From: a virus
Taxonomy: Duplodnaviria > Caudoviricetes
Direction: 5' to 3' (one strand)
DNA: 64,000 nucleotides
IMG/VR virus record: IMGVR_UViG_3300020308_000002
Coordinates: 10,576 to 74,575 of that record
Shown piece after piece: positions 1 to 64,000 of this stretch. The translations under genes and the position numbers were made by a program. Under the pieces are notes generated by a model, which was not told the origin of the DNA, ran no database searches, and saw only the letters and a list, made by a program, of their open reading frames with translations. The stretch's first letter is position 1; the number at the start of each line of letters is the position of its first letter.

Positions 1-341
1 ATCATGGAAGGAGTTGCTAATTGACGACTACCTCTCAAGTTTGAGAAAGCGGTAAGCTTGTCAGCAAGAGTAGATTTCTGTCTAAGTTCTGCTTCTTTAA
101 GAGAATTTTTGCTTGCTATTTCTTGACGTTCTATAGCACCTGCTTCCATTAATGCTCTAATTGCTAACTCATTCGAATATTTCTGATTATTTTTCTCGAC
201 ATCTAACATTGCCTCTACAGCCGTATCCCCAGAAGCAATAGTGCTTAAAGCCCTGGTAGACGGATTTGCAGTTCGAGCCCCAACACTAGCTAAGTATTGT
301 TGAGACGCACTAGGGGTAAAGTCCAGTCCTCTAAAAGCCAT
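1..341 (-). CDS. Hypothetical protein, 3'-truncated by the window edge (MAFRGLDFTPSASQQ...)
   Basis: ATG at 341, open frame to base 1; follows the stop of the 347-1207 ORF. Confidence 0.7.
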   Translation of the reverse strand, partial: MAFRGLDFTPSASQQYLASVGARTANPSTRALSTIASGDTAVEAMLDVEKNNQKYSNELAIRALMEAGAIERQEIASKNSLKEAELRQKSTLADKLTAFSNLRGSRQLATPSM

Positions 342-346
342 TTAGG

Positions 347-1207
347 TTATCTCCTAGCTAAAGAACTTTCAATCAATGCATTAGCCACGCTAGCAGCCGT
401 TTGATTAGCATTCAGTGCTGCTTGCAATTCGTTTTGTCTTGATATTTCATCTAACATTCTACCTTGACGATAATCACGAACATATCCATCAGGAAGTAGA
501 ACTTCAGCTAATCCTCTAGCGGCATTTTGTCCTAAGCCTGAACCTATGAAAGCACCTCCAAGACCACCTGCAAGTGTTCCGAAAGGACCAAACGCTGATC
601 CTGCAGCACCACCACCTAAAATAGCTCCTAGCAATCCTCCTCCAGCTCTACCAGTTCCTTCTGCTAAATTGACAACCATAGGATCGTTTTTATCAGCTAA
701 CTCGGCTAACGCATCGGCAACTAATAATACTCCTCCTAGTTTTCCTACACCTCCAATCCTTGGAATTTTTAATTGATTCATCCCCTTAGGCATGACCAAT
801 TTCCCAGTAGCAGGATTAAATCCCATTCCAGCTTTCTGTGCTGCGGCTACATCTACATTGCCCAGTATTAAGCTATTTCCTTTTAAGGCGTTTTGGAACT
901 GATTACTAAAGGCTAATCGATTCATAGGTCCTGCTTGACCTCCTTTCATTCCGAATACACCCTTTGATGCATAAGGTTGATTTGCTTGGATTGCCTTGTT
1001 AACTGCTTTATTGGCAGCATCATCAAGACCACTGGATGTAACGGTAACGTTTCTATTTCTATTTACATTAAATGGCTGACTTCTATTTGTACGACCAACA
1101 GGCTCAATAATAGTTCCTGAATCGTAAGACTGAGTAATCGGAATTGTAGGTGACTGACCGCCGATATTAACCGCCGCCAATAATTTCTGCAATAAATTCT
1201 CTTCCAA
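347..1207 (-). CDS. Probable virion/ejection protein with a glycine-zipper hydrophobic hairpin
   Basis: 286-aa ORF with GGGLLGAILGGGAAGSAFGPFGTLAGGLGGAFIGSGLG; TTG start uncertain. Confidence 0.65.
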   Translation of the reverse strand: MEENLLQKLLAAVNIGGQSPTIPITQSYDSGTIIEPVGRTNRSQPFNVNRNRNVTVTSSGLDDAANKAVNKAIQANQPYASKGVFGMKGGQAGPMNRLAFSNQFQNALKGNSLILGNVDVAAAQKAGMGFNPATGKLVMPKGMNQLKIPRIGGVGKLGGVLLVADALAELADKNDPMVVNLAEGTGRAGGGLLGAILGGGAAGSAFGPFGTLAGGLGGAFIGSGLGQNAARGLAEVLLPDGYVRDYRQGRMLDEISRQNELQAALNANQTAASVANALIESSLARR

Positions 1208-1262
1208 AATTAGTCACACGAATCCTATAACTAGATTCTAATGACTATCAGGAATTGACGTT

Positions 1263-2069
1263 TCAATCTTGCATATAACTCAATTTCTCTGGTTCAACCC
1301 ATGGAACCATATGAGCCATATTTTCCGTGTCCATGTTCAGTTTTTTGCATCGGAAAAAATTAGGGGCATTTTCTCGATTATCTACGCATTCAATCGATGC
1401 ATGAACGTAGTCTGCATTATGTCTCTTCTCAGGTCTTTCTCTCCATTTGCCGTTTACCTTTTCATACCGCTTCTCGTCAAAAGGAACATCATACTTTTCT
1501 ATGTACTGCCAAACATCGTCATGAGTCCAATCACGTAATGGATATAAGAAAGCAGGTCCTTCAGGTAATGTCCTTGCTTCCACCCTTGTACCAGCATCCC
1601 CTCCAAGGATCGGATCTGAATCACAGCGTTTATGTCCAATCCATATTGCATTAAATATTGGTACTTCTATCTTCTCTTGCGTTGGTCTATTCAAAATATC
1701 TAAAGCCGTTACGAAAGGTAAATCATCTACAGGTTCTGTGATACCTGTCGGACACGTTAAAACAGTATTGTTTATCTTGTAATAATTTTGCACTTCAAAT
1801 TCATCCCCACTACGTTGCATCGCCGTGGCGAAAGGGTGCCAAGTGTGAATTAATAACCCCCAGTCTCGAATGATTTGATCATGAAATTCATATTTAAAAG
1901 GTTGCCATAATTCTCTAAAAAATATGACAGGTACACGAATACCATGACGTCTAAGTAAATGTAATAACACCATGCTGTCTTTTCCTCCAGACCATGCAAC
2001 CATGGTTGAAAAGAAATGATTTACTGATGTATCGATAATCTGATCTGTACGTTCTAACTTCGTAAGCAA
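1263..2069 (-). CDS. Phosphoadenosine phosphosulfate (PAPS) reductase family protein
   Basis: PP-loop AWSGGKDS, WIGHKRCDS, and YPLRDWTHDDVWQYI match the family motifs. Confidence 0.85.
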   Translation of the reverse strand: MLTKLERTDQIIDTSVNHFFSTMVAWSGGKDSMVLLHLLRRHGIRVPVIFFRELWQPFKYEFHDQIIRDWGLLIHTWHPFATAMQRSGDEFEVQNYYKINNTVLTCPTGITEPVDDLPFVTALDILNRPTQEKIEVPIFNAIWIGHKRCDSDPILGGDAGTRVEARTLPEGPAFLYPLRDWTHDDVWQYIEKYDVPFDEKRYEKVNGKWRERPEKRHNADYVHASIECVDNRENAPNFFRCKKLNMDTENMAHMVPWVEPEKLSYMQD

Positions 2070-2101
2070 ATGCGTATCCCCAATACGCTTCTCAATATAC
2101 C

Positions 2102-2512
2102 TTAAATTAACGCAGCGCCAATAGTTACCCCAGCTCCAATGATTGCAGAATTTCTTGCTGCTTTAGCTTGCTTAGAGGCAGCTTCTCTAATAGCGTCAGC
2201 TTGAATCTGGGCTGCTTCCTCTGCTGCTTTAATTCCAAGTAGATCTCCTGCGAAAGCCATATTCTTCTGAGCATCCGATGTTATAGGACCTAGTCCTACT
2301 TCTAATCCTTCTTCTCCTCCGCTCATATCAAATCCTTTTCCTACTGAATAAGCAAATGGATCATCTTTTTTGGACTTGAAGAAACCTTTAGAATTTTCAA
2401 AATCCATTGAAAACTGATCAGGATTCGGTCCAGAAAAATCACCACCATCCTTTCCGTAGTTGCCGAAATCTTTAATAGTCCAAATTGAATTAGGGTCTGT
2501 TTTAATTTCCAT
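2102..2512 (-). CDS. Hypothetical protein (probable virion protein)
   Basis: 136-aa ORF, Ala-rich coiled segment and C-terminal hydrophobic tail, in a tightly packed operon. Confidence 0.65.
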   Translation of the reverse strand: MEIKTDPNSIWTIKDFGNYGKDGGDFSGPNPDQFSMDFENSKGFFKSKKDDPFAYSVGKGFDMSGGEEGLEVGLGPITSDAQKNMAFAGDLLGIKAAEEAAQIQADAIREAASKQAKAARNSAIIGAGVTIGAALI

Positions 2513-2515
2513 TAT

Positions 2516-2977
2516 TTAAAACCAGCTTGTGTTTAAACGACCGCCCAAGATTGAGTCGACTGTTGGTTGACTTTGTACTTGACGATAGATAGGGGATTCG
2601 TTTACACCCATATCAGTATCCCAATAGCTCCAAGTCTCATTACCTCCAGTAATTGCAGGATCTTCATACATTGGGTAGTCATAGTCACTATTAGCATAGA
2701 TGTTGCTGGCTTGATTAGCGTTATATGATTTGATACCTGCCCCTGCTAATGCTCCAACACCTCCAATAAGTGAATTAAAAAATGCACCGCTAGCTAATTT
2801 ATCTGCTGCGTCCGTTCTCGCTTCACCAGTTATCTCAGCTAAGTTTGTATTAGCTTTGGCAGCCAACATTTGCCTTGCAAGTTGTGTTCCCATATTTTCG
2901 TCGTAAGCACCAGACATAAGCTTCATAGCTTCGTCATCACTTCTTATTGAGGCAAAGGGTTTAATTCTGTTAAGCAT
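2516..2977 (-). CDS. Hypothetical protein (probable virion protein)
   Basis: 153-aa ORF with a small-residue hydrophobic segment; overlaps the neighbouring gene end. Confidence 0.65.
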   Translation of the reverse strand: MLNRIKPFASIRSDDEAMKLMSGAYDENMGTQLARQMLAAKANTNLAEITGEARTDAADKLASGAFFNSLIGGVGALAGAGIKSYNANQASNIYANSDYDYPMYEDPAITGGNETWSYWDTDMGVNESPIYRQVQSQPTVDSILGGRLNTSWF

Positions 2978-4427
2978 CTACTTCCTCTGGTGTCTTCAAA
3001 GACCTTCTTAAAGATTCTAAAGCCTGTCCAAGAACAGCAGTACTTGCTAATCCTCCAGAACCGTATTGCACTGCAGATAAGAAGGCTTCTCTTTCATTAG
3101 CAGCTTTTCTTGCTTCATTTATTGCTTTCATCTCTGGAATGTTTTCCTGTAAACGAGCCTTTCTTCTTAGCTCTGCTTTTCCTTTAGCTCCTTCGAAATA
3201 TTTATCTTCTGCTTTGTATTGTCCTAATTTATAAGCTAATTTATCAAACTCTTCTTCTTTAGCTGCTAGACGACTTTGAATACCTTGTTGTTTAGAAATA
3301 CCCCCTCTCGGTGCAAGTAATCTCTTTCCTCCTCTTCTTAAGCCATAGCCTGTGCCAACCGCTGCTGCTACCGCTGGCAAGACACCTGTCGCTATAGGGA
3401 TGCTTTTGCCCATGAAGTTAACTTCAGGGCCTTGAATACCATCTACGGTACCTTTCAAAGCACCTAGAAGATTAAAGTCTCCATCGAAAGGATTTAAGTC
3501 TGTTTTTTGGTCAAAGGTATAAGCTTTATATCGTCTATATTCTTCAGGAGAAACGTCTGGTCTTTCCTTAGAAAATTCACTATAGGGAAGGAGTCTGCCT
3601 GAGCGTCCTAGGAAGTATCTACTTAATAATTCAGCAGCAGGAGCATCACTCTTACGAGGATCATCTTCACTTGGAATAATTGCTTTATAGCCTGGTTGAC
3701 GTCCAATATTTCCGACAGCGATAGAAGTTCCTATTACAGCAGGCATGGTTGCAGCCAATCTGTATCCCCTCGTAGGTAATAATCTTGATTTAATTGTTTT
3801 TTCTTTTCCTACTGGGATGTCAGGCATCATGTCTGTTAAAGGCTTCTCACCCATATGCATACCTTGCAAGGAGCCTAAGGTTGCCACAGCCTGAGGTGCA
3901 TTTAAGAACCACCAAATAGTTCTCAATCCGTCCGTCATAACATCGCCAGCCGCTATACCTGAAGCCTGCAACATACGTGCTCGACGTCCTAGCTTTGTAC
4001 GATCACTAGGAACGGCATCTTCTGCGACTTGGGGCAATCCAAATCTAGATGTCTTAGCAACGGTGTAACCAGGATCAACAGTTTCTCTAGCTATTCGAGG
4101 ATCTAAGTCTCTTTGAACCCTGTATTCTTCTTTTTGAACTTCTGACATTCCCCCTAGAGGAACGGAAGAAATAGCATTAGCAATTTTTCTCTGCCAATTA
4201 GGGGCAGTTTCCATGCGACGTTGGAAATCATTACCCCATGCAGTAGCTCCTACATCCGAAGGAAGTGCTCGTCTTAATGCGTCTAGAGCTGAAGAGCTCA
4301 TAAACATATCTTCGATAGGATCTGCCCTGACAATATCTTCAGGATTGAAGAACCTAGGGTTAGATCTAAACCCTTCTTCGAATATCCTCAAGCCATCTTG
4401 AGGTCTACGTCCTAATCCTTCAACCAT
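2970..4427 (-). CDS. Hypothetical protein (probable internal virion/membrane protein)
   Basis: Long ORF with several Gly/Ala hydrophobic segments; start set at MVEGLGRR (ATG 4427), track ORF opens at 4460. Confidence 0.7.
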   Translation of the reverse strand: MVEGLGRRPQDGLRIFEEGFRSNPRFFNPEDIVRADPIEDMFMSSSALDALRRALPSDVGATAWGNDFQRRMETAPNWQRKIANAISSVPLGGMSEVQKEEYRVQRDLDPRIARETVDPGYTVAKTSRFGLPQVAEDAVPSDRTKLGRRARMLQASGIAAGDVMTDGLRTIWWFLNAPQAVATLGSLQGMHMGEKPLTDMMPDIPVGKEKTIKSRLLPTRGYRLAATMPAVIGTSIAVGNIGRQPGYKAIIPSEDDPRKSDAPAAELLSRYFLGRSGRLLPYSEFSKERPDVSPEEYRRYKAYTFDQKTDLNPFDGDFNLLGALKGTVDGIQGPEVNFMGKSIPIATGVLPAVAAAVGTGYGLRRGGKRLLAPRGGISKQQGIQSRLAAKEEEFDKLAYKLGQYKAEDKYFEGAKGKAELRRKARLQENIPEMKAINEARKAANEREAFLSAVQYGSGGLASTAVLGQALESLRRSLKTPEEVDA

Positions 4428-4977
4428 AATTATCCATAAGGTTAGGAGACAGTCCCGCACCTTCTAAAACAATCTTCAGCAAAGCATCGCTGCGCTCTCG
4501 TTCTTCTTGTCTTATCTGTGCTCTTAGAAGTTCTTCTCCTTCTAGCTGTGCTGTCTCATAAGCCTTATTAGTTAATGGTCTTGGAGCAAGCATTCTGGCA
4601 GGAGCACCAACAGTGAAGTCACCTGCAGTTTGGAGCAAGCCGAGTGCCTGTCCACCCGAAGGCAATTTTAGTAATTTTTTACCAAGTCCTATACCTGCAG
4701 ACTGACCAACCAAAGAAGCAAGAGTACCAATAGTGGCCTCTTCTCCTGCTATCCCTAGTCTGTCCATTGCACTTGTTCCTTCTGGAGCCGTAGCAGCCAT
4801 TAATGCAGGGAAGACCAATACATCAGGTCCCCACCAAACAGCAGTCATCAAGGCTCTCTCCATTGGAGTACCTTTTGGAATCAACTCTTTTCCAAGCTTG
4901 CCAGCATTTCTAGCCAACATACCAGCCCCTTGTTTAATAAAGGGCAGCATTTTTGCTCCTGCTAAAGGTATGCTCAT
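4420..4977 (-). CDS. Hypothetical membrane-associated protein
   Basis: MSIPLAGAK start overlaps the upstream TGA (ATGA coupling); hydrophobic helices. Confidence 0.65.
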   Translation of the reverse strand: MSIPLAGAKMLPFIKQGAGMLARNAGKLGKELIPKGTPMERALMTAVWWGPDVLVFPALMAATAPEGTSAMDRLGIAGEEATIGTLASLVGQSAGIGLGKKLLKLPSGGQALGLLQTAGDFTVGAPARMLAPRPLTNKAYETAQLEGEELLRAQIRQEERERSDALLKIVLEGAGLSPNLMDNYG

Positions 4978-5237
4978 GCGTATGGCCCCATAGGTCCGTA
5001 CTGACCTCTTTGATATTGCTCCATCCACCTTGCTAAGAATTCCTTAGCGGCTGGGTCAGAGGCAGGATTATTAGCTAAATTATCAAATTCTCTTTTATTA
5101 GGTCCTGCAAACTGTTGAAACGCACCTTCTTCATAACCACCTTTTACGGATGTCTCGTCTCTAGCCTTCTTTTGTGCGATAGCACGGTCAATCGCATTAT
5201 TAGTCGTACCTAAGTGATCAGTAAGATTATGCGCCAC
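4974..5237 (-). CDS. Hypothetical protein
   Basis: 87-aa ORF, GTG start, coupled to the downstream gene. Confidence 0.6.
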   Translation of the reverse strand: MAHNLTDHLGTTNNAIDRAIAQKKARDETSVKGGYEEGAFQQFAGPNKREFDNLANNPASDPAAKEFLARWMEQYQRGQYGPMGPYA

Positions 5238-5272
5238 GCTAAGAAGATACCCTTTATTACATATAATAACTG

Positions 5273-6019
5273 CTATTGAACAGTGATAGATCCTTTCATG
5301 CTGGAGTGGTTTTGACAGATGTAATAGTAATCACCAGTTTCCTTGAAAGAAACCATCAACTTATCGGTGTCAACTGCTGTATTGTTATTGTCTATGCGTG
5401 CCCAACCAGGATTAGTTAGACCTGCACCTGTTGTTGCTCCACTGATATTTCCTTTTTTGATGACAAAAGGATGAGTAGAACCAGATTGGTTTTCGATAAT
5501 TAAAAGCTGTCCAGCAGATAACGTTAAATTCGGGTTAGCTTGATCCGTGAGGCCACTACCATTAAATACAAACTGACCACTATCTGCGGTTACAACGTAA
5601 GAGTCTAAAGCGTCAGCAGTGATATCTCCTACTATTACCCACTTGTCGGTCGATATGTTGAATAAATTAACTTTTGAATAAGCAAATGTATTTCTGTAGG
5701 TACCAGTCGAAGACGTGTTAGATGAAGAAGAGAACAGGTTGACTCCACTAGCTACTAAAGTTATTTGATTAGAAGCACCTGATACAAGAGTTATTTGACT
5801 TCCCTGCCTAAATGATCCTGAAGACAAAGTAAATGTGGTATCAACAGTATCAGCAATTAAATAACTTTCTTCGTCATCAGGAGTCAGACTATAAGCTGCA
5901 TCGCTGATTGTCTTAAATTCAGGAGTAGGTAGTACTTTGGTAATACCTTCTATCTTGCGTGCTGCATATAACTTGAATTGAGCAGGATCATACTCTACTT
6001 CTAAAAATCTATTAGGCAT
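5273..6019 (-). CDS. Beta-rich virion protein with a C-terminal cupredoxin/plastocyanin-like domain
   Basis: HPF followed by GDYYYICQNHSSMKGSITV (His/Cys/His/Met type-1 Cu ligand pattern); Ser/Thr-rich N-terminus. Confidence 0.6.
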   Translation of the reverse strand: MPNRFLEVEYDPAQFKLYAARKIEGITKVLPTPEFKTISDAAYSLTPDDEESYLIADTVDTTFTLSSGSFRQGSQITLVSGASNQITLVASGVNLFSSSSNTSSTGTYRNTFAYSKVNLFNISTDKWVIVGDITADALDSYVVTADSGQFVFNGSGLTDQANPNLTLSAGQLLIIENQSGSTHPFVIKKGNISGATTGAGLTNPGWARIDNNNTAVDTDKLMVSFKETGDYYYICQNHSSMKGSITVQ

Positions 6020-6045
6020 GTCTACAAAGAATTGTTAATTTTAGT

Positions 6046-6282
6046 TTACTTAGAAATAACGTTCTTATAAAAATTAGCCTTTCTCACCATCTTGTCAGAA
6101 TATTCGTCTTTATTTTTTAAAATCTTATTAGCAAATTCCAAGCGAGCTTCAGGAGTATCGTCATATCCAGCCTTAGTTGCAGCAGCAGTAAAGGTTCCTC
6201 CTGTACCGCCTTTGCTCATAGGCTTATCCATTTTTTTAAAAGCTTTTTTCAGCTCTTCTCCAGCTTTTCTACTTTTTGTCAT
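6046..6282 (-). CDS. Small basic hypothetical protein
   Basis: 78-aa Lys-rich ORF, ATGA-coupled. Confidence 0.65.
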   Translation of the reverse strand: MTKSRKAGEELKKAFKKMDKPMSKGGTGGTFTAAATKAGYDDTPEARLEFANKILKNKDEYSDKMVRKANFYKNVISK

Positions 6283-6980
6283 GCTTTAAATCTAGCCATA
6301 TCAGCTAAAACTTGATTTCTCATTCTGATACCGAAATCAGAATCTGTAGTAATACTAGTTTTTTCTCCGTCACGACCATAGGTAGCACCTCTATTCAATC
6401 CTCTATTAGGATCAGGGCCACCAGCTATGTTAAAAGATCCTGAATATAAGGATTGCAAGTTAGATGGAACAGAGAATGACATTGCGAATTTCCTTGAGCG
6501 AGGGGAGGAGCTAGAGCTAACGGGTCCTCGAGATCCATCGCTTCTTTCACCTACTCCATGAGTGTTGTAACTATTTTTTCTACTGTGATTGCTATAACCA
6601 AAACCTTCTGCACTAGTAGGGTGTTGTCCTTGAGTAGGGCTAAATCTTGCTGTAATGCCCCTTGCCATTTGACCAAGATGGAAACCTAATCCGGGACCAC
6701 GACTAGCGGCATTTGCTTCTGCTCTAGCTTTTCTTGCAGCATTAACTGCTGCTCCGCCTGAACCCATTTTGTTACCACCTCCCCACTTCTTCCAACTACC
6801 TAATCCATGATCATAATCTTTGAAAGTTTCTTTGAAATCCGAAAAATCTTTGTCGGTAGCAACGCGACTCAGTCTTATAGCGTTGGCAATAATCTTTTCG
6901 GTGTCGTAATTGCCTTTACTATTAGCCTCTGCTATTTGATTAGCGTATCTATTTTCGTAATCAGCTATCGAATACGTCAT
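6279..6980 (-). CDS. Hypothetical protein
   Basis: 233-aa ORF, Gly/Ser/Arg-rich. Confidence 0.65.
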   Translation of the reverse strand: MTYSIADYENRYANQIAEANSKGNYDTEKIIANAIRLSRVATDKDFSDFKETFKDYDHGLGSWKKWGGGNKMGSGGAAVNAARKARAEANAASRGPGLGFHLGQMARGITARFSPTQGQHPTSAEGFGYSNHSRKNSYNTHGVGERSDGSRGPVSSSSSPRSRKFAMSFSVPSNLQSLYSGSFNIAGGPDPNRGLNRGATYGRDGEKTSITTDSDFGIRMRNQVLADMARFKA

Positions 6981-7046
6981 TTCTTCTGCCTTTGGTAAGC
7001 TTGTGCCAACTCTTTAGCGTGCTTGCACTTAGGACAATCAGTTTTG

Positions 7047-7556
7047 TTAGCCATTTTGTTCTTTTAGAATTCCGACAAGGAGCTCTTTAAGCATTTCTTT
7101 GTCTATAGGAGCACCAGGTTGATCTTCTTCGTAGAAGTCTTGCTGCCTACCTGACATGTTAGGAACACCTACGGCATTTAAATTATTAGCCAAGAAAGGA
7201 GCAAGATTAGCACCAGCAATTCCTCCTCCAGCCCCAGCTAAAGCGAGTGAGACAACGTTTGGAGCTACTGCGGTAACTGGGGTTTGAAGATTTGTTGGTA
7301 TCTTTCTTTTTAGATTGGTTCTTAATTGCCTATATTGTGGAGCTCTAATTCTTCTGTTGATATTTGCCGCACCTAATACACCAGCTCCTGCTCCTAACGC
7401 AGCCATGATGGACTCAAGAATCATTCGACCATCAGATTTTTGTAGCTGATTCTCTTGTAAAACATTACCGTAAGCGGATGCACCACCATGCAATGCCATA
7501 CTCGCAGGTACAGCAATAGCAGGTTGAGATATCTGTCGTAGAAGTAATCTATTCAT
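7047..7556 (-). CDS. Hypothetical membrane-associated protein
   Basis: 169 aa with three Gly/Ala hydrophobic segments. Confidence 0.65.
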   Translation of the reverse strand: MNRLLLRQISQPAIAVPASMALHGGASAYGNVLQENQLQKSDGRMILESIMAALGAGAGVLGAANINRRIRAPQYRQLRTNLKRKIPTNLQTPVTAVAPNVVSLALAGAGGGIAGANLAPFLANNLNAVGVPNMSGRQQDFYEEDQPGAPIDKEMLKELLVGILKEQNG

Positions 7557-7770
7557 CTACTAATTCTATAGCCTGAAATTTATTAGTTTTATAAACATAC
7601 TCATGGATCAGCCATGTATGCGTGTTAAAAATTAAAGTTGATAAAATTACGACTCCAACAGGGTCGAAACCTCTCTTATCAGTGATAGCACCAAGAACAG
7701 CATATCCTTGAGCTGTATGCTCCCTCATCTTTTCAGGAGTAATTTCAATTAAATGTTTTTTTCTTGCCAT
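7549..7770 (-). CDS. Small membrane protein
   Basis: 73 aa, TAATG-coupled to the upstream gene, one TM-like segment. Confidence 0.6.
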   Translation of the reverse strand: MARKKHLIEITPEKMREHTAQGYAVLGAITDKRGFDPVGVVILSTLIFNTHTWLIHEYVYKTNKFQAIELVDE

Positions 7771-9923
7771 TAACGACCTCTGATACGACGTAGTTTTTGA
7801 ACAAAGTCCATATCTGAATATTTGTTCAGTAATTCATCAACTTTTGCTTGCCTAACCAAATCAACGTATTCATTGGTTGTAGGTCTCATTCCTGCTGGGA
7901 CGTTGGCCTGACTTACCGAAGGTTTCCTATTTATATTTGCGTCCGGGCTGGGGTTTACAGGAGCGTTCTGGGCTTCAGGAGTGTACAGATTAGGGGCTCC
8001 TGCGGCTCTAGCGTCTCTGACTATTTGAAGCATGCGTTCTTTGAGTCCCATCTTGTCTCTGAACGCATCTCGTTCTAGAGGAAAACGATCTGTCGCTAAA
8101 GGAGAGAAGTTCACTCTTTCTGCACTTCCAAGCATTCGATCTATATCTCTTCCTTCTTGTAACTGATCAAGTAAGTCTTGTAAAGGATTGCCAGTAATAG
8201 TAACCATTGGTTTTCCTTTTTGGTATTGCTTAGCTGGCTTTGTAACTTGCATCAAGCGTTTTTGCATGTCACCCAAGATTGGATCTTGCAATTTGAAGTT
8301 TGAAACTAATTGCATACCAGTTATATCTTCTAATAAGTTATTAATTGTGAGATATCCTTGATTAGTTATGCGACTAGTTCCAAGTCTTACTGTTGTTTCT
8401 CCATCTGACTGACCACGTCCCAAAGGAATTACTCTTTCGTCGTTTAAAAAGAATTGATTAGGAGAATTTTCATATTTACCGGCTCTCACATCCAAATTTG
8501 AGCTTGGAATAGATACTACAGGAGCTAAATTTCCACGAATTATCGCATTAATTGCTTCTCCTAATGTTTGTGCTTGACTTTGAGGTCTACCACTAGTCCT
8601 GTCTGGGACAAAATAAGACAAACCATATTTCTCAGCAATATCAATCGGTAGTCTTGCACTTGGATCAAGCAATTCCAACCTGACTGCTGTTGGGTTAAAG
8701 CGTCTTGTTCCTTTTTGACCAACAGTATATGTAGAAGGCTGCCTGACACCAGTACCCTCGGCAACCATCATTTTTTGTCTGCGTGTTTCTTCAGGCGTTG
8801 ACCCGAGCGGTTCGATTGTCTGAGTTTGCAGATCGTAGAATTCGCCAGCCGGAGCCATCAAAGCAGGTACAACATAAGGACCAACCGCAGTCCGTGACTG
8901 TTTTAGCTTGTCATTAGGGGCTACTCCTATTTTTGCAAGTTGATCATAGTCTTGAACCATCTGAACAGTGGGAACTTCCTTGAATTTCTCGGAATCAGCT
9001 CTTAAATATTTCCCTTCAGGGTCGTCATAAGAAGTCGCCACTCCTGACTCAGGACCAATCTCTCCAGATCTACCTAATCTTGCTAAGACACCTTCGGGGC
9101 GCGTTGATGGATCTTGTATAACTCTTTGATTATCTAATAAATAGTTAACTCCTTCTCCACTTAATTCGGGCATTGCAGACTTTAACTGCTGTGAACGAGT
9201 TTCTGCAGGTCCTACTTGTCTTCCTTCTGCAGCAGATGGACCGTAATCCCAGTTTGCATACCTTTTTATTAGTTCTTCTTGTGGTTTTAAGTCTGTTTTT
9301 TGTTGCAAAGTCTCTTTACGCACGTCTCTCAGAGCTTTTTCCATTCTTGGATCCCTCTGAGTAGGGTATTTTGCTTGTGTTTCTGAGAAAAAGTCTTTAG
9401 TAGGTACAGGTTCCTTGTCAGGTCTGTAAACACCAACCATTTTGTAAGGCATTTGCTTGCCTGTTCTGCCAGAGTATTCGCCTGTGTCTGGAAAATTTCC
9501 CCTTGGAGGGACAGATGGAGAAATTTCGTCAGTTTTTCTAGCAGGGATTGGTGTTAAAACGCCGCCTGCCGTGTTGTTTTCTTTATTAGGTTGAATAATA
9601 CGACCACCCGCACCCCTGTTTGGAGTAAATGCAAAATCTCCAGAAGGTGTTGCACGAGTTTTCTCAGGCATTACATAAGTGCCTGTGTCTGGATTTATAG
9701 TTCTACGAGTATTTTCGGGTTGCTGTTGTTGTGGAGAACCAAATATTAAGCCTTGCCTACCTCTTTTTTCTACTTCGGCTAAATTCTCTGCTGCAGTTTG
9801 TCCTCTATACGGCGCGGCGCTTTCTTCTACTAGCTTTTGCAGGCGTTTGAGTTGATCTCCTTCGGGGCGACGTCTGTCGTCTTTGTCATCCCAGAACCTA
9901 AAGTTGCCGATACCGCCAAGCAT
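7770..9923 (-). CDS. Large Pro/Gln-rich hypothetical protein, first gene of the minus-strand block
   Basis: 717-aa ORF; no recognised domain. Confidence 0.8.
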   Translation of the reverse strand: MLGGIGNFRFWDDKDDRRRPEGDQLKRLQKLVEESAAPYRGQTAAENLAEVEKRGRQGLIFGSPQQQQPENTRRTINPDTGTYVMPEKTRATPSGDFAFTPNRGAGGRIIQPNKENNTAGGVLTPIPARKTDEISPSVPPRGNFPDTGEYSGRTGKQMPYKMVGVYRPDKEPVPTKDFFSETQAKYPTQRDPRMEKALRDVRKETLQQKTDLKPQEELIKRYANWDYGPSAAEGRQVGPAETRSQQLKSAMPELSGEGVNYLLDNQRVIQDPSTRPEGVLARLGRSGEIGPESGVATSYDDPEGKYLRADSEKFKEVPTVQMVQDYDQLAKIGVAPNDKLKQSRTAVGPYVVPALMAPAGEFYDLQTQTIEPLGSTPEETRRQKMMVAEGTGVRQPSTYTVGQKGTRRFNPTAVRLELLDPSARLPIDIAEKYGLSYFVPDRTSGRPQSQAQTLGEAINAIIRGNLAPVVSIPSSNLDVRAGKYENSPNQFFLNDERVIPLGRGQSDGETTVRLGTSRITNQGYLTINNLLEDITGMQLVSNFKLQDPILGDMQKRLMQVTKPAKQYQKGKPMVTITGNPLQDLLDQLQEGRDIDRMLGSAERVNFSPLATDRFPLERDAFRDKMGLKERMLQIVRDARAAGAPNLYTPEAQNAPVNPSPDANINRKPSVSQANVPAGMRPTTNEYVDLVRQAKVDELLNKYSDMDFVQKLRRIRGR

Positions 9924-10716
9924 CCTATTTATACGAGTTATATCTGTATTACAAGTCTACCGAGTCGTTAAAGGCGTTAGCCCTGGTTTTCTGATGTTAA
10001 GCGGCGGATAAGCGCTTCGTAGCTCTTTATCGCGTTTTCTCCTCATGAAGCGTTTTAACTCCCCTTAAGAGGGCCTCGCGGGAAAATCTCGAAAAATGTT
10101 GCTCAGCGAGATATACATCAAACACCCTCGCCTAGTTGAAGCACCGCTCAAACAAAAAAAAGAAGGGCATATGTAATGAAGCGACGCAGCAAATGTTAAA
10201 CAGCAGAAGACTTATGTTAGTTAATTGTTTAACAACAGAAGAACTATCTGACTACGTTTAATGTTTAGCTGCGGAAGTTTGCGTTGCGACGTGTTACGCG
10301 ACCGCGTTCAAGGGTGCAATCCATAGTTATCTTTTGCATAATCTATTGTTTCCCTTACGAGCCTGAGTTAGCAACAGTTATCCCACGCATCCCCGCATAC
10401 ATAGCGCATTTATCGCACTGCCCCTTCTTCGCTCTCTCGAGGGCGTCAAACCCTGTGACACTAGGCTAACACGTACCCAGTTGCTAACCGCTGCGCTCGT
10501 TTCACTCGCTTGCTTATAATGATTCACTCCAAATTGCTACGCAATTGAGTTCACTTTTCCCATGGCTCCCCATGCGCTCGCTAATGCTCGCTTTGTGTTC
10601 GCATTTTGAGTTACCTGTTTACATTGTGACGATCACGCCTACTGTTTAGTAGATTAGTTGACAAATATAGCTACTTTGTGGAGATAATGCAAGTTTTGAT
10701 GTTAGTGCGATGTTAA
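9924..10716. other. Non-coding divergence region between the late block (leftward) and early block (rightward); candidate genome terminus/control region
   Basis: About 790 bp with no convincing ORF; short GCTCG(C/T)T repeats at 10493-10510 and 10574-10602. Confidence 0.5.
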
Positions 10717-10738
10717 TGCAGTAATTCAACAATGCATT
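10717..10738 (+). promoter_or_regulatory. 22-bp early motif, copy 1
   Basis: TGCAGTAATTCAACAATGCATT directly before ATG 10739. Confidence 0.8.
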
Positions 10739-10987
10739 ATGTCTATCCAAGTTAAGAGTATTACAACTAGCACCGCTAAGTATGTATACAGCTTGAACAA
10801 GGAATTTAAGACTTGCGTGATCACTTACCTGCCTAAGGCTAAGAATCCACGCAATAAGGTGTATGCTCAGTGCTCGCTGTTGATGTCCCTTGAAACAGCC
10901 AAAGAGCACTGGAAGAAGACCCAGACCTTGGCTGGTCATCCCAGATACACCACTAAGAAGGTCAAGAAACTCCCTGCCGCTAGGTAG
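10739..10987 (+). CDS. Early hypothetical protein
   Basis: 82 aa, flanked by motif copy 1 and a terminator. Confidence 0.75.
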   Translation: MSIQVKSITTSTAKYVYSLNKEFKTCVITYLPKAKNPRNKVYAQCSLLMSLETAKEHWKKTQTLAGHPRYTTKKVKKLPAAR

Positions 10988-10995
10988 GGTTTTTT
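10972..10995 (+). terminator. Intrinsic terminator
   Basis: CCCTGCC-GCTA-GGTAGGG then TTTTTT. Confidence 0.8.
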
Positions 10996-10997
10996 AT

Positions 10998-11019
10998 TGG
11001 ACTAATTCAACAATGCATT
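10998..11019 (+). promoter_or_regulatory. 22-bp early motif, copy 2
   Basis: TGGACTAATTCAACAATGCATT directly before ATG 11020. Confidence 0.8.
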
Positions 11020-11244
11020 ATGAAATCATCTTCGATTCTCTATCCTATTTGTGTTTTTTGTTTCTCTTGGGGAACAATCATGTTAGTAAACCAGCTTGTG
11101 ACTGGCTTGTCTGCCTCTACTCAAATGCAATGCGCTGGAGCGGAGTATTTGAGAGGCGATCAACGCGCTCAAAAGCTGGCTTTAGTTGAGTTTTGCCGCG
11201 ATAATGGTTACTACGTTGGTAAGCATTTGCAGCAAGAGCAATAA
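11020..11244 (+). CDS. Early small membrane protein
   Basis: 74 aa, N-terminal hydrophobic helix, C-x20-C. Confidence 0.7.
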   Translation: MKSSSILYPICVFCFSWGTIMLVNQLVTGLSASTQMQCAGAEYLRGDQRAQKLALVEFCRDNGYYVGKHLQQEQ

Positions 11245-11250
11245 CCCAAA

Positions 11251-11285
11251 GCCCCTGTCTAGGTCGTCCTGGATGGGGGTTTTTT
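11251..11285 (+). terminator. Intrinsic terminator
   Basis: CCCCTGTCTAGG-TCGT-CCTGGATGGGGG then T-tract. Confidence 0.8.
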
Positions 11286-11287
11286 AA

Positions 11288-11309
11288 TGTAGTAACTCAA
11301 CAATGCATT
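11288..11309 (+). promoter_or_regulatory. 22-bp early motif, copy 3
   Basis: TGTAGTAACTCAACAATGCATT directly before ATG 11310. Confidence 0.8.
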
Positions 11310-11465
11310 ATGAATGAGTTGTGGGCAGTCATCCTAGATAGGAAGTTTTCTAGCTTCCATCGATCTAGAGAGGATGCAGAGTCTGAAGCATTCTTGCTTG
11401 AGGTCGTCCTGTGCGAACCTAATAAACCTAGTCATATCGTTGACTACGTTCAGTTATCTGCTTAA
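11310..11465 (+). CDS. Early small protein (MNELWAVILDWKFSSFHRSREDAESEAF..., 51 aa)
   Basis: Translated by hand; below the ORF-track cutoff; flanked by motif and terminator. Confidence 0.7.
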   Translation: MNELWAVILDRKFSSFHRSREDAESEAFLLEVVLCEPNKPSHIVDYVQLSA

Positions 11466-11495
11466 GTACATCAGTACTACCCCTTATCCACTACG

Positions 11496-11540
11496 TTCCC
11501 CTCGGTCGGTCTGGTCTTCAGGTCGGTCGGGGGAATTTTT
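11496..11540 (+). terminator. Intrinsic terminator with a G-U-rich stem
   Basis: TTCCCCTCGGTCGGTCTG / CAGGTCGGTCGGGGGAA then TTTTT. Confidence 0.7.
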
Positions 11541-11542
11541 AG

Positions 11543-11564
11543 TGCAGTAACTCAACACTGCATT
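11543..11564 (+). promoter_or_regulatory. 22-bp early motif, copy 4
   Basis: TGCAGTAACTCAACACTGCATT, 19 nt before ATG 11584. Confidence 0.8.
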
Positions 11565-11583
11565 ATTCTCTCTATCCACCACC

Positions 11584-11763
11584 ATGGTTAACGATTTAAT
11601 TACTGAGTATCTTGCTCAAGAGGATCACGCTTTGTTTTCCCTTCTTAGAGCCACTAGTAATTATGCGGCAAGTCTTGGTACCACTGACGAGTTTAACTAC
11701 AGGTCGACTGTAGCCCTCCGAGCTCGTTCCTTCGGTATCGACCCAGCCGCCTTCCTCGATTAG
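11584..11763 (+). CDS. Early small protein (MVNDLITEYLAQEDHALF..., 59 aa)
   Basis: Translated by hand; flanked by motif and terminator. Confidence 0.7.
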   Translation: MVNDLITEYLAQEDHALFSLLRATSNYAASLGTTDEFNYRSTVALRARSFGIDPAAFLD

Positions 11764-11782
11764 GTCAGCCTATCCCATGTAT

Positions 11783-11815
11783 CCCCTGCCAGTTCTAGCT
11801 GGTGGGGGTCTTTTT
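11783..11815 (+). terminator. Intrinsic terminator
   Basis: CCCCTGCCAGT-TCTA-GCTGGTGGGG then TCTTTTT. Confidence 0.8.
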
Positions 11816-11817
11816 AT

Positions 11818-11839
11818 TGCAGTAATTCAACACTGCATT
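11818..11839 (+). promoter_or_regulatory. 22-bp early motif, copy 5
   Basis: TGCAGTAATTCAACACTGCATT, 21 nt before ATG 11861. Confidence 0.8.
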
Positions 11840-11860
11840 GTTCTCTATCTCCACCTAAAA

Positions 11861-12307
11861 ATGGTTGCAACTCCAACTAAAACTCCTGCAAAAGCATCCG
11901 CCAAGGCTGCTACTCCAGAGCGTATCGATGATGACGTCGTTATTGTCGGTCTGCTCAAGAACACACAGGAGTTTATTGGGCAAGGTGAAAACGCTAAGCG
12001 TCAAGCCAAAGGCTTCCTTAGCTGCAGTTCTACTGACACCTTCAATGATCAGAAGATCAACATCGACTTACCTGTCGACAACTTTATTGCTAGTGACAAC
12101 GGTGTTCCATTAGCCCAAGAGTTGCTTGATTTACAAGCCAAGCACTCAGAAAAAGGCCAGTGGGTCAAAGTTGCCTTAAAAGGCTTCTGGGTTCCTTCTT
12201 CTAGCCCACAGTTAATGGGAGGCTACATGAAGGCTCAGTACAAGGCTCTTAGAGTTAAGAGTTACAAGATCATCAGATCTAGTCTTGACAAGCCTGTCAC
12301 TAAGTAA
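11861..12307 (+). CDS. Early hypothetical protein (MVATPTKTPAK...)
   Basis: Start moved to ATG 11861 because the track start lies inside the terminator. Confidence 0.75.
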   Translation: MVATPTKTPAKASAKAATPERIDDDVVIVGLLKNTQEFIGQGENAKRQAKGFLSCSSTDTFNDQKINIDLPVDNFIASDNGVPLAQELLDLQAKHSEKGQWVKVALKGFWVPSSSPQLMGGYMKAQYKALRVKSYKIIRSSLDKPVTK

Positions 12308-12314
12308 CTTACTT

Positions 12315-12344
12315 GCCACCTAGCTTCGGCTGGGTGGCTTTTTT
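12315..12344 (+). terminator. Intrinsic terminator
   Basis: GCCACCTAGC-TTCG-GCTGGGTGGC then TTTTTT. Confidence 0.9.
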
Positions 12345-12346
12345 AT

Positions 12347-12368
12347 TGCTCCAACTCAACATTGGTCA
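12347..12368 (+). promoter_or_regulatory. 22-bp early motif, copy 6 (variant flanks)
   Basis: TGCTCC-AACTCAAC-ATTGGTCA; the last A is the A of ATG 12368. Confidence 0.65.
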
Positions 12369-12637
12369 TGAGGTACAACGACATAACTGGTCAGCCACAG
12401 CCTGGTCAGTCCACTGAAACTTTTATTCCTTTTGGTTGCATATCAGCCAAAGAAGCTTTATTACTCATAGATGCTATGCAACGATCTAATGCGAGAGGAT
12501 TAGAACGTGTACATGCTGAGATGATTAGAGCTGTTGAATGTTATTTCGATCATACGGATAATAAGGTTCGTGAACTTGACAACTGTGAAACCAAGCTCAA
12601 GCAGTACGCTAAGCAACAACAGAAGGTGAAATCATGA
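12368..12637 (+). CDS. Early hypothetical protein
   Basis: MRYNDITGQ..., 89 aa. Confidence 0.7.
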   Translation: MRYNDITGQPQPGQSTETFIPFGCISAKEALLLIDAMQRSNARGLERVHAEMIRAVECYFDHTDNKVRELDNCETKLKQYAKQQQKVKS

Positions 12638-12810
12638 GTGACCGACGTGGTCTCGAAGGTCTTCCTAAGAAGATCAACCCTGCTAAGACTGAATGGATAG
12701 GCACTCACCTAACTACCAGTCTTTACGAGGAAGAAGAGATTCCAGACAGAGAAGGCTATGCCGCAAGCTGTCTAATGGAAGACGATACTCTTGATGAATC
12801 CCACATATAG
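12634..12810 (+). CDS. Early small acidic protein (MSDRRGLEGLPKK..., 58 aa)
   Basis: ATGA overlap with the previous gene; ends just before a terminator. Confidence 0.65.
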   Translation: MSDRRGLEGLPKKINPAKTEWIGTHLTTSLYEEEEIPDREGYAASCLMEDDTLDESHI

Positions 12811-12816
12811 ATACAC

Positions 12817-12843
12817 AGCTCCACCTTCGGGTGGGGCTTTTTT
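12817..12843 (+). terminator. Intrinsic terminator
   Basis: AGCTCCACC-TTCG-GGTGGGGCT then T-tract. Confidence 0.9.
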
Positions 12844-12845
12844 AT

Positions 12846-12867
12846 TGCACTAACTCAACAGTGCGTC
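12846..12867 (+). promoter_or_regulatory. 22-bp early motif, copy 7
   Basis: TGCACT-AACTCAAC-AGTGCGTC, compensatory change in the flanking inverted repeat. Confidence 0.75.
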
Positions 12868-12885
12868 CTCCTACTTACTATTCAA

Positions 12886-13278
12886 ATGACACCACCTAAC
12901 TCAAAGTGGGACATTGCACCTGTTCAGCCCGGTGAACTGGTTGACTATGACCCAACTAACCACGACACTAGTAATAAGTACGAAAATTTCAAAGAATCCT
13001 TCTTAAATTTCTCTACTCAATTCCTTTTTGTCTGTTATTTCATGGCTCGCTTCACTCAAGAACTTTGCCATAAGCTTTTACCTCCTATTGTTCGCTTCCT
13101 CTGGCAGATCAAGAAGCTAGCAGCTAGGTATGAATCTTGGGCAAAGAAGAACAAGCCATTTATGCAAATTATTGAATATCTATACAGTTTTAGAAGAGAA
13201 GACTATTGGGTCGGAAAGACCAAGACTGGACGATTACAGAAGCCTGATGGCACCTTCCTCAAGAAGACTAAACCCTAA
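12886..13278 (+). CDS. Early hypothetical protein
   Basis: 130-aa ORF after motif copy 7. Confidence 0.7.
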   Translation: MTPPNSKWDIAPVQPGELVDYDPTNHDTSNKYENFKESFLNFSTQFLFVCYFMARFTQELCHKLLPPIVRFLWQIKKLAARYESWAKKNKPFMQIIEYLYSFRREDYWVGKTKTGRLQKPDGTFLKKTKP

Positions 13279-13487
13279 GCCCCGTATGCCACTTCAGGTT
13301 GATAACTGCCTGACATTGTATATTCAGGTTCACTATTCTCAGGAGACATAGCATTGAAAGTCTTCTGTAAAGACGGTATCAACTTGTCACTCCTAAAGCT
13401 TCGACGCAGGCTATCCAAGTTACCATCCTTCAAACCTTTTTTCAGGTCAAGATCAAATAATTCTCCTGCAAATCTTAGGTCGTCCAT
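13275..13487 (-). CDS. Hypothetical protein
   Basis: 70 aa, converges on the 12886 gene. Confidence 0.5.
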   Translation of the reverse strand: MDDLRFAGELFDLDLKKGLKDGNLDSLRRSFRSDKLIPSLQKTFNAMSPENSEPEYTMSGSYQPEVAYGA

Positions 13488-13511
13488 TCTTTATCCTCTC
13501 TTACTTGACAA

Positions 13512-13620
13512 ATCCGAACAGTCTCCTGCTGAGATATATAGGCAGAAGAGTGAGTATTCCCATGAGCCTCCATGGAATACAAGATCTTTCTTGCCATGTC
13601 ACATTCAGCAGGAGTTGGAT
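13512..13620 (+). ncRNA. Candidate rod-like structured RNA
   Basis: Nested stems ATCCGA/TTGGAT, CTCCTGCTGA/TCAGCAGGAG, GATAT/ATGTC, GGCA..GAG/CTT..TGCC and GTATTCCCATG/CATGGAATAC. Confidence 0.45.
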
Positions 13621-13626
13621 TTTTAA

Positions 13627-14232
13627 TCATACTAAAGTGTTTGCTCTGTCAACAATTTGCTGCTCTGTGCTTTCTACGTAAGCCATAAGATCAAGTAGTC
13701 CTGAGCCTGCTGCAGTCAAAGCGGAACCTCCCGCTACACCAGCTACACCTGCTCTTGCTACTTGTGCTTGTCTAAATGATGCTGTCCTCTGATCTGGAGA
13801 TCCTCCCATAAATGTCAAGGCGTCACCCACTGCTCCTGCTATATCTGCTCTTGTATTAGGCATTCCACCTAAAGCCGCTTGTATAGCAGTTCTGTCTCCT
13901 GGCTGTACTTGAGATAATACTGCCTTGGCATCTGCTGAGAAAGCGTCTGGATTAGTAATCATCCGAACAGGATTCCTACTCTGTCTTGCAACAATCGCTT
14001 CTGCAAGGCGTTGTTTATCCTGTTCTCCTATTAACTCATCTGTAGCAGCCTGAATCCGAGCATTCGTTCTGTTGGCACCAAAGTTGCTAACGTTTGCACC
14101 TGCTTCACGCAAAGCTTGAGCTATTGAAGCATCAGCCTGACCAACAGAAGGCACAGCATTCTGAGCAGCTAAATACCTTTTATTAATAGCTTGCTGTAAT
14201 TGGTTAAGTCGAGTCTGTGGATTGATGTTCAC
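13627..14232 (-). CDS. Hypothetical Ala/Gln-rich protein with a C-terminal Gly/Ala hydrophobic segment (late-type gene inside the early block)
   Basis: 201 aa, GTG start; composition resembles 48495-49415 and 7047-7556. Confidence 0.7.
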   Translation of the reverse strand: MNINPQTRLNQLQQAINKRYLAAQNAVPSVGQADASIAQALREAGANVSNFGANRTNARIQAATDELIGEQDKQRLAEAIVARQSRNPVRMITNPDAFSADAKAVLSQVQPGDRTAIQAALGGMPNTRADIAGAVGDALTFMGGSPDQRTASFRQAQVARAGVAGVAGGSALTAAGSGLLDLMAYVESTEQQIVDRANTLV

Positions 14233-14249
14233 GCCTTAAAAATTCTATC

Positions 14250-14277
14250 AATACATCTATATTAGGTGTATTTTTTT
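14250..14277 (+). terminator. Terminator-like hairpin
   Basis: AATACATCTA-TAT-TAGGTGTATT then T-tract. Confidence 0.6.
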
Positions 14278-14279
14278 GG

Positions 14280-14301
14280 TGATCTAATTCAACAATGCAT
14301 T
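14280..14301 (+). promoter_or_regulatory. 22-bp early motif, copy 8
   Basis: TGATCTAATTCAACAATGCATT. Confidence 0.75.
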
Positions 14302-14347
14302 TTATGTATTATTGCGTAGATCTTCTGTTCACAACTACCAAACACCT

Positions 14348-14770
14348 ATGACCCTACACTTGGGTACTAAATCGTTCTCGTTCTTCATCAGACCAGACGT
14401 ATTTAATAAGACTGGTTTAATATCAGTCGGTTTCTGCCGTAACAGGCACACCAAAGCCTGCATGGAAGATCACATCACTCTTGGTGCAAGATCTGACACG
14501 CTTGCTGAATTCGTTGCCAACGAAGATCCAACAAACACTTGTTCTGTTGACGGCAAGACATACTCAGCCAAGTCAATTGGTTGGGGTCGTGATGAACATG
14601 GTAATCCACAGAAGATTACATACTCAGCCGAGGAGATTGCAGCGAGAGCCAAGCTACGTGCTATCAACAAAGCCGAGGAAGAACTCAGGCGTCAGAAATT
14701 AGATCTCGAGATCAACAATGTTGACGCTGACTCCGAGATTGTAGTTGACACCTTTTCTACACCCGCGTAA
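14348..14770 (+). CDS. Early hypothetical protein (MTLHLGTKSFSFF...)
   Basis: ATG 14348 chosen; track ORF opens at TTG 14312. Confidence 0.7.
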   Translation: MTLHLGTKSFSFFIRPDVFNKTGLISVGFCRNRHTKACMEDHITLGARSDTLAEFVANEDPTNTCSVDGKTYSAKSIGWGRDEHGNPQKITYSAEEIAARAKLRAINKAEEELRRQKLDLEINNVDADSEIVVDTFSTPA

Positions 14771-14947
14771 CTAACCGCGTAACTAGATGATGCTGGCGTT
14801 GTCGTTCTGCTGACATGACAGCGCCAGCTCTACCCAATCCTTGATTTCTGCGGCATCATTCGCAAGCAGCATATTTAATTATGAATATAAATGAATTTAG
14901 TCCTGTTGCGGATAGTCCACGCAGTCAACACCTGCTTGAACTTATTG

Positions 14948-15304
14948 ATGCCATCAAACAATCTCAAGCAACTTTACGATCTTCGGGAGACTCAAAGAAT
15001 CAAGGAAAGATTGACACACTCATTAACACAATCAACAGGAAACTTTATGCATCCTGAAGATCGGTATAGAATCAACCCCTTTCGTGGCGACTTCAAACGC
15101 CTATTTATTCATGACCTCAAAACAGACCTCGCCTGGGTCGAAGACTTCGACTGTGAAATCGACGCAGGAAACCACTGCCTCAACATCTATTCCAGTGAGT
15201 ACTTCGAAGGTACTCTCGAAAGATCTAAGGCACCGAATCAGCTCATTCGACTTAGCTCTTCAACATCAGAGCTCACTCAAAGACCTAGACCAAGCAATAG
15301 TTGA
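14948..15304 (+). CDS. Hypothetical protein
   Basis: Start uncertain (14891/14948/15047); tail overlaps the next gene. Confidence 0.5.
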   Translation: MPSNNLKQLYDLRETQRIKERLTHSLTQSTGNFMHPEDRYRINPFRGDFKRLFIHDLKTDLAWVEDFDCEIDAGNHCLNIYSSEYFEGTLERSKAPNQLIRLSSSTSELTQRPRPSNS

Positions 15305-15797
15305 TCTAGAGAGTGAAGATCCTGTTAAGAACCAAGAAGCTGTCAGCAAGATTGAGGTGTACTTAGCTGATAAAGAGAACTTCGAGAACAAGGCTACAGA
15401 CCTTCTCAACTTCTCGTTTGCTTTGATAGCTATGGCTAATGCAAAGAAAGCAGAAGCAGACAGGCTGAAGAAACTAGCTATCCCAGAGCTAGCTAAAGCT
15501 TATCGATTACAGCAGCTAGTAATCAGATTATTCAGGACAATCATTAACGATGACAACAAACTGACTAATTACAGATTGCCTATGCATACAATCAAATCCA
15601 TGATTACTTCGTCAGTACATGTGGATGAGTACCTTTGCGATCCCGATAGTTTGCCAGATGAATTCAAAAGAACCAAAACAACGGTAAACAAACAATCACT
15701 CAAAGAGGCTTTCAAAGCATCTATCAAGAACAAGACAAAATCTCCATCATATGAAGGAGTTGAATTCATCCAAGAGCGCCAATGGAGAGTTGAATGA
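15195..15797 (+). CDS. Siphovirus Gp157-family (Gam-like) protein
   Basis: AKKAEADRLKKL coiled coil, LPDEFKRTKTTVNKQSLKEAFK, and C-terminal YEGVEFIQERQWRVE; GTG start tentative. Confidence 0.7.
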   Translation: MSTSKVLSKDLRHRISSFDLALQHQSSLKDLDQAIVDLESEDPVKNQEAVSKIEVYLADKENFENKATDLLNFSFALIAMANAKKAEADRLKKLAIPELAKAYRLQQLVIRLFRTIINDDNKLTNYRLPMHTIKSMITSSVHVDEYLCDPDSLPDEFKRTKTTVNKQSLKEAFKASIKNKTKSPSYEGVEFIQERQWRVE

Positions 15798-16390
15798 GTG
15801 ACAAGTATGACTTCTTTGCCTCTACAAGCAAAGGAGCCAGTGAAGTAACTCTTACTCCAGTCTCCCCAGAGGCTATGAAGTTCATCCCTGAACTATTCCC
15901 TGATTTGAAACTCGGTCAGTCTGTGGTTTACAGCCTACGTGACCTGTATCAAATCGTTGACCTGTTTATTCCACCGCATTTTTCTATCAAATGGTTACCA
16001 CCACTCCGACCTCCGTCTTCATCTTCACCTCGAACCCCCAGCTCAGCGCCAAGCCAGCTCAGAGGCAAGACGGCATCCACTATGCCTATTACAACGCCCC
16101 AGCAAAAAACGGAGGAGGGGGAGAATGCTCCGTCAGCTTCCCCGAAAGCGTCAAAGACCATGTCAAGGTTGGGCAACCCTTCAGTGTTGACGGCACACCC
16201 ATCGCAGGACTTGGATACACCACTCGCATCCAATACGATGAGAGATACAAGTGTTCCATGCTCATATTTGACTACATCAAACAAGAAAGCCACCAAGAGG
16301 TGGAAGAAAGTGCTCCGTTCATATCAACACCTTTCCCTACCGAGGGATGGGGAGATGCAGACGGTATCACTGCAACTGCCCAGCCAGTAA
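15794..16390 (+). CDS. Hypothetical protein with a long Ser/Pro/Thr tail overprinting the next gene
   Basis: ATGA-coupled start; about 66 globular-looking aa followed by a low-complexity tail. Confidence 0.55.
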   Translation: MSDKYDFFASTSKGASEVTLTPVSPEAMKFIPELFPDLKLGQSVVYSLRDLYQIVDLFIPPHFSIKWLPPLRPPSSSSPRTPSSAPSQLRGKTASTMPITTPQQKTEEGENAPSASPKASKTMSRLGNPSVLTAHPSQDLDTPLASNTMRDTSVPCSYLTTSNKKATKRWKKVLRSYQHLSLPRDGEMQTVSLQLPSQ

Positions 16391-16680
16391 GGAACGGTAT
16401 TCCTAGAGCTGGAGTCAGAGCACCGCAAGCCAGAAGAAATGCAGCTCGCAGTGAAACAGAACACGCTAAACGTGTACGTGAAGCTGGTGATCGTTTAAAC
16501 CCACGATTCAAAGAGCTTCTTGACGAGTACATCAACGGTCAAGTCTATGCCGCAGGCAAACTTGGATGCAGAGAACCTATCCGTCAAGACACAATTCAGA
16601 AACATGTTACTTCAGTAGGTATTGCTTACGTTGACTATCTCAAGTCACAAGTGCAAACTGAAAACATCATTGAAGATTAA
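15991..16680 (+). CDS. Hypothetical protein
   Basis: 229 aa with normal composition. Confidence 0.7.
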   Translation: MVTTTPTSVFIFTSNPQLSAKPAQRQDGIHYAYYNAPAKNGGGGECSVSFPESVKDHVKVGQPFSVDGTPIAGLGYTTRIQYDERYKCSMLIFDYIKQESHQEVEESAPFISTPFPTEGWGDADGITATAQPVRNGIPRAGVRAPQARRNAARSETEHAKRVREAGDRLNPRFKELLDEYINGQVYAAGKLGCREPIRQDTIQKHVTSVGIAYVDYLKSQVQTENIIED

Positions 16681-16683
16681 CTG

Positions 16684-16926
16684 ATGACAAGTCACAAAGT
16701 TTTTGAATTTTCCTTGCTTTTTAGTAAAAAATGGCCTTTTATTCGAACTTCTACCAAAACATTGGTGGAATATGACAATACTTGGCCTATCAAAAGTGAC
16801 TATCCACCCCCATTCACCCTCGATTCCTACAACATCCAGTGTCAAGATGAAACATTTAACACAACCACGGTACACAACGTCATTTGTGAAGACTCTGAAC
16901 CCCAAAGTACAGTTTTTGTTGACTGA
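16684..16926 (+). CDS. Hypothetical protein
   Basis: 80 aa, begins 3 nt after the previous stop. Confidence 0.5.
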   Translation: MTSHKVFEFSLLFSKKWPFIRTSTKTLVEYDNTWPIKSDYPPPFTLDSYNIQCQDETFNTTTVHNVICEDSEPQSTVFVD

Positions 16927-17065
16927 GATTGCCAAAGACAGTCAATACGACGAAGCACAAGTGCTTGAGAAACTGGTGGGCAAGATGGAAAAATACGTTG
17001 CCAACGGAGGCAGCATTAAAGATTCAGTTAAAGATATCTTCGCTGGCATAGGTGCTGAATTATGA
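16847..17065 (+). CDS. Small helical protein (MKHLTQPRYTTSF...)
   Basis: 72 aa, ATGA-coupled to the next gene. Confidence 0.55.
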   Translation: MKHLTQPRYTTSFVKTLNPKVQFLLTEIAKDSQYDEAQVLEKLVGKMEKYVANGGSIKDSVKDIFAGIGAEL

Positions 17066-17331
17066 CTCGTGCCAAACACACTACATCCCTCCTTCGGGAG
17101 GGGCTTGGGGTCAAAGTCGCTATCGATGACACCGAGTTTCATGCTTGGATTCCTTGCAAGAATCCTTCCGAACAATGGTCAATGGATCCTAGGATTCGTT
17201 CCTATCTTTTCATTAAAGGAAAAGGAGGAAACATGAAAATATTAAAACTATCAGAAGCTTGTACAGAGATCCAATGTATCCAAGCTATGAGTACAGATAA
17301 GTCAGTTGTCGTTCAATCTTTAGTTCCATGA
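17062..17331 (+). CDS. Hypothetical protein
   Basis: 89 aa, ATGA overlaps at both ends. Confidence 0.65.
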   Translation: MTRAKHTTSLLREGLGVKVAIDDTEFHAWIPCKNPSEQWSMDPRIRSYLFIKGKGGNMKILKLSEACTEIQCIQAMSTDKSVVVQSLVP

Positions 17332-17540
17332 AACAACAACAAATCAAATTTCTCATCAAGCCAGATGGCACAGTTGACGAGGAAGTTATTGGTGTTACTT
17401 GCAATGAATGCACAGCAATTACCAAGCATGTAGAAGCTAACCTAGGCACCATAACTAAGGTGACTTATAAGCCTGATTACTATGCACCTTGTGAGATTCG
17501 AACCGTCACTCAACACGAGTCAGAGTCTCTCGTCGACTGA
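17328..17540 (+). CDS. DUF2997-family protein
   Basis: IKFLIKPDGTVDEEVIGVTCNECTAITKHVEANLG matches the cyanobacterial family pattern. Confidence 0.75.
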   Translation: MKQQQIKFLIKPDGTVDEEVIGVTCNECTAITKHVEANLGTITKVTYKPDYYAPCEIRTVTQHESESLVD

Positions 17541-17587
17541 GCTATTGATCATAGCTGGTACATAAAAACTCAACATTTCTTTATCTT

Positions 17588-17704
17588 ATGAGCTTCATAG
17601 ACTACATAGGATTCTTTTCTTTATTCATTATTCTTTATGGCATCCAGAGAAAAGCAATCCATCGACGTAACAACAGGAGAACATCAAATGCCAGTCATTG
17701 CTGA
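17588..17704 (+). CDS. Small membrane peptide (MSFIDYIGFFSLFIILYGIQRK..., 38 aa)
   Basis: Translated by hand; TM segment plus basic tail. Confidence 0.4.
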   Translation: MSFIDYIGFFSLFIILYGIQRKAIHRRNNRRTSNASHC

Positions 17705-17855
17705 CCAGCTACTACCTAGAGATGCTACTCAGTTAGATGAAGTAGATCAGTATCTAGAGTGTGCTACGGATTGTGCTATCAACGACAAGGATTGCAAAGA
17801 TGCCTGCTTAGAAGAAATGAAAGACGCCGCCCACTTAGACGTTCCTTCTTACTAA
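17688..17855 (+). CDS. Small Cys-rich acidic protein (C-x3-C-x6-C-x3-C)
   Basis: AGGAG Shine-Dalgarno before ATG 17688; DQYLECATDCAINDKDCKDACLEEMK. Confidence 0.65.
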   Translation: MPVIADQLLPRDATQLDEVDQYLECATDCAINDKDCKDACLEEMKDAAHLDVPSY

Positions 17856-18379
17856 TACTGATCTCTAATAACTGATCGAATCATCCAACAAGCTTTGGAT
17901 GTTTGAGCTAAGAGTTCAGCTAAATAGTTAGCAACATCATATAGGTCAGATGCTTCAACTGCTGGTTGAATCAATTTGATCATATTTTCTAGCGTCCCTA
18001 AGTTGTCGTAGTACACCTTAAGTTGAGCCGTGCCATCGTATGACTCAACATTTTTAAAACAAGAACCTAACGCATCCTTCAAACCACAGGCACACATCGG
18101 CATCCAATAATTCAAGATTCTTACAAATTCTCCTAATTGATCGAACTGTTCTAAATGCAGGTCATATTGATCTTTTAGGAAATTATGAATATCTAAGAAG
18201 TTTGAACCTTCGTAATTGAAGTGAATGAGATGTGATTGTGTCTGTAATTCCTTAACAAAAGAAGCTAATAAAACCAATTTCTGAGAAATATCACTGGATT
18301 GACAAGACTCTGGCTTGCTATTCATCATTAGCACTAGATTGTGCTGCTCAGGATTGTTTGAGGTCTCTGCTGTTTCCAT
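17852..18379 (-). CDS. dps: Dps/ferritin-like protein
   Basis: HLIHFNYEGSNFLDIHNFLKDQY...FDQLGEFVR matches the Dps HWNxxG..F..LH...E.Y...D..AER pattern; KACWMIRS C-terminus. Confidence 0.85.
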   Translation of the reverse strand: METAETSNNPEQHNLVLMMNSKPESCQSSDISQKLVLLASFVKELQTQSHLIHFNYEGSNFLDIHNFLKDQYDLHLEQFDQLGEFVRILNYWMPMCACGLKDALGSCFKNVESYDGTAQLKVYYDNLGTLENMIKLIQPAVEASDLYDVANYLAELLAQTSKACWMIRSVIRDQY

Positions 18380-18418
18380 AGGTTGACTGCTGTTGACCTT
18401 AGTTTAGGTTCTTAAGTT

Positions 18419-18440
18419 TGCAAACTTTCAACTATGCATT
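18419..18440 (+). promoter_or_regulatory. Degenerate 22-bp early motif, overlapped by the perfect palindrome AAGTTTGCAAACTT (18414-18427)
   Basis: TGCAAACTTTCAACTATGCATT, 15 nt before ATG 18456. Confidence 0.5.
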
Positions 18441-18455
18441 ATTTCTGCTTCGTTT

Positions 18456-19094
18456 ATGAACTCTGCAATTATTCAATCTCCAACAGGTATTCATCCTACG
18501 AGACCCAACCAAAAGATCCAAACTTATGGATTAGATCTTAATGCCCAATGGTTTGGCTGGGGTGCTAAAGCTGGTAGTCCAGAGTTTACTCTTGCTCCAG
18601 ATGAAGGCATTAGCTTCGTAGGTAAACCCATCGTTGGAATTGATTGGCATACAAGCCAAGGCGTCTCATGTCCTTACTTCAGGTTTGCTTTCCTTGAGCC
18701 AACTGAAGATCGTCAGACAAGACTGTCAGTAATCAAACTTAAATGCAATGGCAGTTCAACAAGTAACGGTAAGATCCTCGTGCAAAATCATGCTGCCTGT
18801 CTCGTTGGTGCTCTTCATGAGCTAGTACAACGAACCATCTTGTCCGACCTTGACTTGGAAGATATTTCAGGCACATTGTATGCAAGGAAAGGAGAAGGAC
18901 GTGAAGTTGTAAACCCAAGTACTGGCTTCAAAACCACGTTCAAAGGTACCTTCATCGATTGTTTCCTTGGCAACGATCAATTGCGATTCAAGCAAGCAGA
19001 TAGAGAACTCATGGCTTTCCAATCTCAAGTCAATGATCTCGCTGCCTCATTACACCAACCAGCTCCTTTTTTACAATCAGTTTCTGATGAATAG
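18456..19094 (+). CDS. Hypothetical protein
   Basis: 212-aa ORF. Confidence 0.75.
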   Translation: MNSAIIQSPTGIHPTRPNQKIQTYGLDLNAQWFGWGAKAGSPEFTLAPDEGISFVGKPIVGIDWHTSQGVSCPYFRFAFLEPTEDRQTRLSVIKLKCNGSSTSNGKILVQNHAACLVGALHELVQRTILSDLDLEDISGTLYARKGEGREVVNPSTGFKTTFKGTFIDCFLGNDQLRFKQADRELMAFQSQVNDLAASLHQPAPFLQSVSDE

Positions 19095-19353
19095 CCACAT
19101 ACACACCTCTAACGGAGAAGTTTTGGAAATCCCTGATTCAATTCCTCCAGCAAGCCTATCTCAGTACAGGCAAAAACATTTCCTCAAAGAAATAACTAAA
19201 CAGGAACTTCCCCCTGGAGGTGTCCTACCTAACTTGGAGTACATCCAATCTCATGTTCAAAGCATGAAACAAGAAGTTCCCACAATTCATCGACCTAAGG
19301 TCACTCGAATAGAGTTACTCATCGATGAAATGATTAATACATTAAACTCTTAA
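19087..19353 (+). CDS. Hypothetical protein (MNSHIHTSNGEVLEIP...)
   Basis: 8-nt overlap with the upstream stop. Confidence 0.6.
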   Translation: MNSHIHTSNGEVLEIPDSIPPASLSQYRQKHFLKEITKQELPPGGVLPNLEYIQSHVQSMKQEVPTIHRPKVTRIELLIDEMINTLNS

Positions 19354-19366
19354 TTGCATTCCCACC

Positions 19367-20458
19367 ATGAATCAATCACCAGCTACCGTCATGCCTTACA
19401 CCACCTCAGGGCTATGTACAAAAGATGTAGAAGATCCCGGCTCTGAAACTTTCAGGCCTGGCAAAGTCACTCGAGCAGACGCTAAGTTCTTCCAAGGACT
19501 TAAATCCGAATGTCGAGAATGGCAATCAACAGAAGAGCAATTGAAATCTATTGGTTGCAATTGGTTGGTCACTCCTGAACCTTTATATTCAAAAAGATAC
19601 GACAGAACATACCCCGAGATTGTTAATTGGTATACCAGTGATGGAGATCGACTAGGTCAATTCTCTAATTGCAGGCACATTATCCATCCTCAAGATGGTT
19701 TGAATTGGTACAAAGAGTTCATCCGTAAAACCAAAGCTGCTTTCTTGCAAGAACTCACGCTTGATGTCATAGGATATCTACCTGATCAAAGGGTTTTATA
19801 TTTTGCATCCAAGCTGACTGACATGAATCCTGAAAGGTTGAAAGAAGTTGGTGATACAACTGATTTCTTCCTCATGTTTAGTATCAATTACATGGAACCT
19901 AGAGCTATGAAAGCTCAGATCTGGGCTAACGAATTAGTCTGTGACAATGGCATGACACGTCGAATCAGAGATGGTCAGGCAACTATTAATCACAGAAAAG
20001 CTCGTGGAGAAGTTGATGTCTACCAAGCACTAGAAGCTGCTGTACTAGAAGCTAAGCGACATGTGTACATCAAGGAGAGTTTCATAGATACTCCTTGTGA
20101 TCTTTACGACGGAAAGAAATTAATTCGTACTTTCTTCAAAGATTTCATTCCAGAAGAAAATCGTAAATCTCAAATAGAGAATGTTTGGGAACCTGTGGAT
20201 TCCAGATATATTCAACAACTAGAGCATACTTACGTGCATGGCTTGATAGGTGGAGAATTAGAAACAAGAAAAGACAATCTCTTTCGTGTTCATTCAGCCA
20301 TAACCCAATTTACGAGCCACCATAAGCGAGTTAGAAACGGTGATGATTCTAGATTTGCCAAACAATTGGATGGCAACCTGTCAAGAATCAACACTCAGTT
20401 CACCAAGTTCCTACAGGAACAAACAACAGGTCACAATTACGATGCCATTTCGACGTAA
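19367..20458 (+). CDS. DUF932 / LGT_TIGR03299-family protein
   Basis: FLMFSINY...AQIWANELVCDNGM and ATINHR, family size and layout. Confidence 0.7.
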   Translation: MNQSPATVMPYTTSGLCTKDVEDPGSETFRPGKVTRADAKFFQGLKSECREWQSTEEQLKSIGCNWLVTPEPLYSKRYDRTYPEIVNWYTSDGDRLGQFSNCRHIIHPQDGLNWYKEFIRKTKAAFLQELTLDVIGYLPDQRVLYFASKLTDMNPERLKEVGDTTDFFLMFSINYMEPRAMKAQIWANELVCDNGMTRRIRDGQATINHRKARGEVDVYQALEAAVLEAKRHVYIKESFIDTPCDLYDGKKLIRTFFKDFIPEENRKSQIENVWEPVDSRYIQQLEHTYVHGLIGGELETRKDNLFRVHSAITQFTSHHKRVRNGDDSRFAKQLDGNLSRINTQFTKFLQEQTTGHNYDAIST

Positions 20459-20708
20459 ATCAGGAAAGACTGAAGGTCCCCGCTTTCAAGCAGGGGATCG
20501 AGTCTATAAAGCTAAGAATGGTAACACTGGACGGAAAGATGGAATCATCGTTTCACGAGAGGACATCAATTACAAAAATGGAGCCACTCATAAAGCTTAT
20601 TGGATTCGATTTGACAACAACCCTCGTTTACACCATCTTGAACAAAGACTCCTTAAACCAGTAGAAAATGGGCAAACACAAAAGGAAAACATACAGCCAA
20701 AAATATAG
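20442..20708 (+). CDS. SH3/KOW-like small protein
   Basis: FQAGDRVYKAK...GIIV...YWIRFDN. Confidence 0.6.
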   Translation: MPFRRKSGKTEGPRFQAGDRVYKAKNGNTGRKDGIIVSREDINYKNGATHKAYWIRFDNNPRLHHLEQRLLKPVENGQTQKENIQPKI

Positions 20709-20779
20709 ACTAAGAGAAGGTAGCTATAAGCGTTCCCTTCGCCACCAACTGAACACTGACGGTACCCACTTATTCCAAA

Positions 20780-20977
20780 ATGGACACATTGATGCTTCCG
20801 ACGTTAACGCCTCGAGAAAGATTCCTAATGCAAATAGAACAAGCAGCTAAAGCAGTTCTATCTAAGCAACCTAATGCCTTCTGTAACCTCTACCCCTTCT
20901 CATCCCAATGCCAGATCCCAACCACTTCTTTGAAGGTCGCAACCTTGAAGCCGACACAAAAGCAATACAAGAGTTAG
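20780..20977 (+). CDS. Hypothetical protein
   Basis: 65 aa; overlaps the next ORF. Confidence 0.4.
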   Translation: MDTLMLPTLTPRERFLMQIEQAAKAVLSKQPNAFCNLYPFSSQCQIPTTSLKVATLKPTQKQYKS

Positions 20978-21180
20978 TCGATAGACCACAAGATGTCGAG
21001 TACTCCATCTCTGAACTTTTGTTTATAAGGACAGCAATAGATCATGTACCAGCTACTAACAACGAAGAAAAGAAAGTTAAAGATACGATGATTTCTAAAA
21101 CTAATGCATTTGTAAAAGAGATCATGTATAGCAAGAACAAGACAAGAAACTCCCACTCCAGACTTGACCGACTAGATTAA
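20908..21180 (+). CDS. Hypothetical protein
   Basis: 90-aa helical ORF. Confidence 0.65.
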   Translation: MPDPNHFFEGRNLEADTKAIQELVDRPQDVEYSISELLFIRTAIDHVPATNNEEKKVKDTMISKTNAFVKEIMYSKNKTRNSHSRLDRLD

Positions 21181-21335
21181 GTTTATTGGCGTGGGAGTAC
21201 TAGGAGAATAAGGGAGTACTCCTTGTAAGCCCAAGCTAGATCCTCTGGGTTTGGTGGAGCTCAGAGGATTCCAGTCTTTACTTTACAAATCCACAAAGAT
21301 AAGTTACTCTCCTCTTGGGAAGTGAACAGCCTATT

Positions 21336-21370
21336 ACCCTCTCCGTCTTGCATAGCGGAGGGGGTTTTTT
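21336..21370 (+). terminator. Intrinsic terminator
   Basis: ACCCTCTCCGT-CTTGCATA-GCGGAGGGGGT then T-tract. Confidence 0.8.
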
Positions 21371-21372
21371 CA

Positions 21373-21394
21373 TGCAGTAATTCAACGATGCATT
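21373..21394 (+). promoter_or_regulatory. 22-bp early motif, copy 9
   Basis: TGCAGTAATTCAACGATGCATT directly before ATG 21395. Confidence 0.8.
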
Positions 21395-22087
21395 ATGCCT
21401 TTACTGGGGCCTGCATATTTTAAATTCAGCCCTCCAAACATGAAGTTCAAAAAGACTCTGCAACAGCAAGGTCTTTATATTATTAATTTCAGTCTTCCTG
21501 CTGGTCGTGCCTGCCCTGGTGCCGACAAATGCTGGGCAATGGCTACCGTTGATCCTGACGGTAAAGTCACATTAAAAAAGGGCGTGGACAACGAGTACAT
21601 CTGCTATGCCGCTAAAGGCGAAGTGGTGTATGCGAATGTCCGTAGAGCTCGTGCTCACAACAAAGCACTTATCGACGGTCTATCTACCCATGAGATAGTC
21701 GACCTGATGCTTCTCTCTCTTGAGTTCAATTACAAAAGTCTCATCAAAAAAGCCAACTTATTTAGATGGCATGTCTCGGGAGATTTCTATCTACCTAAAT
21801 ACAGGGATGCGATTTTTATTCTTACTCAAGAGTTACCCAACCTCATTCATTACGCCTATACGAAAAATCTTCCTTTATTCAAAGATGTCAAAAAACCTGA
21901 CAACTTCAGACTCAACGCTAGTTGGGGTGGTCGCTTCGACCATATGATTAACTCCAAAGACTTTCCACGCTCTGCTCGAGTCGTCAAAGACCAAGCAGAA
22001 GCAGACAAACTCGGTCTACCAGTCGATGTCAATGACTCCTTGGCATTCGGTGAGATCGACCAAAACTTTGCCCTTATTGATCATTAA
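21395..22087 (+). CDS. GP88-family (radical-SAM-like) protein
   Basis: FSLPAGRACPGADKC...CYAAKG, FRWHVSGDFY, and YAYTK motifs. Confidence 0.75.
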   Translation: MPLLGPAYFKFSPPNMKFKKTLQQQGLYIINFSLPAGRACPGADKCWAMATVDPDGKVTLKKGVDNEYICYAAKGEVVYANVRRARAHNKALIDGLSTHEIVDLMLLSLEFNYKSLIKKANLFRWHVSGDFYLPKYRDAIFILTQELPNLIHYAYTKNLPLFKDVKKPDNFRLNASWGGRFDHMINSKDFPRSARVVKDQAEADKLGLPVDVNDSLAFGEIDQNFALIDH

Positions 22088-22089
22088 TT

Positions 22090-22548
22090 ATGTCAAACTT
22101 CACCAAAGACAAACAAGTCACATGGAATCCATTAGTCCTTGCCTACGAAAATGTAGAACAAGGTTACATGGAATTCAAATCAGAAGAAGAATTAAATATT
22201 TACAAGAAACAAATCAAGAACAGAGAGATCGTTGACTTAGCTACCGTTGAAGATGACAAAGATATAAAAGTTGAAATACAACAAACCACTTTATATGTGG
22301 CTTACCCTCGTAAAGATATTACGTTTAACTGCGATTTACCTGAGGATGAATACTACCCATTCGATAAGACCGAAGTAACTAGTCCAGAAGGTGACTCTTT
22401 CTCTAGTAAAACAGAGAACGAACAATTCGTTGGTGATGTGGTTACTAAATGGGCGGGAGTTCCAAAAGATACACCATTCAGTTCAGATCAAGAGAACACT
22501 TTCATGAAAATGATTAACAGCATTTTCGATAGCAAGGAGGAATCATGA
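22090..22548 (+). CDS. Acidic hypothetical protein
   Basis: 152-aa ORF in operon. Confidence 0.7.
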   Translation: MSNFTKDKQVTWNPLVLAYENVEQGYMEFKSEEELNIYKKQIKNREIVDLATVEDDKDIKVEIQQTTLYVAYPRKDITFNCDLPEDEYYPFDKTEVTSPEGDSFSSKTENEQFVGDVVTKWAGVPKDTPFSSDQENTFMKMINSIFDSKEES

Positions 22549-22730
22549 AGATAGAAGATGCTATGAAGACCAAAAACTTCCTCCCTTGGATGCGTCTCGA
22601 AATTCTGGAAGCCAAATCAGAGAGAGAAGCTTTAGAGTTTCTGCTCGACGAGTGGTTATTCCCTTGGCAGCAAGACGCATATGATGAATGGTTCCAAGCT
22701 AATCGTGGTTGGCTTAAGGAGGAATCATGA
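22545..22730 (+). CDS. Hypothetical protein
   Basis: AGGAGG SD and ATGA coupling. Confidence 0.7.
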   Translation: MKIEDAMKTKNFLPWMRLEILEAKSEREALEFLLDEWLFPWQQDAYDEWFQANRGWLKEES

Positions 22731-22921
22731 TGGATCAAAAAACTAGAGACAAAATTATTCATCGATGTGAAATTTTACAGTACATGGGCGATGCCTCTAT
22801 CTGTTCTGATTACGATCAAATTCCTCCCGATGAATTGATGAAAGATTATGGATGGGTTTTAGAAAAAGCCCATGACGATTTAGACAGGTACAAGATCCAA
22901 TGCACTATTACAGATGACTAA
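22727..22921 (+). CDS. Hypothetical protein
   Basis: AGGAGG SD and ATGA coupling. Confidence 0.7.
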   Translation: MMDQKTRDKIIHRCEILQYMGDASICSDYDQIPPDELMKDYGWVLEKAHDDLDRYKIQCTITDD

Positions 22922-23138
22922 ATTCACCAAGAAATTTAATCATGCCTTTTGGTTGGGATTCTCAGTCGACACAGACAATGAAGACTTCCCTACAGAACAA
23001 GAAATCCTACATGCTTTAGCAGGTAGGCTTACAGGCATTCTTGATCCGACTCCACACCCTTCTAACGGGAACCTGCTCAGTGAGCTGAAGCAGGAATTGG
23101 ATGGACCTCACGACACTTACACAAACGAGGAAAACTAA
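22914..23138 (+). CDS. Hypothetical protein
   Basis: 74 aa, overlapping operon arrangement. Confidence 0.65.
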   Translation: MTKFTKKFNHAFWLGFSVDTDNEDFPTEQEILHALAGRLTGILDPTPHPSNGNLLSELKQELDGPHDTYTNEEN

Positions 23139-23296
23139 TGCCAAAAGCACTAGAAGAACAATTTCGTGAGTGGTTAAAAACGTGTCCTGTCGAGGTCACA
23201 TTTGTTCAAGACAATAGTTCAGAGGGGTATGTCGGATATGCGGTTGACTTTGAACTTAACCCTAACCCTCACAAGGAGAACAATGAAAGAACTTAA
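23138..23296 (+). CDS. Small protein with F-x-x-WL-x-x-CPVE motif (52 aa)
   Basis: TAATG coupling; MPKALEEQFREWLKTCPVEV, translated by hand. Confidence 0.65.
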   Translation: MPKALEEQFREWLKTCPVEVTFVQDNSSEGYVGYAVDFELNPNPHKENNERT

Positions 23297-23483
23297 AACG
23301 TGGAGATTGACTGCTTCCAAGACAATCACTTACACCACAACAGTCGATGCCTTTGACCGCATCGAAGCTGAATCCATGTCTAGATCAGCAGGTCTGGATT
23401 GGCAAATGATTCAAGACGATGAGCTGGAGATGGAAGAGAACACTGGCTACAACGTTCACACTATCGAGGAGGTCGAAGGATGA
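23283..23483 (+). CDS. Hypothetical protein (MKELKTWRLTASK...)
   Basis: AGGAG SD before ATG 23283. Confidence 0.65.
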   Translation: MKELKTWRLTASKTITYTTTVDAFDRIEAESMSRSAGLDWQMIQDDELEMEENTGYNVHTIEEVEG

Positions 23484-23626
23484 ATAAAAACATCGTCGCC
23501 AAACAAACATTCATTGATTGGTTAGCTGAATGCCCTGTGGAGGCTATCCGTAACGATGATCTCAACTTCGGAGACCATGAGGACTCTGAAGAAATTAACT
23601 ACTCTTTTTACATTCCTTATGAGTGA
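23480..23626 (+). CDS. Small protein with F-x-x-WL-x-x-CPVE motif (48 aa)
   Basis: ATGA coupling; MNKNIVAKQTFIDWLAECPVEA, translated by hand. Confidence 0.65.
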   Translation: MNKNIVAKQTFIDWLAECPVEAIRNDDLNFGDHEDSEEINYSFYIPYE

Positions 23627-23789
23627 CGAAACTAACACCAACAGTCTTCAAAGACATTATCAAGATGTCTTAGACGAATGCCCTGAGTACTCTGATCCGT
23701 CCAGTGCTCATTACGATCTTGCACATTGTGCAGACCTAGCCCAAATTCGTTTCGACAGAGAAGCAGATGGCTTCTACAACGACAACTAA
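23619..23789 (+). CDS. Small acidic protein
   Basis: MSDETNTNSLQRHY..., overlaps the previous stop. Confidence 0.55.
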   Translation: MSDETNTNSLQRHYQDVLDECPEYSDPSSAHYDLAHCADLAQIRFDREADGFYNDN

Positions 23790-23806
23790 CTCCAACCCTT
23801 ATCCCC

Positions 23807-24181
23807 ATGTCTAAATTCGTCATGATGAAAACACCCTCAAGAGAAGAATTCGATGACTTCATTAACCAGTCTCCTGTAGAAATTCTTACCAAAGAAGAAA
23901 CAGAACAGGTGTATAACACTGGTGGAAAAATGTATGTCAAAGTTAATTATTCTTTCAAAGTTCCATTTTCTAAAATTCAATATGAAGAATACTGCTTTCA
24001 AAAATGCTTGATGGATCTATTGAGAAACTACTGCGAGAACCAAAGAATTCAATTTGGTGCAGTAGATGACATCCTTGCAAAGCCTCAAGACAACTTTGAT
24101 CAAGAAAAAGTACTAACTGGCGCACAGAAGTCAGTTCTATTAAATTACAGCAAGATCTGGGACAAGCTGCTTGACTCTTAA
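23807..24181 (+). CDS. Hypothetical protein with a related N-terminal motif (FDDFINQSPVEI)
   Basis: ATG 23807; overlaps the MTase start. Confidence 0.65.
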   Translation: MSKFVMMKTPSREEFDDFINQSPVEILTKEETEQVYNTGGKMYVKVNYSFKVPFSKIQYEEYCFQKCLMDLLRNYCENQRIQFGAVDDILAKPQDNFDQEKVLTGAQKSVLLNYSKIWDKLLDS

Positions 24182-25337
24182 AATACTCGATGCCTTCGCT
24201 GGTATAGGAGGATTCTCATACGCAGCCGAGAGGTTGGTCGGTGGCTTTGAAACTAAACAATTCATTGAAATCGACCCTTACTGTCAGTCAGTTTTAAAGA
24301 AGAATTTCCCCAACGTTCCTATACACAATGACATTACCACATTCCAGTCATACCAAGGAGAGTACGACTTACTCACAGCCGGATTTCCTTGCCAAGATTT
24401 GTCCGTGGCTGGATCGCAGAAGGGTATTGGAGAGGGAACTCGCAGCGGTCTTTTCTACGAAGTCATGCGAGTGGTTAGGATCGTTCGACCTCGATTCGTC
24501 TTACTTGAAAACGTTAGAAATCTTATCTCGCACAAGCAAGGGGAAACCTTCCAAGAAATTCTCTTTCAAATTGCCCAAGCAGGGTACGATGCTGAATGGT
24601 CGATTGTTTCAGCTAGAGATTTGGGAGCCTGTCACAAGCGCGAGCGAATCTGGATCATTGCCTACCCCAAACACGATGGATTCCCTCCCTCTGAGGAGCA
24701 AAGAATCCATGATCAAGCAAGTGACAGAGACAAGGCCAGGAAGGACGAAGCTATCCAATCTCAGGGAAGCAGTGAATCCAGAAGCGATTCAAATGTTCGA
24801 GGAACTTCGCAGTCCACTACTGCCAACTCCGAGAGCACAGGAACCGGGGAACACCAACCACGGTTACGGAGACAACCTGAAGGAGGGAGTTTGCAAGGAG
24901 CTGGGGATACCAACCAAGAAGTATCCGACCCTACCAACTCCGACAGCACGAGACCACAAGGACTCGGGTCCGAATCTCAATTACGAGAAGGCTCACCAGA
25001 AAAGAAGGCTAGCTGGTTCGGCGGTCGTCTTGACGAACAACCTACCAACCCCATGTGCTCGGGATTGGAAGGGCAGATCAGGCCAAGGTTTCCAGGATCG
25101 ATCAGGTGGCAGACCACGCCAACTTCCGGACGCCTTAACCCACGCTGGAGGGAGTACTTATCTCAACCCACACTTTGTAGAGGAGATGATGGGTTATCCA
25201 ATAGGATATCTCGTCTAAAGGCACTCGGAAATACTATCGTTCCGGCTTGTGCTGCAGTTCCTCTACAAAGAATCAAACACTTATCCACTTACCCCCACTA
25301 TGAAAGTGACAACTTCAAAAACAAAAACTCCTCTTGA
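24171..25337 (+). CDS. C5-cytosine DNA methyltransferase, alpha polypeptide (motifs I-VIII and X)
   Basis: LDAFAGIGG (I), AGFPCQDLS (IV), LLENV (VI), HKRERIWIIA (VIII), LKALGNTIVP (X); no motif IX in this frame. Confidence 0.92.
   Translation: MTLKILDAFAGIGGFSYAAERLVGGFETKQFIEIDPYCQSVLKKNFPNVPIHNDITTFQSYQGEYDLLTAGFPCQDLSVAGSQKGIGEGTRSGLFYEVMRVVRIVRPRFVLLENVRNLISHKQGETFQEILFQIAQAGYDAEWSIVSARDLGACHKRERIWIIAYPKHDGFPPSEEQRIHDQASDRDKARKDEAIQSQGSSESRSDSNVRGTSQSTTANSESTGTGEHQPRLRRQPEGGSLQGAGDTNQEVSDPTNSDSTRPQGLGSESQLREGSPEKKASWFGGRLDEQPTNPMCSGLEGQIRPRFPGSIRWQTTPTSGRLNPRWREYLSQPTLCRGDDGLSNRISRLKALGNTIVPACAAVPLQRIKHLSTYPHYESDNFKNKNSS
24328..25218 (+). CDS. Nested +1-frame ORF: putative MTase beta polypeptide carrying motif IX and four LPTP repeats
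   Basis: 296 stop-free codons inside the MTase; C-terminal LNPHFVEEMMGYPIGYL; LPTPNTMD, LPTPRAQE, LPTPTARD, LPTPCARD. Confidence 0.8.
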   Translation: MTLPHSSHTKESTTYSQPDFLAKICPWLDRRRVLERELAAVFSTKSCEWLGSFDLDSSYLKTLEILSRTSKGKPSKKFSFKLPKQGTMLNGRLFQLEIWEPVTSASESGSLPTPNTMDSLPLRSKESMIKQVTETRPGRTKLSNLREAVNPEAIQMFEELRSPLLPTPRAQEPGNTNHGYGDNLKEGVCKELGIPTKKYPTLPTPTARDHKDSGPNLNYEKAHQKRRLAGSAVVLTNNLPTPCARDWKGRSGQGFQDRSGGRPRQLPDALTHAGGSTYLNPHFVEEMMGYPIGYLV

Positions 25338-25872
25338 AAATCAAAAAGAAGTCGACGAGTTTCTCGACCGTCAACGTGAACGCCAAGCATCTGATGGTAA
25401 CTTTGCTACAGCTAAAAGAACCTTGGCACAAAGGAAAAAGAACAAGTTTGTTATATGTAAAATAGATTCCAGATTATCTAGGAAAGGTTGGGTCTCTTAC
25501 AACCTTGAGATACGTAAAGGTAGTACCAGAGGTCACACAGTCGCTTGGGTAGACCAAGCTGGTGAAGGCGGTGCTGAGCATGTGTATGGTCACGCCAATA
25601 AAGAAGTACTGACAGAGATAGAAAATTTTATCTGGGACAATTGCATCCTTGATTACGTCAGATACAGAGCAGAAAATCATACAGGATTAGATATCCATAG
25701 TATTGATCCGACAGACAAAGACTTACTTCGATACCTTGCTCCTTACAAAAGAGCTTGGCTAGATAGAGATACAGATAAGTGCGAAATATACGACGGTCTT
25801 ATTGGTTGGTGGGCAACATGGGTAGCAGAAAACCAATACTACGCAAAGAAAAATAGATACGTTAAGAAATAA
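25300..25872 (+). CDS. Hypothetical protein
   Basis: MKVTTSKTK... ATG 25300; contains VAWVDQAGEGG. Confidence 0.7.
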   Translation: MKVTTSKTKTPLENQKEVDEFLDRQRERQASDGNFATAKRTLAQRKKNKFVICKIDSRLSRKGWVSYNLEIRKGSTRGHTVAWVDQAGEGGAEHVYGHANKEVLTEIENFIWDNCILDYVRYRAENHTGLDIHSIDPTDKDLLRYLAPYKRAWLDRDTDKCEIYDGLIGWWATWVAENQYYAKKNRYVKK

Positions 25873-26178
25873 ATGTGGAACAATTACTTGGTCTTTCGCA
25901 CGAAAAATCTTTCTTTTTTACAAAAAATGACTATCCCTTTTGAATACCTCCTCGAGGCTTACGTGAAACATCAGATTCGTCGGATGGGTTCAGGTGAGAT
26001 AAAAGCTCTCCTCACTTCTTACATGATTGAAGACAACAAAGGTGGCTTAGATAAGGTTGCAACAGAATCCAATCTAAAAGATGAAATTATTGAAAGATAT
26101 GACATCGAAACTTTAGATAAGATCCTTGCGGAATCAGAATCTTTGATGAACGAAGACAAAATGTTTGCTACTGATTAA
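25873..26178 (+). CDS. Hypothetical protein
   Basis: 101 aa; start may be the internal MTIPFEY. Confidence 0.6.
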   Translation: MWNNYLVFRTKNLSFLQKMTIPFEYLLEAYVKHQIRRMGSGEIKALLTSYMIEDNKGGLDKVATESNLKDEIIERYDIETLDKILAESESLMNEDKMFATD

Positions 26179-26429
26179 TGCAGTTACTCCACGCCTTGTT
26201 CAAAGCAACAACGAACGACAATCTTCCACTACCTACAGCACTCTCTTTGACTAGAGGAGAGTGTTACAGGTATTGGTCAAAACTAAAAAATACGACCGAT
26301 CCCAAACAAGTTGCAGCAACTGTGGCTGAACTTAATAAAAGGACTGGTCGTATTGGAAAAGATCCGTGGAACCTTAGACAATGGACTCAAATTCTAGAGT
26401 CCCACTTGTATAGGAAAGGATTAATTTAA
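26178..26429 (+). CDS. Hypothetical protein
   Basis: TAATG coupling. Confidence 0.6.
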   Translation: MQLLHALFKATTNDNLPLPTALSLTRGECYRYWSKLKNTTDPKQVAATVAELNKRTGRIGKDPWNLRQWTQILESHLYRKGLI

Positions 26430-26433
26430 ACGC

Positions 26434-26529
26434 TTATACGTAAGCGATCTTTCTAACTGGCTTAACGTAACTCTTACCTCTGTAAGTAAGAACAACACTT
26501 TTTGTCTTGTTAGATGTAGCTGTAGCCAT
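26434..26529 (-). CDS. 31-aa YRG peptide (DUF4278 / glutamine synthetase inactivating factor-like): MATATSNKTKSVVLTYRGKSYVKPVRKIAYV
   Basis: Translated by hand; LTYRGKSY signature; GGAG SD; directly downstream of the riboswitch. Confidence 0.85.
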   Translation of the reverse strand: MATATSNKTKSVVLTYRGKSYVKPVRKIAYV

Positions 26530-26544
26530 GGTTTTTCTCCATAA

Positions 26545-26593
26545 CAACACCCCCGTCATATGGTGCTGGTGATTGCGACCAAATGGTCTGACG
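26545..26593 (-). ncRNA. Glutamine-II (Downstream-peptide) riboswitch
   Basis: Minus strand CGUCA-GACC-AUUU-GGUC-GCAA-UCAC-CAGCACC-AUA-UGACG-GG-GGUGUUG: P1 CGUCA/UGACG, P2 GACC/GGUC, pseudoknot CAGCACC/GGUGUUG. Confidence 0.85.
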
Positions 26594-26616
26594 ATTTGAT
26601 TTCATCATAACATTCG

Positions 26617-26630
26617 GTATAAACAGATAC
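26617..26630 (-). promoter_or_regulatory. NtcA-binding site (GTA-N8-TAC), 7 nt upstream of a TATGAT -10 box (26604-26609)
   Basis: GTATAAACAGATAC; a second GTATCA-CCT-TGATAC palindrome at 26632-26646. Confidence 0.7.
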
Positions 26631-26677
26631 TGTATCACCTTGATACGGTTTTCATGATCTTAATATTTTGATGTGAA

Positions 26678-27028
26678 TTGAAGAGTATAGCCACGCCTTT
26701 CGGGAAAAAGATGACACCTTTTAGGTTCCGTATTAAACTGAAAAGCCAGGAGAAAATAATGATTAGTGGAGTAAAAGATCAGTGGGGTCAGCTAAGAAAA
26801 AGAGCAGTCTTGGTTGACCGATTAAACAAGAAATGTTTAGACGCAAATTGGAGACCACTCTTATCTGAATCAGAACTAGAGGATGCAAATCATCGTTTAG
26901 ATGAGGCATATAGCATTTGGCAGTGGCGTTGGACTGGTAATTCAGTTAACCTTGCGGGTACTATTAATCTCGCAGAAGAATCGAAAAATGCTCAGTTGCA
27001 ATTCAGCACTGGTTGCTATAGCGTCTGA
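26678..27028 (+). CDS. Hypothetical protein
   Basis: Start uncertain; tail overlaps the next gene. Confidence 0.5.
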   Translation: MKSIATPFGKKMTPFRFRIKLKSQEKIMISGVKDQWGQLRKRAVLVDRLNKKCLDANWRPLLSESELEDANHRLDEAYSIWQWRWTGNSVNLAGTINLAEESKNAQLQFSTGCYSV

Positions 27029-27611
27029 ATTTGTAGGCACGTTCGCACCATACCAATCAATACAATTACATCCAGATAAAGAAGGTGGAGTATGGATAGC
27101 TTCTACCGATAAAGGTAACTGTGCTTGTATAGCTTATGACAGGGGTGGTCATGGCGACAGACCATATTATTTGTTGCCTAACTCAGAATTAATTAAATCA
27201 TGTAGAGGTATCAAAACAGCGACCAGAACATTAGTTGTAGACGGCTCATTAGGCAAGATAACTACTTACAGGAAAAACAGTTCAGAAACAAAAGAATTAC
27301 CTATTAATGAAAGTTCTAGTGACTTTCCTAATTTACCAGGTGCTATTAAAGAGTGTTTGGAATACTGGGAATCTAAGAAAGACCAGACTGCATCAGCAGG
27401 GAGATACAGTTCTTCTTATCTTCAACGAGCCATTAAAGGTCTGACTTCCCTCAATTCATCGGTAACCTTACACTCCTATACAGGAGGTCCTTTAAGAATA
27501 CAAGAAGCATCTGGAGATATAACAATCCTATGTATGCCTCAAACAGCGGAGCCCATACCTGAAGTTCCCGAGTGGCTTAAAAAATATTCACAATTAAAAC
27601 CACATATATAG
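26988..27611 (+). CDS. DNA polymerase III beta-clamp-like protein (two domains)
   Basis: IASTDKG ~ vATDGhR, SDFPNL ~ FPdy, RYSSSYL ~ fN..YL, and PLRIQ...ITILCMP ~ P..i...limP. Confidence 0.55.
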   Translation: MLSCNSALVAIASEFVGTFAPYQSIQLHPDKEGGVWIASTDKGNCACIAYDRGGHGDRPYYLLPNSELIKSCRGIKTATRTLVVDGSLGKITTYRKNSSETKELPINESSSDFPNLPGAIKECLEYWESKKDQTASAGRYSSSYLQRAIKGLTSLNSSVTLHSYTGGPLRIQEASGDITILCMPQTAEPIPEVPEWLKKYSQLKPHI

Positions 27612-27674
27612 TGTTAAAAATACTTGCACACACCATATAGAGAGTTATTCTAGATTGCCCCTCGCATATTAGTT

Positions 27675-28382
27675 TTGACTACTGCAGTTTTTACTGCACG
27701 TTTAGATACAACACCTCATCAAGTTGTGGTCAATGGAAAAGAGCAGCTTCAAGCACATGCTTCTATAAATATTGCCACCCAAGAGTCACTGCCCATTGTT
27801 GTACGAGCGTGGATATCAAGCAAAGGAACAGGACCAGCTCCTCGACTGCAAGCTAAAAATAAAGAAGATTTAGTCTTAATTTCAGGAAATCTTCAACTAG
27901 GAGACAAAGGTACTGATGAGGATGGTTGCCTCATTATGAATCTTGCCACCATATGTGACGCAACCCAAGATCAATTTATAAATGATGCCACTATTGTTGG
28001 CAGACTTGGTAATGATCCGAAGGCAAGCGACTCAGGCAAGAGTGTCAGTAATTCTATTGCTGTTAATCGTTGGCTCGGTAAGGACAATAAACTCACTGAT
28101 TGGTTCAAGATCAGAGGATGGGGTTACAACGGAGAAAAATTGCAAGAGAAATTTCCAAAAGGTAGCTTAGTAGCCGTCAATGGAATGATCGAAGCAAGAC
28201 GTACACGTCAAGACAAGTTGTATCCAGAATTAAAGATACGCAACTTAACTATCCATGCCAGTGGTAAAGGAGGTAGTGCTCCTGATCCATCTAAGGAAAG
28301 TTCAGCAAGTGGTTACGACCACGATCAATTCACTGGTCAAAGTCCAGTCGGCGACATGCCTCAATCATCTTCTTGGAGTTAA
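27675..28382 (+). CDS. ssb: Single-stranded DNA-binding protein with tandem OB folds
   Basis: ATIVGRLGNDP, SIAVNR, TDWFKIRGWG, and KGSLVAVNG; degenerate first OB fold. Confidence 0.8.
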   Translation: MTTAVFTARLDTTPHQVVVNGKEQLQAHASINIATQESLPIVVRAWISSKGTGPAPRLQAKNKEDLVLISGNLQLGDKGTDEDGCLIMNLATICDATQDQFINDATIVGRLGNDPKASDSGKSVSNSIAVNRWLGKDNKLTDWFKIRGWGYNGEKLQEKFPKGSLVAVNGMIEARRTRQDKLYPELKIRNLTIHASGKGGSAPDPSKESSASGYDHDQFTGQSPVGDMPQSSSWS

Positions 28383-28385
28383 CTC

Positions 28386-29141
28386 ATGGGATTTTTTCCT
28401 CCTGATCACAAATTTGCTGCTGATTCTCCTACGAATTCAAGTAGCGAAAACAACGATAAATTTTATTCACCTGGCAAAGAGTTAGGTGATGGCGACTCTA
28501 ATCACATTATTGTTTGTGGTGGTTATGACACTGGACATGTAATCAGTGGTTATAAATATTTCAAACATGATGGTCAGCCACATACCACTCCTTTTTCTGA
28601 AGGCTATCCCAAGAATTACAAGGATGATATTGGATTGAAATATGACGCTAAATTTATTCGCAAAATTGAATATGGCGAACATAAAGAAGACGACTTGGAT
28701 AAGCCAAAGCAAATTCTTACATTCGTTGGTTACATCAAAGAAAGAAAAGACTTTGTCATCGTTGAATTTAGTACCAGAGGACTACGTACTTCATTAGAAG
28801 AAATTCTTGCAATGGATTCTTACGAAGTAAATGATGAAGGCGTTTACAACTTCATGATGAAGATTGCTCGTAAAGGTGTAGGTACTGACACTGTTTATAC
28901 TTTGACACCAGCTCCATTGAAAGCAGCAGCAAGAACTGCTGTTACTAAGAAGTGGAACGAGATCAAAGACAAATGGTACATACCAGCTTTATATGACAAC
29001 GCTGACCCATTTGCTGGTAAGCCTGCAGAGGCATCTACTCGTGGATTACCTCCAACTCATCGAGATGAACTAGGAGCAGATCACGAAATACCTGCGTTAG
29101 CCACTGCCTCTTCTACTGAGATTGGGAGTGATTGGGTCTAA
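28386..29141 (+). CDS. Putative gp32-like ssDNA-binding/annealing protein
   Basis: KIARKGVGTDTVYTLTP motif, position next to ssb, acidic tail. Confidence 0.4.
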   Translation: MGFFPPDHKFAADSPTNSSSENNDKFYSPGKELGDGDSNHIIVCGGYDTGHVISGYKYFKHDGQPHTTPFSEGYPKNYKDDIGLKYDAKFIRKIEYGEHKEDDLDKPKQILTFVGYIKERKDFVIVEFSTRGLRTSLEEILAMDSYEVNDEGVYNFMMKIARKGVGTDTVYTLTPAPLKAAARTAVTKKWNEIKDKWYIPALYDNADPFAGKPAEASTRGLPPTHRDELGADHEIPALATASSTEIGSDWV

Positions 29142-29218
29142 TGCAAGGATTTATTGTTCTCTTTTGTGTGATCATTTTGATCTACATATTGTTGCGTAAC
29201 ATTCATTGGAATTACTAG
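29141..29218 (+). CDS. Small hydrophobic peptide (25 aa)
   Basis: TAATG coupling; MQGFIVLFCVIILIYILLRNIHWNY. Confidence 0.45.
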   Translation: MQGFIVLFCVIILIYILLRNIHWNY

Positions 29219-29475
29219 TGAATGATTCAGTAGCTCTTGACTCCCTTCGCGCAGCTTCATGCGGGAGGGATGTCAAGCACATCATCGATACTTACGGTGA
29301 ATCCGAATGTAACAAAGCTTGGAAGCAATTAAGCTCTATAGATAGAGCGGCATTGCAATTTGCCAATGCTTTGCAAGGTACAATTATTCACAATTACGAT
29401 CATGACATCCAAGCAGGAGAAGAACGACCACGGATTATTAATCGACCTAGTCAAGGAGACGAAGATAAATGGTGA
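29218..29475 (+). CDS. Hypothetical protein
   Basis: GTG overlapping the previous TAG. Confidence 0.55.
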   Translation: MNDSVALDSLRAASCGRDVKHIIDTYGESECNKAWKQLSSIDRAALQFANALQGTIIHNYDHDIQAGEERPRIINRPSQGDEDKW

Positions 29476-29779
29476 ACATTTAAAAACTATTTCTAAACAA
29501 TTAGCAGATATTTCTTATCTCGTTAATGGTTTCACATCTGGAGGTTCTAGTCTTAACGGCTACCTTCCAGATGCTTCTCTTTTGGCATACCTAAGTGTGA
29601 TAGGTCCAGCTATTGCTCGCCATTTAGATAAGACAACAGGATTAGAAGAGCTACTTAAAGGTGGCGTTGAACTTTCTAAACGATTTACTGAAGAATATGC
29701 AGCTTATCAATCAGAACAGCAACCTAAAGATTTATTAAGTTCATTAGAGTTTCTGACCTCTGAAGGAACTGAAGATTAA
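29402..29779 (+). CDS. Hypothetical protein (MTSKQEKNDHG...)
   Basis: 125 aa. Confidence 0.65.
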   Translation: MTSKQEKNDHGLLIDLVKETKINGEHLKTISKQLADISYLVNGFTSGGSSLNGYLPDASLLAYLSVIGPAIARHLDKTTGLEELLKGGVELSKRFTEEYAAYQSEQQPKDLLSSLEFLTSEGTED

Positions 29780-29783
29780 AACA

Positions 29784-29996
29784 GGGCGGTCATCAGGATT
29801 TAGTCAATCCTAAAATATGCTCTGCCAGTGAGAATACTTCTACTACTCGGTTTTAGTGGTAGGTGGGGTCAAGGAGTAAGACCCTAAGTAGATGAACACA
29901 GCATTATTTGGTTCCCATCGAGGACAGTTGGTATGACCAGGGGGTGAGAGCTCCTGCATTGAGGCCAACTGTAAGAGCATAGATGATGTAAGTCCC
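29784..29996 (+). ncRNA. Multi-stem structured RNA of about 210 nt, probably a manA-motif RNA
   Basis: Outer GGGC..GTCATC/GATGAT..GTCC; TATGCTCT/AGAGCATA; hairpins AGGATT/AATCCT, CTACTACT/AGTGGTAG, GGGTC/GACCC; ACAGTTGG/CCAACTGT enclosing CAGGGG/CTCCTG. Family identity from recollection only. Confidence 0.6.
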
Positions 29997-30045
29997 AGAC
30001 AATTTGTCAGAATTCGTTACATTAAAGGTAGTAATGTAACAATTA

Positions 30046-30888
30046 ATGACGAAACCTACTCGATTTGAGGTGAATGGTGAACGTCATTATGCAACAGATA
30101 GAGCAGATAAATCTTATCCTTCAGTAACAACAATATTAGGTGCGACGTCTTCTGATCGAAGTAAAAAAGCTTTGCTTAATTGGCAGTTAAAGAATCCCAA
30201 TGGCGCGATGCTCGCAGCACAAAGAGGTTCAGCGGTACACCAAGCCTGCGAGGATTATATTCGAGGGAAAGTGATAGAAATAAAAGAAGAATACCTACCA
30301 TTTTGGAATGGGATGTCGGAACATTTAGATAAATATGATGAATTTATTTGGTCAGAAATGCCTCTACGTCCTGAATGGAAATTCTGTACTGGAGAGGATG
30401 GTATTAGCAGAGTTTGGAGTCACAAATATATGTATTGTGGCTGTCCTGATTTACTAGGTGTACGTAATGACACCATCATTATCGGAGACTTTAAAACTTC
30501 TAATCAACCTTACTGTCGCTATTACCCAACTAAAGAAGCAAGTAAAGCAAATAGAGCTTTATTTACAGGTTGGAATAAATTCAACAAGTGTGCAATGCAA
30601 CTAGCAGCTTATGCTCAAGCATGCCAAGAAACACTTGGTGTCACTGTGGGATGTGCAGAGATCATTGTCTCTACTCCAGAGATTAACCAGAGTTTTATTC
30701 TTAACTCAAACGAACTTGCTAAATTCCATACTAAATGGCTGCAAAAGGTTCGCCGTTACCAAGAAATAAAAGAAGAAGAGAGGATAGCGAAACAAATTTT
30801 AAAAGATTCCAGGGATGACTTGGCCTGTAGTGAGATAAGCACCGATAAGAGCAACAAAGCCGATCATTGCCCAGCGACCGTTAGCTAA
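30046..30888 (+). CDS. PD-(D/E)XK exonuclease (Cas4/MGME1-like phage exonuclease)
   Basis: YPSVTTIL, RGSAVH, GCPDLL, IGDFKTS, and QLAAYA. Confidence 0.88.
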   Translation: MTKPTRFEVNGERHYATDRADKSYPSVTTILGATSSDRSKKALLNWQLKNPNGAMLAAQRGSAVHQACEDYIRGKVIEIKEEYLPFWNGMSEHLDKYDEFIWSEMPLRPEWKFCTGEDGISRVWSHKYMYCGCPDLLGVRNDTIIIGDFKTSNQPYCRYYPTKEASKANRALFTGWNKFNKCAMQLAAYAQACQETLGVTVGCAEIIVSTPEINQSFILNSNELAKFHTKWLQKVRRYQEIKEEERIAKQILKDSRDDLACSEISTDKSNKADHCPATVS

Positions 30889-31017
30889 TTCAGCTTCCTG
30901 AACATAGCCTTTATACTCTTCAACCAATTGTGGTTGAGTCTCTCTACCGAAAATATTTTGCTTACCGTATTCAGTAATAGTTGTACTAGCTGCTACGGCT
31001 TGAGTAGAAGAAGTCAT
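30799..31017 (-). CDS. hli: High-light inducible protein (72 aa)
   Basis: AELANGRWAMIGFVALIGAYLTTGQVIPGIF. Confidence 0.95.
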   Translation of the reverse strand: MTSSTQAVAASTTITEYGKQNIFGRETQPQLVEEYKGYVQEAELANGRWAMIGFVALIGAYLTTGQVIPGIF

Positions 31018-31184
31018 TAAACGAAACCTGGAATAATTTGACCTGTTGTTGCGTAAGCTCCAACTAATGCAATACAACCAACTAAAGCTGCATAGCCATT
31101 TAATCTTTCAGCAAAAGCTTTAGTTTCTGTGTCGTAACTAAAACCTTCTTCTAAGATCTCTTCACTTAAAGATTTTTTAGACAT
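31017..31184 (-). CDS. hli: High-light inducible protein (55 aa)
   Basis: AERLNGYAALVG...TGQIIPGFV; TAATG coupling. Confidence 0.93.
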   Translation of the reverse strand: MSKKSLSEEILEEGFSYDTETKAFAERLNGYAALVGCIALVGAYATTGQIIPGFV

Positions 31185-31303
31185 TAAACGATACCTGGGA
31201 TGATGTGACCTGTTGTCAAGTAAGCTCCGCAAAGAAAGACGAAAGCCATCATTGCTGGCCTTCCGATACTTCTTTCGAAAATTGTTTTATTAGATGTTTT
31301 CAT
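31184..31303 (-). CDS. hli: High-light inducible protein, divergent type (39 aa)
   Basis: FERSIGRPAMMAFVFLCGAYLTTGHIIPGIV. Confidence 0.88.
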   Translation of the reverse strand: MKTSNKTIFERSIGRPAMMAFVFLCGAYLTTGHIIPGIV

Positions 31304-31307
31304 TGAT

Positions 31308-31415
31308 TTAAAAGATGCCAGGGATGAGCTGACCTGTAGTTGCGTATGCACCAATGCCTGCAACAACGCCAAGCATTGCTAACCAGCCATTAAACTTCTC
31401 TGCCTCAGGTGTCAT
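31308..31415 (-). CDS. hli: High-light inducible protein (35 aa)
   Basis: MTPEAEKFNGWLAMLGVVAGIGAYATTGQLIPGIF, translated by hand. Confidence 0.95.
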   Translation of the reverse strand: MTPEAEKFNGWLAMLGVVAGIGAYATTGQLIPGIF

Positions 31416-31417
31416 GC

Positions 31418-31435
31418 TTTGTAAAGAATTGTAAC
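31418..31435 (-). promoter_or_regulatory. HLR1 element (RpaB-binding direct repeat)
   Basis: Minus strand GTTACAAT-TC-TTTACAAA is a full match to (G/T)TTACA(T/A)(T/A)-N2 repeated, 2 nt before the first hli ATG. Confidence 0.8.
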
Positions 31436-31535
31436 TTTATTAAGTCTATCGTCACATTTTTCATTTTTTCTTTATATATGGGGTATTAACACCCATTCCT
31501 AATACATTATTTCTTATGTGACTAGTAAGAAATAC

Positions 31536-32129
31536 TTATTGGTTTGAAGAACCACCCATCATTGCTTCAAATTTTGCAATCTCTTCTGTTATAGCTCTGC
31601 TATATTCTTTTTCCTGCTCTGGAGAAAGCCTTGTGAGATGAAATTGCTCGTACTTTATACTTTCTTTCAGAGACTGTGGAGCCCCTTCGATCTTCAGGAT
31701 AAAACCTAAGAAATCATGCGAAATCTGATTCTTAAACATCACTTCATCTAAAGCGTAAAACAACCAAAACAAAGGAATTTTATCTTCATCTTCTATTAAT
31801 CGAGATTGAGATAAAGAATAAACACCTTGAAGATCCAATGCGAATAATCGGAATATTTCTAAATCATCTACTAAATCTTCGCCAAGAAAATCATTTATGT
31901 TTGATACATCGATTTTTTCGGGTTGAATCAATTTCTGATAGTAACACAAGCAAAACAATCCTTTTAACTGTTCATCATCAGGTCTACCATATTTCTTCAA
32001 GCTATTAGCAATGGCAATACACGTCTCCTCTAATGGCACAGTTACTCCTTCTAAAAATTCGAAAGTCAAATCTTTATCAATTAATAAATTGTTCAGAAAA
32101 ATTATGCTTTCGTCTAATTTATTTGTCAT
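31536..32129 (-). CDS. Acidic, AT-rich hypothetical protein
   Basis: 197-aa ORF. Confidence 0.7.
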   Translation of the reverse strand: MTNKLDESIIFLNNLLIDKDLTFEFLEGVTVPLEETCIAIANSLKKYGRPDDEQLKGLFCLCYYQKLIQPEKIDVSNINDFLGEDLVDDLEIFRLFALDLQGVYSLSQSRLIEDEDKIPLFWLFYALDEVMFKNQISHDFLGFILKIEGAPQSLKESIKYEQFHLTRLSPEQEKEYSRAITEEIAKFEAMMGGSSNQ

Positions 32130-32169
32130 AACAACTATAAGGAATAGAAAGAAAGTAATTCACCAGACA

Positions 32170-32769
32170 TCAACAGTCGTGATACCACTCCGCTAGATTT
32201 TCTCCTACTTCACCACCTTTTTTAGCTCCGAAAGCAGTAGCAAAGCCAGATGCAACCCAACCGATAATAGGTATGGAACTAACGGCAGGAGAGATATACT
32301 GAGTAGTTGCTGCAGCGCCAATCGCAGCCCCTGTTCCTTGACCTGCTCCAGATTTTTTGATGCAGGCGATTTGTTCTGCAGTAAGTTTTCCGTCTCCTGT
32401 TCCTTTGGTTTGAAAGATACCTGGTCCCATCATGTGCTGATGACCCTCCATTGTGTATTGCTCAAACTTGTAGATTTTCTTATCCTTGCTGGTACCACCA
32501 AACAAGCCAGTTTTGCCAGGGATAATAACATCCTCCCTCATCTCCATGACTTTCGGATCATTCATTCGATGCGTGATACTGTAACCATCTTTACTAGCAT
32601 CGATCGTGTACTGACTGTATTGTCCGACAGGTAGATCAAATTTAGGAAGTCCTGCTTCTTTGTTAGCAATTAAACTAATCATCCAAAGGTGAGACAGTCC
32701 AAAGGTTCCTGCAACTGCAATGACTGCGGTTTTTTGTAACCAATTATTATTTGTCAACGACATAATCAA
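32170..32769 (-). CDS. Cyanophage-type membrane protein
   Basis: N-terminal TM, GYSI..NDPKV, and a C-terminal Gly-zipper (SIPIIGWVASGF). Confidence 0.7.
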   Translation of the reverse strand: MIMSLTNNNWLQKTAVIAVAGTFGLSHLWMISLIANKEAGLPKFDLPVGQYSQYTIDASKDGYSITHRMNDPKVMEMREDVIIPGKTGLFGGTSKDKKIYKFEQYTMEGHQHMMGPGIFQTKGTGDGKLTAEQIACIKKSGAGQGTGAAIGAAATTQYISPAVSSIPIIGWVASGFATAFGAKKGGEVGENLAEWYHDC

Positions 32770-32838
32770 AAGTACTTTAAATAGATTTTAGAATAAGAAA
32801 GTTAATTTGCAATTCCCGAAATAAACGGCATACTCTTT

Positions 32839-33054
32839 ATGCATGGTTTTAGACGAGAAACAGAAGTGCCTACTATCCCTGAACTGATCTTAACGACACC
32901 ACTCGGCGGAACAGTCCATACCTATCCAATTACTGGAGGTAAGACAACTTTTGTTCGCCACCTTGCATGTTACTTAGGATCCTGTCGATTCTGTAACGAC
33001 TTAGAAGAAGCAACTAATCATTTAAAACAGGTAGAACCAATTGAAGAAAATTGA
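32839..33054 (+). CDS. Hypothetical protein
   Basis: 71 aa; overlaps the primase start. Confidence 0.55.
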   Translation: MHGFRRETEVPTIPELILTTPLGGTVHTYPITGGKTTFVRHLACYLGSCRFCNDLEEATNHLKQVEPIEEN

Positions 33055-35419
33055 ATTCAGCGTCCACCCAACGCTCAAAGATAAGCCAAGCCATTGGGCT
33101 GCGGCTTATGGAAAAAATTGGCGTCGTCAATCTGGCACGTTAAATGAATTAAAAGACCACGTCAGTCATGGCGGAGCATTCATTGCTTCTGCGATGATCT
33201 CTGGTCACAGGAATAGTGCCGCCTTTGATCATTCCGACTTAGCTGTTGTAGATATAGACAACGGTTTAACGTTAGAAGATTTCTTCAAGCATCCACTATC
33301 TAAATCTGCAGCTTGGGTTTACACCTCTGCCAGTCATAAGCCAGAACAAGGTAAAGATCGATTTCGTATTGTTTTTCAACTACCAGAAAGAGTTTCCGAT
33401 GGGGAACTTTATAAATCCATTACAGGATTGCTGATCAGATCTTTAGGTGGTGATGCTAATTGCTCTGACTTATGTCGTGTATTCTATGGCAACAGTCGAT
33501 CTTCTCATCCTCTTTGGCAACCTAAAGCAGAACTAACTCCAGAAATCATTAGTGATGCACAGAAAGCATCTGATTTACATAAATCGACTTATAATTCTCA
33601 ATCAGCAAATGTAGATGAACACTCAATTAACCTTGCTGCTTATTGTCTCGAGCACGTGTTGGATCCTACTTCCGATGGTGATAGAGACCAATTCTGTAAT
33701 ATCACCAGAGCAGCCAGCACTGGAGGAGACGCCTTGTTTTCCTACTGGTCAGACTGGGCATCTAGAGGACATCATGGAAAAGGAAAAAACTCATCCCAAA
33801 CTTCAGAAAGATTTTTCAGAGGTTGGAGAGGACGTTCATTAGCTACCATCTTTTGGGTTGCCGATACTCAATCACCTGACTGGAGAAAATCTTTACCACC
33901 TGAGCTAAAAATAGCGACTGGAGATTTTAAACTAGGAGTACATGGCAATGCCTTCGGTGGTTATGACCACGAAGATTTTTGCGGGGAAAGCGAAGCAAAC
34001 CGATGGGATGATGAAACGGAAGAAAAAATACAAGGATTATTTGGCTCAGACAAGCCATGGTCACAAGTAGCAGTATTAACTAAGCCAAATGAGGAAAGTG
34101 AACCGGCTGAATCAGTTCTTCCAGAAGTAGCAGCTCCATTCGATCACGACGAACCAGATGAACCAGCTCCACCTAGGAGAAGAGGAGGAGGCAACGATGA
34201 AGATTTAGTTGAAAGAATTAAGGATTTACTGAATGCTCATTACAACGGTCTAAGACTGAATTGCATGAGTCAACAGCTTGTCTACGGACCGCAAAATAAT
34301 CCTCAAGAGATTCACGATGTTTCTCAATCTTATGTTTATATATCTAGAGGCCAAGGACAAATCTTCCCTAAAACTCTTGTCTTTGATTTAGCAGGAGTTA
34401 TAGGTTATGAGAATCGTTACCATCCTGTAAAGTCATACCTTGAGCATTGTGCTGCTACCTCGGATATCTGTCCTTACTTCGACAAGATTGCTACTGAGCT
34501 ATTAGGAGTACCAAAAGATAGTATTCAAAATCCAATCATGCCGTGTGGAAATCACTTGGCTGATGTCGTTATGAAGCGATTCTTGATTGGTGCGGTTGCT
34601 CGTGTACTAAATCCTGGATGTAGACATGACTGGATGCCAATCCTAATAGGTAGTCAAAACTGTGGTAAGACAACATTCTTCCAATACTTAACTCCTCCTG
34701 CTGTTAATGACCCCGGTAATTACCCTTGGGTCGTAACAATGCAGCAAGGAATTGAATATTTAAAAGAAAAACCTCATGCTTTACATGCTGGATGGTTTGT
34801 CATCATGGATGAATTTGAACGTTACTGCAAAAGAAAATATTCAGAAGAATTAAAGAACCTTGTTTCTGTTTCAGTTGATAGATCTGCGAGGAAGTATGAG
34901 AATGAAAAATCTTATCCTCGTGCTTTTGTTTTAGGAGCAGCTACTAATAACTCTGATTTCCTCTGCGATCCAACAGGTAATCGTAGATTCATGCCAATCA
35001 TTGTTGAAGGTAAGGTTCCCTCGAAAGACAACCCTGCTGTAAAGATTATTGATCTAGATCGCTTAAAGAAAGATCGTAACTCAATCTGGGCAGCAGCATA
35101 TAAGGCATATCTTGATAACCCTGTGCATGTCTTCTCTAGTTATGAATTAAGTTTCATCTCCGATTATCAAGACTCTTTCACAAGGGATACTCCGATTGAT
35201 TCGGTTGTTACTCGTGCATTAGAAACTAATTCCAGTGGCTATCACGGCGACAAGTCTTACGTTGTATTGGCTGATTTGTTCGGATGGATAGATGTTAACG
35301 TTGCTCAACAAGGGCAAATGAACACTCCTGTAACAGATTGTTTAAAAAGATTAGGTTATAAACCGAAAAGAATCAAAAGAAATAATAAAAGTCAGAGGGT
35401 TTGGATGAAAGATTCCTGA
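33041..35419 (+). CDS. Primase-helicase: N-terminal primase-like domain, PriCT-like domain, C-terminal VapE (virulence-associated E) P-loop domain
   Basis: AVVDID and DRFRIVF; WSDWAS; RFLIGAVAR..PGC, LIGSQNCGKTT, DEFE, and TGNRRF. Confidence 0.88.
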   Translation: MKKIEFSVHPTLKDKPSHWAAAYGKNWRRQSGTLNELKDHVSHGGAFIASAMISGHRNSAAFDHSDLAVVDIDNGLTLEDFFKHPLSKSAAWVYTSASHKPEQGKDRFRIVFQLPERVSDGELYKSITGLLIRSLGGDANCSDLCRVFYGNSRSSHPLWQPKAELTPEIISDAQKASDLHKSTYNSQSANVDEHSINLAAYCLEHVLDPTSDGDRDQFCNITRAASTGGDALFSYWSDWASRGHHGKGKNSSQTSERFFRGWRGRSLATIFWVADTQSPDWRKSLPPELKIATGDFKLGVHGNAFGGYDHEDFCGESEANRWDDETEEKIQGLFGSDKPWSQVAVLTKPNEESEPAESVLPEVAAPFDHDEPDEPAPPRRRGGGNDEDLVERIKDLLNAHYNGLRLNCMSQQLVYGPQNNPQEIHDVSQSYVYISRGQGQIFPKTLVFDLAGVIGYENRYHPVKSYLEHCAATSDICPYFDKIATELLGVPKDSIQNPIMPCGNHLADVVMKRFLIGAVARVLNPGCRHDWMPILIGSQNCGKTTFFQYLTPPAVNDPGNYPWVVTMQQGIEYLKEKPHALHAGWFVIMDEFERYCKRKYSEELKNLVSVSVDRSARKYENEKSYPRAFVLGAATNNSDFLCDPTGNRRFMPIIVEGKVPSKDNPAVKIIDLDRLKKDRNSIWAAAYKAYLDNPVHVFSSYELSFISDYQDSFTRDTPIDSVVTRALETNSSGYHGDKSYVVLADLFGWIDVNVAQQGQMNTPVTDCLKRLGYKPKRIKRNNKSQRVWMKDS

Positions 35420-35453
35420 GATTCTCAAGACAAGACTAAGACAATCCAACTTC

Positions 35454-35489
35454 AAGACTGCTGATATAACTTAATCAGTGGTCTTTTTT
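35454..35489 (+). terminator. Intrinsic terminator after the primase gene
   Basis: AAGACTGCTGAT-N8-ATCAGTGGTCTT then TTTT. Confidence 0.75.
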
Positions 35490-35509
35490 ATTGAGCATTC
35501 ACCAGCTTA

Positions 35510-35731
35510 GGTGCCAGGGTCTCTCCTTGTTCTTCCTTGTGCGGGAATAAGTCTTATTAAGAAGTACCAGGGGTGCCACCTTTCTACAAAACCTCTCTCG
35601 ATTAAAAATAAAATTATTCACTTTTTTCTTCTCTTATTATTTACATATGTGAAGAAGTTAGTTATAAATAACAAGAAAGGAGAATATCTCTAAAAAAGTT
35701 TATAGACACCCTGTCACCCCCGGCACCCTGG
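35510..35731. other. Origin-like region: GC-rich inverted repeats flanking an AT-rich core
   Basis: GGTGCCAGGGT (35510) vs ACCCTGTCACC (35708); CCAGGGGTGCC (35567) vs GGCACCCTGG (35722); core approx 35590-35705 is visibly A/T-rich. Confidence 0.5.
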
Positions 35732-35740
35732 TTACATCCT

Positions 35741-36043
35741 ATGACTCATCCAATGTACAATACCGACCGCGCAATCGTGGATCGGCTATCATCAAAACCA
35801 TTAGACGAGCTATCCGATGCAGACATTGTCAATGCAGCACGACTTCTTATTCGTTATAACGGCATATCTGACGGTAAAGATATTCGAGGTGATATTGTCT
35901 TGGCGCTTCATAAGTGGAACAAGACTCCCAATCAGCTTCACATTAAAGCAAGAGAAATCTGGCAAGGAGGCTGGAGACCAAGCGATCTCCTTAAAGACGA
36001 AGTAGGGTCAGGTGCTGACGTTATCTCAGGTTGCGGCTCTTAG
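35741..36043 (+). CDS. DUF3288-family protein
   Basis: HPMYNTDRAIVDRL...ARLLIRYNG...DI...W..T...L..K.REI. Confidence 0.75.
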   Translation: MTHPMYNTDRAIVDRLSSKPLDELSDADIVNAARLLIRYNGISDGKDIRGDIVLALHKWNKTPNQLHIKAREIWQGGWRPSDLLKDEVGSGADVISGCGS

Positions 36044-36233
36044 TAAATAAAGTCTGAGTATCTACAGCATCCGCATCTGGCGGACCCATGGATTTGTATT
36101 CCAATTGTTGTTCTAAAAATTTAATCTTGGCAGACTTTTCCTTTAATTCTTGTTGTAATTCTTCGATGTGATCTTGATAAACAGTAATCATACTTTTCAG
36201 TTGAGTAACTTCATTTTCTAGATCCCAGTCCAC
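36021..36233 (-). CDS. Coiled-coil hypothetical protein
   Basis: 70 aa, GTG start. Confidence 0.55.
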   Translation of the reverse strand: MDWDLENEVTQLKSMITVYQDHIEELQQELKEKSAKIKFLEQQLEYKSMGPPDADAVDTQTLFTKSRNLR

Positions 36234-36455
36234 TCATCTACGCCCCTTAGATGAACTTTCCAGTTGTCTTAACCTCATTTCATGATCTTTGACATCTTCC
36301 TTTAAGATTATTATATCTTTGCCAAGTTCATTTCTTAATAATTGAACTTCATGGAGTATGGCTTCCATACCTCTTTTCATGCTTCCTTGAGTGAATGCCA
36401 TGCGCCACAAAGCACTCGCAGTTGCAATTCCAATAACAGCGGTGACTTCTAGCAA
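36234..36455 (-). CDS. Small TM plus coiled-coil protein
   Basis: 73 aa. Confidence 0.6.
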   Translation of the reverse strand: MLEVTAVIGIATASALWRMAFTQGSMKRGMEAILHEVQLLRNELGKDIIILKEDVKDHEMRLRQLESSSKGRR

Positions 36456-36482
36456 GATAAAACCTCCTTACATCTTTATTCT

Positions 36483-36989
36483 ATGTCATCTTTAAGACCA
36501 CCTCGATCTCCAAAAAGTTGGGATCAACGTTTTTTATACGCAGCAAGAATGTTTGCTAGTTGGTCAAAAGATCCTAGTACTAAAGTTGGTGCCGTAGCAG
36601 TACGTGATAGACGAATTCTAGTCGAAGGTTACAACGGTTTACCGAAAGGTATAACAGATTCTGACATAAGACTCAAGAATCGAGACACTCGCTTAAGTAT
36701 GACAGTGCATGCTGAGATGAATTGTGTAGCTTTTGCGGCTCGTAATGGAGTGTGTTTAGCGGGAGCAACAATGTATGTTTGGCCTTTAATGACTTGTAGT
36801 CAGTGTGCATCGGTTCTAATTCAAGCAGACATCGCCTCTATTGTTGTCCCTGATTTTGTAGAACCTTTCAGATGGCAAGAATCATTCGACAAGGCAAGAG
36901 AAATGTGCGTAGAAGCAGGGATCGCAGTTCACCGCATCCCTATGGAAGGATCTGTAGATGGTATAGAAGAAGAACTTCCAACCGAGTAA
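36483..36989 (+). CDS. dCMP deaminase
   Basis: SKDPSTKVGA, GYNGLP, HAEMN, and TCSQCA Zn ligands. Confidence 0.92.
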   Translation: MSSLRPPRSPKSWDQRFLYAARMFASWSKDPSTKVGAVAVRDRRILVEGYNGLPKGITDSDIRLKNRDTRLSMTVHAEMNCVAFAARNGVCLAGATMYVWPLMTCSQCASVLIQADIASIVVPDFVEPFRWQESFDKAREMCVEAGIAVHRIPMEGSVDGIEEELPTE

Positions 36990-37060
36990 AGGGTTGATAA
37001 AAATTTATCACTAGTTAGATTGACTACCGTAGCTGGTAAGTGAATGACTACACGTTCTGA

Positions 37061-37285
37061 ATGGAAAAACTACAAATTGGACACAGAGTGAAACATAAGA
37101 ATGACAACAGAGATGGTTTTGTAATAGGTAACCCAACGAATGAATTGGTTCCTATAGCAATAGAAGGCAGTACTCGTAAGGAGCAATGGCCTATCTCTCT
37201 GATTCAAAAGAAACCTAAAAGACAACAACTACCTTTGTTTGGTGGAACATTTAAACCACCCACTGGTTTTCCTCTGAATATTTAA
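37061..37285 (+). CDS. SH3-like small protein
   Basis: LQIGHRVKHKNDNRDGFVI. Confidence 0.6.
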   Translation: MEKLQIGHRVKHKNDNRDGFVIGNPTNELVPIAIEGSTRKEQWPISLIQKKPKRQQLPLFGGTFKPPTGFPLNI

Positions 37286-37287
37286 CC

Positions 37288-37968
37288 ATGGCTCAATGGC
37301 CTTTACCGCCAAACCTACACAGTGAAATAGCAGGTGGACCTGTGTGTTTTCATGCGGATCATTCCATAGGATCGAAAGATGGATTGGTGCCTAGATATAC
37401 AGATAGTCATGCTTGTGTCAAATGTATTAGTGCTTTAACTGAAGGTCGCTTATCTTTAGATGTTCATAAAATAGAAAGAAAATATCGTCGACGTTTTTTA
37501 GAATTTTGGTCATTTGTTGAAATAAAAGATCCTGACGAATGCTGGCCTTGGAGGGGTAAGTATCATTCAAGATCTAACTCTAGTTATTTTCCTATCCCAA
37601 GGCATTGGGGATCAGGTAGACAATATTCTGCTCAACGTGTTGCTGCTTGGTTTACTTGGGGAGACATCGGACGCCTGCCTATTAAAGCTGTGTGTGGAAA
37701 TAATAATTGCTGTAACCCTTTACATCTAAGAGTCAAAGGAGTTCCACACTTCTTTCACAATCGTCATATGCAATTAATTGACTTAGAGTTTAATTCCAAT
37801 AAGTTGACTCATGAGACACAGCTATTTTTAGAAACCACTTGCGATAAAGATCCTCGTCGTTTTGAAAAGATACAAAAAGCCAACCGATTATGGATTGATT
37901 TCAGACTTCAAGCCAGTGGTCCTCTAAGTCCTTTCACAATGGGAGAGAAGACTTTCTCGGACGATTAA
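37288..37968 (+). CDS. HNH/His-Cys-box-like Zn-binding protein, catalytic His apparently lost
   Basis: ECWPWRG, SAQRVAAW, and KAVCGNNNCCNPLHL in place of H-x-C-x-N-x-x-C-x-NP-x-HL. Confidence 0.7.
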   Translation: MAQWPLPPNLHSEIAGGPVCFHADHSIGSKDGLVPRYTDSHACVKCISALTEGRLSLDVHKIERKYRRRFLEFWSFVEIKDPDECWPWRGKYHSRSNSSYFPIPRHWGSGRQYSAQRVAAWFTWGDIGRLPIKAVCGNNNCCNPLHLRVKGVPHFFHNRHMQLIDLEFNSNKLTHETQLFLETTCDKDPRRFEKIQKANRLWIDFRLQASGPLSPFTMGEKTFSDD

Positions 37969-38001
37969 TATATAAGTATTGGTAATTAATCAACTACGAT
38001 A

Positions 38002-38910
38002 ATGGCACCTAGATGGGATTGGTCAACGCACTCTCCAAGTAAAGGAGGTATATCTGGCAATTATGGAGGTTATAGAGACAGCATTGGAGCCGACATATTA
38101 GCAGGCTATGGCGACGATGATACTTTTGATAGAAGCGAATTAAACACAATTACTAGTCGTTTATACGACATCAAAGGAGATGGCAGAGCTCCACATCGTG
38201 GTAATTATTTTGATGATGGAGCCGCCACTCAAGATGCAATCGCTCGCTTGATAACCACCAAAGGTATTAAGACTAGTGATGATATTCTCAAACAATATGG
38301 CTTAAGACAAGATCAAGCAACTGGAGATATTATTTCTAGTGCAGGATTTTCTAGTCATGCTTTTGGTGCTAGCCCAGGAAGTAATGCCACTTTTGCAGGC
38401 TACGGTTCTAAGGGTGACTTCGCAGGTTCACAATACAGTTACGACGATTTTGCTGAAGGAGAAGTACCTACATGGAGATACACGTATCAAGGAGACTGGA
38501 CTCCCGCTACATCAGACCCTAAATTACCAGATCCCATATTATCTGACGACCCTAAAGGAGATCCAACAGCTACTCAGCAACATTCAGATAATCAACAGGA
38601 ATATCTTAAGTTCACTTATGGCGATGATGATACTTCTATGAAGATCAAGCAAGGCTTTGATGATCCTGATATAAAAGCTGCATTACTAGGCGAATTCATG
38701 AAGCCTGAGAATTTAAATGCAGATGGTTCTTATAAATATGTCACACCTGGGCGTCGACTTGGAGTCGACTTAACCCCATCAGAACAAAGAGGATCAATAC
38801 CTTATGTAAGTCCTGCTCAATACATGAGCAATTTTATTAAAGCTCCACAACTAGGCAGTGCTTCCGACTTGGCATCTAGTTTAAAAAGCCTATCTGACTT
38901 GAAAGCTTAA
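38002..38910 (+). CDS. Hypothetical Gly/Asp-rich protein
   Basis: 302-aa ORF. Confidence 0.75.
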   Translation: MAPRWDWSTHSPSKGGISGNYGGYRDSIGADILAGYGDDDTFDRSELNTITSRLYDIKGDGRAPHRGNYFDDGAATQDAIARLITTKGIKTSDDILKQYGLRQDQATGDIISSAGFSSHAFGASPGSNATFAGYGSKGDFAGSQYSYDDFAEGEVPTWRYTYQGDWTPATSDPKLPDPILSDDPKGDPTATQQHSDNQQEYLKFTYGDDDTSMKIKQGFDDPDIKAALLGEFMKPENLNADGSYKYVTPGRRLGVDLTPSEQRGSIPYVSPAQYMSNFIKAPQLGSASDLASSLKSLSDLKA

Positions 38911-38951
38911 TAAATTGAATTAAACTAAAAGATATAAATATATAAGACAAC

Positions 38952-39731
38952 ATGTCTTCATCTCTAGACGCATTAAAGAAAACACAATCTTGGACTAAAG
39001 ATCCTGAATTTTCATCTTGGTTACAAGGTGTTTACAAAGAAGATCTTGGCAGAGATTTAGGAACAGAAGGTTTGGAATATTGGGGCGGAGATTACCGTGG
39101 TGAAGATAGTGGATACCATAAGGGATCTGGCCTCACTACTGGAGGAACCAAAGCAACTAAACAGCAAATAAGGGATAATATTCGTCGTTCCGATGAATAT
39201 GCAACTTACCAAGCAGGTAAAGGAAGTGATGACGATGACGATGACGATAATGGTGGCGGTGGAAATGGCGGTGGTGGAAATGGCGGTGGTGGAGATGATA
39301 GTGGCGGAGGAAGTAATGCCAATGTCAATGTAGGGGGATTCTCTGACACTCTTCCTGAGTATGAAATCAATAATGCGATGGATGCTGCAACTTCCTACGG
39401 CAACAGACTGGTTGACCACTACACCATGAGATTTCTTCCTGAATGGAAAAAATCCACCAATCTAGCTATTGACGAAGGCACTGCTGGGCTTGGTTTTCAT
39501 GCTAATAGAGCGTTTACTTTAGATGCAGATGGTAATCCTAAAGCAAGATTTGCTATACCAGAGGCAGAAGATCCTAAGGATATGTTTGACTATTACTATG
39601 ACAAGCTTTACGGAGATAATAAAACTGGCAACTCAGGTGTTACTATTGATGATTTAAATAAAAAAATTGATAGTTTAACCAAACAATTAAACGATGCAAA
39701 ATTAATTTCTAACGCAAAGACTATCGTCTAA
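38952..39731 (+). CDS. DUF4214-like domain protein with an Asp/Gly low-complexity linker
   Basis: VYKEDLGRDLGTEGLEYW...IRRSDEY. Confidence 0.7.
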   Translation: MSSSLDALKKTQSWTKDPEFSSWLQGVYKEDLGRDLGTEGLEYWGGDYRGEDSGYHKGSGLTTGGTKATKQQIRDNIRRSDEYATYQAGKGSDDDDDDDNGGGGNGGGGNGGGGDDSGGGSNANVNVGGFSDTLPEYEINNAMDAATSYGNRLVDHYTMRFLPEWKKSTNLAIDEGTAGLGFHANRAFTLDADGNPKARFAIPEAEDPKDMFDYYYDKLYGDNKTGNSGVTIDDLNKKIDSLTKQLNDAKLISNAKTIV

Positions 39732-39808
39732 GTGATAAAACTTAACTGATCAGCACTTGTGTTTTAGTTGCTAGGTATTAATATCGACGCGAATGTACTT
39801 AATAACCT

Positions 39809-40567
39809 GTGTTCAAAGTTTGCACAATTGCGGCTACAGAAATGCCGCAAAAACTAGTTTGTAAAGCATTACTTACCTCTAAAGGAGATCATTTAGACGG
39901 TCTTACTTCGCCCTTTGAATTTGCAGATCAACCATTTGAATACTGGAATGACACAGATTGCGGTCAAGCCGTTACACAATATTATTCCATTCTCGGTCAA
40001 AAAGATCCTAACTATGGCTTATATACTCCTTTTGATCACCCTTCGTTAACTCTTGACATAGAAGCAGATCATTACTCTTTGTTTCAGTTGATTGTGAAAT
40101 CATCCGACATCACATTCAACTTAGAACCATTGAAAAGCATTGCTAATGATATGAAGGAAGAAATAGTTGATTTTCCTCATAGCGAAAATAAAATTGAAGA
40201 TTGGTTTTACGTAAGGCAACCAGGAAATTATCCAGACTTTTACCGCCATAGAAATCCATTCACTCCTGAACATCGAGAAGAACTGTTAGCAGCTTGTTCT
40301 TCTGCTGTGCATGAATATTCCCAAAGAAAAGACGCTCAAATAGATTGCGCTGAAAGACTTTTTCCTATGAATATATTGCAGAAGGCTACTGCTTCAGGTA
40401 GTCTGCGAACATGGCTACGTCTTTTAGACATTAATTCTAGGCCACACAACTCTTATGAGATGCAAAGTTTGATACAACTCATTGCTGACGAAGTATCTAA
40501 ATGGACGCCACAAATCTATAGTTGGTGGTCTAACAACTATCGTTCTCAGCAATTCATATCTTTCTAG
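39809..40567 (+). CDS. thyX: ThyX (FAD-dependent thymidylate synthase) homologue with a degenerate active site
   Basis: Colinear with cyanobacterial ThyX (IAATEMPQ, YTPFDHP, WFYVRQPGNY, SLRTWL..LD, WTPQIYSWW), but the RxHR..S..SxRY signature reads LIVKSSDITFNLEPLK. Confidence 0.75.
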   Translation: MFKVCTIAATEMPQKLVCKALLTSKGDHLDGLTSPFEFADQPFEYWNDTDCGQAVTQYYSILGQKDPNYGLYTPFDHPSLTLDIEADHYSLFQLIVKSSDITFNLEPLKSIANDMKEEIVDFPHSENKIEDWFYVRQPGNYPDFYRHRNPFTPEHREELLAACSSAVHEYSQRKDAQIDCAERLFPMNILQKATASGSLRTWLRLLDINSRPHNSYEMQSLIQLIADEVSKWTPQIYSWWSNNYRSQQFISF

Positions 40568-40569
40568 CT

Positions 40570-40782
40570 ATGAAAATTTTAGTAACAGCAGCTCAAATCC
40601 ATGAAGCTTCGAGCGATGTATTAGATGTATGTAATTGCACTGGTAAAATTTTGCCAGATTCTAAATATGCACAGATTCTTCCCTTAGTAAAAGAGTTAGA
40701 AGAATCATGCGATCAATTACTTGTAGACCTTCAGTTAGATTTTTTTCATGGCACGACCAAAGCCCATAGAGCTATTAGTTAA
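40570..40782 (+). CDS. Hypothetical protein
   Basis: 70 aa. Confidence 0.55.
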   Translation: MKILVTAAQIHEASSDVLDVCNCTGKILPDSKYAQILPLVKELEESCDQLLVDLQLDFFHGTTKAHRAIS

Positions 40783-41203
40783 ATTCTTCCCAGAATTAAC
40801 TGATAAGACATTAGCTTCTTCTAATAAGGAAGCATCCAAAGAATTAAACGTTCGCATCTGCGAGGCGATTATTTCTGATCTAATAAATAAATATGACTCC
40901 TTACACAGCTATATGGGTGACGGAGCATTAATAGTTAAACTAGCCTCGCTGCATGGAAAACCAACAGTTCAAACACAGAATTTTATAAACAAGTTTTCAT
41001 TAGAACAAGACTTAGCAGAAGCTAAGAAAAATGGAGACTCTACTGTAGAAGAATTTTTAAAAGACATACTTCAAAAAGTAAGCAAGATGAACCTCGCGGA
41101 AGAAATCTGTATTTTATTAATCGATAATTCTGGAGGCTCTGCCGCAATATTACCTCGAGAAAATCCTGCAAAAAGAATTCAAGCGATGATGAATGATTTA
41201 TAA
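40748..41203 (+). CDS. Hypothetical protein
   Basis: 151 aa. Confidence 0.7.
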   Translation: MARPKPIELLVKFFPELTDKTLASSNKEASKELNVRICEAIISDLINKYDSLHSYMGDGALIVKLASLHGKPTVQTQNFINKFSLEQDLAEAKKNGDSTVEEFLKDILQKVSKMNLAEEICILLIDNSGGSAAILPRENPAKRIQAMMNDL

Positions 41204-41208
41204 ATTTT

Positions 41209-41844
41209 ATGATTACAAGATTACCTGAGCGACCTAATAAATGTGATCTTGCACCGCCTAAAGATGTTGTGCTTGGAGCTAAATCAGTTCTAGGTGCTAT
41301 TGATTTCGATCCTTATTCGACTAAAGATATTAATAGATTAGTTAACGCTGCTCGTTTTATAGATAGAGATGAAGTTAGTTTAGAACAAATCATTTATCAA
41401 GATTGGGAATCCCCTGGCGATAAAAGAGTCTTTGTAGGAGCACCTACTGGAGCCGCTTTAACAAGACGTTTAATTAATAAAACACTAAAAGAATACAGAG
41501 CTGGTCGGATAGAACATGCTGTCCTTTGGTTAGCACATAACGAAGCAATTATCAGAGCCCCTTGGCTGTGGGACTTCCCTTTATGTATTCCTTTTACACG
41601 TTTAAGACCGACTTGGTGGGATGACGAGTTAGAAGTGTTTAGACCTGTTGCCCCTTCTGATTGGTCAGCAGTTGTATATCTTCCGCCTCCACATCCAAGC
41701 AGTAGATTTCAAACAATGATTTCAAAATTTCATACTGCTTTTAGTCCTTTAGGACGCATTGTTTTTAATGAATACAGTGGTGAAACAGACTGGGAAAATT
41801 CATATAAAAGTACGAAAAAACATGCATATAATTACAGGGAATAA
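41209..41844 (+). CDS. Phage Dam-like N6-adenine methyltransferase homologue with a degenerate catalytic motif
   Basis: SVLGAIDFDPYS..N..V.A.RF (motif I region) intact; NPPY position reads VFVGAPTG. Confidence 0.7.
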   Translation: MITRLPERPNKCDLAPPKDVVLGAKSVLGAIDFDPYSTKDINRLVNAARFIDRDEVSLEQIIYQDWESPGDKRVFVGAPTGAALTRRLINKTLKEYRAGRIEHAVLWLAHNEAIIRAPWLWDFPLCIPFTRLRPTWWDDELEVFRPVAPSDWSAVVYLPPPHPSSRFQTMISKFHTAFSPLGRIVFNEYSGETDWENSYKSTKKHAYNYRE

Positions 41845-42278
41845 TGATAGAAGAAAGTTTATTTGATAAATTTCCTGATTCGTTTATTGCTCCTGATGGT
41901 AATAAATACTTGAGCATTCGTTCTATTGTTTATGATTCATGGATTACTTGGCAAGATGCCATACCGTTTTCTAAAGATCAGCATCAAGCTTTGACTCCAG
42001 AAATACATACAAACATTATTGAATTAGCAACAAAAATACATAAGTTACATCAATCTTTTCCTAACTATAAAACGTTAACAGAACCTCCTTTTGAATTTGT
42101 TTTATGGTGGGATCCATTAGATAAAGACCCTGCATGGAACCAAGGTAAAACATGTCGATTTATGATTGATGAATTCACTGCTGCAGATATTGAATATTAC
42201 AATTCCAATAAGAAAAATAGCAGACTATCTGTTAAGCCTTTAACAAGAAGATTAGTAGAAGTAACTCTAAGTACCTAA
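41844..42278 (+). CDS. Peptidase M15A-like protein lacking Zn ligands
   Basis: WITWQDA ~ hFTw.Ea, NIIELATKI ~ NivrLA, PFEFVLWWDP ~ Pi.itSwYRp, WNQGKTCRF ~ S.HL.G.A.Df. Confidence 0.5.
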   Translation: MIEESLFDKFPDSFIAPDGNKYLSIRSIVYDSWITWQDAIPFSKDQHQALTPEIHTNIIELATKIHKLHQSFPNYKTLTEPPFEFVLWWDPLDKDPAWNQGKTCRFMIDEFTAADIEYYNSNKKNSRLSVKPLTRRLVEVTLST

Positions 42279-42542
42279 ATCCCTACGAGCTTCCCATGAG
42301 GCAGCTCTTCCGCCATATTCACCGCTACCAAGCTTCTCGAATACTTTCTTTTTCTCTGCAGCTTCAGCAGATCTTCTATTCAGAACGCTTAAGCCAGAGC
42401 CTGTATCAATACTTTTTCTTCCTCCTGTACTTCCACCATAAGATTGAGCATTAGCATTAGCAGTTCTTGCTGCCGCTAAATATTTTCTGACCAAACCATC
42501 GGTCTTACGATTTCTATACGGAGCTCCTGAATTGCCTCTCAA
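42267..42542 (-). CDS. Small basic hypothetical protein
   Basis: 91 aa, TTG start. Confidence 0.55.
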   Translation of the reverse strand: MRGNSGAPYRNRKTDGLVRKYLAAARTANANAQSYGGSTGGRKSIDTGSGLSVLNRRSAEAAEKKKVFEKLGSGEYGGRAASWEARRDLGT

Positions 42543-42581
42543 AACTTGTTATGACTTGATTCCTTTTCTATCCTAGGCAAA

Positions 42582-42914
42582 ATGGAATCATTAATGGAGA
42601 AGACACGTTTTGATCTCGTCCCTTGGCAAGCTGTTGGAGACATCGCTGACGTTCTCGGCTACGGCGCTCGAAAGTATAGCTCTAATAATTGGTGTAGGGG
42701 AACTGAGTGGGGGCGTTACTTTGCCGCGCTATGTAGACACCTCTTTGCTTGGTGGAGAGGAGAGAACAATGACCCCGAGACAGGATACTCTCACCTTGCC
42801 CACGCAGGCTGCTGCCTCCTCTTCCTTATGGAATACCAACGAAATGGATGGGGAACCGATGATCGATTCACAGGACCCGATTCAGAAACCTTTACAAAAG
42901 GAGACGGCAGATAA
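42582..42914 (+). CDS. dATP/dGTP diphosphohydrolase domain protein (DUF5664)
   Basis: KTRFDLVP, GARKYSSNNW, RHLFAW, and DPETGYSHLAHA. Confidence 0.85.
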   Translation: MESLMEKTRFDLVPWQAVGDIADVLGYGARKYSSNNWCRGTEWGRYFAALCRHLFAWWRGENNDPETGYSHLAHAGCCLLFLMEYQRNGWGTDDRFTGPDSETFTKGDGR

Positions 42915-43100
42915 TTAATCGTCAGAATCTAACGATTTCACTAAATCAGAGACATCAATCAATGCATCTATCCTTAAAGACATGTCGGCAATATGTTTAG
43001 CAACTATAGGCTCTTCAGTTCTCGCAGCAAAGGCCAAAGTCTCACGTAATCTAGCTTGAGCAGATCTCAGTCCTTCTTCTACTGTTTTAGTTAATTTCAT
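42915..43100 (-). CDS. Small cyanophage-type protein
   Basis: LRETLAFAARTEEP motif. Confidence 0.65.
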   Translation of the reverse strand: MKLTKTVEEGLRSAQARLRETLAFAARTEEPIVAKHIADMSLRIDALIDVSDLVKSLDSDD

Positions 43101-43531
43101 TGTTTTTGTTGCAGTTGTTCAAAATTTTTGAGCATTGCATCTAACTCTTTCATTTTTTCTAAGTTAGCTTGTGCTGCTTTCAATGTAGACGTAGATGGAA
43201 CCCTTGCTTGATCTGGTTGTTTAGAGGGAACCGTAAAAGGGTTGACAGGATCTTTTTGAACAAAACTACCAGCGACTTTTCCATTCATTTCGCTTTGAAC
43301 AGCTTGCATGACTAAAGGAGGAACCTGATTGATTGCAGACTGAACTTCATTACGAGAAATCAAAGTAGGTATGATTCTTTCGACAATATCAACTCTGGTT
43401 ACCAACTCGCTGTATTCGCTGTGTTCATGATAAGCAAGGTCTTCTTTCTTCCCCTTAAGCTTTGAGGTAATTGCACTGCCCGAAAAAATTCCTACTAAAA
43501 CTGCGGCTGCTCCTGCTATTAAAGCTTCCAT
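43097..43531 (-). CDS. N-terminally anchored hypothetical protein
   Basis: 144 aa with an N-terminal TM segment. Confidence 0.7.
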   Translation of the reverse strand: MEALIAGAAAVLVGIFSGSAITSKLKGKKEDLAYHEHSEYSELVTRVDIVERIIPTLISRNEVQSAINQVPPLVMQAVQSEMNGKVAGSFVQKDPVNPFTVPSKQPDQARVPSTSTLKAAQANLEKMKELDAMLKNFEQLQQKQ

Positions 43532-43566
43532 CTAATTAATACTTGTATCAGTAATAGTGTATCGAG

Positions 43567-43908
43567 TTATTCTTCAGATTCAAGGACTATGGCATCCATG
43601 TCTAATTCCATGTTGGCTTCGTCAAAAAGATTTTGCATGATCTCTTCTGCCTCTTCGACGGAAGGAGCATAGCCATTTTCTGCTTCGAACTCGTCACAAG
43701 CAGTGTTTGAAATGATTGCTGTACCTTCGTTTAATTTGAAATTAAATCCAGCTTCTCTTGCACTATCCAGAAAAGCTGCCTTCTGCCTGAACCTCGCCTC
43801 CCAAGAGTCTAGTAATGCCACAATAAGCTCCTCCCTGCTGAAGTTCTGTATCTCTATTGAAATTTTGTTGAGAGTGAACTGTTGTTCGAGGCTCAAATCT
43901 ATCGGCAT
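43567..43908 (-). CDS. nblA: NblA (phycobilisome degradation adaptor) with an acidic C-terminal extension
   Basis: PIDLSLEQQF signature; AGGAGG SD. Confidence 0.8.
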   Translation of the reverse strand: MPIDLSLEQQFTLNKISIEIQNFSREELIVALLDSWEARFRQKAAFLDSAREAGFNFKLNEGTAIISNTACDEFEAENGYAPSVEEAEEIMQNLFDEANMELDMDAIVLESEE

Positions 43909-44275
43909 GTCTTCCTCCTTTTGCTATTAACCATAAGTCTAAATCCTCCGTAAGTCGTGGCTTGATCCATGATTCTATTCGTGAGGCTCTTTGAACACAA
44001 AAGAAACTTTGACTTTTGTACCAAGACTGCCAATCACGATGAGAACCTTTGTTTGCATTGCATGTTCTGCAAGCGGGAACCAAGTTATTTCTCATACTAT
44101 CGCCTCCGTGAACTCGAGGCTTAACATGGTCAATCGTTAGATAAGTAGGCTTGTCACCACAGTAGGCGCAACATCCCCATTCATCTTTGATTGACTGGCG
44201 AAATCTTTTACGCGCTGCTTTCCTTGTCAGTTCGACAAGGCCAAAGACGTAATTTCCCCAGTGCTCTGGTGTCAA
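43763..44275 (-). CDS. HNH endonuclease
   Basis: CAYCG, TIDHVKPRVHGG, and NLVPACRTCNANKG intact. Confidence 0.88.
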   Translation of the reverse strand: MTPEHWGNYVFGLVELTRKAARKRFRQSIKDEWGCCAYCGDKPTYLTIDHVKPRVHGGDSMRNNLVPACRTCNANKGSHRDWQSWYKSQSFFCVQRASRIESWIKPRLTEDLDLWLIAKGGRHADRFEPRTTVHSQQNFNRDTELQQGGAYCGITRLLGGEVQAEGSFSG

Positions 44276-44376
44276 TAGGAATATTCAGTTACATTTAGAT
44301 TAAGAAAAATTCAAGTTGATTTTTTTGTATTCACTACTGAAAATCATCTAAGATTAGAAATGGCACCTATTTTCCC

Positions 44377-44643
44377 ATGAAAAATCCTTTTCACATCCTT
44401 GGCGTATTAGGCTTTCTTATGTCAGGTGGCATGCTTCTTTCTGCTGGAATAGTCAGTTTCTATCTAAGCACTCCAAAAGGAAAAGAAGCAGCACAACAAA
44501 GATTAATTAAACAAGTTGGACCGATTATCCAATCTCAAATCAAGAATGCACTACCTGGTATCGGTGGTAGTCCTTCTAATGGCACTAGCAGTCTTTTATC
44601 TATTCCTAGTACCACTGGGCCAGTTATGCCAGTTAACAAGTAA
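44377..44643 (+). CDS. Cyanophage-type small membrane protein
   Basis: N-terminal TM segment, Pro/Ser tail. Confidence 0.7.
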   Translation: MKNPFHILGVLGFLMSGGMLLSAGIVSFYLSTPKGKEAAQQRLIKQVGPIIQSQIKNALPGIGGSPSNGTSSLLSIPSTTGPVMPVNK

Positions 44644-44648
44644 GATCA

Positions 44649-45443
44649 GTGGGTTCCATCCCTCGGATAGGAGTACGGGAGATATACGTCCCGCAAATTC
44701 CGACATGGGCAATTGACTTACCTCTTAGTATTCCTCAAGCTCCTCCTGTCACGCTACAGATAGGATTCCCAACCGTTGAGATGCCAGGTTGTGTTGAAGC
44801 AAGAGAGACTCAAGGTAATAATAAGCTGGCAGAAGAAGACCCTCAAGGCAATCTAACGCTTTGTACTGGGCCAGGGATGCCCTATTTCAATCCTCCTGAA
44901 TTCGACCCTAGTAAAGAGTTAGTCGTTATTCCAATGGAGAGTCAGGTCAATCTTGGAGCAGTGAGTGGACTAGGAAATAATTCTAAAACTAATGAACAAT
45001 CTTCAGAGGGAACGCCTCAAGACACTAATATTCCTGATCTTAACCTTGACGGTGTTTCACCTACTCTCCCTAATTTGCCATGTCCTAGACCAGGAAGTCC
45101 ACCCCCCGGAGCTTATGGAAAATACGGCACGAAGCGAGTTACTGGATATGAAAAAACTTCTAATGGCGAATGTATCACGTTATATGAAGATATAGCTCTA
45201 TTGAATGTAATAAATAACTACACTCCTCCTCCTGCGACTGTTTTAAATACTACTTCGATAGCTGTAGGCGCAACTCTAGGGGTGGCCCTAGTGGGCCAAC
45301 CTCTCCAGCAGTACTTAATGAAGATTGTGAAGCCTCTGACGAAGAAAGTGACGAAGTTGATCCTGAAGAAGATTCTGAAGAAGCCTGAGAAGATTCTGTC
45401 GGTTCGAGAACGGATGATTGATCAGAGGAAGAATCGAAAGTAA
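44649..45443 (+). CDS. Cyanophage-type Pro-rich membrane-anchored protein
   Basis: IPRIGVREIYVPQIP..PPVTLQIGFPTVEMPGC; C-terminal TM plus basic tail; GTG start. Confidence 0.7.
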   Translation: MGSIPRIGVREIYVPQIPTWAIDLPLSIPQAPPVTLQIGFPTVEMPGCVEARETQGNNKLAEEDPQGNLTLCTGPGMPYFNPPEFDPSKELVVIPMESQVNLGAVSGLGNNSKTNEQSSEGTPQDTNIPDLNLDGVSPTLPNLPCPRPGSPPPGAYGKYGTKRVTGYEKTSNGECITLYEDIALLNVINNYTPPPATVLNTTSIAVGATLGVALVGQPLQQYLMKIVKPLTKKVTKLILKKILKKPEKILSVRERMIDQRKNRK

Positions 45444-46095
45444 TAGGTGGTATTGAATGACTGTGATTTAATAACACCCCAGGAGGCGAAGTTAATAAAA
45501 CGTCCTCACATATAACTTTGTATTTGCTGGTTGGATCCCACACTATGCCCTCCTTCGCTAAGGTTCCACAATGCTTCAATCTTGAAATCTCATAGTCAAG
45601 CACCCTTAAGTTTAACTGTGCCTTCCTGAGAGCTATTTCAGTGGCAGCAGCATCCTTACAAAGAGCCATCATCTGCTTATCCAGTGGTCGACTCCATTGA
45701 GCCGTTACACCGAGATTGAGGGAGTAGTTATCCTTCTGCAAGGTTTGTACTGTCTTGTACCAAAGAATATCGCCAGGGTTGTCTGGAGCTCCGTCACCAT
45801 CAATATCTCGAACGTCGTATACTGGATCCTCGTATGTTTCAAAAAATGGTTTTTTAATATTTGCCGAACGCCCAACATAAGGAGATATTGTTAACGTTTC
45901 TGATTGACAAACCACACCATTAGTAAATGCTGACTGCATAAAATTTCCTGTCAGGACTTGGTATGCATTCACATTTGCTTGACCGGAAGAGTTAGCCACC
46001 GGATTAGACGTAGCCGATATCCCTCCTACATCACTCGCCTTGACGACAGGACAAAAAGGGATTAGCATTAATATGCTAAGAACCCTTGGTATCAC
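45250..46095 (-). CDS. Cyanophage-type secreted/outer-membrane-like protein
   Basis: GTG 46095 overlaps the upstream TGA; signal-like N-terminus; tail overlaps the convergent gene. Confidence 0.65.
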   Translation of the reverse strand: MIPRVLSILMLIPFCPVVKASDVGGISATSNPVANSSGQANVNAYQVLTGNFMQSAFTNGVVCQSETLTISPYVGRSANIKKPFFETYEDPVYDVRDIDGDGAPDNPGDILWYKTVQTLQKDNYSLNLGVTAQWSRPLDKQMMALCKDAAATEIALRKAQLNLRVLDYEISRLKHCGTLAKEGIVWDPTSKYKVICEDVLLTSPPGVLLNHSHSIPPITFDSSSDQSSVLEPTESSQASSESSSGSTSSLSSSEASQSSLSTAGEVGPLGPPLELRLQLSK

Positions 46096-46580
46096 TGAGA
46101 AAACACGGAAACCGATTCTATCGTTGTGTCCGTCTCTATGGTTCTCGTTATGGTTGTGCGATTCTGGAGTCCGGGTCCGGAATAACTGGATTGAAATTGG
46201 AATGCGGCTCCCGGTTGAGTCAGCGTCCAGTTCGGTTTGTTTTGAACGTCCAGACCTGTCCATTTAGTCGTAATGCCTGACGCAGCAGTTGTATTTGTAT
46301 TGATTATGGCAGATGGCTCAATAGATGCACCATTTAAAGAAATACCTGTGCCACTTACCGTATACTGCCAACCGGTGGCGAAATCCTCTGACACTATCGC
46401 CTCAGATATCACAGATCGCGACGTTGTCGTTTGGGTGAGCTGACCGGACGAAAAATTTGGTACTACCGGAACCGCACCTGCAGGTATGGCAAAGACACCC
46501 GCCGCAATTACGACATACTTTAATTTCGATATGGCGCCAACAATCGGGGCAGCCAGTCTCTCGGATGCATGAGTAGACAT
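46092..46580 (-). CDS. Cyanophage-type secreted beta-rich protein
   Basis: Signal-like segment then VPVVPNFSSG. Confidence 0.7.
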   Translation of the reverse strand: MSTHASERLAAPIVGAISKLKYVVIAAGVFAIPAGAVPVVPNFSSGQLTQTTTSRSVISEAIVSEDFATGWQYTVSGTGISLNGASIEPSAIINTNTTAASGITTKWTGLDVQNKPNWTLTQPGAAFQFQSSYSGPGLQNRTTITRTIETDTTIESVSVFSQ

Positions 46581-46587
46581 ATGACAT

Positions 46588-47118
46588 CTACTTCACGTTA
46601 AGAGTAGATATAAATTGTCCAATCGCCGTAGTACCCGCGCCGCCGGCAGTTAACGACGTAATTGTTCCACCAGCTAAACTCGATACTCCACCAGCCAAGG
46701 TGCCTTTAGTACCTCCGGCAAACGTGGTGGTGCTTCCGAAAGCCGGAATGGACTGTACCTGACCGGTGGTTGTCGACACAGTTGAACCGGCGTTTATTGC
46801 AGGTATGGCGTCTCCCTGGAGCCAACTTTCAGAAAAACTGAACTGATTTCCGGTGGTATTAATATCGTACGTACCAGCCTTCATTGTCGATGCCGCAGTA
46901 GCTGAGCCGGCTGTTAAGCCTCCAAATACATCGCTATTACCAGCTCCAACTTTAATATTTGTACCGCTTACTGCGTAAGTTGAACCCAACCTAGTTGCAA
47001 CTGAGCTAGCACCATCCACGGTGAGCTGCACCGAAGAACTCAGGCTATGAGTGATATCTGCCATCGCAGGTGCTGCAACCGATGCAAGTAACAGCGCTGG
47101 TAAAACTATGCGCTTCAT
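46588..47118 (-). CDS. Cyanophage-type secreted beta-rich protein
   Basis: Signal peptide ...APAMA/DITH; GGAG upstream. Confidence 0.75.
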   Translation of the reverse strand: MKRIVLPALLLASVAAPAMADITHSLSSSVQLTVDGASSVATRLGSTYAVSGTNIKVGAGNSDVFGGLTAGSATAASTMKAGTYDINTTGNQFSFSESWLQGDAIPAINAGSTVSTTTGQVQSIPAFGSTTTFAGGTKGTLAGGVSSLAGGTITSLTAGGAGTTAIGQFISTLNVK

Positions 47119-47154
47119 GGAAGGGATTCGAATGTCTCCTTCTATAGTAGGTAA

Positions 47155-47292
47155 TTATTTTTGCTTACAGATTTGCTTCGCCTGCCAATGTTGCAGACGA
47201 TACTGTTGTCTAAGAATCTCTTGGCAATGCTCGCAAGAGCACTCATTTTGATGCTGATAATTACTTCCTACTCTTTGGTCCTGTGTGTCCAT
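47155..47292 (-). CDS. Small CxCxxC peptide (MDTQDQRVGSNYQHQNECSCEHC..., 45 aa)
   Basis: Translated by hand; fills the gap between genes. Confidence 0.4.
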   Translation of the reverse strand: MDTQDQRVGSNYQHQNECSCEHCQEILRQQYRLQHWQAKQICKQK

Positions 47293-47524
47293 GAGCAATA
47301 CCTAGTTCGTGCATCTTGGAATGTTCATCAATAGTATCTCTTAACTCTTTCTTTCCTGCTCCCAATGTGAAGTAAAGCCCATATGCGACCAAAGATAAAA
47401 CTATTAATCCGAAAAATAATATAAAACCTTGGTCAGGAGTTAAATGAAAATGAGGAATCATAGGCTGTTTTTCCCATGTTCCAGGCAAGGAATAAACAGA
47501 AGGTATAGAGAGTAAAAGCGTCAT
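47261..47524 (-). CDS. psbN: PsbN-like protein
   Basis: TM helix then YGLYFTLGAGKKELRDTIDEH ~ PsbN Y..FGppsk.LrDPfeEH; alternative start at 47461. Confidence 0.6.
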   Translation of the reverse strand: MTLLLSIPSVYSLPGTWEKQPMIPHFHLTPDQGFILFFGLIVLSLVAYGLYFTLGAGKKELRDTIDEHSKMHELGIAHGHTGPKSRK

Positions 47525-47733
47525 AAATAAGCCTTAGAGATGTTAGTTGCAAACCCTATAAGAGTAACGCCAGCGGCTAATACTGCTGCGGCACCTATGA
47601 CCCATTTTTCTACAGCCTTAAGCCGTTCACGTAACTCATCCTGCTTCTCTTCCAGTCTTTCGATCTTTAGAGCTTGTACTGTCAGACGAGTCTCTTGAGA
47701 CGCATCAACATGTGAATGGTTTTCGCAGGTCAT
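47521..47733 (-). CDS. Coiled-coil plus C-terminal TM protein (hemolysin XhlA-like layout)
   Basis: IERLEEKQDELRERLKAVEKWVIGAAAVL. Confidence 0.65.
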   Translation of the reverse strand: MTCENHSHVDASQETRLTVQALKIERLEEKQDELRERLKAVEKWVIGAAAVLAAGVTLIGFATNISKAYL

Positions 47734-48170
47734 GATTTTTTAGAAGAATTAACAACATCTGCACCTAAGATTTTAATCGGAGTTTCTACACGAATTGTCT
47801 GGAAACCACCCCCTGTATTCATTAAGGCCAACATCTCCTTTTTACTTAGAGGCTTATCATCGCCACTAGCGTCATAAGTTCCATCACCTTTCTTCTTAGC
47901 ACTCTTATCCAGGCCAAAACTTGCAAGCGAAGAAGCCAGGAGCGACGCCGGAAAAGTTATATCCTGCTTTTCCCCTGACGTCAACCCAGGAATCTCTGGC
48001 AAATAATTTAAGGTCACTAGTGCCCCGGACCAAGCAACTACTACCAGTCTCACTAGGACTGAGATGTACTCAAACTGTTCGTCTTTATCGTCTACCTTCT
48101 CCTTGATCTTTTGAAAAATGCTCTTCTTCTCTTCCGCTTTTGGAGCTTCCTTATCTGCCGTAGTAGCCAT
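47730..48170 (-). CDS. Two-TM membrane protein (holin-like layout)
   Basis: LVRLVVVAWSGALVTLNY and FPASLLASSLASFG. Confidence 0.65.
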   Translation of the reverse strand: MATTADKEAPKAEEKKSIFQKIKEKVDDKDEQFEYISVLVRLVVVAWSGALVTLNYLPEIPGLTSGEKQDITFPASLLASSLASFGLDKSAKKKGDGTYDASGDDKPLSKKEMLALMNTGGGFQTIRVETPIKILGADVVNSSKKS

Positions 48171-48204
48171 TTCATTTTTCTAATCTACATTAATAGTAGA
48201 CGTT

Positions 48205-48378
48205 TTAAGTTGGGTAGTACGCAGGGACTAATGTACCTCTATCGTCATCGTCGTCATCGTCGTCCTTGAAAGGTAATTCACCCAGCATAAGAATGCTAAC
48301 GATGAATACAGATATAACAGGTAGAAATGGAAATAGAAAAGCTAATTGAAGTGTTGACGGGTCAGCTAGTTCGTTCAT
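48205..48378 (-). CDS. Small TM protein with a poly-Asp tail
   Basis: 57 aa from MNELADPS. Confidence 0.6.
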   Translation of the reverse strand: MNELADPSTLQLAFLFPFLPVISVFIVSILMLGELPFKDDDDDDDDRGTLVPAYYPT

Positions 48379-48526
48379 GAAGTTTGTTTTGTGCTTTGAG
48401 AGCTTTTTTAAGGATCTTGCGTGCTTGGTCACGAGTCACGCACTTCTCCGCCTTTTTATTAAGACGTAAAAGTTTTTGATGTTGTTTCTTAATGTTAGGC
48501 TTTTCTGTTTTCGTACTGATTCGCAT
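48362..48526 (-). CDS. Small basic protein
   Basis: MRISTKTEKP...; Lys-rich. Confidence 0.5.
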   Translation of the reverse strand: MRISTKTEKPNIKKQHQKLLRLNKKAEKCVTRDQARKILKKALKAQNKLHERTS

Positions 48527-49415
48527 TAACCAAACCTCCTGCACCATAAAGTCCTAATAAGGCTCCTAACGTACCACCTCCATATAAAGCAGCTTTTCTA
48601 TAACGACCCATTACTGGAGGTCTCATTTGCTTAGCCTTATCTAGAGCCTGAGCTATATCATCAGCTTTAGCCATTGTTACAGATGGATCCGCAACTCCAG
48701 GAGCATTAGCAATGCTTCTCTTCATTAATTCAGCTTCCTGTTCAGGAGTCATTGCTCTTCGCTGAGCATAAATTTGAGCCTCTTCAGCTTGTGAAGCCTG
48801 CTGAACTTCTGCTAAAGCTGCAAGTTGTTCAGGGCTTAACTTGTAAACACTATCTGGTGCTGCTCCAAGATCTCCTTGTAACTCTTTAATAACCGAATTG
48901 TAGACTTCACCTTGCAAAGTTTGTGGACTTATGTTTCTTTCTTTTAATCTTTCTTTTCTAAGACCTTCTTGCATTCGATATGATTCACTTCTATCTCTTG
49001 TCCTACCTGGATTCACATAATCTTCGTCAGGAGGAGTAGCAGTAGGAGTTACGTTTGTTGACTCAGGAGCATTCAAAGTAGAAGCTGGTGGCTTATTGAC
49101 TAAAGCGTCAGCATCATATCCTTGCTGAGTTAACCTTTGTCTGATTTCTCCTTCTCCTACGTTGTCAATAGCTGCTTGAACAAAGGCTTCTTCTCCTTGA
49201 GTAGAGAGCAACACATTTCGAACAACACTTTTAGCCGCTCCATCACCTGCTTTAGCGAGGATAACAATATCATTAAAAGCTCTTTTAGCAGCTTCGTCTC
49301 CTGCTATTAATCCAACTTTCAGCAAGCCTAAAGAACCAGCTAGCCCTTTACGACCAGACATTGCCCAGTCGTCGGCAGCTTTTAATACTCGATCAATACC
49401 GCTGTTCGGATCCAT
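48495..49415 (-). CDS. Hypothetical protein with a C-terminal Gly-rich TM segment (probable virion protein)
   Basis: 306 aa, TAATG coupling. Confidence 0.75.
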   Translation of the reverse strand: MDPNSGIDRVLKAADDWAMSGRKGLAGSLGLLKVGLIAGDEAAKRAFNDIVILAKAGDGAAKSVVRNVLLSTQGEEAFVQAAIDNVGEGEIRQRLTQQGYDADALVNKPPASTLNAPESTNVTPTATPPDEDYVNPGRTRDRSESYRMQEGLRKERLKERNISPQTLQGEVYNSVIKELQGDLGAAPDSVYKLSPEQLAALAEVQQASQAEEAQIYAQRRAMTPEQEAELMKRSIANAPGVADPSVTMAKADDIAQALDKAKQMRPPVMGRYRKAALYGGGTLGALLGLYGAGGLVNANQYENRKA

Positions 49416-49906
49416 TAGTAGTTATTGTATTGATATCCTGGAGCCACATTAGGGAGCATGATCTCAGGCAAGGGTGTTCTAGGAGCCATTCCTCGTGCCT
49501 CTCCCATTTGAGCACCTAATTGAGCTTCGTAAGGTATTACTGGGATTCTTTGTATTGCTGGATTCAATATTCCGTCTACTGCCTCTGCTGCGTCTAATTC
49601 GTCCTGAATAGCTTTTAATTCTGATCCTGAAGGACCGCCAAAGCCAACACCAAAGGGCTCACCACTTGCTTCTCTTGCATTCGTTAATCCTTCGGTCGTA
49701 ACATTACCTTCTGGCGTTAAATTTGGATTATTATGATGAGCTAAAAGCTGAATACCTTGATCATCCTCCAAGGCTGTACCTCCCAATATACCTTCTACAT
49801 CCTCTGCAAAAGCATTAGGATCACCAGTAAGTTTGCTTGACAACCAAGCCGCTAAAGCCCGTTGATCTTCCTCCGTATTACCGAAGCCTCCTGCAGCTAA
49901 TCTCAA
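49415..49906 (-). CDS. Hypothetical protein
   Basis: 163 aa, TTG start. Confidence 0.65.
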   Translation of the reverse strand: MRLAAGGFGNTEEDQRALAAWLSSKLTGDPNAFAEDVEGILGGTALEDDQGIQLLAHHNNPNLTPEGNVTTEGLTNAREASGEPFGVGFGGPSGSELKAIQDELDAAEAVDGILNPAIQRIPVIPYEAQLGAQMGEARGMAPRTPLPEIMLPNVAPGYQYNNY

Positions 49907-49965
49907 GGGTCTAACAGATTACGTTCATTCCCTATTGTAGTAGGTATTATGACATCACTCGTCTA

Positions 49966-50682
49966 CTATCGAGGTACAAACAGATTATCAGTAAAGTAAT
50001 ATCCTTTCTTATCTTTCAGGCTATCTGGTGTTTGATACACAGTATCCAAAGGTAAATAATTAAACCAACCAGTTGCAATATATTTTGTTTCAGTAGGACT
50101 AACGATTCCACGATGTGTATAAGTCCAATCCACAGGCCATATAACAGTCAAACCTTTTTGTGCTTTCAGTTTTAATTTTTGATGATCCCATTCCGTTCCT
50201 CCTCCGTCGTGAACATCATTTAAATAGGTCATCCATGTTAAGTGACGAGCTATAGTTGTTGCATTCATCGAAGATCTTTCTGTATGCCACCTAAAAAATG
50301 CTTCGTTAGGTTTGTACTTTTGAATATTAAATACTTCATATAACGCATTTCCCCATGCCTGATGAGCTAATTCGCAATTAGGAAATTTTTTACAATAATC
50401 GTCTAAAACTTTATTTAATTCTGTATTAAACTTTTTAATTCTTTCATCCTTCATTAAATATGGCACTCCTAAATCAGTAGATTTTTTACCTTTTTCATCT
50501 AGTTGATTGTTATTAGAACCAGCCAATCTCCCTTCTCTTTTTAAACAAATCCAATATCTTCCATCCTCGTGAGGAATATTGTGCGTACCCATAGGGGTTT
50601 CTTCAAAATATTCAATCAATCCATCGCAAATATCTGGATCTATTTTTCTCCCATACAAAAATTCATGGTGAGTAAATTCCAT
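49966..50682 (-). CDS. 2OG-Fe(II) oxygenase
   Basis: IQKY..., WHTE, MTYLNDVHDGGGTEW, and THRG; start MEFTHH. Confidence 0.9.
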   Translation of the reverse strand: MEFTHHEFLYGRKIDPDICDGLIEYFEETPMGTHNIPHEDGRYWICLKREGRLAGSNNNQLDEKGKKSTDLGVPYLMKDERIKKFNTELNKVLDDYCKKFPNCELAHQAWGNALYEVFNIQKYKPNEAFFRWHTERSSMNATTIARHLTWMTYLNDVHDGGGTEWDHQKLKLKAQKGLTVIWPVDWTYTHRGIVSPTETKYIATGWFNYLPLDTVYQTPDSLKDKKGYYFTDNLFVPR

Positions 50683-50686
50683 ATAA

Positions 50687-50721
50687 AAACCGCCCATACT
50701 TAGTACAGTATGAACGGTTTT
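50687..50721. terminator. Bidirectional terminator-like hairpin
   Basis: AAAACCG..CATACT-TAGTAC-AGTATG..CGGTTTT. Confidence 0.5.
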
Positions 50722-50742
50722 CAGTGAAAATCTATTAACTAA

Positions 50743-50931
50743 TTAACAGTTACATAGATTAGGATGTTCTCCAGTAGCACAATAATCCTCATGGAAAGAC
50801 GTATTTTCACAAGTACGTTCTTCAGGTACACCTGGTCCCATGGTAAATCCTTTCGGTAAGGAGATGCCACCATGATTAGTACATCCCACTAGCAATACCG
50901 CAAGCAGTAGTTTAGAAGCTGTACTTAACAC
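50743..50931 (-). CDS. Small lipoprotein-like protein
   Basis: LLLAVLLVGC lipobox; Cys-rich tail. Confidence 0.55.
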   Translation of the reverse strand: MLSTASKLLLAVLLVGCTNHGGISLPKGFTMGPGVPEERTCENTSFHEDYCATGEHPNLCNC

Positions 50932-51283
50932 CTAGCTTTCCACCAGAACCAAAGTTTTCTTCTTCTTCGCCTGTGAGGAAAGATACTTCACCGTAGATAT
51001 CTGTAGAGTCAGATACTGCAATACTTCCACCAGCTTTTCCTGAAAGACGAGTTTCAGTGTCTGCATCTTTAACAGCTACGAATGCTGGACCACCTTGTAC
51101 GTAGTAAGAAACCTTACCAGTATCATTAGCACCTGCATAACCTATATGAAGGTCTGTTGTAGCGTTTGTATATTTTTTATCTGTCCAACTTGCGTTAGTT
51201 TCAGCGTTAATATAAGGACCAGCAAGGGTAGCAGGAGCAGCAATTAAAGTTAAAGCAGCAGCGCTATAAAAAGTCTTTAGCAC
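50912..51283 (-). CDS. Small outer-membrane beta-barrel-like protein of the picocyanobacterial/cyanophage type
   Basis: Signal peptide, AGPYINAE, TDLHIGY, YVQGGP, SGKAG, YGEVSF, and C-terminal KLGVKYSF. Confidence 0.8.
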   Translation of the reverse strand: MLKTFYSAAALTLIAAPATLAGPYINAETNASWTDKKYTNATTDLHIGYAGANDTGKVSYYVQGGPAFVAVKDADTETRLSGKAGGSIAVSDSTDIYGEVSFLTGEEEENFGSGGKLGVKYSF

Positions 51284-51363
51284 GAAATAAGTTTTTGTAA
51301 TAACATTTCTTATTTTATATATAAAATGTAATGTTTTAAGACCCTTGTGCCAGTACGTTAGCC

Positions 51364-51603
51364 TTATGTCGTCTTTTCCTTGTCATAAAAATCCTTCATT
51401 ACTGATTTCATTTCTGCAGGTAAAGGGTAGTGTCTTAGTAAAGTTCTTGCTTCTCTCCTAACCTCTAAAGGAATTCTTGGTGTTTCTTTAGTGGAGGTCA
51501 ACCTTAAAAGATAATCTCTTGTAGAAACAACAGCATTAATTTTTTGATCTTTACTGCTAATAGGATTCCTTTCTGGAACGGGAGGATATTTCCTAAGCTT
51601 CAT
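51364..51603 (-). CDS. BPSL0761-like protein
   Basis: TRDYLLRL...TPRIPLEVRREARTLLRHYP. Confidence 0.65.
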   Translation of the reverse strand: MKLRKYPPVPERNPISSKDQKINAVVSTRDYLLRLTSTKETPRIPLEVRREARTLLRHYPLPAEMKSVMKDFYDKEKTT

Positions 51604-51862
51604 CGTATTCAAGACTAACAGGTCTAGCAATGTTAGATGCTTTTATTTGCTCTCTTGTTTTTTCGTCATGCCATAAATCTACTTGACGTTCTATCTCTTG
51701 CATCCCTACATGCTTCGCGTAAGTCTCGGCTAATCCTGTATACGTATTTCTTTTAGGAATAGGAGCATCATTTCTTTTATATAAATCATATAAATAACTC
51801 ATAAAATCAGATCTATTCTGATTATTCCTTACCCTACGTCGAGGGTTCATGCTGTCAGCCAT
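51593..51862 (-). CDS. Hypothetical protein
   Basis: 89 aa. Confidence 0.65.
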   Translation of the reverse strand: MADSMNPRRRVRNNQNRSDFMSYLYDLYKRNDAPIPKRNTYTGLAETYAKHVGMQEIERQVDLWHDEKTREQIKASNIARPVSLEYDEA

Positions 51863-51908
51863 CTTAAGAGATCGTGTCTTTAAAGATTAGCTGAGAATTC
51901 GAAAGAAG

Positions 51909-52700
51909 CTAGCCTCTTCCTGCTAGAAGTCTTCCTATCAAAGCTGCAGATCTCATTTGACCTTCTTTCTCTTCATCACTCCTGCCTCTATTGTCACGGT
52001 CTATTGCTGCTTTAACTGCTGTAATTCCAGTAGGTGACTCCATTTTTGGCTTAGGTGTCTCTCCTCTCATTCCTTCATCTGTATCTTTAGTAAAAGGAAC
52101 AACAGGCAGAGGTCTAACCATGTCGTCTTCTGGTGGCCTTGTCTTTCTGTATTCTTCAGCTTCTTTAGATCCTTTGATAGCACTATAAACTTGATCTCGA
52201 TCCATCTTTCCTGACTTCAACTCATTAGCCCAGTAGTCAAAGCCTTCAGTATCAGCGTCTCTTCCTAAGTTATTTCTGTAAGCATCAGTTAAGAAATTTT
52301 CCACAACGCCGCTATACTCGTCTGACCTACGAAGATTACCTATGACATCGTCTTTAGTAGCTCTACCACTACGAAGTTCCTCTCCCCAATATTGTTTACC
52401 TTCATCATCTACCTGCCTATCTAAATTTCTTAGGTATGCATTGTTCAGAAAAGTGTCAACTTCGTCCATAGCTGGAGGTTTTTGTCCGGGAAAACCTGGT
52501 CGACCGGGATCCTTGGGACGAGGCAAACCAGGCTCATAGTCAGGCATTGGATCTCCAGGGCCGTATTGATCTTTTCCCCTACGTCTACCTGGCAGTCTTT
52601 CATCAGGTCTACCTGGCATTCTCTCCTCTTTTGGAACCCCGTCAGGGAAATAAGGTAATCCGTATATCGGGCCGTCTATTTTTGTACCAATTACTGACAT
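51909..52700 (-). CDS. Protein with two DUF4214-like repeats
   Basis: FLNNAYLRNLDRQVDDEGKQYW..RSDEY and FLTDAYRNNLGRDADTEGFDYW..GSKE. Confidence 0.75.
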   Translation of the reverse strand: MSVIGTKIDGPIYGLPYFPDGVPKEERMPGRPDERLPGRRRGKDQYGPGDPMPDYEPGLPRPKDPGRPGFPGQKPPAMDEVDTFLNNAYLRNLDRQVDDEGKQYWGEELRSGRATKDDVIGNLRRSDEYSGVVENFLTDAYRNNLGRDADTEGFDYWANELKSGKMDRDQVYSAIKGSKEAEEYRKTRPPEDDMVRPLPVVPFTKDTDEGMRGETPKPKMESPTGITAVKAAIDRDNRGRSDEEKEGQMRSAALIGRLLAGRG

Positions 52701-52725
52701 CTTTAGTTATAAGGTCTATTAATCT

Positions 52726-53421
52726 TTAATTTAGCATGAATTCTTTTCCTAGAAATTCATGAAAAGGACACTTCAACCTAGGGACATAGTTAATGTTTAC
52801 AACATATCTCGCTTTCTCATTACTAGTCGTTGTCCCTGCATGTTTCACTGAATTAGGAAAATAAACTAACCGATTAGCAACGCTTTCAACTTTATCTCCT
52901 GGTTTTCCATCCTTGTCTAAAAATCGTGTATAGCCATCGCAAGTATTAAGGTAAAAACAAGCATTCATCATATGATCAAATTCACCTGTTTCACTGACTC
53001 TATCTTGGTGGTAACCTAATTCAACAACTTCAGAACTATTGAAAGTTACGTTAACTTTTAATCGAATTAAAGATAAAGGATTAAGGTATTGAACTAAGGC
53101 ATTCATAAAAGGCTGATACAACTGCGTGCGAGCTATAAATATGTCATTTGGATTTCCAAAATAAATAGTCTGCAAGGAGTCAGCTAATAATATGACGTTT
53201 CCTTGTATATTGTTTAAATCTCTTGCAGGTTGGTAATGTTTGAATCCTTTAGCTGTTTTATTAACATATAAGTCAGGACTAGCAGTCTTCGTTCCTATCG
53301 TCCACTCAGGAACGTTTGACATCATAAATTCTTGAAATTCTACAAAAGTATTGTGTGGAACTGCGTTGTCGATGACGGCATATTTTTGATCCTTGTTATA
53401 GAAAACCTGTTGTTCTGACAT
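52726..53421 (-). CDS. 2OG-Fe(II) oxygenase
   Basis: GYHQD, FYLNTCDGYTRF, ANRLVYF, HAGTT, and RYVVNINY. Confidence 0.88.
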   Translation of the reverse strand: MSEQQVFYNKDQKYAVIDNAVPHNTFVEFQEFMMSNVPEWTIGTKTASPDLYVNKTAKGFKHYQPARDLNNIQGNVILLADSLQTIYFGNPNDIFIARTQLYQPFMNALVQYLNPLSLIRLKVNVTFNSSEVVELGYHQDRVSETGEFDHMMNACFYLNTCDGYTRFLDKDGKPGDKVESVANRLVYFPNSVKHAGTTTSNEKARYVVNINYVPRLKCPFHEFLGKEFMLN

Positions 53422-53456
53422 GAGTTTTCTACAAACTTAGCAAACGAATTGCTAAT

Positions 53457-53945
53457 TTACCCGTAATTTGGGTTATCTAAAAAATATTTATCCTTGAGTT
53501 TCTTGATAGTTGCGTCACCAATTAGACCCTTTGTTTTTAGGTCTGCAATAGTATCCTTGAATTCATTATCTGCAATGTTGGTTGCAAGCCAAATATCACC
53601 AAGAGTCCACTCTTCTTCGAGAGTATCCACCAAATCATCATTGCCTATTTTTGTTCTCCATACCTTTCTTTCATCCTTAGTCATTGCAAGCATGAACTCT
53701 GTTTTGCAGACTCTTTGATCTGCTGGGGATATTTTGCCACCTGTACTTCCAGGTACTGTAGGCGGAGTATATTCTCTAGCAGGAGGTGCTTCGAACGTGT
53801 TATCGCCTGTCTTCTTCCAAGAGGTTTCTACCTCATCGGGAACGGTAACGAAATGCTTCGCTACGTCAGGATGATACAACTTCGTTGGATCTGAGTGGCA
53901 TACGTCTGTAACGACGTCGTTATCAACAATTGCGTAAGTAGCCAT
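53457..53945 (-). CDS. Tail-fibre-associated protein, paralogue A
   Basis: Similar to 55264-55698 (HPD, FM..T..ERK..R). Confidence 0.6.
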   Translation of the reverse strand: MATYAIVDNDVVTDVCHSDPTKLYHPDVAKHFVTVPDEVETSWKKTGDNTFEAPPAREYTPPTVPGSTGGKISPADQRVCKTEFMLAMTKDERKVWRTKIGNDDLVDTLEEEWTLGDIWLATNIADNEFKDTIADLKTKGLIGDATIKKLKDKYFLDNPNYG

Positions 53946-53983
53946 TTTAAATCATTAATTATTTGTATTTTAATTTATATTAT

Positions 53984-55267
53984 CTACGTGACAGCATAGG
54001 TCACGACAACCATGCCAGATCCTCCGATTCCTATTCCAGATCGCATGTTAATTTCACCATCCCATCCAGTAGAACCAGAGCCACCTCCTGCTCCACCACT
54101 TCCGGGTATGTTGTATTGGTTTGCACCGCCTCCACCACCTAAGACGCCACCAAAGCCTGCACATCCTTCTCCATTGTTATTAGATTGGTAGGAAGCAGTA
54201 GCACCACCACCTGCTCCTGGTCCTCCATTCCCCGCTGCACAATGTGATCTTGCACTACTCCATGTTGTCTGAGTACCGCCGCCTCCGCCTCCACCGCCGA
54301 GAATGATTCCGTTAGGATCCCAGATAGCACCTCCTTTTCCATTTTCTCCGGGCATGTGATTAGGTCTAGCATTGTCATTACTGGTGTAACCACGAATAGT
54401 ACCACCTCTTCCCCCTGCTCCGAATATTCCTGCTCCGCCGTGTCCTCCAGATCTTCTTTGCTCGTCTCCCCACCTATCCGCACTTCCCCATCCTGCAGTT
54501 CCAGCTCCGCCTGGTCCTCCAGACCAGTTATCCGTGCATACAGCTCCTGGGAAATAAATAGAACCACCACTACCTGATTGATAGCTGGAATATCCACTGC
54601 CTCCCTGTCCACCATCTCCATGACCTAGTGAGGTTTGAGGTGCAGGGGCACCACCACCGCCACCACCTGATCCACTACCAGGGTTGCATGAGTGAGAGTA
54701 ACCACCTTGACCGCCTCTTCTGTTTATGTCTCCACCTACTCCTATACCACCTTGTCCATACCCACTGTATTGGGCTTGCTGTGGGTTACTGTTTTCTCCT
54801 GTTGAATTTGGGTTTCCTGATGGGTTGTTAGGATTTGCTCCGTCGTTGCCGCCGTTAGCAGAACAATGGCTACCAAAAGAAGATGCAGAACCTCTACTAC
54901 TACTGGTTGCTGCTCCAGGCATTCCAACAGTAATTGTCTCTGTAGACCCAACTGAAGATACAGCTATTTCTTTGTAGGAATAACCACCACCACCGCCACC
55001 ATAGCTTTGGCTATTGCATCCAGAATTACCACCAGGACCCCAGACATAAACTCTAATTGGTACGTCAGCATTTATGTTGGTAGGTTTTGTCCAAGTGTGT
55101 TGTGCATTGTTGCCTGTGGAGCTGTTCCAACTACTCCAACTTGGTTGAGCTACATTGCCTTGTGGATCTGGACCTACATAAATATCAATCTTATTACGTG
55201 GTCCTGTAATAGTTCCAGTTGTACTACCACCACCAGAGGTTAAGAGAATAGAGGAGGTCTGTGTCAT
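53984..55267 (-). CDS. Glycine-rich tail-fibre-like protein, paralogue A
   Basis: VYVWGPGG, GGGGG runs, C-terminal GGSGMVVVTY. Confidence 0.75.
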   Translation of the reverse strand: MTQTSSILLTSGGGSTTGTITGPRNKIDIYVGPDPQGNVAQPSWSSWNSSTGNNAQHTWTKPTNINADVPIRVYVWGPGGNSGCNSQSYGGGGGGYSYKEIAVSSVGSTETITVGMPGAATSSSRGSASSFGSHCSANGGNDGANPNNPSGNPNSTGENSNPQQAQYSGYGQGGIGVGGDINRRGGQGGYSHSCNPGSGSGGGGGGAPAPQTSLGHGDGGQGGSGYSSYQSGSGGSIYFPGAVCTDNWSGGPGGAGTAGWGSADRWGDEQRRSGGHGGAGIFGAGGRGGTIRGYTSNDNARPNHMPGENGKGGAIWDPNGIILGGGGGGGGTQTTWSSARSHCAAGNGGPGAGGGATASYQSNNNGEGCAGFGGVLGGGGGANQYNIPGSGGAGGGSGSTGWDGEINMRSGIGIGGSGMVVVTYAVT

Positions 55268-55698
55268 GATGGTAACTTATGAAGGTTGTCAATTTTTGTT
55301 TTAGAAGCAGTACTAATAATTGATTTGGTCACCAACAAATCAAGATCTGCTTGTACTTCAGTATCGGCTATTTTTTGAGGTCCATAGTTAAACATATCGT
55401 CAAAATCTTCAAGATCATCATCTGTTTTGATAATCTCTCTATATTTTTTCCTTTCGGCTGCTGTTAAACAACTCATGAAGTTCTGTTTAGTCATTTGCCT
55501 GATGTCAGGCTGTACCGACGGATCTGGTTTAACAGGAGCCGCGTAGGTATTATCTGAAGGATTTTTAACGTCTCCAACCTTCACAGTTGCCGGTACTGAG
55601 ACGCATAGTTTTAAAATGTCAGGATGAACTTTACCTGTAGGCTTTGAGTCCCACACATTAAGAACATTATTCTCTGCCATTAATGCCCATTTAGCCAT
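55264..55698 (-). CDS. Tail-fibre-associated protein, paralogue B
   Basis: Similar to 53457-53945. Confidence 0.6.
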   Translation of the reverse strand: MAKWALMAENNVLNVWDSKPTGKVHPDILKLCVSVPATVKVGDVKNPSDNTYAAPVKPDPSVQPDIRQMTKQNFMSCLTAAERKKYREIIKTDDDLEDFDDMFNYGPQKIADTEVQADLDLLVTKSIISTASKTKIDNLHKLPS

Positions 55699-55711
55699 TA
55701 GTCATACCTCC

Positions 55712-56938
55712 TTAAGTGACTTTGTATTGAATAAAGATGAGACCATCGCCACCTCGCTGAGATCCCCACCAATTGTTGTAACTTTGCGAAGCTTGGTTGT
55801 ACCCAGTCCTACCGTCGTAACCATTAGAACCAGCACCTCCAGCATTTCCTCCTGATCCGCCAGTGCAATATTGACCGCCGCCACCGCCGCCGCCTAGAAC
55901 TCCTCCATGTCCTCCTATCCACCAAGCCACGTCGTTGGAGCTTTCATAAGAATGGCAACCACCACCACCTGCTCCTGGGCCTCCATTTCCTCCATGGCTT
56001 CCTGCTCTTTCAGAGGATTGTTTAGTACAACAACCGCCTCCGCCGCCTCCTCCACCTAAGAAGATGTGATTAGCTCCCCATATAGCTGTTCCATGACCAT
56101 CAGTAGCAGGACAACAGAATGTCCAAGCGTTACTGTAAGTATTTGCAGTAGCACCACGACCTCCTGCACCATTTAGCCCCGCACCTCCCTGTCCTGCATT
56201 AGACCTGTAGGTAGTAGCTCCCCATCTATTAGAAGAGCCTTGGCTAGCTGTTCCAGCTCCGCCGCATCCCGTATAGCTACTATTTGGTCTTGTTCCTGGG
56301 AAGTTAATAGAAGCTCCACTACCTCCTGAGTAGCTATCGTAATTTCCTCCTCTATATCCATCTTTATGTCCTTGTGGATGTGGTGCTGATCCACCTCCAC
56401 CTCCACCACCTGATCCTGGGCTATTACCTCCTACTCCACCTTGACCTCCTCGTCTATTAATATCTCCACCTACTCCTATACCACCTTGTCCATATCCACT
56501 ATTTATACTTTGTTGAGGATTACTATTTTCTCCTGTTGAATTTGGGTTCCCAGAAGGGGTGCTAGCATAGTGTCCATCGTTACCTGCATTGGCGGAACAA
56601 TGACCACCGAAGGAAGTAACTCCTCCTCTGGAATCATGAGCACCGTTAGAAGCTTCTCCTATAGTTACTGCGACTGTATCGCCAGCAGATAAACTAGTGA
56701 CTTCCTTGATTGATAGTCCACCACCACCTCCTCCGTAGGAGTTCCCTTGAGAATCGTCTATACCAGAATTACCACCAGCTCCCCAACAGTAAATCTTTAA
56801 TGCAATACTGCTATCAAAGTTGGTTGGAACCGTCCACGTATAGCTACCATATGAGTTCCACATTTCAGTAGTGTTTCTCGCACCGTCAGTGAAACCACCT
56901 CCACTACCACCGCCTACTAAGCTCGATAAAGTTGCCAT
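55712..56938 (-). CDS. Glycine-rich tail-fibre-like protein, paralogue B
   Basis: IYCWGAGG, C-terminal GGDGLIFIQY; shares NPNSTGENSNPQQ..GYGQGGIGVGGDINRRGGQGG with paralogue A. Confidence 0.75.
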   Translation of the reverse strand: MATLSSLVGGGSGGGFTDGARNTTEMWNSYGSYTWTVPTNFDSSIALKIYCWGAGGNSGIDDSQGNSYGGGGGGLSIKEVTSLSAGDTVAVTIGEASNGAHDSRGGVTSFGGHCSANAGNDGHYASTPSGNPNSTGENSNPQQSINSGYGQGGIGVGGDINRRGGQGGVGGNSPGSGGGGGGGSAPHPQGHKDGYRGGNYDSYSGGSGASINFPGTRPNSSYTGCGGAGTASQGSSNRWGATTYRSNAGQGGAGLNGAGGRGATANTYSNAWTFCCPATDGHGTAIWGANHIFLGGGGGGGGCCTKQSSERAGSHGGNGGPGAGGGGCHSYESSNDVAWWIGGHGGVLGGGGGGGQYCTGGSGGNAGGAGSNGYDGRTGYNQASQSYNNWWGSQRGGDGLIFIQYKVT

Positions 56939-57265
56939 TTAAGTTACCCTCCAGCCTTGAGCAGCGTTGTAATAAGTAAGTCTAAATCCAATGTTTTTAG
57001 TATCAACAACTAAGTCTTCCGCAGCACCCATAATGTTGAGTCCGTTTCTTGCAAGAGTTACATTGTTGTCTTTTAGATGGCCTGTTGCATCTGCAAAATC
57101 AATGTAATCATCCTCGACCGCAGATCCCGGAAGAGTGATAGTGAATGCACCTCCAGATGCATCTAGTAGTAATGCATCACCAGCAACGGCATTGTAAGCA
57201 GAAGTTTTAGCAGTCCAATCTGCTTCAGCTCCTGCTATGCCGTCAAAAGAAAGTTTTCTACCCAT
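56939..57265 (-). CDS. Tail-associated beta protein
   Basis: DASGGAFTITLP...IDFAD...NNVTLARNG...GWR pattern typical of phage tail proteins. Confidence 0.65.
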   Translation of the reverse strand: MGRKLSFDGIAGAEADWTAKTSAYNAVAGDALLLDASGGAFTITLPGSAVEDDYIDFADATGHLKDNNVTLARNGLNIMGAAEDLVVDTKNIGFRLTYYNAAQGWRVT

Positions 57266-57294
57266 GGTTATACCTCCTGTAGTGCATCTTCTAT

Positions 57295-57633
57295 TTAAGT
57301 CTCGATGCCGTAAGCAGAGAAGGAAACATTTCCTGCACCACTTCCAACCATGATTCGAGCAGTATTTTCTAAGGTAATACCAGTTCTTTCCATTGCGGAA
57401 TTGCCTGACAATGAATAGTCATACTCAACGTAATGCTTGGCATCTATTGCCCCAGAAGTTGCTGACGTCGCTGAATCAACAACTGCAATACGAATTGTGT
57501 CTGGTGTAGCAGCTTGATTACACGCCGATAAAATTACGGTTGTAGTTGCTGTGGCACCAAATAATTTGTAGGTATTAGTCAGATCCGGTGCACCACCAGC
57601 CGGTTTTAGACTCCCCTTAATTCCCGAGGCCAT
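57295..57633 (-). CDS. Small virion beta protein
   Basis: 112 aa ending VSFSAYGIE. Confidence 0.65.
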   Translation of the reverse strand: MASGIKGSLKPAGGAPDLTNTYKLFGATATTTVILSACNQAATPDTIRIAVVDSATSATSGAIDAKHYVEYDYSLSGNSAMERTGITLENTARIMVGSGAGNVSFSAYGIET

Positions 57634-57723
57634 ACGATCTCTATAAAAACAGGTGGGCAGGTTAACTGCCTCGTCACTTTAGTATAGAGGCTATTTGATC
57701 TTAATGTCTCTTGATATGAGACG

Positions 57724-57888
57724 TTATGGTCCTATACCGAAGTCTCCGTTCAACTCCACTCTTTTTCGTAAGTTACTCATAGTCGTTCTTGCTTTCTTCA
57801 TCGCACGAGTATTAGCCTTGTCTGTTCTCATATCTGTTATTTCTAACTTCTTCTTTTCTGCTTGTTTTGCTTTTTTGAATAAAGGCAT
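57724..57888 (-). CDS. Small basic protein (MPLFKKAKQAEKKK..., 54 aa)
   Basis: TAATG coupling to the upstream gene. Confidence 0.55.
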   Translation of the reverse strand: MPLFKKAKQAEKKKLEITDMRTDKANTRAMKKARTTMSNLRKRVELNGDFGIGP

Positions 57889-59351
57889 TAATTCATTGCA
57901 CCGTAGAAGAATGATTGAGCCAAGAAAGTTGAACTTGTCGTGAACTGTCCTGAAATAATCAACTGCCAATTTGCTACTTCAGTACCTGCTGTAGGTGTAG
58001 CACCGTTAGATAAATGATCATTAATATTCATGTATAAATTCAAGTTTGGTGCAGAACCTGTTGTCACCAAATCGTTTTTAAAGTATTGAGTTGCATCAGC
58101 ATACCCACCACGATAATACTGACCACTAGCAAATCTAACCCAGTAGTTATTACCAGTGAAGTCTGTTAAGAAACTAGCTCCTGCTGTGTGATTAGTTTGA
58201 CATCTATAAGTTTGTCCAAGATGAATAACAACATCATCTGCTTTATAGACAGTCGTAGTAGCCCAATTACCTCTTTGATTTAAGGCTTGGATATATAGAT
58301 CCCAGTAAGTAGCATTAGGAGGCTCGTTACCAGTTGAAGCAGCCGTACAACGATAAACATTTCCACCTAGTGTTACTAGATCGTTAATTTTATAAGCAGT
58401 AGCAGCGTTATATGCGCCTCTTTCTTTGAATCCTTCAACAAATATTTCCCAATAAGTACTATCAGGGGGCTCGTTACCAGTGCTTCTAGTTTTGCAACGA
58501 TAAGTGTTTCCACTTAGGTTTACCAGATCGTTGAATTCATATTGTGTTCCTGCCGCGTAAGCTCCTTTTTCCTTAAAACCTTCAACAAATATTGTCCAAT
58601 AAGAAGCATTAGGAGGAATATTTCCTGTTGAGTCTGCAGTACAAACATATAAACATCCACTAAGAGTAACGACGTCGTTAACTTCGTAAGCTGTTGCGTT
58701 ATTGTAAGCACCTACAAGATTGAAACCAGCAGCAAATACATTCCAGTAAGTTGCATTAGGAGGGTTCTGACCTGTATGAGCTTGTACACAGATATAGTTA
58801 ACACCGTTTTGTAGTGCTATATCGTTGAGTTTATAAGCAGTTGAGTTACTCCAGTTACCTGTGTAATTAAAACCTGGGGTAAATGTTGTCCAGTAAGAAG
58901 CGTTGGGAGGTTCTTGGTTGGTATTGTTCGCTGTAGCTATATAGTTAATACCATTAAGCATCGCGACGTCATTGACTTTATATGCCGTCGAGTTATCCCA
59001 AGCCCCTTTATATTTGAATCCTTCTAAGAATAAAGCCCAATACGTTGCGTTAGGAGGAGTATTGCCAACTGTTGTTTGTTTAGCACGATATATCAGTCCA
59101 CTAACTCGAACTAAATCATTTTTTTGATAGGTAACCGCATTGTCATAATCGCCAAGGTCTGATAGACCATCGACCATATTTGACCAATAAGTTGTATTAG
59201 AAGGTGCATTACCTGCTCCAGCAATTCTGCTGATATAAACGTAAGAGTTACCACCGTAGGAAACTACGTCATTTATCTCATAATTAGTGGCTGGATTGTA
59301 GACTCCTCTATACAAAAAGCGGAGTTTACCAAGATCAATAATGGTGCTCAT
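57888..59351 (-). CDS. Tail/adhesin-like protein with nine approx 49-aa CBM5/12-like repeats
   Basis: Repeat G.(W/Y)...T.Y..ND.V...G..Y.C....G..PPN.TYW. Confidence 0.8.
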   Translation of the reverse strand: MSTIIDLGKLRFLYRGVYNPATNYEINDVVSYGGNSYVYISRIAGAGNAPSNTTYWSNMVDGLSDLGDYDNAVTYQKNDLVRVSGLIYRAKQTTVGNTPPNATYWALFLEGFKYKGAWDNSTAYKVNDVAMLNGINYIATANNTNQEPPNASYWTTFTPGFNYTGNWSNSTAYKLNDIALQNGVNYICVQAHTGQNPPNATYWNVFAAGFNLVGAYNNATAYEVNDVVTLSGCLYVCTADSTGNIPPNASYWTIFVEGFKEKGAYAAGTQYEFNDLVNLSGNTYRCKTRSTGNEPPDSTYWEIFVEGFKERGAYNAATAYKINDLVTLGGNVYRCTAASTGNEPPNATYWDLYIQALNQRGNWATTTVYKADDVVIHLGQTYRCQTNHTAGASFLTDFTGNNYWVRFASGQYYRGGYADATQYFKNDLVTTGSAPNLNLYMNINDHLSNGATPTAGTEVANWQLIISGQFTTSSTFLAQSFFYGAMN

Positions 59352-59635
59352 ACGATTTCAACTTGTAAATGTCCTGGGTAAACGCCAGCGGTTGTAGGCC
59401 AACTAAAATTCAGAAGCTTGTTTGACCAAACAACTTGGGTATAGTCGTCATTACTTATTATATTATCGTCTGGAAGCTTAACGAAGTCTGAGTCGCCGTC
59501 ATGACGAACGACATCAAAAGCTCCAGTTGCTGGATCAAATTTGAACCCATAGGCAATTTTGCCTGTCGGTTCTGGAAATTCAATAATTCCCGGTGTTTCG
59601 ACTTCTTTTAGAAGCTCAATAGAATCAAGGCTCAT
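59348..59635 (-). CDS. Small virion protein
   Basis: 95 aa, coupled starts/stops. Confidence 0.65.
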   Translation of the reverse strand: MSLDSIELLKEVETPGIIEFPEPTGKIAYGFKFDPATGAFDVVRHDGDSDFVKLPDDNIISNDDYTQVVWSNKLLNFSWPTTAGVYPGHLQVEIV

Positions 59636-60009
59636 TAGTTCACATCCTCATAAACAGATAACCAACAACTAAAGGTTGTAGTAGCTCCGTCATCTACTGT
59701 TGGAGCATTTGCTTTGACAGTGTCATAGCTTGAGGCTTCGCCAACTAAAACAATCTTCTGACCGCTATCCATCAATTGTACAGTTTCACCTGCAGGTACT
59801 CTTTGGGACTTAGCTAAATAATGCTTAGTCGTTCCTCCTGCTTTTTGAATCCATATGTCACAAGGCAGATCAAATTTACTGTTATTAGAAACAGATACTC
59901 CTGTTACTACACTTGTTTTGTTAGCAGGAGCTGGATAAATACTTACCTCGTCACTAGTTGGGTAGTTGGCATGCCCAAAAGGTAAGCTAAATTTTTTAAA
60001 ATCTGCCAT
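59635..60009 (-). CDS. Small virion beta protein
   Basis: 124 aa; layout similar to 57295-57633. Confidence 0.65.
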   Translation of the reverse strand: MADFKKFSLPFGHANYPTSDEVSIYPAPANKTSVVTGVSVSNNSKFDLPCDIWIQKAGGTTKHYLAKSQRVPAGETVQLMDSGQKIVLVGEASSYDTVKANAPTVDDGATTTFSCWLSVYEDVN

Positions 60010-60641
60010 TAACCGTAAGCGAGGATATCGTTAACAGAGCCGCCTCCTCCTCCTCCTCCACCGCCACTGCTGACGGTGACCCACGAATTAAGAGAGCCTG
60101 CTATATACATACTAAAGCTTCCTGCGGTTGAGTTATACCACCAATCACCTTGTATCATCCCAGACGTTGGAGCAACAGCAGCATTGAATGTTTTCTGTCC
60201 TACTTCTGCCCATGCACTGCCTGTGTACATTTTCAATCTGGTGACTGTTGTGTCCCACCAAAATTCACCTGCTAAGGCAGAGCTAGGAGCACTAGCTGAA
60301 ATGTAAGTTTGAGATTCTGCTAATTCCCACGTAGAAGATGATCCAACGTAAATTTTTAGCTGATCTGTCGTTGTGTCAAACCAAAGTAATCCGTTAGTAG
60401 GACTCGATGGTGCTGACCCCGAAACTACAGCAGTAGATAAATCTTCTGTTGGTTCAGTCCATGCCCCACCTTTGTAAATTTTTAAAATATCTCCGTTTGT
60501 ATCTAACCAAATGTCGCCACTTTCTGGATTAGAAGGAGCAGTCGATGAGACTGTACTTTTACCTACACCGTTTAGTCGATCAGAACTAGTTAACTCTTGA
60601 GGATAACCATCTACATAGACAATAGGATTCCGAATTGCCAT
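60009..60641 (-). CDS. Tail-associated repeat protein
   Basis: Four AP.sp..G..W.DT....LK.Y....W repeats. Confidence 0.75.
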   Translation of the reverse strand: MAIRNPIVYVDGYPQELTSSDRLNGVGKSTVSSTAPSNPESGDIWLDTNGDILKIYKGGAWTEPTEDLSTAVVSGSAPSSPTNGLLWFDTTTDQLKIYVGSSSTWELAESQTYISASAPSSALAGEFWWDTTVTRLKMYTGSAWAEVGQKTFNAAVAPTSGMIQGDWWYNSTAGSFSMYIAGSLNSWVTVSSGGGGGGGGGSVNDILAYG

Positions 60642-61162
60642 CAGCTCAATAACACAGGTGTACTAATCTTGATGTCTATTTTATCGTTGCTAACTCCCTC
60701 TCCTACTGCAACACTAAAAGATCCTGCAGTGGTGGCTGGTGTTGCAGAAATAACTCCTGGTGAACCAGTCAAAAAATACTGAGTCGTTGCAGCGTAACCA
60801 CCTGTATTTTCTAGCATCCCTCTAGTGACCACATCTACTAAAGCCTCTGCTACTGCATCTTCTTTAGCAAAACCAAGGACAGTCGCTTTTTCTCTAGTGT
60901 CGTCAGCGTCTGCCTTGTAAACCTTTCCGTCACTTTGGATATACAACGCATCTCCTTTCGATACGTCTTCACCTACCGTGAGTTCTACGGAAAGAGAAGA
61001 TCCACTACCTCCACTTCCTATAGCTGTTTGCAGTGTTACTAAAGCGGCAATGATTCCGCCTGTATTCTTTGGATACTCTTGCGTCAATGTTCCTCCCGCT
61101 GCGACGATGCAGGCTTGTATGGCAGAAATAATTCCACCAGTGTTTTCAGGATAAGCTGCCAT
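60641..61162 (-). CDS. Capsid-cement/tail-like protein
   Basis: GEDVSKGDALYI..DGKVYKADA..VLGFA..G pattern. Confidence 0.65.
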   Translation of the reverse strand: MAAYPENTGGIISAIQACIVAAGGTLTQEYPKNTGGIIAALVTLQTAIGSGGSGSSLSVELTVGEDVSKGDALYIQSDGKVYKADADDTREKATVLGFAKEDAVAEALVDVVTRGMLENTGGYAATTQYFLTGSPGVISATPATTAGSFSVAVGEGVSNDKIDIKISTPVLLS

Positions 61163-61171
61163 GTTTTAATT

Positions 61172-62575
61172 TTACTTGATAATGACAGGAGCATCGGCAG
61201 ACCCTCCGACAACGGATTGCACCATAGGGTATTCAATCCCTCCTTGATTAACTACTGATTCAAAAGCTTGTGTTGCACTATTGAAAATACGTAAGCTTTG
61301 AGAACCTCTTTTTAACCACCAATCGTTTTGTCTACACCAAGATACCAAAGGTTGTTCAGCATCATTCCATAGCATAGGTAAAGATGAAGGACGAATATTA
61401 TCTCTCACGTCTCCACCTGGGAAAAGTTCTAATCCTACTACTTCCGCTAAAGATAAAATATAGCGGTCATAATTAATTCGATTGCGAGCATTGTATTCTC
61501 TGTATACTTCATTATCAAAATCTCTTTCTAGTTGATCTGAAAAAACTTTATTTTCATCATCATTGATGGGATAATCATTGGGTTCATACCAAGGAATACC
61601 ACACTCCCACCTCATGGCATGCATATGCTTGCATTCTCGACGTTGGTCAATACGTCTAGGTAAACTTCTCCATTGCCTGTAATAACCTGCTCCTTCTTTC
61701 TCCCAAGCAGAAAAAACACTTCTACTAGCGTTAGGCAATGGAAAACTATCTAGCCCTCCATTTTCTTTAGGAAACTCTAAGTTTGCTAATGCTCCTCCTA
61801 GGTGATCAGGGCAGCAACAAAATAACTTATGGGCAGAACATAAATGCTTGCCACTACTTGTATCCCATACATTGGGATTAGCAGGGTCATAATCTAATTT
61901 TTTCCAATACGTTGTATTATTAACCCTAACTCTTCCTTGAGCTTTCGATAAATCAAAAGTTAACGTCATTGCACTGCTACTTGCAGCCGTTAAAGTCAAG
62001 GCAACGCTACCTACTGGGTTTTCTATAACGTCAGCAGGGTAATTAGGACCGCTTGCTGTATCTTCAAATTGATCTCCAATAAAAACATTAAAAATACCAA
62101 CTTGAGCTGCAGTCAGGACACCACTAACGTCATAGACCAATGTGTGGTTTGCTGGATCAGGATCAGAAGTAAAGGTAGATATTGCAGAAGCACTTAACGG
62201 TTGAGGAAGGATAACACTTCCACGAGTTCTGAGTCCAACATACCAAGTTCTTTCTGGACTTGATTTGCTCGGAAACATGGTAACTATATCTTTAGAAACT
62301 CCACTAACTGCTCCTGTGGAAAAGCGAGTATTACTATATAAGGCTTTATCATCCCAAGATCTACCTGTTCCAAAGAAATATGCCTGTCCTAATTGCCAAC
62401 GTTTGTAATCTGTTGTTCTGTTGTAATTTTCTAAAACAGTAGGAAAAGTAATACTTCCATATTGACCTGCACCAGTTTGTTTGTTGGGATATAAACCTCT
62501 CGCTCTAGGTGCTAATCCTCGGGTAATAGGCTGCAAGCCAAAACCTTTACTGATAGATCCTAGTCCGTTAGCCAT
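61172..62575 (-). CDS. Protein with a SWIM-type zinc finger
   Basis: LFCCCPDH ... RECKHMHA (CxC-xn-CxH). Confidence 0.65.
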   Translation of the reverse strand: MANGLGSISKGFGLQPITRGLAPRARGLYPNKQTGAGQYGSITFPTVLENYNRTTDYKRWQLGQAYFFGTGRSWDDKALYSNTRFSTGAVSGVSKDIVTMFPSKSSPERTWYVGLRTRGSVILPQPLSASAISTFTSDPDPANHTLVYDVSGVLTAAQVGIFNVFIGDQFEDTASGPNYPADVIENPVGSVALTLTAASSSAMTLTFDLSKAQGRVRVNNTTYWKKLDYDPANPNVWDTSSGKHLCSAHKLFCCCPDHLGGALANLEFPKENGGLDSFPLPNASRSVFSAWEKEGAGYYRQWRSLPRRIDQRRECKHMHAMRWECGIPWYEPNDYPINDDENKVFSDQLERDFDNEVYREYNARNRINYDRYILSLAEVVGLELFPGGDVRDNIRPSSLPMLWNDAEQPLVSWCRQNDWWLKRGSQSLRIFNSATQAFESVVNQGGIEYPMVQSVVGGSADAPVIIK

Positions 62576-62581
62576 CTATCT

Positions 62582-64000
62582 TTAGTAATACGTTGCGTTA
62601 TCTCCTCTATTAAATCGATTTCTGTTATCAAAATATGTAGATCCAGATGAAGCACCTTTCTTCATTCCACGACGAGCAAAAGGTCGATCATCAATCGTAA
62701 TAGGACCTTCTGTGACTTGTCCATAATCTCTATTGTTGCCGTATGCTCCTGCTCCAGACTTGAGATCCCTTGAACCAATACTTGCTTGGTTTCCAGAAAC
62801 AGTGCTACCTCTTCTTAATTGACCAGTTTCATCTGCTCTTTGTGCATCTATATAAGAATCAGCTTCACGACGTGCATCTTCATAGTCTGCTTTTAGTTGA
62901 CCATATCTACTAGTTAATTCTCCAAAACGAACCCTATCTTCTTCTAAATCATCATTTAATTTTGCTTGATCGTTTAAAGAAGTTTGATACAGATCCTCGT
63001 ATTCTTTAGTTTTTTGGTTTAAATAAGAAGTTTGAGTGTTAGCACTGTCACTGTCTCCCATCCATGTTCCTTCATCACCGTCATCTTTGAATGTCGTGTC
63101 ACTGACATATCCAGAATCAAGAGTGCAATTAGGTGGAGTACCTGAATAACCCGCTGGACAAGTATCATCTACGGTCGTATCGTCATCTACTGTTGTATCG
63201 TCATCATCAGTTGTATCGTCATCATCATCCACTACTACAGTAGTGTCATCATCATCATCATCATCATCCACTACTACAGGTTGACAGTTCGGTGGTGTAC
63301 CAACTTCTCCGTCAGGGCATTCAGTCGCAGTGGGTGTCTCACAGCTTGAGCCCGTCCATGTTTTGTCAGGATCCTGATTGCATGCATACTCTTGAGAGAG
63401 TTTGATATTAGCTAAAACTTCTCCACGACTAGCCTTAACTCCTCCTCTTCCTTCTGTAGTACCAGCTAAATCACCTAGCCAATAATCTAAACCTTCTTGA
63501 CCAATCTCTCTGTCTAAAATATCTGGGTTGCTATAAAGACTTCTTAGCCACGCTTCATCTGCGGAAACCGTGCTTGTCGTTCCGTCAGCTAATGTAATTG
63601 TTTTATCACCAGTTTTTTCATCTGAACGATTAAAGTGATCGACAATATCATCTCTAGAAGTTTTACCGTCTAAAATTTCTTGTTTCCAATAATCAAATCC
63701 TGCTTGATCATATACATCATTGCCACTATCAGCAGCATTTCTAGCAAAAACCTGTTCGTAAGAATCTGATAAAAAAGTGTCTAAATCTGTATCTACCCCG
63801 AAGTTAGATTGAGCTTTAGCTGTGCCTTCTATTATCTTCTTAGTCTCTTCTATACCCTTGGTTGCCGCTTCTCCTTCCCAGTAGGTTTTAGCATCATTGT
63901 CAAGTAATCCAGCATTTATATTGTTTGCTGTGTAAAAATCTTGGAGCCAATCTGAATTAGAGCTTCCTCCTCCTGAAGAGCTTCCTCCTCCTGAAGAGCT
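62582..64000 (-). CDS. Large DUF4214-repeat protein with an Asp/Thr low-complexity linker; 5'-truncated by the window edge
   Basis: Frame open to base 64000 (SSSGGGSSSGGG...); FLSDSYEQVFAR..AGFDYW..RSDE and WLRSLY..REIGQEGLDYW..LSQEY; the track start at 63271 is internal. Confidence 0.8.
   Translation of the reverse strand, partial: SSSGGGSSSGGGSSNSDWLQDFYTANNINAGLLDNDAKTYWEGEAATKGIEETKKIIEGTAKAQSNFGVDTDLDTFLSDSYEQVFARNAADSGNDVYDQAGFDYWKQEILDGKTSRDDIVDHFNRSDEKTGDKTITLADGTTSTVSADEAWLRSLYSNPDILDREIGQEGLDYWLGDLAGTTEGRGGVKASRGEVLANIKLSQEYACNQDPDKTWTGSSCETPTATECPDGEVGTPPNCQPVVVDDDDDDDDTTVVVDDDDDTTDDDDTTVDDDTTVDDTCPAGYSGTPPNCTLDSGYVSDTTFKDDGDEGTWMGDSDSANTQTSYLNQKTKEYEDLYQTSLNDQAKLNDDLEEDRVRFGELTSRYGQLKADYEDARREADSYIDAQRADETGQLRRGSTVSGNQASIGSRDLKSGAGAYGNNRDYGQVTEGPITIDDRPFARRGMKKGASSGSTYFDNRNRFNRGDNATYY

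Follow-up and report, generated by a model that had tools for sequence, protein, structure and literature searches.

Four conserved genes of enzyme ancestry that appear to lack their families' catalytic residues in a replication operon of an uncultured marine phage

The closest described relatives of the proteins analysed here are the HNH_3/zf-His_Me_endon homing-endonuclease domain (PF13392, PF05551), ThyX/FDTS (Pfam PF02511, Thy1; Thermotoga maritima TM0449), the phage Dam-type N6-adenine DNA methyltransferases (PF05869; phrog_111) and the LAS-fold zinc peptidases M15 (Streptomyces albus DD-peptidase 1lbu and phage M15A endolysins) together with the Hedgehog N-domain. ThyX is an obligate homotetramer with its sites at the subunit interfaces. 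Many class-I methyltransferases function without an NPPY motif, and methyltransferase partners of the METTL14 type are inactive.

The window (the whole stretch of 64,000 nucleotides that was analysed) comes from an uncultured marine phage, probably a cyanophage. In the original prediction, four genes of this window, here O1 to O4, were proposed to encode HNH-like, ThyX-like, Dam-like and M15-peptidase-like proteins that had lost their catalytic signatures and formed a coordinated pseudoenzyme module. The four ORFs are intact, full-length and located on the plus strand, with no frameshift or internal stop: O1 (37288..37968), O2 (39809..40567), O3 (41209..41844) and O4 (41844..42278). The plus-strand run begins with a canonical dCMP deaminase gene (36483..36989, plus strand; Pfam dCMP_cyt_deam_1, 2.6e-19) that is syntenic across the related loci L005, L006, L013 and L014, and continues with the small conserved ORF s74 (37061..37285, plus strand), which leaves a 2-nt gap to O1 and has homologues upstream of O1 in L005, L006 and L018 (BLASTP 1e-7 to 4e-20). 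O1 to O4 are non-contiguous, with two variable Gly/Asp-rich ORFs (302 and 259 aa; 38002..39731, plus strand) and two further ORFs interspersed. BLASTP found no match between the Gly/Asp-rich ORFs and those at the same position of L005 or L006, and the L014 ORFs at this position contain DUF4214. Another conserved ORF, p151 (40748..41203, plus strand), lies directly 5' of O3 at a distance of +5 to -20 nt and has homologues in L005, L006 and L018; no family match was obtained for it in Pfam, PHROG and NCBIfam searches. A dGTP_diPhyd_N (DUF5664, MazZ-like) domain protein is encoded at 42582..42914 on the plus strand (Pfam 7.4e-32). As had been noted originally, this protein, the dCMP deaminase and a neighbouring HNH protein (Pfam 3.1e-12) retain their signatures. 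The operon that hosts O1 to O4 is dedicated to replication and nucleotide metabolism (primase, deaminase, MazZ-like protein) and is non-structural.

O1 matches PHROG families of HNH endonucleases (E 7.7e-13, 9.3e-10 and 7.1e-8). Its only Pfam match is zf-His_Me_endon (E 0.67), with none to HNH_3. In an alignment with a true HNH_3 protein from a Gordonia phage (Pfam HNH_3 8.6e-11), O1 reads as a zinc-binding, HNH_3-like His-Me-finger protein without the catalytic histidine and the metal-binding helix. The column of the general-base histidine, at the end of the first strand, is occupied by Ala in the window, L013 and L014, Pro in L005, Ser in L018 and Arg in S-EIV1; L006 alone retains His, the residue being missing from six of the seven family members. 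The metal-binding Asn/His helix ('LGTxxDN' in the Gordonia protein) is missing from all members of the O1 family. The zinc site (C85, C136, C141 and H146) is invariant, the Gordonia enzyme included.

The ThyX-fold protein O2 scores 40.8 bits against Pfam Thy1 (2.7e-10), above the cut-off of 24.8, and falls far below the cut-off of the TIGR02170 equivalog (30.2 against 87.9 bits). Only one of nine catalytic or substrate positions is retained in O2, compared to 7-9 in nearly all matches outside the O2 clade. In the columns of the ThyX motif RHR-x7-S-x-R, which binds flavin and dUMP, O2 presents V, K, S ... P ... K, and nearly all Thy1 matches outside its clade retain (R/T)HR, S and R. The dUMP-phosphate arginines R147 and R174 (T. 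maritima numbering, derived from a T. maritima sequence segment) are replaced by E and N. O2 is the sole Thy1 protein found in the record, and a search for ThyA in it was negative. The O2 clade carries a GNYPD...RxPW motif of its own.

O3 has no direct match in Pfam, PHROG or NCBIfam. Its AlphaFold model (pLDDT 88) finds PCIF1 as the best Foldseek match (E 1.3e-4), and all 50 VIA matches have the methyltransferase fold, nearly all of them being SAM methyltransferases (Z up to 8.7) with N6-adenine enzymes on top. When the family profile was aligned with annotated phage DNA methylases, leaving out bridging sequences, the hhalign probability was 99.0% (E 4.7e-18); these methylases match PF05869 at 28.3-28.8 bits, for a cut-off of 28.1. 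O3 is thus assigned to a Dam-type, PF05869-related methyltransferase fold. At motif IV, VFVGAPT stands opposite VFLNHPF of the methylases: the window sequence is GAPT, the O3 family consensus is xPPxG and the annotated methylases show NHPF and NPPC. None of the 21 aligned family members has (D/N)PP(Y/F/W) at this position. The IDFDP loop, the putative equivalent of motif I and common to the methylases, is kept, with G29 and D32 invariant and D34 and P35 nearly so; K91, E95, E112, C126 and R131 are also invariant.

The translation of O4 is coupled to that of O3 by a TAATG overlap. O4 gave no Pfam, PHROG or NCBIfam match, and PF08291 was not matched anywhere in the whole record. The best 29 structural matches of its model are all LAS-fold proteins (zinc DD-peptidase 1lbu, Hedgehog N-domains and VldE), residues 28-144 superpose on 1lbu (rmsd 3.0 A over 102 residues) and M15A phage proteins are among the BFVD matches with a probability of 0.99. 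The LAS/M15-like fold is moderately supported, the model having a pLDDT of 67 and the superposition a Z of 7.2, within the range where chance topologies occur. By spacing from a conserved Gly, using a weak hhalign anchor (probability 5%), the zinc-ligand segment S-x-H-x2-G-x-A-x-D corresponds to A-W-N-Q-G-K-T-C-R and F-T-H-L to L-V-E-V, which would place W98, R105 and E139 opposite the ligands H, D and H. The zinc ligands appear to have been replaced, as judged from this spacing. The invariant residues of O4 are H66-x2-H69, D90, D93, D95 and C104-R105.

Structure and profile searches back the four fold assignments, and the absence of the family signature predicted for O1, O2 and O3 is confirmed by these alignments; for O4 the fold has stood, and the ligands appear to be lost.

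Comparison of the related loci has revealed the order VapE - dCMP deaminase - s74 - O1 - (variable) - ThyX - p151 - O3 - O4 in L005, L006/L007, L013 and L014. L018 has VapE - s74 - O1 - p151 - O3 - 127-aa ORF; ThyX is missing, and homology of the 127-aa ORF 3' of O3 to O4 could not be demonstrated by hhalign (probability 1.7%). O3 and O4 overlap by 1-17 nt in six of six loci. Genes s74, O1, p151, O3 and O4 constitute an old cassette located after the gene of a VapE-type primase-helicase, present in every relative examined, with the 127-aa ORF in the O4 slot of L018. The Gly/Asp-rich ORFs are outside this cassette. O1, O3 and O4 are non-canonical throughout their families, although the L006 O1 orthologue keeps the general-base histidine. 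At the O2 position, L005 has a canonical ThyX orthologue (8/9 positions) and L006 an intermediate one (7/9), the window has a degenerate one (1/9) and L018 has none; O2 is the fastest evolving of the four proteins (42% identity to L014, compared to 56-83% for O1, O3 and O4). The ThyX-like gene represents a separate, lineage-specific decay that is confined to the window sub-lineage. The losses in the four genes differ in age and have two separate histories.

Purifying selection had been expected on the orthologues, and it was found. The dN/dS values were 0.026 (O1), 0.138 (O2), 0.071 (O3) and 0.053 (O4) at dS 0.4-0.7, comparable to those of the adjacent primase and dCMP deaminase (0.041). Values for other neighbours were 0.059 for s74, 0.22 and 0.12 for the Gly/Asp-rich ORFs and 0.031 for the dGTP_diPhyd_N protein. 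Orthologues of O1 to O4 were intact at every locus examined.

The reading preferred here, with modest confidence, is that these are four genuine, selected genes, each derived from an enzyme family and without the catalytic residues of that family, with two histories and with binding roles. Non-catalytic binding of DNA or ligands within the replication and nucleotide operon is the most likely role of O1 to O4. In the old cassette, O1, O3 and O4 would most likely bind in place of performing the ancestral chemistry. O1 may be a zinc-stabilised DNA binder that does not cut. The products of p151, O3 and O4, translationally coupled, would probably form one complex, in which O3 may keep a pocket of the SAM or nucleotide type, as suggested by the invariant IDFDP loop, N6-adenine transfer being presumably impossible, and O4 may contribute a zinc-free LAS scaffold. 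In O2, an orthologue of a functional phage ThyX would have decayed locally; with flavin and dUMP binding lost, O2 has probably been retained under weaker but real constraint, likely as a non-catalytic subunit, for example a partner of the host ThyX or of the dCMP deaminase; alternatively, it may be on a slow path toward loss.

The same data can be read as some or all of the four being active enzymes with altered chemistry, an alternative that is considered unlikely, if still worth some weight. In that case, O3 could use SAM for transfer to some substrate besides adenine N6, O4 could be a hydrolase whose metal site is a new one of the His/Asp/Cys type, and O2 could modify nucleotides through a new motif; in concert with the dCMP deaminase and the MazZ-like protein, these enzymes would alter the dNTP pool or the DNA of the phage. 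Such activities would fit the very strong selection on O3 and O4 (dN/dS 0.07 and 0.05), the nucleotide-metabolism setting, the invariant residues of both proteins and the dispensability of NPPY in many class-I methyltransferases. The O3 IDFDP loop, the O4 residues H66, H69, D90, D93, D95 and C104 and the GNYPD...RxPW motif of O2 could be new active sites, and the histidine kept by the L006 O1 orthologue also speaks against the preferred, non-catalytic reading. However, C126, P128 and R131 of O3 also occur in ordinary Dam-type methylases and are therefore scaffold features rather than a new site; where relatives have a canonical ThyX, it is accompanied by the same O1, O3 and O4, so no special pathway is implied; and O2, the fastest evolving, lacks the flavin and dUMP residues.

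One coordinated pseudoenzyme system, as originally proposed, with decoys, dominant-negative subunits or assembly factors acting jointly to counter host defence or to assemble virions, is improbable. Four former enzymes lie on one strand within 5 kb, all are under selection, no strong terminator was found between them, and an inactive ThyX might in principle disable the tetramer of the host enzyme. Part of the proposal stands, since O1, O3 and O4 belong to one conserved cassette, but O2 decayed separately, ThyX being canonical, intermediate or absent while O1, O3 and O4 remain constant, unrelated variable ORFs are interleaved, and the position in a replication and nucleotide operon speaks against a virion role. 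That the genes are decaying and functionless, pseudogenes in waiting, is very improbable: O2 is the least constrained and is missing from one distant relative, but all four are intact at every locus with dN/dS 0.03-0.14 at dS 0.4-0.7, and the degenerate O2 clade persists at full length down to 37-42% identity.

A further suggestion is offered tentatively and with low confidence: the cassette s74-O1 ... p151-O3-O4 may be an accessory system, widespread but so far undescribed, of marine phages with a VapE primase, in which exapted nuclease, methylase and peptidase folds cooperate in replication control or in new DNA or nucleotide chemistry, and the ThyX gene beside it a stepwise series from enzyme to pseudoenzyme. 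The O3 family comprises 64 clusters at 90% identity from marine metagenomes, and the phage collection that was searched contained no cultured member of it, which makes the cassette a common yet uncharacterised component of ocean phage genomes. The canonical, intermediate, degenerate and absent states of ThyX at one genomic position are a clean natural example of a phage-carried metabolic gene becoming a pseudoenzyme, and caution is advisable because not all 'thyX' matches in viromes amount to a capacity for thymidylate synthesis. Three family-wide former enzymes fixed beside a primase would lend themselves well to testing exaptation in the replication modules of phages.

When compared to the described systems, O1 shares with the HNH_3/zf-His_Me_endon domain the ECWxW...CxNxxCxNPxHL core and the zinc-binding Cys/His pattern, but it is a fixed, non-mobile syntenic core gene and bears an additional N-terminal Cys/His region. 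O2 is equal in length to ThyX/FDTS, colinear with it over profile positions 47-191, and occupies, downstream of the dCMP deaminase, the slot where related phages have a canonical ThyX; it differs in that RHR, S88, R90, R147, R157 and R174 are all replaced, R165 alone being kept. The O4 helix-strand segment aligns to '...itSgYR' of the M15A protein of LMM01, but unlike the LAS-fold zinc peptidases M15, O4 has neither a signal peptide nor a cell-wall-binding domain, and its gene sits within a replication operon. O3 has the same fold and order of elements as the phage Dam-type methyltransferases, together with the (I/L)D(F/L)DP loop, W66 and the C-x-P-x-x-R strand; it departs from them in motif IV, GAPT instead of (D/N)PP(Y/F), and in the coupled O4 gene that always follows directly, and its closest analogy may be found in the inactive partners of the METTL14 type.

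The window is a portion of a 74.6-kb IMG/VR virus record with an estimated completeness of 88%, and the 33-44 kb segment looks, by its gene content, like a block devoted to phage replication and nucleotide metabolism. The genes of this block are ordered as VapE-type primase-helicase, DUF3288 protein, dCMP deaminase, the region with the four enzyme homologues O1 to O4, a MazZ-like dGTP_diPhyd_N protein (42582-42914, plus strand) and a canonical HNH endonuclease (43763-44275, minus strand), the latter overlapped in a different frame by an NblA-like ORF with an acidic tail (43567-43908, in the minus-strand region 43567-44275). Because genes of cyanobacterial type are present, the phage is suggested to be a cyanophage. 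The cultured-phage collection contained no close relative of the phage, no nucleotide relative of the region apart from the MazZ-like domain and no O3 homologue. A promoter and terminator scan inside the operon revealed nothing exceeding shuffled controls; the strongest terminator candidate in the region, at 35454-35485 and immediately 3' of the primase gene, was a 12-pair hairpin with a T run behind it. On the minus strand, between the DUF3288 and dCMP deaminase genes, two short ORFs (36021-36455) encode heptad-like, Glu/Lys/Leu-rich products of 70 and 73 aa; they were kept in the related loci L013 and L014, with dN/dS values of 0.07-0.15.

The four ORFs of the original prediction were all found intact on the plus strand. 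O1 (37288-37968) matched PHROG HNH endonuclease families (E 7.7e-13 to 7e-8), and a PDB sequence search gave no match. Aligned with an unambiguous Pfam HNH_3 protein from a Gordonia phage, O1 showed the same ECWxW and CxNxxCCNPxHL core and had kept the zinc-site Cys/His residues, but the general-base His position was occupied by Ala and the following Asn-bearing segment was absent. Of seven O1 family members, three carry Ala at the general-base position, and one each carries His, Pro, Ser and Arg. The interval between O1 and the ThyX-like gene (38002-39731) is occupied by a pair of Gly/Asp-rich ORFs of 302 and 259 aa (dN/dS 0.12-0.22), one of them with a D run and GGGN repeats; relatives carry different ORFs here, with DUF4214 in those of L014.

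The ThyX-like protein O2 (39809-40567) passed the Pfam Thy1 cut-off and remained far under that of TIGR02170, and in the PDB sequence search it matched only the T. maritima ThyX (E 0.65), the matched segment of which was used to derive the residue numbering. When 73 ThyX-family proteins of similar length were aligned and nine positions were scored (R78, H79, R80, S88, R90, R147, R157, R165 and R174), R165 was the only one retained in O2; its own clade retained 1-5 of the nine, whereas nearly all the remaining matches kept 7-9. At the common syntenic position, ThyX is canonical in L005 (8/9), intermediate in L006 (7/9; R157 is missing), and in the clade of the window it is degenerate; the gene is absent from L018. 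The ThyX-like gene is an auxiliary metabolic gene that decayed recently and locally. None of the papers listed in literature searches describes phage ThyX pseudoenzymes. Most of the retrieved ThyX relatives read R-T-H-R and not x-R-H-R at the signature, so that in this large branch the first Arg appears to sit one residue away from its usual place. Neither ThyA nor a second Thy1 gene was found in the virus record, at its estimated completeness of 88%, so the phage seems to depend on the host for thymidylate, and yet, judging from its gene content, it would still provide dUMP through its own deaminase.

Direct profile searches with O3 (41209-41844) and O4 (41844-42278) against Pfam, PHROGs and NCBIfam gave no match, nor did the 22 O3 family members against Pfam up to E 10 or the O3 profile against PDB sequences. 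The Dam-like assignment of O3, whose family comprises 64 clusters in marine metagenomes, comes from the AlphaFold model (pLDDT 88), which matched SAM methyltransferases only, with N6-adenine enzymes leading (PCIF1, M.TaqI and METTL16), and from alignment of the family profile to annotated phage DNA methylases (99.0% probability, E 4.7e-18), a match that holds without the two bridging members; the methylases so aligned score at or above the Pfam Dam cut-off. At motif IV these methylases have NHPF or NPPC, a bridging member has NPPG, the O3 family xPPxG and the window GAPT. An IDFDP loop is kept across the family, with G29 and D32 invariant and D34 and P35 nearly so. Some O3 homologues (P0005 and P0017) have been deposited as proteins of 'Euryarchaeota archaeon' MAGs, and their contigs look like mis-binned phage contigs.

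O4 is a small, very conserved protein with a moderate model (pLDDT 67). In a structure search against representatives, the founding M15 enzyme 1lbu ranked first (Z 7.2, rmsd 3.0 Å, 102 residues), followed by VldE and Hedgehog N-domains; LAS proteins took all the top 29 places in a second search, the BFVD matches were M15A phage proteins and the ESM Atlas gave no usable match. A weak hhalign alignment with the LMM01 M15A protein placed a long helix and FVLWWDP opposite ...IVTSWYRP, and counting from the next conserved Gly after it, W98, R105 and E139 of O4 may occupy the three zinc-ligand positions. No M15 genes were found in five other phage records.

Five related loci (L005, L006 and L007, with O3 homologues of 42-53% identity, and the closer L013 and L014) share the order VapE primase, dCMP deaminase, s74 (a small ORF), O1, variable ORFs, ThyX, p151, O3 and O4. 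In the more distant L018 (O3 at 35%) the order is VapE, s74, O1, p151, O3 and a 127-aa ORF, whose hhalign comparison with O4 was not significant. The O3 and O4 reading frames share 1-17 nt in each of six loci, and p151 (40748-41203), a conserved ORF without family match, is spaced +5 to -20 nt from O3. Its protein-language-model features (ESM Atlas) gave a weak lead to DUF2828/TROVE-like clusters (0.90, 137 shared features). In L005, which carries the canonical ThyX, the gene after O4 encodes a 1380-aa class II ribonucleotide reductase with an HNH_3-bearing intein (L005:9384-13526), and in L014 the MazZ-like gene is directly followed by a gene of the Trp-halogenase family and two for 2OG-Fe(II) oxygenases (L014:10172-12550).

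In the comparison of the window with L013 (dS 0.4-0.7), dN/dS was 0.026 for O1, 0.138 for O2, 0.071 for O3 and 0.053 for O4, with 0.041 for both primase and dCMP deaminase, and all four genes are therefore maintained. O2 is the least constrained of them and also the most diverged from L014 (42% identity versus 56-83% for O1, O3 and O4).

The predicted cluster of former enzymes is real but has two separate parts. O1, O3 and O4 form a fixed set with s74 and p151 downstream of the primase gene and are family-wide non-canonical enzyme descendants, O4 presumably so; the ThyX-like gene is the other part. Adjacency does not demonstrate the proposed joint function, since the four genes are neighbours because all sit in one replication operon. 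In the favoured reading, O1 would bind DNA non-catalytically, p151, O3 and O4 would form a non-catalytic complex with the ligand pocket retained, and O2 would serve as a non-catalytic subunit or be heading for loss. The main rival to these non-catalytic roles is that the conserved residues outside the ancestral sites are marks of new chemistry. The degenerate genes are not explained as spare paralogues, because the record holds no canonical second copies: the Pfam models Dam, Peptidase_M15_3 and ThyA found no match in it. A single recent co-inactivation of the four genes was rejected on the differing ages of the losses, and O1 as a mobile homing endonuclease on its synteny and the lowest dN/dS of the block.

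Pseudoenzymes are an already known kind of protein, and the O3 and O4 families match nothing in Pfam, PHROGs or NCBIfam. Each of the four proteins has a clear closest family and yet lacks, in O4 presumably, the catalytic features of that family, so that none of them should be filed as a functional member.
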